In this document: positions 1 to 64,000 of the stretch, piece after piece
How the letters are laid out: every line of letters starts with the position of its first letter
Numbering within the stretch: position 1 is the first letter of the stretch
Assembly (NCBI GenBank): GCA_034438135.1
Contig: DAOTTL010000166.1
Location: 13,264 to 77,263 of the forward strand
DNA from: Ktedonobacteraceae bacterium
Lineage (GTDB): Bacteria > Chloroflexota > Ktedonobacteria > Ktedonobacterales > Ktedonobacteraceae
Length of the DNA stretch: 64,000 nt
Direction: 5' to 3'
Program-made: the position numbers and the translations under genes
The notes under the pieces: generated by a model
Told to the model about the DNA's origin: nothing
What the model saw: the letters and a program-made list of their open reading frames with translations, nothing else
Databases searched by the model: none

Positions 1-7530: not shown

Positions 7531-10500
7531 TTATGATTCGCGAGCAAGTGTTGCCCGCACCTCCTCATCTGTGAGTTGTTCCAGTTCTGCCAGCAAATCG
7601 CTATCAATCTGTTCGGCAAGGTGTTGTGCTACGGCCTCGGCAAATTCTATTACGGTGGGTGCTGTGAAAAGTGCCCGTACCTCGATCTGGATCTCGAAAA
7701 GGGTACGTAGTCGTGACATCAATTGGGTTGCGAGCAAAGAATGTCCTCCCAGTTCAAAGAAGTTGTCGTGGATGCCGATAAGCTCGATACCGAGTAACTC
7801 TTGCCAGATCTCGGCAATCGTTCGTTCAAGCTCATTCTCAGGAGGGATATAGGTAGGCAGCCCCTCAGGTCTTGCATAGAGCGTACTGGTCGCCTCGTCG
7901 ATCTCTGTGTGAGCGAGGAGCGTCAATCCAGTGGCGTCCGGATCATGAGAAGCGGTGCCGTTATGCTGACTCAACTGACGCAGCGGCTCTATCCAGTAGC
8001 GTTGACGCTCAAATGGGTAGGTTGGTAAGGGAATGCGAGCCGGTTGCTCATCACCATAGAGACTCTCCCAGCGTACAGGAACACCCGCCAGCCAGAGCTT
8101 CCCCAGGGCTGTCAGGGCGTGTCTGCTTTCTGACTCGCGTTCCTGGTAGCCGGGTAGCGAGGAGAGTATCAGGCTCCCTCTGGCTCCCGGCTGCTGCTTG
8201 GCCAGGGTTGTCAATGTATGTCCAGGACCGCATTCCAGCAGGATGAGATTGGGATCTTTTAGCAGCGTTTGCACACCCTCCGCGAAACGCACAGTCTGAC
8301 GCAGTTGTCTGACCCAATATGCCGGGTCGGTGGCCTCGGCAGTGGTGATCCATGTGCCGGTAACATTCGAGATAAAGGGGATGCGCGGAGTACTCAGATG
8401 AACCTGCTGCAAATAGACTGCGAAGGACTGGAGTATAGAGTCCATCATGGATGAATGAAAGGCGCGGGTAACATGGAGTGAACGAGACTCTATATTCTGC
8501 TGCGCAAGGGTGTTGCGCAGGGTTTCGATCGCATGTGGTGGACCAGAGACGACGCAAAGCGCGGGACCATTGATCGCGGCCAATGAGCATTCGCTATTCT
8601 CAAGCAAGGGTGTGAGTGCCTCGGCTGAGAGTGGCAGACTGAGCATTGCTCCCTCTGGCAAGGCTTGCATCAACTTTCCGCGTAAGGCAACCAGTGCCAG
8701 GGCATCTTCCAGCGAGAGCGTTTCAGCGATGCAGGCGGCGGTATATTCGCCAATGCTGTGGCCGATGAGCGCTTGAGGGGTGATCCCACGGTGCTGCCAC
8801 AGGCGTGCCAGTGCGTACTCAACTGAGAAGATTGCTGGTTGTGCGCACGCGGTCTGCTGGATTTGACTCGTTGCAAAGGCGACCTGATCCGTTGCCGGGT
8901 AGAGCACATGGCGCAGATCATAGCCTAGATGAGGCAAAAGAAGGCGTGCGCAGCGATCCAGCTCTTGCCGAAAAACGTCTTCTTCCTGGTAGATCTCGGC
9001 TGCCATGTGTACATATTGGGTGCCCTGTCCAGGAAACAGAAAGCTCACAGAACGTTCTTCAGGTATCTCGTCTGTGGAGTCGAGAACCTGTTCTGAGGAT
9101 GGAGAACGCAGGAGTGTCAGGGCCTCCTGACGATCATGACAGACGAGTATCCGTCGATGACGCAGAGCTTTCCGTCCGACCTGACATGTGTAGGCTACAT
9201 CAGCGAGATCCAGTTCGCTCTGCTGTTCAAGATGCTGCGCCAGATTCGTGGTCACTGCCGCCAGAGCGCCCACCGTCTTTGCCGAGAGAACCAGCAAATG
9301 CCATGGTCTCAAGTCCATTCGTGCTTGTCGATGCTCAGGCGCTTCTTCGAGCAGGACATGGGCGTTTGTGCCGCCAATGCCAAAGGCGCTGATTCCCGCA
9401 CGTCGCGGCGTTTTGTCTCTCTTCCATTCGGTGAGCCTGTTATTGACATAAAATGGGCTATGCTCAAAATCGATACTCGGATTGGGCTGCTCGAAATTCA
9501 GGCTTGGCGGGAGCAAACCATGCTTCAGCGCCATGACAGTTTTGATCAGACCAGCTATCCCGGCTGCGGCATCCAGGTGTCCAAGATTGGTTTTGAGTGA
9601 GCCGATGGCACAGAAATGGTTGGCGGTGGTCGCGACACGAAAGGCCTGGGTGAGTGCCGCAACTTCGATGGGATCTCCCAGCGGTGTGCCAGTGCCATGC
9701 GCCTCTATATAGGTAATTGTCTCCGGTTCCACCTCCGCGAACAGATGGGCCGCACGAATAACCCGTGATTGACCATTCAGGCCGGGTGCTGTATATCCAA
9801 CCTTCTGCGCACCGTCATTATTGATAGCTGAACCTTTGATGATGGCGTGAATCGTATCGTTATCCAGCAGTGCATCTTGCAGACGTTTGAGCACGACAAC
9901 ACCGACTCCACTACCTGGTACGGTTCCTTCGGCGTGTGCGTCAAAGGCGCGACAATGACCATCGGGCGAGGTGATGCCGCCCTCCTGATAGAGATAGCCG
10001 GTCAGGTGAGGTACGCTGATCGAGACGCCTCCCGCCAGCGCGATATCGCATTCTCCATTGAGCAGGCTCCGGCAGGCCACATGTACAGCTACCAGCGAGG
10101 TTGAGCAGGAGGTATTGATGTCCAGGCTGGGTCCTTTGAGATTGAGCTTGTAAGAAACGCGTGTGGTCAGATGATCTTTGTCACTGCCCACGACCAGTTG
10201 TAGTCCGCCGATGGAGGCCAGCAGGTCGGGACGAGTGACGAGATTTGAGAGTAGATAGCTATTGAAGCTTGTACCAGCGTAGATGCCAATCAGGTCGTTG
10301 TAGGCATCGGGATCGTAGCCCGCGTGTTCAAGCGCCTCATAAGCGGTTTCCAGAAAGAAACGCTGTTGAGGGTCCATAATTTCTGCTTCTCTTGGACTAT
10401 ACCCAAAGAAGGGGGCAGCAAAATAGTCGATATCGCGCAAGACACCTTTTGTCCTGACATAATGATCCTGCTGTAACTCATCGACAGATACACCGGCGTC

Positions 10501-10677
10501 CTGTAGCTCTTTTTCGGAAAATGTTGTGAGCGAGCTTATACCATCACGCAGGTTGAGCCAGAACTCATCAACGTTCCTGGCTCCTGGGAAACGGCCTGCC
10601 ATGCCGACAATGGCTATTTCCAGACCGTTTGTCTCTTCGACCGTTGGCGAGGTCTCCGAGGTCTCCGAGGTCTTCAT
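7531..10677 (-). CDS. Type I PKS, single minimal module KS-AT-T (no KR/DH/ER/MT)
   Basis: KS motifs: DPQQRFFLETAYEALEHAG, DINTSCSTSLVAVH (active-site Cys codon at 10105-10107), EAHGTGTPLGDPIE and KTNLGHLDAAAG. AT motifs: FPGQGTQYVHM, GHSIGEYTAA (Ser codon 8765-8767) and RAFHSS, which looks malonyl-type. The carrier domain reads FFELGGHSLLATQL, and the C-terminal helix is LEQLTDEEVRATL. The ORF-track start at 10710 overlaps the upstream stop by 20 nt. The ATG at 10677 (MKTSETSETS...) has a perfect AAGGAGG 8 nt upstream, so I prefer it. Confidence 0.93.
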   Translation of the reverse strand: MKTSETSETSPTVEETNGLEIAIVGMAGRFPGARNVDEFWLNLRDGISSLTTFSEKELQDAGVSVDELQQDHYVRTKGVLRDIDYFAAPFFGYSPREAEIMDPQQRFFLETAYEALEHAGYDPDAYNDLIGIYAGTSFNSYLLSNLVTRPDLLASIGGLQLVVGSDKDHLTTRVSYKLNLKGPSLDINTSCSTSLVAVHVACRSLLNGECDIALAGGVSISVPHLTGYLYQEGGITSPDGHCRAFDAHAEGTVPGSGVGVVVLKRLQDALLDNDTIHAIIKGSAINNDGAQKVGYTAPGLNGQSRVIRAAHLFAEVEPETITYIEAHGTGTPLGDPIEVAALTQAFRVATTANHFCAIGSLKTNLGHLDAAAGIAGLIKTVMALKHGLLPPSLNFEQPNPSIDFEHSPFYVNNRLTEWKRDKTPRRAGISAFGIGGTNAHVLLEEAPEHRQARMDLRPWHLLVLSAKTVGALAAVTTNLAQHLEQQSELDLADVAYTCQVGRKALRHRRILVCHDRQEALTLLRSPSSEQVLDSTDEIPEERSVSFLFPGQGTQYVHMAAEIYQEEDVFRQELDRCARLLLPHLGYDLRHVLYPATDQVAFATSQIQQTACAQPAIFSVEYALARLWQHRGITPQALIGHSIGEYTAACIAETLSLEDALALVALRGKLMQALPEGAMLSLPLSAEALTPLLENSECSLAAINGPALCVVSGPPHAIETLRNTLAQQNIESRSLHVTRAFHSSMMDSILQSFAVYLQQVHLSTPRIPFISNVTGTWITTAEATDPAYWVRQLRQTVRFAEGVQTLLKDPNLILLECGPGHTLTTLAKQQPGARGSLILSSLPGYQERESESRHALTALGKLWLAGVPVRWESLYGDEQPARIPLPTYPFERQRYWIEPLRQLSQHNGTASHDPDATGLTLLAHTEIDEATSTLYARPEGLPTYIPPENELERTIAEIWQELLGIELIGIHDNFFELGGHSLLATQLMSRLRTLFEIQIEVRALFTAPTVIEFAEAVAQHLAEQIDSDLLAELEQLTDEEVRATLARES

Positions 10678-10690
10678 AGTACGAACCTCC

Positions 10691-13600
10691 TTATTTTCCA
10701 TTTCTGGCACCTCGTTGTGTACGCTTAAGAAGGGCTTTCATGTGATCCTTACCTGCCTTGAGTTTCTCACTGCGTTCATCAGGGAGCGTACTTTGCTCGT
10801 CCTGGTGCTGTTTGCTCAGATGGTCCGCCAGGGCGCTGACGGTTGGATATTGGAAGAGCGTCACGATTGGAACATCCTGTGTCAGGGTGTTGCGTAAACC
10901 GTTTTGGGCACGAACCATCAGTAGTGAATAGCCGCCCAGATCAAAGAAGTTGTCATGCAGACCTACTTTTTCCAGTCCCAGAACCTCTTGCCAGACGGTG
11001 GCAATTTTCTGCTCAAGCCTTGTTTGTGGCTGCATATAAGGTGTATCCAGTGACGGACGCAAGCCCTCTGGTTTCGGTAGGGCCTTGCGATCGAGTTTGG
11101 CATTGGGCGTGAGTGGCAGACGTTCCAGCCAGATAATCGCTGAAGGGAGCATATACTCAGGCAGCTTTTCTGCCATAAAGCGGCGTACTTCCTGGTAAGC
11201 GGGAGGTAACGTCTGTGGTTTTGCGACCATGTAAGCTACCAGGCGCTTATCTCCTGGTACGTCTTCGCGCACGATGACTATAGTTTCCTGGATCTGTGGG
11301 TGCGCTTGCAGTACGGCTTCGATTTCACCGAGTTCGATACGATAGCCATGGAGCTTGACCTGCTCATCGCCTCTGCCAATAAATTCGATGTTGCCATCGG
11401 GCAGCCAGCGAGCCAGGTCGCCCGTCCGATAGAGACGCGCACCCGGTTCGCTACTAAAGGGGTGCGGAACAAAACGCTCGGCTGTCAGTTCTGGTCGATG
11501 CAGGTAGCCCCAGGCCAGACCAGTTCCACCAATATAGAGTTCACCAGCTATCCCTGTGGGTACTGGCTGAAGATGAGCGTTCAGGAGGTAGACCTGCATG
11601 CCCAGGATAGGTGTGCCTATGGGTACCTTTTGCCCTGGTTGGGTTCGCTGGCACAGCCAGCTTGTGGCGTTAATTGAGGCTTCGGTAGGACCGTAGAAGT
11701 GGTGCAATTCTACGTTCAGGCGGGCAAGGGCAAGGTTCGCGAGTTCGCCAGATGAGGCTTCTCCTCCATAGAGCACACAGTGCAGATCATGGCACTTTGT
11801 GATGTCGGGCTCTTGCAGCAGGAGTTGTAGCACGCCTGGAACGAGATGGGCCACGGTCACCTGTTGCTCGATAAGCAGTGAGAGCAATGAGCCTGCCTGC
11901 TTGTACGTTCCTGCGGGCGCTACAATCAAACGTCCACCGACCAGCCAGGGTCCGAAGAGTTCCCAGATAGCAATGTCGAAGCTGAGCGATGCGATCAGTG
12001 GCAGATGATCGGAGGCCGTGAGTCTGGCATCGAGCGCACCCCAGCGCAGGCGGTTACCCATGGCGCGATGTGGGATCAGAACACCCTTTGGCCTGCCAGT
12101 TGAGCCAGACGTGTAAATTGCGCACGCCAGATCTTCAAAGCCCACCGGACTCAATGGATTCAACGTACTTTCCAGGTTAAGCACATCCTCAAGGGTTTCG
12201 TGTGAAAGGATGGGTGTGTGTTCCAGCGCCAACCTATCCGCTAACGTGTGACTGGTCAGTACACTTGCTATCCGCGCATCACGAGCCATGAATGCCAGAC
12301 GTTCCTGGGGGTAACCGGGATCGAGAGAGAGGAAGGCCCCGCCAGCCTTGAGAATAGCCAGCACATCGATGACCATTTCCAGGGAGGGTTCCTGACAGAT
12401 CCCGACCAGCACGCCCGGTCTTACCCCCAGTTTTTGCAGATAGTGAGCCAGTTGGTTGGCGCGTTGATTCAGTTCTCTATAGGTTACCTGTCCATCCAGG
12501 TAGACAACGGCGATGGCATCGGGCGTTACCTCGACCTGTGACTCGAACAGTTGATGCAGGCAAAGAGGTTCGGGCAGGGCCGGACCTCCGTTACTCCAGG
12601 CGTTCAATACTTGTGTCTGCTCACGCTGGCTCAGCAGGTTTAGTTGGGTGATAGGCCTGGCGGGATTGGCAAGAATGTCTGCAATCAGGCCCTGCCAGTG
12701 TTCTGCCATTCTGCTGATGGTTGACTCTTCAAACAGATCTGTATTGTACTCAAAGGTTGCCCTTAACCCATGAGCTGTCTCTGCGGTTGTCAGGATCAGG
12801 TCAAACCGGGCGATGTGACTTTCAATTGCCAGGGGTTGCAAGGTAAGCGTCTCTGTCATCGTGCGCTCTTCCATCGAGGCGTTTTGGAGCGCGAACAGGA
12901 CCTGAAAAATGGGTGAGTGGCTGAGATTGCGTTCCGGTTGGAGCACTTCGACCAGCTTTTCAAACGGGAGATCCTGGTGGGCGTAGGCTTCCAGCGCCAC
13001 GTCGCGTGTGCGTCGCAATAGTTCGCGGAAATCGGGATCGCCAGCCAGATCAGTGCGCAGGACCAGGGTATTGATGAAGCAGCCTACCAGCCTGGCAAGT
13101 TCCGGGCGCGTCCGGTTCGCAATCGGGGTTCCGATAACAATATCTTCCTGTCCGCTATAACGCAGTAACAGGAGCGTAAAGGTAGCCAGGAAGGTCATGA
13201 ACGGTGTTGCATGCTCTTGCTTGCCCAATGCGCGTAGTTCATCGACGAGTGCTTGAGGTAGTGTGAAGCTGTAGTGAGCGCCTCGAAAGGTTTGGATTGG
13301 AGGCCGAGCGTGATCGATCGGCAACTCTAACAGGGCTGGTGCGCCTGCCAACTGGCGTTTCCAGTAAGTCAGGTGTTGTTCCAGGGTCTCGCCCTGGAGC
13401 CATTGCTGTTGCCAGAGGGCGAAATCGATATACTGTAAAGAAAGGTCGGGCAGGGGCGAGGGCTGATCCTCTAGATACGCTTGATAGAGTGTGCCAAGTT
13501 CATCGAGCAGAATATCCAGCGACCAGCCATCGCAGGCGATATGGTGGATATTCAAAAGCAGCAGTTGTTCCGTGTCGCTCAAAAGCAGCAGGTGCGCATG

Positions 13601-16600
13601 TAGTAGAGGTCCCTCAGCCAGATGAAAGGGTTCGCTAATGACTGCCTGGCTCAGACGTTGCACCTCTAGCATACGATTTTCAGATGCCGATGTACGCAGG
13701 TCTACAGGTTCCAACGTTATCTCTTGCTGGTCATCGACGATCTGCATTGGTTGACCCTCGATCAGTACATAGCGTGTACGCAAGGCTTCGTGTCGCTGAA
13801 CAATGGCGTTGAGGCTCCCTTTGAGGGCCGCAATGTTGAGCGAGCCTTTCAGTGAAAGCATGGCAGGAATACTGTATAGAGGAACGTTTGTGTCCCATTG
13901 TTCCAGGAACCAGAGTCGTTGTTGCGTGAAGGAGAGCGGGAAAGGACCATCCTGCCCTCTGGGCTGGATAGGCGGTATCGCTTGAGAGTCGCCAGCCTGT
14001 TGCAGTTGGATGATGCGTTCAGCGATTTCATGGATTGTAGGCGCTTCAAAGAGATGACGTAGAGGCAGGTCTACGTGGATGACAGCCTGGATGCGCCCGA
14101 TCAACCCGATCGCAAGTAGAGAGTGACCGCCGAGGGCGAAGAAGTTGTCATGGATGCCAACCGCCGAACGTCCTAGCGTCTCCTGCCAGATCTCGCTGAG
14201 GATCTGTTCAAGTGGGGTACCAACCTCCTCGGTACTGGGAGCCTCCCGGGAGGGCGCTGTGGGCATGGGCAGGGCACGTCGATCCAACTTGCCCTGGGCG
14301 GTGAGTGGCAGGTCTTCAAGAAGGATCAGGTCACCAGGTATCATATAGACGGGTAAGCGTCGCGTCATCCACTCGTGCAGCACTGGTGCCAGATCGTTTC
14401 CACTCTGCGAGGTCAGTGGGACCACGTAGGCAATCAGCCGTGTGTCGTGTGTCTCTTCCTGAGATCCATACGATGGGAGTACGACCGCCTGTTGAACGGC
14501 TGGATGAGCTTGCAGCAGCGCGGCGACCTCCGCCAGTTCGACCCGAAAGCCACGGATCTTGACCTGCTCATCGCGTCGTCCGACAAAGTCCAGGGTGCCA
14601 TCGACTCGCCAGCGCACGAAATCGCCGCTGCGATAGAGACGCGCCCCAGGCTGGTCGCTGAAGGGATGGGGTAGGAAGCGTTCGGCGGTCAGGTCGGGTC
14701 GCTGTAGATAGCCGCGAGCCAGACCAGCGCCACCCAGATAGAGTTCGCCAGGAACACCGATGGGAACCTGTTGCATGTGTTCATCAAGAACATAGGCTTG
14801 CATACGTGTCAGAGGAGCACCGATGTCGGGAGCAGGATCGCTGGTATCCAGCGAGTTCACAGGGCCGCTGGTGGCAACGACGGTCGTTTCAGTGGGACCA
14901 TAGTTATTGATCAGTTGAAAGGACAGGGTGTCCAGGGGTAGTGTGTGTAGTCGATCGCCTCCGGTGAGCAAGAAGCGCAGGGATGTGACTGCGGACAGCG
15001 TATCAGGCTGACGCAGTACAAGTTCAGCCAGTGGGGTCGGGAGGAAGCAGAGTGTGAGGGACTGCTGTTGCATCCAGCGTTGGAGCAGGGGCGGTAGCAC
15101 GAAAGAGGGGTCAGCAGGCAGACAGAGGCGGGCACCGGAGAGCAGGCAGGGCCAGAGTTCCCAGCCCATGGCATCAAAGCTGAGGTCTGCGAGCTGGCTG
15201 ATATGATCGGTGGGAGCCAGGGAGAAGGTCTGCTGATGCCAGTCGATGAGATGGAGCAGGTTGCGATGGCTGAGCATGACGCCCTTGGGTGAGCCAGTCG
15301 AGCCAGAGGTGAAGATCACATAGGCCAGTTGCCCGGCGTGGAAAGGGATCGAAGCATCCAGCAGGTCGGAGGTATGGGGGAGATCCGAGAGCAAGGTATC
15401 CAGCGCGAGACAGGGCAGCGAGAGATCAGCCGAGAGAGAGGAGAGCAGCGAGTGCTGAGAGAGCAGGACGTGTGGGTGCGCCTGGTCAAGCAGTGAGATC
15501 AGACGAGCAGTTGGCAGGGCCGGACTCAGAGGGAGATAGGCCGCGCCAGCTTTGAGCGAGGCGAGCAGGGCAATGAGCAGCAGTGGAGAGCGCTCAAGCA
15601 AGATAGCGACAAGGGACTCAGGAGGCAAAGGCAGAGAACGCAAGTGCAGCGCGATACAGGAGGAGAGGAGATCGAGTTGTTGATAGGTAAGCTGCTGGTC
15701 ATCCCAGGAGACCGCGATGGCATCGGGAGTGCGTTGCGCCTGTTGCGTGAAGAGGTCATGGACGCCCAGGGGAGCCTGGAAGGGTTGCACAGAAGGGTTC
15801 CAGGTCGAGAGTAAGGCCAGTTCGGTGGGAGGCAGCAGAGCCAGTTCCCCTATCTGCCTGTCAGAGTTAGCGACAATTTCTGCCAGGAGATGTTGCCAGT
15901 GTTCTGCCAGATGTTGGATAGTCTCAGGCTTAAACAGCGTTGTATTATATTCTAACAGTCCCTTGAGTCCGTGTTCTGTTTCTGTCATCGCCAGCGTCAG
16001 ATCAAACTTGGTAATATGGCTATCTATCTCCTGTGACTGAGCCGACCAGGGGGTATGCGCGTTTTGCAGCATAAAGACCACCTGAAAAAGAGGCGTATGG
16101 GTCAGGCTGCGTTCGGGCGCGAGTTCTTCGACCAGTTTCTCGAAGGGCAGGTCTTGATGTGCATAGGCTCCCAGGCAGACCTCGCGTACCTGTCGCAATA
16201 GTTGCTGAAAACGTAGCGTACCCGCAGGCTTGATCCGCAGGGCCAGCGTATTGGCGAAGATACCAACAATCTGCTCCATCTCGGTCTGCTGACGATTCGC
16301 GATAGGTGTGCCAATGACTAAATCATCCTGACTGCTGTAGCGGAAGAGCAGACAGGCAAATGAGGCCAGCAGAGTCATAAAAAGCGTACTATCTTCGCGT
16401 CTACTCAAAGCGACCAGAGCTGTGGTCAACTTCATCGGTAAGGCGAAATGATGGCGTCTGCCCTCGAAGCTCTGGATAGCCGGTCGTACATAATCAGTGG
16501 GCAGGTCCAGCAACGAGTTCGCGCCCACTAACTGCTGTTTCCAGTAAGCGAGCTGACGCTCTAATACCTCTCCCTGCAACCATGAGCGTTGCCAGCGAGC

Positions 16601-19600
16601 AAAGTCAGCATACTGTATCGGTGGCGGTGTAAGAGGCGAAGGTTGTTTCTGAGAGAACGCTGTATAGAGCGTGCTGAGTTCATGGCGCAAAATATCCAGG
16701 GACCAGCCATCGCAGACGATATGATGGATGGTCAGCAGCAGCGTCGCGTCAACATCACTGCGATAGAACAATCGTGCGCGTAGCAGTGGTCCCTGTGCCA
16801 GCTTGAATGGGCGGTGAACCTCCTCGCTCGTCAATTGTTGGATGAGCTGCTCACGCCTCTCTATAGCGAACTGACTCAGATCGATTACGGTAAGTGAAGC
16901 AGGATGTTCTGGTAGAATAACTTGTTCGACCTGTCCATCAATCTGATGAAAGACCGTTCTGAGGATCTCGTGGCGGCGCAGTATTTCGCTGAGACTCTCT
17001 TCAATGGCCTCTACAGAAACGCTTTCCGTCAAGCGTAGCGAGGTAGAGAGATTGTAAAAGGAGCTTTCAGGCACCAGTTGATCGAGAAACCAGAGACGCT
17101 GCTGAGCAAAAGAGAGTGGGAGATAGCCATCATGTCTATTCTCCGCAAGGAGTGGAGGAAGCTGGTCTGCCAGTCCATCGCGCTCTGCTACTTCGATAAA
17201 TCTGGCAAGACTCTCGATTGAAGGGGCCTCAAAGAGTGTGCGCAGTGGTAAATCTACCTGGGTAGCCGCCCGTATGCGTGCGACAACGCGTGTCGCCAGC
17301 AGCGAATGGCCGCCCAACTCGAAGAAATTATCCTGAACACCGATCTGTGCGTTTCCCAGGACGGTCTGCCAGATACTCAGCAACAACTCCTCAACAGGTG
17401 TGCGGGGAGCGAATTCTTCTGACACGGGTGTACTCTGCTCATACTGTGGCATTGGTAAGACGAGCCGGTCTATTTTGCCATTAGGGGTGTGAGGGAACTG
17501 CTCAAGCTGGAGAATGGCTGCGGGTAGCATATAGTTGGGCAGACGGGATTGTAACCAGCTTCGTAACTCGCGGCTGACAGTTTGCCAGGGCTGGGGAGCA
17601 TGAAGGACGACATAGGCAACCAGACGTTGATCGTTGGGTCGATCTTCGCGTAAGAGAAGGACCGCCTCGCGTACCAGTGGATGAGTGCGCAAGATAGCCT
17701 CAACTTCACCCTGTTCGATGCGGAACCCGCGCAACTTCACCTGTCCATCGCGTCTTCCCGCGAATTCAATCGTGCCATCAGGAAGATAGCGAGCCATATC
17801 ACCGGTTGCATAAAGGCGTGTGCCTGGCTCACTACTGAAGGGATTGGGGATGAAGCGTTCGGCAGTCAGCTCAGGTCGGGATAGATAGCCGCGTGCCAGT
17901 CCATCGCCACCCAGGAAAAGCTCACCATAGACTCCCATGGGAACGGGTGACAGGTTTTCATCGAGGATGTAGGTCTGTGTATTGGCGATGGGTCGTCCAA
18001 TGGGAACAGTATTGCCGGGTTCATGCGCCACCAGTGCCCAGGTAGAGTATGTTGTGTCCTCGGAGGGTCCGTACAAATTGTAGACCTGCTCAACATGTGC
18101 CAGTGCATAGACCTGCCGGACCAGTTGAGCGGACAATGCTTCGCCCGCCAGATTTACCGTTTTGATCGACGCGGGCAGCGTGTTACCAGTGCGCAACAGT
18201 TCCGTGAGCAGCGAGGGTACCGTGTTGATCAGAGTGATCTGACCGGCAGCCGGCAGCTCTGGCAACTGTAGGGCATTGGTAGCTAGAATGACTGCGCCGC
18301 CGTGACTGAGCGGCAACCAGAGTTCAAAGATCGACAAGTCAAAGCAAATGGAGGTCGAGGCCAGAACTCCACGATAGTGCTCATACGTGAACACACTGCC
18401 TGCCCAGGCCAGCATCGCCACCGCGTTTCGATGAGCGATAGCAACGCCCTTTGGCCTGCCGGTCGAGCCAGAGGTGTAGATCACATAGGCCAGACGATCT
18501 GAGCGTAGCGTTGTTTCATGAGAAGATAGCTCGCAGGTGTACTCTTGAAAGGTGGGGAGTGGCCGATCAAGCGCAATGGCCTTGATCTGCGATTGTGCCT
18601 CCATCAGCCGTGCCTGCTGCGACTGCTGAGTCAGCACAATTGTGAGGTGACTGTCCTCTATCATCCACTGAAGACGGGCCTGGGGATAGTCGGGATCAAG
18701 TGGAACATACGCGCCGCCCGCCTTAAAGATCGCCAGCATCCCGATGACCATTTCAGGCGAACGTTCCAGGCATAAGCCCACGAGTATCTCCGGTCCTACG
18801 CCCAGATAGCGGAGGTAGGCAGCGTACTGGTTCGCACGTTGATCTAGCTCGTGGTAGGTCAGAACATGCTCACCCACAACAAGCGCGGGCGCGTCCGGCG
18901 TGCGTGTCACCTGGGCCTCAAACAGTTCATGAAGGAGCGTGCTTCTCTCGTAGGGGAGTCGCGTCGTGTTCAGGGTCGTCAGGATAGAGGTGCGTTCCTG
19001 CTCACTCAAGAGATCCAGGGTAGCGAGTGATTGTGTGGGCGTGGCGGCGATGCTTCTCAACAGGTGTTGATAGTGATTGGCTAATTGCTGGATCGTTGCC
19101 TGCTCGAAGAGATCGGTACTGTACTCAAAGCTTGCCTCCAGCGTTCGTTCCGTCTCGGTTAGAGTCAGCATCAGATCCATCCTGGCCGTTCCGGTACTGA
19201 TCTGGCGTGGGCTATCCATAATCAGGTTGGGCAGTAGTACCGGATCGGTTGAGGCACGTTGCAAGGCGAACATCACCTGGAAAAGGGGCGAGTGGCTCAC
19301 GTTGCGTTCAGGAGCCAGCTCTTCGACCAGTTTCTCGAAAGGGAGATCCTGGTGGGCGTAGGCCTCAAGGCAGATCTCTCGCACCTGTTGTAGAAACTGA
19401 GAGAAGCCAGATGTGTGAGCAAGTGGCAGACGCAAGGCCAGCGTGTTGGCGAAAGAGCCAATCAAGCCAGTCAACTCGCTCTGCTGACGATTCGCAATGG
19501 GCGTGCCAATAACTATATCCTGCTGCCCACTGTAGCGAGAGAGCATCACTGCGAAGGCTCCCAACAGTGTCATAAAGAGCGTGGCATTGTGGGCCTGACT

Positions 19601-27417: not shown

Positions 27418-27940
27418 ATGACGCAAATAAAAGATGTGACGCACACAGGAGAGGGGGCATCCTTTTGCGTCATTCTGTTGCAGCGGCTCTGTAGGCCGCA
27501 CGAAGGGAAACCTGTGACGCGAATGACGCAAAGGCGCAAATATTCCTACCCTTTTCTCTCTTCTTCTTCTCTTTCTTCTTTTTTAAAGATAGATTCTAAA
27601 AAAGAAGGGGCCATTTTGCGTCATTTGCGTCACCTCATCCATTCGCACTAACTGGGAAGCGCCCTCATCCAGGTGACGCAAAATGTAGGGAGGAGTCAAT
27701 TTGTGTTATTTTGGCGATTTGCGTCACCTTTTGAGCGATTTGCGTCACCTTTTTTGGCTCGTTTGCACTGTTTTTTTGCCCGATTTGCACCACTTTTTAG
27801 TCTGATTACACCGCTTTTTGGCTCAAATTGCATCATTTTTGGGCTTATTGACGCTGTTTTTTTGGCTTGAAACTTGCTTTTTAGGGAGCTTTTCAAGCAG
27901 CGGCGGAAATTTTGCGTCACCTTGACGCTTTGCGTCACCC
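27418..27940. promoter_or_regulatory. Dense cluster of an 8-10 nt motif, TTTGCGTCAC / GTGACGCAAA, in both orientations
   Basis: There are seven exact TGCGTCA copies, at 27466, 27617, 27626, 27720, 27741, 27913 and 27931. There are four exact TGACGCA copies, at 27419, 27437, 27524 and 27674. Near-copies lie at 27515 and 27923. No credible ORF covers the region. Confidence 0.6.
27714..27884. repeat. Eight tandem degenerate direct repeats of 20-23 bp, each ending in a T-tract
   Basis: The units start at 27714, 27735, 27757, 27779, 27801, 27821, 27842 and 27865. Units 1 and 2 are GCGATTTGCGTCACCTTTT(TT)G. Later units decay (GCTCGTTTGCACTGTTTTTTTG, CCCGATTTGCACCACTTTTTAG, ...) but keep the T5-7 run plus G at about 21-bp phasing. 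Confidence 0.8.
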
Positions 27941-28133
27941 CTCCATCTGGCGTTTTTTTGAGCATGCTATTCCCCTTCTTATAGATTGCGCGAAGCGCTT
28001 ACTATAAATGTGAGTTATCCCTCCACTTTGCTGAGGCTTGCAAAACCCCTCCTCCTCCTCGAAAAAAGAAGAGGCGAAGAGCCTGTGTGGCGGGGTGGCC
28101 TGCACAGCTATAGACATGAAGTTAAGCCAAAAA

Positions 28134-28189
28134 AGGGGTGCAGGATCCTCCCTGCCGGGGTTTGGGGTGTCCCCAAAAACCCCTTTCCT
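28134..28189 (+). repeat. GC-rich G4/C4-run repeat element, second copy
   Basis: The sequence is AAGGGGTGCAGGATCCTCCCTGCCGGGGTTTGGGGTGTCCCCAAAAACCCCTTTCC. It shares the blocks GGGGTGCA ... GGGGT(C/T)TGGGG(C)TGT(G)CCCCAA ... CTTTCC with the copy at 7405-7463, in the opposite orientation. Confidence 0.65.
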
Positions 28190-28258
28190 TCTATTTCGCC
28201 GCTTTAACGGTAAAATAGAAGGGAGTGCAGAGGGCGTCCTTCTGCTAACTTCGTGTCT

Positions 28259-28335
28259 ATGGGCGGGGCGGCCTGCTGTGCAGGCCGAAAGCCTTTTGTC
28301 CTGCTTTTGCAAAAGCAGGAATGACTCATATATCC
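28259..28335 (+). repeat. About 77-bp hairpin-rich repeat element, copy 1 (just 3' of the monooxygenase stop)
   Basis: The sequence is ATGGGCGGGGCGGCCTGCTGTGCAGGCCGAAAGCCTTTTGTCCTGCTTTTGCAAAAGCAGGAATGACTCATATATCC. It contains the hairpin GGCCTGC-TGT-GCAGGCC and the perfect 20-bp palindrome CCTGCTTTTGCAAAAGCAGG (28300-28319). Confidence 0.8.
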
Positions 28336-28338
28336 TTC

Positions 28339-29640
28339 TTATGCACTCTTTTTTCGTGATATGAAGAGATTAGTAGCTCGTAGGGCGGTTTTTGCGAGTG
28401 CGCGTCTGGCAGGGTTTTCCATTACTAAAAGGTCCATCGATTGCTTTGAACTTTTGACAGCAGCAAAGCTGTACTGGAGCATTTCTGTAACATACTCCTT
28501 GAGTGCTTCAGAGAGCGTCTGCTCTTGTTTTGCGGCAGAGATCAGCTTCCGGCAGAGGAGTTGAGCGTCCCTGAGAGCGGTATTGCCACCTATCCCACGC
28601 GTCGGCGGCATACTATGAATAGCGTCTCCAAGCAGGGTGATATTCTGGCTCTCCCAGGGTGCAACCCGAGTGGCGATTCGCAAAGGAGTCGTAATGACCG
28701 AGTCTGGATCGGTCAGACGAACAACATGTCGCAGTGTAGGATGCCAGTCTTTGACCATATCCTGCGCAATCTGGAGCAGCTCTAATCCCGCCATATGTTG
28801 TAGTTCTTCTTGCCTCGGGTAGTTCTTTTTCCTGGTGATGAACGCCCAGAAGTAGTAATCGTTAGTATTCTCGAAAAGGGCACTTGACTCTTCAAGCAAT
28901 GCTTCTTCGTTGATGCCAATTGTACCCTGAGTTCGCTCTTCTGCCTTGCCGCTGAGGTTGTGAACAGCAGAGAAGAGACTACGACCCTTTGGACCAAGCA
29001 CAACATTTGCCCAGTCAAACTGGTTAGCAACAAGTAGCGAGTGGATTTCAGGGGTCAGAGGCACTTTGCCGATGACAGCTATGTTCCCAGTCTCAACACG
29101 GCTGGCCTGGGGTATGAATTGTTGGCGAATGCGGGAATGGCCTCCATCGGCTGCGACCAACAAATCACCGATCACGCTTGTGCCATCCTCAAAAAAAGCG
29201 GTTATAGACCCATCGGGGTTTTCTTGATAATGAGAGTAGGTTTTGTTGAAATGGACGATCTCATCCATCTCTGCCAGTAATACCTGGCGCAAGGTAATAC
29301 GGCTGACTGAGCGGGATGACTCAAGTGGATCATGCTGTTTGGATGGCTCCACGGAAAATGCCACCAGGCGATTGAGTTGCTCATCTCTCATCAGCAGACC
29401 TTTACCATCACCTCCGGTTGTCTTGATGTATATCTCAAAGAGACGAGGGGGCAGACAATCGTGTAATGCCTGGTTGCCCATCGCTTCTATGTGAATACGA
29501 TACCCCTGCAAACGTTCATTCCGATTCTGGTCGCGCTCATAAAGAGCAACGCTGATCCCGGCTTTTTTGAGTCCCTGAGCCAGACAAAGGCCACCAAGAC
29601 CACCACCAATAATCAAGACATGAAAAGACCGCTTAATCAT
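28339..29640 (-). CDS. FAD-dependent (class A flavoprotein) monooxygenase
   Basis: Three motifs fit the PF01494-type fold: the GxGxxG dinucleotide fold HVLIIGGGLGGLCLAQGLKKAGISVALYERD, the DG motif DLLVAADGGHSRIR, and the GD motif LLGDAIHSMPPTRGIGGNTALRDA. The ORF track starts at the GTG at 29646. The ATG at 29640 has AAGGAG 7 nt upstream and is preferred. Confidence 0.88.
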   Translation of the reverse strand: MIKRSFHVLIIGGGLGGLCLAQGLKKAGISVALYERDQNRNERLQGYRIHIEAMGNQALHDCLPPRLFEIYIKTTGGDGKGLLMRDEQLNRLVAFSVEPSKQHDPLESSRSVSRITLRQVLLAEMDEIVHFNKTYSHYQENPDGSITAFFEDGTSVIGDLLVAADGGHSRIRQQFIPQASRVETGNIAVIGKVPLTPEIHSLLVANQFDWANVVLGPKGRSLFSAVHNLSGKAEERTQGTIGINEEALLEESSALFENTNDYYFWAFITRKKNYPRQEELQHMAGLELLQIAQDMVKDWHPTLRHVVRLTDPDSVITTPLRIATRVAPWESQNITLLGDAIHSMPPTRGIGGNTALRDAQLLCRKLISAAKQEQTLSEALKEYVTEMLQYSFAAVKSSKQSMDLLVMENPARRALAKTALRATNLFISRKKSA

Positions 29641-29825
29641 ATGCACACTCCTTTCGAGAAATCAGATGCTGCGTTAAGACTAACGCCGAATAAATCAAGA
29701 ACCTGTATTTATTTTTGATACTTGTGTTTATAAAAGTATTCCATCATGTTCTTGTTTTTAGAGTATACTTTCAATGCAGATGCTATGTATCACCCTCGCA
29801 GGTGATTTAAAGGGTGAATTTTGGT

Positions 29826-29884
29826 AAGAAGAGCGAGCCTGTGTGGCTGGGCATTTGCTCATCCACACAGGCTCGCTTCTTCTT
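29826..29884. other. Long near-perfect hairpin (15 bp, 1-nt bulge, then 6 bp; 16-nt loop)
   Basis: The sequence is AAGAAGAGCGAGCCTGTGTGG-ctgggcatttgctcat-CCACACAGGCTCGCTTCTTCTT. It lies between the mbtH stop and the monooxygenase start and directly abuts repeat copy 2. Confidence 0.75.
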
Positions 29885-29889
29885 AGGAA

Positions 29890-29967
29890 ATGGGGTGGGG
29901 CGGCCTGCATAAGAGGCCGAAAGCCTTTTGTCTTGCTTTTGTAAAAGCAGGATGACTTATACTATTC
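29890..29967 (+). repeat. About 77-bp hairpin-rich repeat element, copy 2 (3' of mbtH, 5' of the monooxygenase)
   Basis: The sequence is ATGGGGTGGGGCGGCCTGCATAAGAGGCCGAAAGCCTTTTGTCTTGCTTTTGTAAAAGCAGGATGACTTATACTATTC. By eye it is roughly 85% identical to copy 1 and in the same orientation. Confidence 0.8.
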
Positions 29968-30023
29968 TCCAGCCTTTTCCCGGTGCTTGAGCGTCAAATA
30001 GTCGCGCTGCCTGGTTGTATGGA

Positions 30024-30251
30024 TTACGACTGGTTGGCGTTCTCCTCCATTTTCTTGCGCAGGCTGAGTGGGCGCATATCAGTCCAGACCTCTTTGATAT
30101 AGGTCAGACATTCAGCCTTTAAACCGCTTTTCCCTGCATCCTTCCAACCGATTGCATTCTCGCGGTCGGCGGGCCAGATCGAATACTGTTCTTCGTGGTT
30201 GACAACGACTTTGTAGATTGTGGTATCTTCCTGTTCGTCTCTGCTACTCAT
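30024..30251 (-). CDS. mbtH: MbtH-like protein (NRPS adenylation-domain chaperone)
   Basis: The 75-aa protein contains [52 protein letters not shown]. This carries the invariant Trp residues and the NxExQYS(I/L)WP signature of the MbtH family. Its ATG lies 1 nt after the stop of the upstream 111-aa ORF. Confidence 0.93.
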
Positions 30252-30252
30252 A

Positions 30253-30588
30253 TTATGGTTTGACCTCCTCTAAAATGACGAGATGTCCTGTACCCTGCAA
30301 CGTCGCCAGATCGATGTCGGCGATGCAGCGTATTTTTACGTAGTTCAGCGTCAGGGTGCCCTCTATATGGACCGTCCCCTGCTCTGTCTCAAAATTTGCC
30401 TGGCTTGTATTAGTTGCCGCTTTATCAACTCTGACGCCCAGATCAGTGCCGCCGTGCGTATCGGTGAATTTGATAAAGACATATCCCATTTCTTCGACAC
30501 GCTGCCGCAACTCTGCAAGGGATGGCTGAGGCCCTCCGACGATCACGGGATGGTCGCCTTCGGCCAGGCGTTGAACGAGTTCATTCAT
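30253..30588 (-). CDS. Small protein of unknown function (111 aa), translationally coupled between the NRPS and mbtH
   Basis: The start forms an ATGA overlap with the NRPS stop (30585-30588), and AAGGAG lies 8 nt upstream of the ATG. The stop sits 1 nt before the mbtH ATG. The sequence is [55 protein letters not shown]...[20 protein letters not shown]. It has no signal peptide or TM segment, and I cannot assign a family by eye. Confidence 0.7.
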
Positions 30589-33500
30589 ACAAAGGACTCC
30601 TTTTCAATCCAGATCATCAAATCGCGCATATGTTGCTCCGGGTTTGTCACAATCTGCATCAGTAATTTGCGGAGATGGCTTAGTATCCGCGCAATTGCAA
30701 ACTGATCGAAGTAGCGCTGATAATAAGATATAACCAGTTCCAGCTCTTGTCCAGGAAAAACATCGATTCTGAGGGGGTATTCTTGCCTGGCAAAGAAAAA
30801 TGTGGGCATTTTGGGGAAGAACAGTACATGCTCATTCGCGCGGGAAAAAGGTTTTTCCAGTGTAGAGGCAAGCCCCTCGAAGTTCTGAAAAACGAGATAG
30901 CTCTCAAACAGCGGTTGTTGTCGGTTGATCCCGCTCCACTCATAGATCTTGCGCAAGGGTGTATATTCGTATTGCCGTAACTCTACTTGCCGCTCCTGGA
31001 GCTTTGTGAGCCATGGCAAGAGGAAGTCATCCGGTGACACGCGAATGCGTGCTGGCAATGTATTCATCAGAACTCCTACGATGGACTCGACGCCGGGCAG
31101 TTCCGCCGGACGTCCTGAGACGGAGACTCCAAAGGTGATCTCCTCTTCGCCGCTGTAATGGCTCAAAAGTAGTGCCCAGACACCTTGCAGTATCGTATTC
31201 GGCGTGAGATGGTGCTGCCGGGACAGCGCCTGTAGTGCCCTGGTCTGTGCGCTATCCAGTGAGAAGGCCTGGCTGGCAAAGCGCGAGTCCTTTTCCGTTT
31301 CCTGACTGCTTGCAGATGCACGATCTATCAATGGCGTCACTTTAAAGTCCTGTAATTCTCGTCGCCAGAATGCCTCTGCGGATACCATATCCTGCCGCCG
31401 CAGCCAGGCAATGTAGTCTTGATACGGACGGCTTCGCTCCCGTTGCAATTCTTTCCCTTGAGAGAACGCGTTGTAGAAAGTAAATGCCTCGTTGATAAGA
31501 AGCATAAAGCTCCAACCATCTGTGTTTATGTACCGGTTACTCAGGACGAATTGATAGCGGTTCTCAGTTACCTGAGCAACCAGTAGATAGAGTGCCGTTG
31601 GTTTTGTGAGTTCCAGACCACGCGCTCGCACACTTTGTAAGTAACGCTCCAGGCGCGTCGTTTGTTCTGTGGGAGAGAGGTGCCGCCAATCTCGCTGTTC
31701 CAGGGAAACGGTGCTCTCCTTGTGAACCAGTTGGAGCGGCTCATGCAGTCCTTCCCAGACGAAAGAGGTTCTCATCAGGGGATGTTGCGCCACTACCTGT
31801 TGCCATGCACGCTCGAAGGCCGGTGCATGGAATTTTCCCTCTATGAGCATGACCCTTTGCATGGAGTAGAGTCCAATTTCTGGCTCTGCGAGATAACGCG
31901 CTAACATGTGTTCTTGGAGAGGTGAAAGAGGATAGATATCTTCTATCTGCTGCTTGGAGCCTATCAGATGCTCAAGCTCCTGCGGCGCAAGATTTGCCAG
32001 CGAGAATGGCTGTGGTGTCGTCGGGGTTGCTGTTTCCGACCCTTCTGGCAGCGTCGAAGAAAGTTGAACGACGCCTGCCAGCTCGGCGATGGTCTGATAT
32101 TGAAACATCTGCTGAGGCGTGAGTTGGAGACCCGCCTGCCGGGCCTTTGCAATGATCAGGATGCTCCGAATAGAATCTCCACCCGCTTCAAAGAAATTGT
32201 TAGAGACTCCTATCCGGTCCAGACCAAGGACGCCCGCCCAGATTTCAGCCAGTCTTTCTTCGATCTTTGTGCGTGGCGCTACAAAGTTCTCTTCCAGCTC
32301 TGGTATGATAATGGGCGCTGGCAGTCCCTGCCGATCCAATTTTCCATTCGGCGTCAGGGGCAATGCCTCTAGCATAACGAAGTTTCCTGGTATCATGTAA
32401 TCGGGCAGCCATCTCTTGAGCGAGCTACGCAACCGGGCGATCAGTTCATAAGTCATTCTTGCTTGTAATGGATTGTTGACATAACTGTGCCAGGAATGAG
32501 GGCCTGTGTGTTTCTGGTCGATGGTGGACTGTTCTATTGTCTGCGTCTGACTTTGTCCCGCGTTCCTTTGCTGCAAGATGGCCGTGTAGCTGCCATCACG
32601 TCTGCCTTCTGACCAGCGCAGTTCAAGAGTATAAGGGAGTTCGTCGCATATGGTCCAGAGGTCTTCAGGATCGACACCTGCATCGTCGTCGTGCAATGGG
32701 TGATCGTGGAGAGTCTGACGCAGTTCACCCACTGTAGCGGAGTGCGGGAAGCTTTTAAGGAGAGTTAGAGCGTGCACTTCTCGCGCAAGGCGGGCATTGG
32801 GAATCCCAGTCAGACAGAGCCGCTCTGGTCTTGTCTCTATGAGCAACTGGCGCACGGCTGACACTGTGAGCATGTGCTCTTGCCAATCCAGTTTCTCTAT
32901 TCCAGCAACTGACGATCTGGCAGCGCCGAGGTGCAGCACTACATCGTAACGGAAGAGGGTAAGTTCATTGGTATGATGACCACGCTTCAACTGGATTTCT
33001 ACCCGGCTGATCTGTGGCAGGTGGTGCTGGAGAGCTATAAAAAATGCTGGATCAATCACAAGCTCGTTCTCTTGTTCTATCCGTTTACGTACTCGTTGCT
33101 GAAGCTGCTCAATGGAGAGCGTTTCCGAGGCCTGGAGCAGTTCGATCGAGTTATAAAAGGTTTCCAGCAGGGGGAGGCTACGTATGTCGCCTATAAAAAG
33201 CGAGCCATCGGGCGTGAGCAGTTGCACAGCCTGTTCCAGTACCTGGAGCAGGTAGTCGATGCCGGGAAAGTACTGAACGACCGAATTGAGGATGACCGTA
33301 TCAAAGCTTGCTGTCTCTATCCCGGTGAAGTCGTCCGCAGTTCGCAGTTCCAGTTGCACATGTGCTGAAGACTTTTCTAGTTGTTGCTGGAGAAGCTCCA
33401 GAACGTATGGAGAGAAGTCTGTGCCTCTATAGTGGTCACAGTGGGGAGCCAGGGGAAACAGCAGCAATCCTGTGCCACAGCCGATCTCCAGCACACGATG

Positions 33501-36500
33501 GGGTTGTAAAAGGAGAATCCGTTCGACCGTTTGATTGACCCATGCATGCATCTCTTCGTTAGAAAGAGGCAGGCCTGTATAGCTGCTGTTCCAACCTGCG
33601 ATATTGAAGGTTGCAGCGGATTGCGCTGCGGGATGCTCATACGCGTCATCGAAGACCTCACGCCAGCCGGAGATCTGTTCTGTGGAGAGACTGGCCTCTA
33701 TTTCGTGTTCCGATGCATGCGAGCTGAGAGCATGAGGAACTACGTAAGCCACCAGTTGTTGATTGCCAGAGACATCTTCACGGATCGCAGCGACACACTC
33801 CCGCACTTCTGGCTGTCCCGCCAGCACTGATTCGATCTCTCCGAGTTCAATGCGCAATCCCCGCAGCTTGACCTGTTCATCCAGGCGGCCAAGAAATTCA
33901 ATTCGTCCATCAGCGCGGTAACGTGCCAGGTCACCCGTCTTGTAGAGTCTCATGCCCTCGACATCACTGAATGGATCTGGCACAAAGCGCTCGGAGGTCA
34001 ATTGTGGACGATTTAGATAGCCTCTGGCCAGGCCAGTTCCCCCAATATGTAGTTCTCCTGCTACCCCGACCGGCACAGGTTGACCATACTGGTCCAGCAG
34101 ATAGATCTGGGTGTTGGCGATTGGACGCCCGATAGGTACGGTGTGCGCTTGCCGTTCAGGAGTACAGGCCCAACTGGTCACATCGATAGCCGCCTCTGTG
34201 GGACCGTACAGGTTATGTAATTCGGCTGGCAGACGTGCGAAGAAGCGTGTTTGCAGGTCGGTAGTCAGTGCTTCTCCGCTACAGATGACGCGTTTAAGAC
34301 TCTGACAGCGCTCCAGTCCTTGCTCTTCTAAAAACACATGGAGCATCGACGGTACAAAGTGGAGGGTTGTGATCTGCTGCTCGTGGATCAGTGTAATCAG
34401 GTAATTGCTGTCCCGGTGTCCCTCAGGACGAGCCAGGATCAGGCTGGCACCGTTCAGCAGCGGCCAGAAGAACTCCCAGACCGAGACATCAAAGCTGATA
34501 GGTGTTTTTTGCAACACCCGGTCTGTGACGTTTAATTGATAGGTTTGCTGCATCCATTGCAAGCGATTGATGATGCCGCGATGGGTATTCAGGACGCCCT
34601 TGGGCTTGCCGGTGGAACCGGAGGTATAGATCACATAGGCCGCGTTTGCTCCATCCGTTTGCCCTTCTGGTTTATCGCCACTCTGCCGCGCAATCTCTTC
34701 CCAGCAGCTATCCAGGCAGATGCATGTCTCTGTGACGAGTAGATCGCGTAACTTTTCATGGGTCAAGAGTACAGATACCCCGGCATCGGCAAGCATGAAC
34801 TCCAGGCGGTCCTTTGGGTATGTTGGATCTAAAGGCAGATAGGCTGCGCCAGCCTTGAGGATGCCTGACAGCACTACGACCAGCTCTGGCGACCTCTCCA
34901 TACAGACGCCGACCAGCGTTTCCGTTCCTACGCCAAGCTCTCGCAGATAGTTCGCAAGCTGGTTTGCCCGTTGATGCAATTCTCGATAGGACAGATGCTC
35001 ATCCTCAAAGACGAGTGCAATAGCGTCTGGTGTGCGTTCAGCCTGTTCTGCCAGCAGATGATGCAAGCCATGATACAGTGGATAGGCGGTCTGAGTCGCG
35101 TTCCACTCTGTCAGCAGTTGCAACCGCTCATCCTCCGTCATGAGTGGGAGATCTGAGATGCGCTGTGCGGGATCGGCCACGATACCTTCCAGCAGGGTAC
35201 GAAAATGTACCAGCAGGCGTGTGATGGTGGCTTCGTCAAACAGGTCAGTGTTATATTCCAGAATACCGAACAGTCCCTCGGAACCCTCCATCATCGATAG
35301 CCAGAGATCGAATTTAGCTGTCGCACTCTCTACATTCAAGAGCTTTACGGTCAGACCTGGCAGTCCCTGCGTTTCCTGAGGGGCATTTTGTAGGACAAGC
35401 ATGGCCTGAAAGAGTGGGTTGTGACTTAAGGCTCTTTCAGCGTCCAGAATGACTACAAGCTGCTCAAAGGGCATGTCCTGATATGCGTACGCTTCCAGGG
35501 CTTTTTCGCGTGTTCTCCGTAAGAGTTCTCGCAAAGAGGGGTTATTGGCGAGTGTACTGCGCAAGACAAGCGTATTGGCGAAAAATCCAATCAGCCCTTC
35601 GGTTTGCGAAAGGGTTCGATTGGCAATGGGTGTGCCCACCGCGAAATCATCCTGGCCAGTGTAGCGCGAGAGCAAGGTCTGGAAGGCTGCCAGCAGGGTC
35701 ATAAAGAGCGTCGCGCCTTCCTGCCGACTCAAGGCATTGAGTCCCTCAGAAAGAGTTTTGGACAACCTGAAGGTCTGTCGCGCTCCTTGAAAGGTCTGGA
35801 TGGCTGGTCGTGGCCGATCGGTAGGGAGTTCAAGCATGCTTGGCATCGCGCTAAGACGCTGTTTCCAGTACGTCGCTAAGCGTTCCAGGACCTCGTTTTG
35901 GAGCCATTCGCGTTGCCAGTGAGCATAGTCGGCATATTGAATGGGTAGCTCTGGCAACGGAGAAGGTTGTCCAGCGGCATAGGCCGTGTATAACGCAATC
36001 AATTCGCGGATAAATATGCCTAGAGACCAGCTATCAGAGACAATATGATGCATACTCAGCAGCAGCACATGCTCTTCCTCACGTAACCGCAGCAATGTAG
36101 TACGCAGCAATGGACCATGCGCCAGATCGAACGTGCGCTGCGCCTCCTCCGCGAGCAGGTCCCGAACAAGTGCGCTGCGCTGATCCTCACGCACCGTTCT
36201 CAGGTCAAGCACTGGCAGCGAGAGATGTAACGCCGGTATCACGCTTTGCAATGGCAGCTCATCCGAGCCTTCAGGGGCGATAAAAAGAGTGCGTAGCGCT
36301 TCATGCCGCCGCACGATCTCATTGAGACTCCGCTCCAGGGTCGTAATCTGAAGCTGTCCCTGTAAGAGCAAGCCCTCGGTAATGTTATAAGCAGCGCTAC
36401 CAGGGACCAACTGATCGAGAAACCAGAGCCGCTGCTGACCAAAGGACAGGCTACCAGGTCCAGGCGTCGGACGTACAGGAATACGTGGCGCTCCTGTCTT

Positions 36501-61732: not shown

Positions 61733-64000
61733 TCATAGTTTGCTGACCTGAGAGGCCATAGCGAAGCTGATGCTCAATTGTTGTGCCAACTCCTGTACCT
61801 GTGGTGTTTGCAGCAGCGTATAGTGTGTACCTGGCAGTTGATGGACGATACCCTTTGAAGAGAGCAGCGATGCCCAGCCGCGATCTGCTGACTGGTTAGC
61901 ACTATCCGGTCGCACGCTGGCATTAAAAAAAGTCACGGGACCTGCATATGGCTGTGCGCGATAATGTTGGATTGCGAGCGCGTTGCTCTTAAAGGTACGG
62001 AATAGATGCTCAATCTGGGCCAGACCAGTTCCCGCAGGCAAGATCTGAGCCTGTTGAGCCTGCTCTAATAGCCATAGAAGCTGTTGTTGCTCGTCGAGTT
62101 GTTTCCATTGAGAGACTAACGGCACTAAGGAAAAACCGAAAAGGGCACTGAGATCCTGGACAAAGTGAGTCATAATCTGCAACTCACTGATCGGATGGGC
62201 CTGGTGAAGTGCAGGTGCGTCGCTATCAATTAAAGCGAGTAGCGCAACGTTTTGCTGCTGGCGGCTCAGTTGCTGGGCCATCTCAAAGGCAATGACTCCA
62301 CCAAGCGACCACCCTCCCAGGAGATAAGGGCCGTTTGGCAAAATCTGTTGAAGTGCTTCAATATAGTGGGTTGCGAGCTGTTCCAGAGGAATATAGACCT
62401 GACCGGCGGTTAAATCGGGCATCTGTAGAGCATAGATGGGTCGCGTCGTGCCCAGGTACCGCGCAAGCTGAACATAACAGAAGATCTCGCCCCCAATGGG
62501 ATGGATACAGAAGAAGGGTAGTGCATCTCCTGCTGTTTGGAGCGCAACCAGGGGTGTGCGTGCTGGTATCTTCTGCTGGAGAACTTCTGCCATCTGTTCA
62601 ATGGTAGGAGCTTGAAAGAGGATTGAGAGCGGAAGCTTCAGCGAGAAGGTCAACTGGATCTGTGCAAGCAGGCGAACGGCGAGCAGAGAGTGTCCACCGA
62701 GCGCAAAAAAATTATCAGTCATGCCGATAGGCTGCACCTGAAGCAGATCTTCCCAGATGCTCACAAGCTGTATTTCTATACTCGTGCGTGGCGTAAGCGT
62801 CTCTCCTGTCGGCTGCTCGCGACTGCTCGACGCTGGTGGAGGGAGTGCATGGCGATTTACTTTCCCGGTGGTAGTCAACGGGAACGCTGCCAGAAAGATG
62901 AGATGCGAAGGAAGCATATAAGAGGGGAGTCGTGTGCGTAGAAATTCTTGCAGCGTAAAGGCAGAAGCCTCTTCCCCTTCAGGGACTACATAGGCCACCA
63001 GCCGCTTTACCCCGGGTGTATCTTCGCGCAAAAGCACCACACTCGCACGCACCTGAGGATGTTGATCGAGTAAAGCTTCGATCTCACCCAGCTCGATGCG
63101 ATAGCCATTGAGTTTCACCTGTTGATCAAAGCGTCCAATATATTCCAGTTCACCGTCCGAGCGATAGCGTACCTGATCCCCTGTACGGTAAAGTCTTGCT
63201 CCGGGCTGCGGACTAAAGGGATCGGGCACGAAGCGCTCCGCGGTCAGGTCGGGTCGCTGGAGATAGCCGGTCGCGACTCCAGCACCACCGATGAAGAGTT
63301 CACCTGCGACTCCATCTGGTGTCAGGTTGCCATAAGCATCAAGAATATAGGTTGTGGTATTGATCAATGGTCTGCCAATGGGGATGCGTTGCTCTACAGA
63401 CTCTAAGGGCCAGAACGTTGCATAGATAGTGGTCTCGGTGGGGCCATAAGCATTGATAATCCTGGCATGAGGCAGCAGATCTTTCAACTGCCTGGCGAGC
63501 GAGGTGGGAAAGGGCTCACCACCCAGGATCACGTAGTCAAGGGTACTGAGCGCCTCACAGGTGGCTGGATCGACCAGAAGAAGTTGCATCAATGAGGGCG
63601 TGCCTTGAAGATGGGTAACGCCGTAGCGTGTAAGCTGCGCCGCGAAAGTAGTCTCGGAGTGTTGAGAATGGCTGAGATCATCCTGGATGATGACGTGGAA
63701 GCCGCGCGTAAAGGTCCAGAGAATTTCAATCACGGAGATGTCGAAGGCAATGCTGGCCGCTGTCAGCCAGACGCCGGGTCGTTGCATTTGCAGGTAGCTA
63801 TCCGTAGCGGCAAAGATATTGAGCACGTTGCGACGATTGATCATCACCCCTTTGGGCAGACCCGTTGAGCCAGAGGTATAGATAAGATAGGCGATATCTT
63901 CGGGGATACCCCGTGGAACCGGGTTGGGGAGATCGCTGCTCATTGAGATCTGCATGATCTCATCTATTTTGAGGAGTGGACCTGCATAGGGTGGCAGCAT
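61733..64000 (-). CDS. NRPS, C-terminal part only (continues past right edge): ...A-T-TE
   Basis: Motifs present: A3 IAYLIYTSGSTGLPKG, A5 NAYGPTETT, A7 YRTGDQVRY, A8 GRFDQQVKLNGYRIELGEIE and A10 TTTGKVNR. The T domain reads FFALGGHSLLAVRL (Ser codon 62687-62689). The thioesterase has FFCIHPIGGE, GGWSLGG (Ser codon 62306-62308), LIDSDAP and LPGTHYTLL. The A1/A2 cores are missing, so the Met at 64000 is internal and is not the start. Confidence 0.92.
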   Translation of the reverse strand: MLPPYAGPLLKIDEIMQISMSSDLPNPVPRGIPEDIAYLIYTSGSTGLPKGVMINRRNVLNIFAATDSYLQMQRPGVWLTAASIAFDISVIEILWTFTRGFHVIIQDDLSHSQHSETTFAAQLTRYGVTHLQGTPSLMQLLLVDPATCEALSTLDYVILGGEPFPTSLARQLKDLLPHARIINAYGPTETTIYATFWPLESVEQRIPIGRPLINTTTYILDAYGNLTPDGVAGELFIGGAGVATGYLQRPDLTAERFVPDPFSPQPGARLYRTGDQVRYRSDGELEYIGRFDQQVKLNGYRIELGEIEALLDQHPQVRASVVLLREDTPGVKRLVAYVVPEGEEASAFTLQEFLRTRLPSYMLPSHLIFLAAFPLTTTGKVNRHALPPPASSSREQPTGETLTPRTSIEIQLVSIWEDLLQVQPIGMTDNFFALGGHSLLAVRLLAQIQLTFSLKLPLSILFQAPTIEQMAEVLQQKIPARTPLVALQTAGDALPFFCIHPIGGEIFCYVQLARYLGTTRPIYALQMPDLTAGQVYIPLEQLATHYIEALQQILPNGPYLLGGWSLGGVIAFEMAQQLSRQQQNVALLALIDSDAPALHQAHPISELQIMTHFVQDLSALFGFSLVPLVSQWKQLDEQQQLLWLLEQAQQAQILPAGTGLAQIEHLFRTFKSNALAIQHYRAQPYAGPVTFFNASVRPDSANQSADRGWASLLSSKGIVHQLPGTHYTLLQTPQVQELAQQLSISFAMASQVSKL
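61736..62530 (-). other. Type I thioesterase (TE) domain
   Basis: It carries the GWSLGG nucleophile elbow (Ser at 62306-62308), a candidate Asp in LIDSDAP and a candidate His in PGTHYTLL. It lies at the C-terminus of the protein. Confidence 0.85.

What the first reader, a model, noticed from the sequence alone, without database searches (positions are those of the whole stretch)
27418..27940. Eleven exact copies of TGCGTCA/TGACGCA in about 520 bp of non-coding DNA between the two operons
The extended motif is TTTGCGTCAC and its reverse complement GTGACGCAAA. It occurs in both orientations, sometimes back-to-back (TTTTGCGTCATTTGCGTCACC at 27614-27634; TTTTGCGTCACCTTGACGCTTTGCGTCACC at 27910-27939).

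A given 7-mer counted on both strands is expected about 0.06 times in 520 bp of random sequence. The clustering is therefore not chance.

The region lies upstream of the terminator/promoter pair that precedes the MFS and loading-NRPS operon. It could be a high-density binding array for a DNA-binding protein (a regulator, a nucleoid protein, or a replication or partition-type factor). It could also be the relic of a mobile or replicative element.
Basis: seen in the sequence. Interest (0 to 1): 0.62.

Follow-up and report, generated by a model that had tools for sequence, protein, structure and literature searches.

The report
Gene-less replication-origin-like repeat array
The eleven TGCGTCA boxes are real and form a lone, gene-less copy of the kind of docking-site array (a replication origin of the staphylococcal-island type) that normally sits right behind the gene of a self-loading replication helicase of a mobile element. 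It therefore most likely belongs to mobile-element biology and is not a control region of the antibiotic-type gene cluster around it.

Summary
There are 11 exact TGCGTCA/TGACGCA heptamers at 27419-27937, against about 0.07 expected. Genome-wide, the motif clusters at only three places.

The boxes belong to a roughly 584-bp non-coding element (27385-27968). It has a diverged full paralogue on contig C119, an internally deleted copy on C40 and a fragment on C236. Between the window and C119 copies the heptamer cores are 96-98% identical, while the spacers are 70% identical.

The layout matches a SaPI/PICI-type origin:
- two inverted doublets of boxes at 9-bp pitch (27514-27532 and 27615-27633) flank a 68-bp centre of 32% GC;
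- further boxes occur in both orientations;
- a 21-bp-pitch array carries phased T-tracts.

The same motif and grammar lie directly behind the stop codon of a replication-helicase gene (P-loop ATPase plus C-terminal DNA-binding-type domain, often fused to a primase). This holds in the closest metagenomic relatives (L131, L133), in a family relative (L109), and in 7 metagenome and 14-20 genome loci from other phyla.

The window's genome encodes two such proteins. One has other repeats. The other runs off its contig just before its 3' flank.

The best reading is a rep-less ("orphan") iteron origin. Whether it still fires, titrates the initiator or is inert is open.

The parts
27385..27968 (+). 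Whole rep-less origin-like element (about 584 bp). The + orientation is collinear with 'helicase gene stop -> array' in relatives.
   Evidence: Limits come from the alignment of the window, C119, C40 and C236 copies. The layout is collinear with L133 and L131, where the array starts about 45 nt after the helicase stop codon.
27418..27473 (.). Left box group: ATGACGCAAA (27418-27427), GTGACGCACA (27436-27445) and the inverted TTTGCGTCAT (27464-27473). It is preceded by the conserved CTGAACAAGCTGAACAACAG.
   Evidence: The same order (ctgaac-acag, two boxes, one inverted box) occurs right after the stop codon in L133.
27483..27499 (.). Small GC hairpin GCGGC-TCTGTAG-GCCGC, kept in C119 as GTGGC...GCCGC.
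   Evidence: Its role is unknown.
27514..27542 (.). Left inner set: GTGACGCGAA and ATGACGCAAA at 9-bp pitch, plus a degenerate third unit GGCGCAAATA.
   Evidence: inverted repeat I1: 19 nt, 95% complementary to 27615-27633.
27543..27610 (.). AT-rich centre, 32% GC against 51% for the genome. It holds a pyrimidine tract and a local hairpin CTTCTTTTTT-13 nt-AAAAAAGAAG. This is the candidate melting region.
   Evidence: 40-bp windows reach 25% GC. The equivalent CT-rich/A-rich centre is present in C119, C236 and L131.
27615..27633 (.). Right inner set: TTTGCGTCAT and TTTGCGTCAC at 9-bp pitch, inverted relative to 27514-27532. A 32-nt block around it is identical in C119.
27673..27682 (.). Single box GTGACGCAAA, inverted relative to its neighbours on both sides.
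   Evidence: I4-I8.
27709..27885 (+). Array of about eight units at about 21-bp pitch. The first two carry perfect ATTTGCGTCACC (27718, 27739). The later ones are degenerate (TTTGCACCAC type). Each unit ends in a T4-7 tract, spaced about two helical turns apart, so intrinsic bending is inferred.
   Evidence: TRF and the sequence. The same kind of array is in C119, C40 and C236. Arrays of the box at 20-22-bp pitch also occur in the rep-linked loci L131, L109 and L157.
27911..27938 (.). Right-end pair TTTGCGTCAC (27911, 27929) with TTGACGC between them, followed by GGCGTTTTTTT. This module is shared with C40 but absent from C119.
25728..27008 (-). Flanking MFS transporter gene. It is not part of the element.
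   Evidence: Pfam MFS_1, E 1e-24.
28339..29646 (-). Flanking FAD-dependent monooxygenase gene. It is not part of the element.
   Evidence: Pfam FAD_binding_3, E 1.5e-25.

Best explanation
The region is a rep-less ('orphan') copy of an iteron-type replication origin. It is of the kind used by self-loading initiator-helicases of integrative mobile elements, whose paradigm is the SaPI/PICI Rep or PriRep protein with its ori.

The 7-10-nt boxes (core TGACGCA, extended GTGACGCAAA) are the docking sites for the C-terminal DNA-binding domain of such a helicase. Two box sets pointing in opposite directions flank an AT-rich centre where the duplex would be opened. The outer boxes and the phased T-tract array would add binding sites and a bend.

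In intact elements this module begins a few tens of bases after the helicase stop codon. Here, and in the copies on C119 and C40, it stands alone.

The likely cognate protein is the helicase encoded on contig C382 of the same genome. Its closest relatives elsewhere are followed by the same boxes.

What is shown: the array, its paralogues, selective conservation of the boxes, and the linkage of this grammar to helicase genes elsewhere.

What is inferred: binding by the C382-type protein. It is also inferred that the lone copy is at most a trans-acting target (fired or merely bound), with no role in regulating the gene cluster.
For: 1. Layout. Inverted 9-bp-pitch doublets at 27514-27532 and 27615-27633 flank a 68-bp centre of 32% GC, with 12-13 boxes in both orientations. 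This matches the published SaPI ori grammar: 6-12 short iterons directly after rep, two opposed sets around an AT-rich centre, and SaPI5 boxes TGCAACC separated by AA, which is a 9-bp pitch (PMC9371898; bioRxiv 10.64898/2026.10.17.759575).

2. Closest relatives. The closest homologues of the genome's own C382 protein were fetched. L131 (81% identical) and L133 (77% identical, also preceded by an HTH_17 gene) have GGTGACGCAAA/TTTGCGTCACCC arrays starting about 45 nt after the stop codon. These arrays are collinear with the window element.

3. Specificity pattern. A family relative (L109) has the variant boxes GTGGCGCAAA/GGGACGCAAA at the same place. Other paralogues and relatives carry different private repeats there: C424, C220, L110 and L112. 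That is the pattern expected of initiator-specific iterons.

4. Linkage to helicase genes elsewhere. The exact tandem box occurs in 39 metagenome, 51 viral and more than 118 genome loci, against about 1-17 expected by chance. It sits at the 3' end of homologous helicase genes in 7 metagenome loci. In the genome loci, 20 of 118 hold such a gene, and in 14 of these the gene's 3' end abuts the boxes. It also lies next to unrelated primase genes.

5. Protein homology. The N-terminus of the L028 protein matches primase structures, including SaPI5 PriRep5 (7OLA), and PHROG primase/helicase families.

6. Conservation. Box cores are 96-98% identical between the window and C119 copies, against 70% for the rest (Fisher p 1e-6 to 6e-8).

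7. Cognate candidates. The genome encodes two such helicases, on C382 and C424.
Against: - No helicase gene or remnant adjoins the window, C119 or C40 copies, so a defining positional feature of the family is missing.
- The only complete helicase paralogue with this C-terminal domain (C424) carries other repeats. C382 runs off its contig before its C-terminal wing and 3' flank, so the cognate pairing is unproven.
- Outside the boxes, similarity to L131 and L133 is weak.
- The winged-helix nature of the C-terminal domain is not established. The AlphaFold model is confident (pLDDT 85.5) and ends helix-helix-beta-beta, but Foldseek finds no significant PDB match. The weak hits are mostly winged-helix proteins.
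- Conservation of the boxes could have accrued while the copies were still inside functional elements. It does not prove selection on the lone copies.
- The loci from other taxa were retrieved with the motif itself, so the sample is ascertained on it.
Confidence: 0.66

Rival explanations
1. The element has the same ancestry but is now an inert relic: a leftover origin of decayed mobile elements that no protein uses. The box conservation simply reflects recent orphaning.
For: The genome holds other decayed pieces of such elements. C424 has an intact helicase gene but a frameshifted HTH_17 gene, host genes on both sides and no array behind it. The C40 copy has lost its centre and C236 is a fragment. 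Six of the eight 21-bp units are degenerate.
Against: Two full copies keep every core box while their spacers have diverged by 30%. The copies consist of the origin segment only, with no Rep coding remnant at either flank, which is not what random deletion predicts. Rep-less copies recur alongside rep-linked ones in other phyla.
Confidence: 0.25
2. The region is an operator array for a transcription factor that regulates the MFS and loading-NRPS operon or the upstream monooxygenase operon.
For: It lies between two co-directional operons, about 240 bp upstream of a promoter-like site at 27143-27115. Dense short repeats in both orientations also occur in operator regions.
Against: Paralogous copies lie in unrelated gene contexts. 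The homology includes the spacers. The grammar is tied to helicase genes elsewhere. No regulator gene is adjacent.
Confidence: 0.04
3. The boxes are arm-type binding sites of a tyrosine integrase, an attP-like or attL/attR-like region, and do not belong to an origin.
For: attP sites also consist of opposed sets of short tandem repeats around an AT-rich core with bends. The helicase gene is often the last gene of small integrative elements.
Against: The full two-armed arrangement occurs here in chromosomal DNA with no element between the arms. The arrays track the 3' end of helicase genes of several unrelated families, and private motifs change with the helicase paralogue. The genes identified next to the window copy are an MFS transporter, an FAD monooxygenase and MbtH, beside long ORFs read as NRPS genes; none was recognised as an integrase.
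Confidence: 0.04
4. The region is a structured non-coding RNA gene or a miniature transposon (MITE), and the inverted boxes form hairpins.
For: Several inverted pairs exist. Weak miRNA-precursor-like Rfam hits reflect the long hairpin. The element is multi-copy.
Against: No Rfam family scores anywhere near its threshold. The boxes are conserved in both direct and inverted arrangements and inside a coding tail in L109. There are no terminal inverted repeats or target duplications.
Confidence: 0.03

Closest known systems
Replication origins of Staphylococcus aureus pathogenicity islands (SaPI/PICI ori) with their self-loading Rep / PriRep helicases (PMC9371898; bioRxiv 10.64898/2026.10.17.759575)
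   Same: Both have short (5-7 nt) iterons in 6-12 copies. Both have two sets pointing in opposite directions around a central AT-rich region. Tandem boxes are separated by two bases (9-bp pitch). In the relatives L131, L133, L109 and L028 the array starts directly behind the helicase ORF. The L028-type protein has a prim-pol N-terminus that matches PriRep5 (7OLA) by sequence.
   Different: The window copy has no adjacent rep gene. It spans about 580 bp where SaPI oris span about 300 bp. It adds a 21-bp-pitch T-tract array. The helicase family has no Pfam model, and only its primase part is detectably similar to PriRep5. The host is apparently a Ktedonobacteraceae-type soil bacterium. Binding and firing are untested.
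Phage satellite P4 ori/crr with the alpha primase-helicase (from my own knowledge, not checked here)
   Same: In P4 a primase-helicase with a C-terminal DNA-binding domain recognises octamer iterons in direct and inverted orientation. A second, gene-distal iteron cluster (crr) acts in cis.
   Different: The crr cluster lies on the same replicon a few kb from ori. It is not dispersed in the chromosome. The motifs and proteins are unrelated by sequence.
Iteron plasmid origins and their extra iteron clusters (RK2, P1 incA, RSF1010 oriV; review PMC4980987 listed, not read in detail)
   Same: These also have direct repeats of about 20-22 bp next to an AT-rich region. Additional iteron clusters can titrate or handcuff the initiator.
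   Different: There are no DnaA boxes in the element. No RepA-type initiator gene is present. The core unit is a 7-10-mer at 9-bp pitch in inverted sets.

Membership tests
SaPI/PICI-type Rep origin (iteron ori of a self-loading helicase) | Six to twelve short (5-7 nt) iterons | tested here: met
   There are 11 exact heptamers plus one box one mismatch off. 13 sites lie within two mismatches of the 10-mer.
SaPI/PICI-type Rep origin (iteron ori of a self-loading helicase) | Two iteron sets pointing in opposite directions around a central AT-rich region, with at least two on each side | tested here: met
   The doublets 27514-27532 and 27615-27633 are inverted (19 nt, 95% complementary) around 68 bp of 32% GC.
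SaPI/PICI-type Rep origin (iteron ori of a self-loading helicase) | Located immediately downstream of the rep open reading frame | tested here: not met
   No helicase gene or remnant lies next to the window, C119 or C40 copies (tblastn; HMM E > 1). The feature is met in the related loci L131, L133, L109, L028, L039 and in 14 genome loci.
SaPI/PICI-type Rep origin (iteron ori of a self-loading helicase) | A cognate initiator-helicase with a C-terminal winged-helix domain is encoded in the same genome | tested here: inconclusive
   Two homologues exist, on C382 and C424. C382's relatives carry the same boxes, but its own 3' end is missing. The C-terminal domain model ends helix-helix-beta-beta, but Foldseek gives no significant hit.
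SaPI/PICI-type Rep origin (iteron ori of a self-loading helicase) | Specific binding, melting and Rep-dependent replication | not testable with these tools
   This needs EMSA, DAP-seq or a trans-replication assay.
Classical iteron plasmid oriV | 17-22-bp direct iterons together with DnaA boxes and an adjacent RepA-type initiator gene | tested here: not met
   A 21-bp array is present. There is no DnaA box within one mismatch in the element, and no initiator gene is adjacent.
MITE / small transposon | Terminal inverted repeats and target-site duplication | tested here: not met
   No terminal inverted repeat appears among the inverted pairs. The flanks of the three copies show no duplication.
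Known RNA family (Rfam 15) | Match reaching a family's gathering score | tested here: not met
   The best hits score 15-28 bits against thresholds of 58-200.

The most novel reading that the evidence does not exclude
Rep-less origins of this type may be a functional class of their own. They would be dispersed, gene-free targets that the element-encoded helicase binds or fires in trans. Two outcomes are conceivable. One is local over-replication of neighbouring DNA, here a 60-kb NRPS-PKS cluster, when the element is induced. The other is a decoy role, in which the copies titrate the initiator and limit replication of related elements.

The recurrence of rep-less copies beside rep-linked ones in Bryobacteraceae, Reyranella and Isosphaeraceae MAGs does not exclude this. 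Neither do the earlier notes of this scan on Bacteroidales and SAR202.
Probability: 0.08. Interest if true: 0.8.

Novelty: new variant of a known kind. Interest (0 to 1): 0.45.

Why it matters
The result removes a tempting but wrong reading, that of a regulatory array for a natural-product gene cluster. It replaces that reading with a testable one.

It also adds a Ktedonobacteraceae-type example to a pattern that my literature searches did not find described. Origin modules of self-loading helicases occur as gene-free, sequence-conserved copies scattered in chromosomes, sometimes many per genome and in several phyla.

If such copies are bound or fired in trans, they would matter for three things: copy-number control of mobile elements, interference between elements, and local gene dosage.

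For annotation, the box grammar is a practical signature for finding both intact and orphan origins. The signature is tandem 7-mers at 9-bp pitch in opposed sets around an AT-rich centre.

Tried and rejected
- Rfam scan of the gap: only sub-threshold chance hits.
- blastn of the element against 40 relatives, plasmids and phages: no match outside the own genome.
- Motif-pair scan of 112 family genomes: the three hits outside the own genome are unrelated sequences.
- Empty-site comparison: orthologues of the monooxygenase in three relatives are not followed by the MFS/NRPS genes, so no empty site could be compared.
- Joining C382 to other contig ends by shared 21-mers: none found.
- Literature search for the motif: only unrelated primer sequences.
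- First AlphaFold run with 6 sequences: too poor to use (pLDDT 47).
- Second AlphaFold run: a good model, but Foldseek against the PDB found nothing significant.
- Pfam and PHROGs: they do not recognise the Ktedonobacteraceae-type helicases (C382, C424, L131, L133). Their assignment rests on 38% identity over about 490 residues to the L028 protein (E 1e-100), whose N-terminus is a primase.
- Coding reading of the 21-bp array (heptad peptide): rejected, because unit lengths vary from 19 to 23 bp in C119.
- Sigma-54 promoter, Spo0A box and RacA ram-site ideas: set aside on spacing or sequence, without tools.

Full report
**Observation**

The window holds 25 exact TGCGTCA/TGACGCA heptamers. Eleven of them lie between 27419 and 27937. 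Shuffles of the window give 11.2 +/- 3.7 for the whole 64 kb.

The genome (6.68 Mb, 693 contigs, 51% GC) holds 939 heptamers, so 0.073 are expected in 520 bp. The Poisson probability of 11 or more is 7e-21.

The stretch lies in a 1330-bp gap between an MFS gene (25728-27008, minus strand) and an FAD monooxygenase gene (28339-29646, minus strand). The extended box is GTGACGCAAA. Thirteen sites fall within two mismatches of it.

Genome-wide, only three clusters of the heptamer exist: the window, C119:674-992 and the end of C40. 14 of the 27 genomic copies of the 10-mer lie in these copies.

**Anatomy**

The boxes belong to an element of about 584 bp (27385-27968). From left to right it contains:
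- a conserved lead-in, CTGAACAAGCTGAACAACAG;
- two boxes and an inverted one (27418-27473);
- a small GC hairpin (27483-27499);
- a doublet at 9-bp pitch plus a degenerate third unit (27514-27542);
- a 68-bp centre of 32% GC with a pyrimidine tract and a local hairpin (27543-27610);
- the inverted doublet (27615-27633);
- a lone inverted box (27673);
- an array of about eight units at 21-bp pitch, whose first two units carry perfect boxes and all of which end in T-tracts spaced two helical turns apart (27709-27885);
- a terminal pair (27911-27938).

These features are shown. The element has no DnaA box and matches no Rfam family. The only promoter-like site inside it is weak. The better one, at 27143-27115 on the minus strand, lies outside it.

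**Paralogues**

- C119:643-1004 matches window 27389-27753 at 78% identity and continues with its own 19-23-bp T-tract units.
- C40 carries the two ends of the element with the centre deleted.
- C236 carries a fragment of the centre plus units.

The contexts are unrelated. On C119 the element sits between a DinB-like gene and an LLM-type oxidoreductase gene.

Between the window and C119 the heptamer cores are 62/63 to 67/70 identical, while the remaining columns are 70% identical (Fisher p 6e-8 to 1e-6). The variable unit lengths rule out a coding repeat.

The rest of the 1330-bp gap consists of other short repeats that occur on more than a hundred contigs of this genome.

**Where the same thing occurs with a gene**

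The element was not found by blastn in 40 relatives, plasmids or phages. The exact tandem box, however, occurs in 39 metagenome contigs (20-mer), 51 IMG/VR contigs and more than 118 representative genomes (18-mer). Chance predicts about 1, 2 and 17 respectively. Many of these loci hold arrays of 6-24 boxes with the same grammar: triplets at 9-bp pitch in opposed orientation around a spacer.

In seven metagenome loci the array sits at the 3' end of a gene of about 870 residues. The N-terminus of that protein is a prim-pol primase:
- PHROG 13901/1829, E 1e-34 to 1e-32;
- PDB primases 6a9w/7rr3, E 3e-20;
- SaPI5 PriRep5 (7OLA), E 6e-10.

Its remainder is a P-loop ATPase plus a C-terminal domain.

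I built a profile of that ATPase plus C-terminal part from 240 homologues. It finds the gene in 20 of the 118 genome loci. In 14 of these the gene's 3' end is within a few hundred bases of the boxes.

Other, unrelated primase genes adjoin the boxes in other loci:
- a BT4734_N/PriCT_1 protein in 19 low-GC phage contigs;
- a DUF5906/VapE-type primase in L062;
- a helicase-primase in L060.

These loci were retrieved with the motif, so they show linkage. They say nothing about how frequent the motif is among such elements.

**The window's own genome and its relatives**

The genome encodes two homologues of the ATPase plus C-terminal part, each 38% identical to L028 over about 490 residues (E 1e-100):
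- C382:3-2780 is preceded by an intact HTH_17 gene. It runs off the contig about 25 codons before its expected end.
- C424:2162-5200 is intact at 1012 residues. Its HTH_17 gene is frameshifted and host genes flank it.

A third gene, on C220, shares only the N-terminal 380 residues.

C424 and C220 carry other private repeats in their 3' coding ends (AACCCAGGTTTCACGGCA x3 and GTCCTTCAC x3-4) and no TGACGCA array.

The closest relatives of C382 in public assemblies settle the link:
- L131 (81% identical) ends at a stop codon that is followed by GGGTGACACAAA, GGTGGCGCAAA, GGTGACGCGA and TTTGCGTCACCC. Next come a doublet GGGTGACGCAAATGGACGCAAAATTTCC, a CT-rich/A-rich centre, and TTTGCGTCACCC units at 21-22-bp pitch.
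- L133 (77% identical, with HTH_17 upstream) is followed by aaactgaaccacagagggTGACGCAaaatgcgttcaggggTGACGCAaatcgcatctcctaaaattTGCGTCA. This is collinear with window 27398-27473.

A family relative (G087, L109) has GTGGCGCAAA/GGGACGCAAA boxes in the same arrangement. Other relatives have TGTAGATA-type repeats there.

Each helicase variant thus has its own repeat behind it, which is the pattern of initiator-specific iterons.

No remnant of the helicase gene flanks the window, C119 or C40 copies.

A member of the cluster of homologue P0132 is named Ktedonobacteraceae. The window's family contains a 13.7-Mb genome. Both facts are consistent with that assignment, which I did not otherwise verify.

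**Comparison with what is known**

The published description of SaPI origins fits point by point:
- six to twelve penta- to heptanucleotide iterons lie immediately downstream of rep;
- half lie on each side of a central AT-rich region;
- at least two on each side point in opposite directions;
- the iterons are bound by the winged-helix C-terminal domain of a self-loading Rep helicase;
- in SaPI5 the boxes TGCAACC are separated by AA.

The window element meets the sequence-grammar criteria but fails the positional one, because it has no rep gene.

The C-terminal domain of the L028 family gives a confident model (pLDDT 85.5 with 80 sequences) that ends helix-helix-beta-hairpin. Foldseek finds no significant PDB match. 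The weak hits are mostly winged-helix proteins such as Orc1/Cdc6 bound to origin DNA, PadR and MarR. I therefore treat the winged helix as likely but not shown.

**Mechanism proposed**

Hexamers of the C382-type helicase would dock through their C-terminal domains on the opposed box sets. They would distort and open the AT-rich centre and load themselves, as proposed for SaPI Reps. That step is inferred by analogy.

At a rep-less copy this could only happen in trans. I cannot tell whether the lone copy fires, merely titrates the protein or is inert. I put about two thirds on "origin module and binding array of this helicase type" and about a quarter on "same ancestry but now inert".

**Rivals**

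The rivals are an operator array for the cluster, integrase arm sites, and an RNA or MITE. Each gets a few per cent, for the reasons given in their sections.

**Wider pattern**

Rep-less copies next to rep-linked ones recur elsewhere.
- In a Bryobacteraceae MAG, one array follows the helicase gene (L204). Three others stand alone, and the homology is confined to the ~150-bp array.
- Reyranella and Isosphaeraceae MAGs hold five or more copies each.

Earlier notes of this scan describe the same kind of orphan arrays in Bacteroidales, Prevotella and SAR202. These are AI notes and not independent evidence. One bold reading in them, extra chromosomal origins, fell on later check. I have therefore kept the probability of a functional orphan class low.

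My two literature searches found no description of such orphan origins. That is a limited search.

**Verdict**

The region is a new variant (rep-less, dispersed, in a Chloroflexota-type host) of a known kind of replication origin, and it is of moderate interest.

Noticed in passing
window 27143-27320, 28007-28095, 28110-28270, 28261-28335: The rest of the 1330-bp gap is built from at least three or four other short dispersed repeat families. They occur on more than a hundred contigs of this genome. The ~70-bp unit at 28261-28335 is the most abundant, at 85-95% identity. It also recurs at about 29890-29967, as another first-reader note says.
   Followed up: partly
G000 contig C424:2162-5501 (locus L106): An intact 1012-residue helicase paralogue has a frameshifted HTH_17 gene upstream. 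Host genes (SDR, TetR) follow directly after its stop codon, and there is no array behind it. Its 3' coding end carries private repeats (AACCCAGGTTTCACGGCA x3 and AGAAGACATCGTCTACG x2-3). It is a 'rep without ori' counterpart to the 'ori without rep' copies.
   Followed up: partly
G000 contig C220:24991-28220 (locus L117): A third paralogue shares only the N-terminal ~380 residues with C382 and C424 (72-74% identity). It has a different C-terminal half with GTCCTTCAC repeats in its 3' end. This looks like domain shuffling among these replication proteins.
   Followed up: no
L172, L183, L187 (Reyranella MAG); L142, L150, L152, L202 (Isosphaeraceae MAG): Within single genomes the tandem TGCGTCA boxes sit inside larger conserved non-coding repeats of about 300-400 bp present in several near-identical copies, with no helicase gene in the 8-kb loci. 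I did not work out what these larger units are.
   Followed up: partly
L023:1-404 (metagenome contig MWVV01005459.1): An extreme array of 18 tandem copies of the 12-mer AAAGGTGACGCA is followed by the usual opposed triplets around a purine-rich spacer.
   Followed up: no
L087:3516-3911 and its homologues in 19 IMG/VR contigs: In the low-GC phage family the boxes lie between a 132-residue protein with a DnaA-C-terminal-like helix-turn-helix (Pfam Bac_DnaA_C, E 1e-6, below cutoff) and the BT4734_N/PriCT_1 primase gene. That small protein is an alternative candidate binder there.
   Followed up: no
G087 locus L109 (about 1325 down to 600, minus strand): Here the box array lies inside the open reading frame of the helicase gene. 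It is read through as a low-complexity linker before a Cys-rich C-terminal extension, so iterons and coding sequence overlap.
   Followed up: no

What the first reader, a model, noticed from the sequence alone, without database searches (positions are those of the whole stretch)
30588..32200. Terminal C-like domain with HH replaced by RY, behind an E-type carrier domain with no E domain
The last domain of gene 30585-36596 has the full length and flanking motifs of a DCL-type C domain (IEDIYPLSPLQEHML...). Its active site reads SNRYINTDGWS where the paralogue reads SYHHILLDGWS, so both catalytic histidines are gone.

The preceding T domain is FFEAGGDSIRS. The GGDSI form is the one characteristic of carriers that feed E domains. 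The T-to-C linker TPQPFSLANLAPQELEHLI resembles the E-to-C junction TPSDFPLARLDQARLDRFL of gene 39787-50979, yet no E domain lies between them.

This looks like a T-E-C-(A-T) unit that lost its E core and its downstream A-T, while retaining an inactive C fold at the protein terminus. By analogy with the glycopeptide X domain, the retained fold could be a recruitment or docking platform. Candidate partners are the adjacent flavin monooxygenase, the 111-aa protein, or another synthetase. That last step is speculation.
Basis: partly seen in the sequence, partly recalled or inferred. Interest (0 to 1): 0.72.

Follow-up and report, generated by a model that had tools for sequence, protein, structure and literature searches.

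The report
Terminal His-less condensation-type release domain
The last domain of this peptide synthetase is not a dead remnant: it belongs to a small conserved family of end-of-line condensation-like domains in which the catalytic histidine is replaced by tyrosine, and it most likely cuts the finished product loose by closing a tetramic-acid ring.

Summary
Gene 30585-36608 (-) is C-A(MT)-T-C. Its T core is GGDSI, no E domain is present, and the last domain is a full-length DCL-type fold reading SNRYINTDGWS where relatives read HHxxxDGWS.

The domain is not a one-off relic. It falls in a distinct clade of 18-19 DCL-derived domains.
- Every member sits at the very C-terminus of its protein.
- The second His is Tyr in 17 of 18 members and Phe in one.
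- Three further positions are clade-specific: Glu1943 (18/18), Arg1947 (18/18) and Tyr1963 (15/18). In 251 HH relatives these are Asn, Thr and Asp.
- The preceding T reads GGDS(I/L) in every member where it is visible.
- Several members keep a degenerate E domain between T and C, so loss of E is real history.

Wherever upstream DNA is visible (3/3 loci), the domain ends a cassette: KS-AT-ACP without KR, then C-A-(MT)-T-C. No thioesterase or reductase is present, no NRPS lies downstream, and an MFS exporter often follows.

Best reading: a chain-release domain, most likely a Dieckmann cyclase making an N-methyl 3-acyl-tetramic acid. That chemistry is inferred, not shown.

The flavin monooxygenase and the 111-aa protein are absent from the other loci, so a docking role for them is unsupported. 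The 111-aa gene instead pairs with an overlooked MbtH gene.

The parts
30588..31958 (-). Terminal condensation-like domain (C_T), residues 1551-2007 of the 2007-aa synthetase
   Evidence: Pfam Condensation hit and phmmer mapping. Best PDB sequence hit is the McyB C domain at 6e-98. AF2 model pLDDT 88.9. Member of the xY terminal clade.
31509..31541 (-). Altered core motif SNRYINTDGWS (residues 1690-1700). R1692 and Y1693 replace HH; D-G-W-S is retained
   Evidence: Tyr in 17/18 clade members and Phe in one, against His in 251/251 HH relatives.
30756..30791 (-). Strand ARQEYPLRIDVF carrying the clade-invariant Glu1943 and Arg1947. Canonical DCL domains read T-N-Y-P-L-T here
   Evidence: Glu 18/18 against Asn 182/251, and Arg 18/18 against Thr 174/251. 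Nearness to the active site was not measured.
31959..32048 (-). T-to-C_T linker (residues 1521-1550), including TPQPFSLANLAPQELEHLI, which resembles an E-to-C junction
   Evidence: Relatives with an E-like domain read GGYTPSDFPLAxLxQxQL at the same place.
32049..32273 (-). Carrier (T) domain with E-type core GGDSI (core at 32163-32183)
   Evidence: GGDS(I/L) in every clade member whose T is visible.
32859..33608 (-). N-methyltransferase domain embedded in the A domain
   Evidence: Pfam Methyltransf_12/11/25 hits. 59-61% identical to the MT of L001, L004 and L006.
33669..35051 (-). Adenylation domain, N-terminal part
   Evidence: Pfam AMP-binding. 63-68% identical across cassette loci.
35112..36449 (-). 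Condensation domain C1 (HHIVSDSWS), which accepts the polyketide-extended chain
   Evidence: L004 has HHIISDSWS at the same place.
36713..39790 (-). PKS module KS-AT-ACP with no KR, DH or ER. KS has Cys (TACSTS), HGTGT and NIGH; AT has GHSLG and HAFH (malonyl type)
   Evidence: Orthologous modules precede the C-A-MT-T-C_T gene in L004 and L006.
30253..30588 (-). 111-aa conserved protein. Its ATG overlaps the synthetase stop codon (ATGA)
   Evidence: More than 1000 homologues, the best 120 at 72-100% identity, from Ktedonobacteraceae. Next to MbtH in L010-L013.
30024..30251 (-). MbtH-like protein gene (75 aa), starting 1 nt after the 111-aa gene.
   Evidence: Pfam MbtH 74.5 bits.
28339..29646 (-). 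FAD-dependent monooxygenase (FAD_binding_3 class). A window-specific addition, not part of the conserved cassette
   Evidence: Absent from the other C_T loci.
25728..27008 (-). MFS_3/MFS_1 transporter, the likely exporter
   Evidence: An MFS of the same families follows C_T in L001, L004, L009 and L019.

Best explanation
The terminal domain is a working chain-release domain (a bacterial 'C_T'). It evolved from the DCL condensation domain of a T-E-C unit.

Proposed sequence of events:
1. The KS-AT-ACP module (no KR) adds a malonyl unit to the upstream peptidyl chain and leaves a beta-keto thioester.
2. C1 joins this chain to the N-methyl-aminoacyl-S-T made by the A(MT)-T part.
3. The GGDSI carrier delivers the beta-ketoacyl-N-methyl-aminoacyl thioester into the donor side of C_T.
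4. C_T needs no acceptor substrate. It promotes attack of the C2 carbanion on the thioester (Dieckmann cyclisation).
5. This releases an N-methyl 3-acyl-pyrrolidine-2,4-dione (tetramic acid), which the MFS pump exports.

Tyr1693, Glu1943 and Arg1947 are the candidate catalytic or enolate-stabilising residues that replace the His-based site.

Shown: the domain order, the clade, its terminal position, the signature residues, the cassette, and the absence of any other release domain.
Inferred: that the domain is catalytic (my estimate about 0.8) and that the chemistry is Dieckmann cyclisation (about 0.5).
For: 1. Distinct clade. It separates in the NJ tree and by subfamily-HMM scores.

2. Terminal position. 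All 19 xY/xF domains lie 0-8 residues from the protein end, whereas most HH relatives are followed by A or TauD domains.

3. Co-ordinated, clade-invariant substitutions: Tyr1693 17/18, Glu1943 18/18, Arg1947 18/18 and Tyr1963 15/18, against His, Asn, Thr and Asp in 251 HH relatives. D-G-W-S is kept. New invariant residues are the reverse of what decay produces.

4. Retention against decay. The neighbouring E domain decays or is deleted in the same lineages, yet C_T stays full length. It is 46-56% identical between loci, compared with 59-73% for the other cassette domains.

5. Conserved cassette. KS-AT-ACP (no KR) then C-A-MT-T-(E*)-C_T is seen in the window, in L004 and in L006. In L006 the cassette is the whole cluster.

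6. End of the line. No TE or R domain lies in this assembly line, and no NRPS lies downstream in L001, L004, L005, L006, L008, L009, L018 or L019. An MFS follows in five loci.

7. Intact fold.

8. Precedent. PKS-then-terminal-NRPS logic gives tetramic acids, and a C-terminal condensation-like domain has been proposed to form the tetramate in malonomycin and epifadin (PMC11310079).

9. Contrast with amine capture. Terminal C domains that capture amines keep a functional HHxxxDG (glidonin, PMC10587159).
Against: - No product and no enzyme assay exist. The chemistry rests on assembly-line logic.
- C_T is the least conserved cassette domain.
- The MT is not universal: P0068 and L019 are A-T-C_T.
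- Upstream DNA showing the PKS module exists for only three loci, so the PKS association is 3/3 and small.
- beta-Ketoacyl-aminoacyl thioesters can cyclise spontaneously, so the domain might only gate or accelerate release.
- Established bacterial Dieckmann cyclases are thioesterase-like (PMC10956176 abstract), not C-like.
- Sequence kinship with the malonomycin and epifadin domains could not be tested.
Confidence: 0.5

Rival explanations
1. The domain is catalytic and releases the chain by other chemistry. It could hydrolyse the thioester, as reported for the crocacin CroK-C2 domain (my recollection; the paper is not in the library). It could also transfer the chain to a small soluble nucleophile.
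For: Terminal position, lack of a TE or R domain, and the clade signature fit any release chemistry. C domains with hydrolytic roles are cited in reviews. Some members lack the MT.
Against: Hydrolysis or amine capture gives no reason for the conserved pairing with a non-reducing KS-AT-ACP module. The characterised amine-capturing terminal C domain keeps HHxxxDG. In the minimal L006 cluster the only intramolecular option is Dieckmann closure.
Confidence: 0.2
2. One reading: the fold is catalytically dead. It is kept as a structural cap or a docking platform (X-domain-like) for a trans enzyme, and release is spontaneous or carried out by a distant enzyme.
For: Both histidines are lost. C_T evolves faster than its neighbours. 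beta-Keto-amide thioesters can self-cyclise (general chemistry). The 111-aa gene is translationally coupled to the synthetase.
Against: Glu1943 and Arg1947 are invariant and Tyr1693 is nearly so, and these residues are essentially absent from 251 HH relatives at those positions. The adjacent E domain does decay, which shows what disuse looks like in this lineage. The proposed partners (FMO, 111-aa protein) are absent from all other loci. The 111-aa protein pairs with MbtH even where no NRPS is adjacent. No P450 is present. X domain is a distant match.
Confidence: 0.12
3. The domain is the C half of a split module. It condenses the chain onto the A-T that starts gene 20459-25777, making one long assembly line.
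For: Gene 20459-25777 starts with A-T and lies on the same strand four genes downstream. Terminal HH-type C domains of split modules do exist.
Against: Both histidines are lost. In eight other loci the homologous domain is followed by no NRPS at all. An A-T start is the normal form of a loading module of a separate line.
Confidence: 0.05

Closest known systems
DCL-type condensation domains (for example McyB-C1, SrfA-C C domain, PvdL C3)
   Same: Closest in sequence (up to about 45% identity; McyB 6e-98) and in fold. C1, C2, C4-C7 motifs, the D-G-W-S of C3, and the E-to-C-type N-terminal junction are kept.
   Different: HH is replaced by R-Y. Asn to Glu, Thr to Arg and Asp to Tyr changes are clade-specific. 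No active E precedes it and no A-T follows. It sits at the protein terminus.
Terminal condensation-like domains proposed to form tetramic acids in bacteria (malonomycin synthetase; epifadin EfiE), as cited in PMC11310079
   Same: Same position and logic: a PKS extension, then a last NRPS module, then a C-like domain instead of TE or R.
   Different: Those assignments are proposals from domain order.
Fungal C_T macrocyclisation domains (TqaA type, PDB 5dij)
   Same: A terminal C-fold domain that releases the chain without an acceptor carrier.
   Different: Fungal C_T keeps SHxxxD with an essential second His (PMC10510592) and makes macrolactams. It is only 20% identical and ranks 38 in the fold search, so its origin is independent.
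Glycopeptide X domain (PDB 4tx2)
   Same: C-fold with the second His replaced. It is placed after the last carrier.
   Different: X is LCL-derived with HR...R (PMC1894796), sits before a TE and recruits P450s. Here there is no TE and no P450, the ancestry is DCL, and the fold match is rank 49.
Thioesterase-like and reductase-like Dieckmann cyclases (bacterial TE-like cyclases; fungal R* domains)
   Same: The same proposed reaction on the same kind of substrate (a beta-ketoacyl-aminoacyl thioester).
   Different: Unrelated folds (alpha/beta-hydrolase or SDR against the chloramphenicol-acetyltransferase-like C fold).

Membership tests
DCL condensation domain | C-domain fold and DCL-type sequence motifs | tested here: met
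   Pfam Condensation. McyB, PvdL and SrfA-C are the best sequence and fold hits. Model pLDDT 88.9.
DCL condensation domain | HHxxxDG motif with the second His | tested here: not met
   SNRYINTDGWS aligns without gaps to HHxxxDGWS.
DCL condensation domain | Preceded by an E domain and followed by the A-T of its own module | tested here: not met
   T is followed directly by C_T, then the stop codon. Relatives carry only degenerate E domains.
Dual E/C domain | N-terminal second His motif HH[I/L]xxxxGD (PMC1894796) | tested here: not met
   The region reads QEHMLARYLAEPEIGLY, with no HH and no GD.
Heterocyclisation (Cy) domain | DxxxxD in place of HHxxxD | tested here: not met
   The motif is NRYINTD. 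A true Cy domain (DALMIDAGS) is present elsewhere in the window for comparison.
Glycopeptide X domain | LCL-derived C-like domain between the last T and a TE, in a cluster with Oxy P450s | tested here: not met
   Nearest relatives are DCL. No TE follows and no P450 was seen among the ORFs I scanned. 4tx2 is only rank 49.
Fungal terminal C_T | SHxxxD motif with a catalytic second His; macrocyclising | tested here: not met
   The second position is Tyr. 5dij is rank 38 at 20% identity.
Bacterial tetramate-forming terminal C-like domain (malonomycin / epifadin proposal) | Terminal C-like domain after a PKS then NRPS last module, with no TE or R | tested here: met
   KS-AT-ACP then C-A-MT-T-C_T, with no TE or R in this line. 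The same holds in L004 and L006.
Bacterial tetramate-forming terminal C-like domain (malonomycin / epifadin proposal) | Product carries a tetramic acid made by this domain | not testable with these tools
   No chemistry is available.
Bacterial tetramate-forming terminal C-like domain (malonomycin / epifadin proposal) | Sequence kinship with the EfiE and Mlo terminal domains | not tested
   CP088003 is absent from the collections. The plasmid tblastn search listed no Staphylococcus hit among the best rows.
xY terminal C_T clade (defined here) | Terminal position; Tyr (or Phe) at the second-His site; Glu1943 and Arg1947; preceded by a GGDS(I/L) carrier | tested here: met

The most novel reading that the evidence does not exclude
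The xY clade is a previously undescribed class of condensation-fold enzymes that form a C-C bond. These would be Dieckmann cyclases using a Tyr/Glu/Arg site instead of the His site. They would have been born from a DCL domain as its E-domain partner decayed, and they travel as a portable 'tetramate-capping' cassette (KS-AT-ACP + C-A-MT-T-C_T) in Chloroflexota and other soil bacteria.
Probability: 0.4. Interest if true: 0.72.

Novelty: new variant of a known kind. Interest (0 to 1): 0.55.

Why it matters
Condensation-fold domains are known to make amides, esters, beta-lactams and heterocycles, to dehydrate, to epimerise, and to recruit other enzymes.

A conserved bacterial clade that has swapped the catalytic His for Tyr, gained an invariant Glu/Arg pair, and ends non-reducing PKS-NRPS cassettes would have three consequences:
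- It would give a sequence signature for predicting tetramate-type release in genome mining. Such domains are presumably scored today as ordinary or inactive C domains; I did not test this.
- It would provide a compact cassette for appending a tetramic-acid warhead to peptides.
- It would offer a natural series showing how an E domain decays and disappears once its neighbour changes function.

The minimal two-gene cluster (L006) makes the idea directly testable.

Tried and rejected
1. The profile search of 1.84 billion representatives ranked only giant multi-domain NRPSs, because scores sum over domains. It gave no new clade members. It served only as a negative control: 0 xY among 683 domains.

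2. The genome-contig scan with the single domain found no close relative. The hits were one Chloroflexia locus (L002, frameshifted, not a clade member) and a Streptomyces fragment. The source genome is therefore not among the GTDB representatives matched.

3. I tried to fetch the epifadin plasmid for a direct comparison. CP088003 is not held, and the plasmid tblastn search was dominated by ordinary DCL domains.

4. The crocacin CroK-C2 and malonomycin primary papers are not in the library.

5. I looked for a statement on GGDSI carriers in the Florine paper and in the 2023 motif paper and found none. The GGDSI-feeds-E rule therefore rests on my recollection of Linne et al. 2001 plus the in-window and in-clade counts.

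6. I considered a dual E/C domain, a Cy domain, an X domain and a fungal C_T. All were rejected on their defining motifs (see the membership tests).

7. I considered MbtH-like identity for the 111-aa protein, because some records name it so. Rejected: it has no MbtH Pfam hit, and a real MbtH gene lies next to it.

8. I did not derive the A-domain specificity code, because no reference numbering was available offline.
Full report
**What is in the window**

All large genes lie on the minus strand. Domain mapping used Pfam and phmmer with in-window seeds. In order of transcription it gives:
- 61733-64000: ...A-T-TE, the end of another assembly line.
- 50969-60808: C-A-T three times.
- 39787-50979: C-A-T(GGDSI)-E-C(SYHHILLDGWS)-A-T-C-A-T.
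- 36713-39790: KS-AT-ACP.
- 30585-36608: C(HHIVSDSWS)-A-MT-T(GGDSI)-C-like.
- 30253-30588: a 111-aa protein.
- 30024-30251: MbtH.
- 28339-29646: an FAD monooxygenase.
- 25728-27008: an MFS transporter.
- Then a second set: A-T-C-A-T; C-A-T three times; KS-AT-ACP; and C-A-T-Cy-A-T.

The PKS module has no KR, DH or ER. Its KS has Cys and both His residues, and its AT carries the malonyl-type HAFH motif.

**Check of the observation**

- Every quoted string is present at the stated place.
- The last domain covers residues 1551-2007 (window 30588-31958).
- HMMER aligns SNRYINTDGWS without gaps onto HHxxxDGWS of McyB, so the motif is replaced, not shifted.
- The T core GGDSI is one of only two in the window. 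The other precedes the single E domain, and 15 further T cores read GGHSL.
- About 30 residues separate T from the last domain, so no E domain is present.
- The AlphaFold2 model is confident (pLDDT 88.9, pTM 0.89). Its best fold matches are C domains that follow E domains (SrfA-C, PvdL E2-C3, TycB1, McyB). The X domain (rank 49) and fungal C_T (rank 38) are distant.

**The domain is a member of a clade, not a singleton**

The 120 best homologues are at most about 45% identical and are mostly HH-type DCL domains.

One metagenomic orthologue also reads SNRY: P0051, locus L001, 53-56% identical.

A group of further hits has [N/H/D/S] followed by Y or F at the HH site. In an NJ tree these fall together with the window domain, apart from about 100 HH relatives; P0007 branches just outside the main group.

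I built a subfamily HMM and ran a second database search and a metagenome scan. These raised the group to 18 aligned domains plus the window's own.

All of them end 0-8 residues before the stop codon. Most HH relatives are followed by A or TauD domains or carry trailing sequence; a few are terminal (split modules or contig ends).

None of 683 C-like domains in 150 very large NRPSs has an xY motif.

**Signature of the clade**

I compared the clade with 251 non-redundant HH relatives.

| Position | Clade (n = 18) | HH relatives (n = 251) |
|---|---|---|
| 1693 | Tyr 17, Phe 1 | His 251 |
| 1943 | Glu 18 | Asn 182 |
| 1947 | Arg 18 | Thr 174 |
| 1963 | Tyr 15 | Asp 194 |
| 1578 | Pro 14 | Ser 178 |

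The Asp-Gly-Trp-Ser that follows the motif is kept.

Position 1692, the first His, is free to vary (H, N, R, D, S). The Arg in the window's RY is therefore incidental and the Tyr is the constant.

Newly fixed residues are what a change of function leaves behind. Decay does not produce them.

I could not measure whether Glu1943 and Arg1947 face the active site, because model coordinates are not exposed. They lie at positions i and i+4 of one segment, with Glu1943 just ahead of the strand modelled at 1946-1951. By my recollection (not checked here), the corresponding strand in Cy domains carries catalytic residues.

**History of the E domain**

In every clade member whose carrier is visible, the T core is GGDS(I/L).

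Seven members keep an E-like domain between T and C_T. In P0127, P0139 and P0149, where the HHxxxD region is present, it has decayed to HQ, QA or HP; the EGHGRE motif is degenerate in all five aligned members. In P0003 and P0082 only the C-terminal part of E is on the contig, and L014 and L018 were not examined for these motifs.

Eight or more members, including the window, have no E domain. They keep the junction peptide (DFPLAxLxxxxLxxLL; in the window PFSLANLAPQELEHLI) directly after T.

The two forms are interleaved in the tree, so E was lost repeatedly.

It also shows what disuse looks like in this lineage, which makes the retention of a full-length C_T telling.

**Genomic context**

Enough upstream DNA exists for three loci, and all three show the same cassette:

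| Locus | Upstream | Cassette | Downstream |
|---|---|---|---|
| Window | NRPS modules | KS-AT-ACP, then C-A-MT-T-C_T | 111-aa protein, MbtH, FMO, MFS |
| L004 | NRPS | KS-AT-ACP, then C(HHIISDSWS)-A-MT, T, C_T | MFS |
| L006 | none; the cassette is the whole cluster | KS-AT-ACP, then C-A, MT, T-E*-C_T | unrelated genes |

The cassette domains are orthologous between loci: KS 67-73%, AT 59-62%, C1 59-62%, A 63-68%, MT 59-61%, T 63-78% and C_T 46-56% identical.

Downstream of C_T there is never another NRPS:
- MFS in L001, L004 and L009; SHMT then MFS in L019.
- Unrelated genes in L005, L006, L008 and L018.

No TE or R domain belongs to this assembly line.

The MT is absent in the P0068 and P0007/L019 subgroup.

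**Most likely mechanism**

A non-reducing PKS module followed by a last NRPS module yields a beta-ketoacyl-aminoacyl thioester. The established fate of such intermediates is Dieckmann cyclisation to a tetramic acid.

That reaction is carried out by TE-like cyclases in bacteria and by R* domains in fungi (PMC10956176 abstract; general knowledge). A C-terminal condensation-like domain has been proposed for it in malonomycin and epifadin (PMC11310079).

In the minimal L006 cluster no other intramolecular release is chemically plausible.

I therefore read C_T as a release domain that binds only the donor carrier and closes an N-methyl 3-acyl-tetramic acid. In the window, the acyl group is the upstream peptide extended by one ketide.

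My estimates are about 0.8 that the domain is a functional release catalyst and about 0.5 that the chemistry is Dieckmann cyclisation.

**Rivals**

- Hydrolytic or nucleophile-capturing release: about 0.2. The characterised amine-capturing terminal C domain keeps HHxxxDG (PMC10587159).
- An inert cap or docking platform: about 0.12.
- A split module feeding gene 20459-25777: about 0.05.

**The proposed partners**

The 111-aa gene overlaps the synthetase stop codon (ATGA).

The 111-aa protein has more than 1000 homologues. The best 120 are 72-100% identical, and the named ones come from Ktedonobacteraceae and Dictyobacter. It sits next to MbtH in L010-L013, in two cases without an adjacent NRPS.

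Neither this protein nor the monooxygenase occurs beside C_T in the other loci. Neither is therefore a conserved partner of the domain.

The identical copies of the 111-aa protein, and the naming of its homologues, suggest that the window comes from a member of the Ktedonobacteria.

**Novelty**

Terminal C-like release domains are a known kind, and a tetramate role has been proposed for some.

I found no description of this DCL-derived clade, of its Tyr/Glu/Arg signature, of the decaying E partner, or of the portable cassette.

I rate it a new variant of a known kind, of moderate interest, and directly testable.

Noticed in passing
window 30024-30251 (-): A 75-aa MbtH-like gene (Pfam 74.5 bits) starts 1 nt after the 111-aa gene, which itself overlaps the synthetase stop codon by ATGA. 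The three genes look translationally coupled.
   Followed up: yes
window 30253-30588 (-); L010-L013: The 111-aa protein belongs to a very conserved family of unknown function in Ktedonobacteraceae and Dictyobacter (more than 1000 hits; the best 120 are 72-100% identical). It lies next to MbtH in every locus examined. It scores above Pfam's gathering threshold for the eukaryotic CBF_beta family (31 bits against 25). Some records call it an 'MbtH domain protein', although it has no MbtH hit.
   Followed up: partly
P0127, P0139, P0149, P0003, P0082 (E-like regions); L014, L018: The E-like domains between T and the terminal C in clade relatives have lost the EGHGRE motif, and where the HHxxxD region is present it reads HQ, QA or HP. 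This is a natural series of E-domain decay and deletion.
   Followed up: yes
window 36026-36052 (-), residues 187-195; L004 5303-9055: The C domain that receives the polyketide-extended chain reads HHIVSDSWS (Ser in place of the Gly of HHxxxDG). L004 has HHIISDSWS at the same place, so this may be a marker of this cassette's C1.
   Followed up: no
window 748-25777 (-): A second assembly line repeats the theme KS-AT-ACP then C-A-T, but continues with a true Cy domain (DALMIDAGS) and A-T instead of a terminal C. The gene at 61733-64000 ends a third line with T-TE.
   Followed up: partly
window 27009-28338: A 1.3-kb stretch between the MFS and monooxygenase genes has no convincing ORF and lower G+C (about 0.49 against 0.54). 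It may be a remnant of an insertion that brought in the monooxygenase.
   Followed up: no
L001 2620-2790: In the orthologous scaffold the C_T reading frame is interrupted by a stretch encoding a prepilin-like N-terminus (RPAFSLIEVIVLFALLAF) and by runs of X. This is probably a chimeric or gapped metagenome scaffold, not biology.
   Followed up: partly
P0011/P0046/P0117, P0098/P0103/P0109, P0066/P0072/P0101, P0032/P0077/P0093/P0120: Among the DCL-like homologues are other small groups, mostly stand-alone proteins of about 465 aa, with different replacements of HH (PL, NL, HM, YH). There are also many C-TauD fusions with HH. These are further non-canonical C-domain lineages and were not examined.
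   Followed up: no
L006 (JGI 3300054962 contig Ga0556603_000031): A minimal cluster consists only of KS-AT-ACP and C-A-MT-T-E*-C_T. Several genes are split by frameshifts. It is the simplest system in which to test the proposed chemistry.
   Followed up: partly
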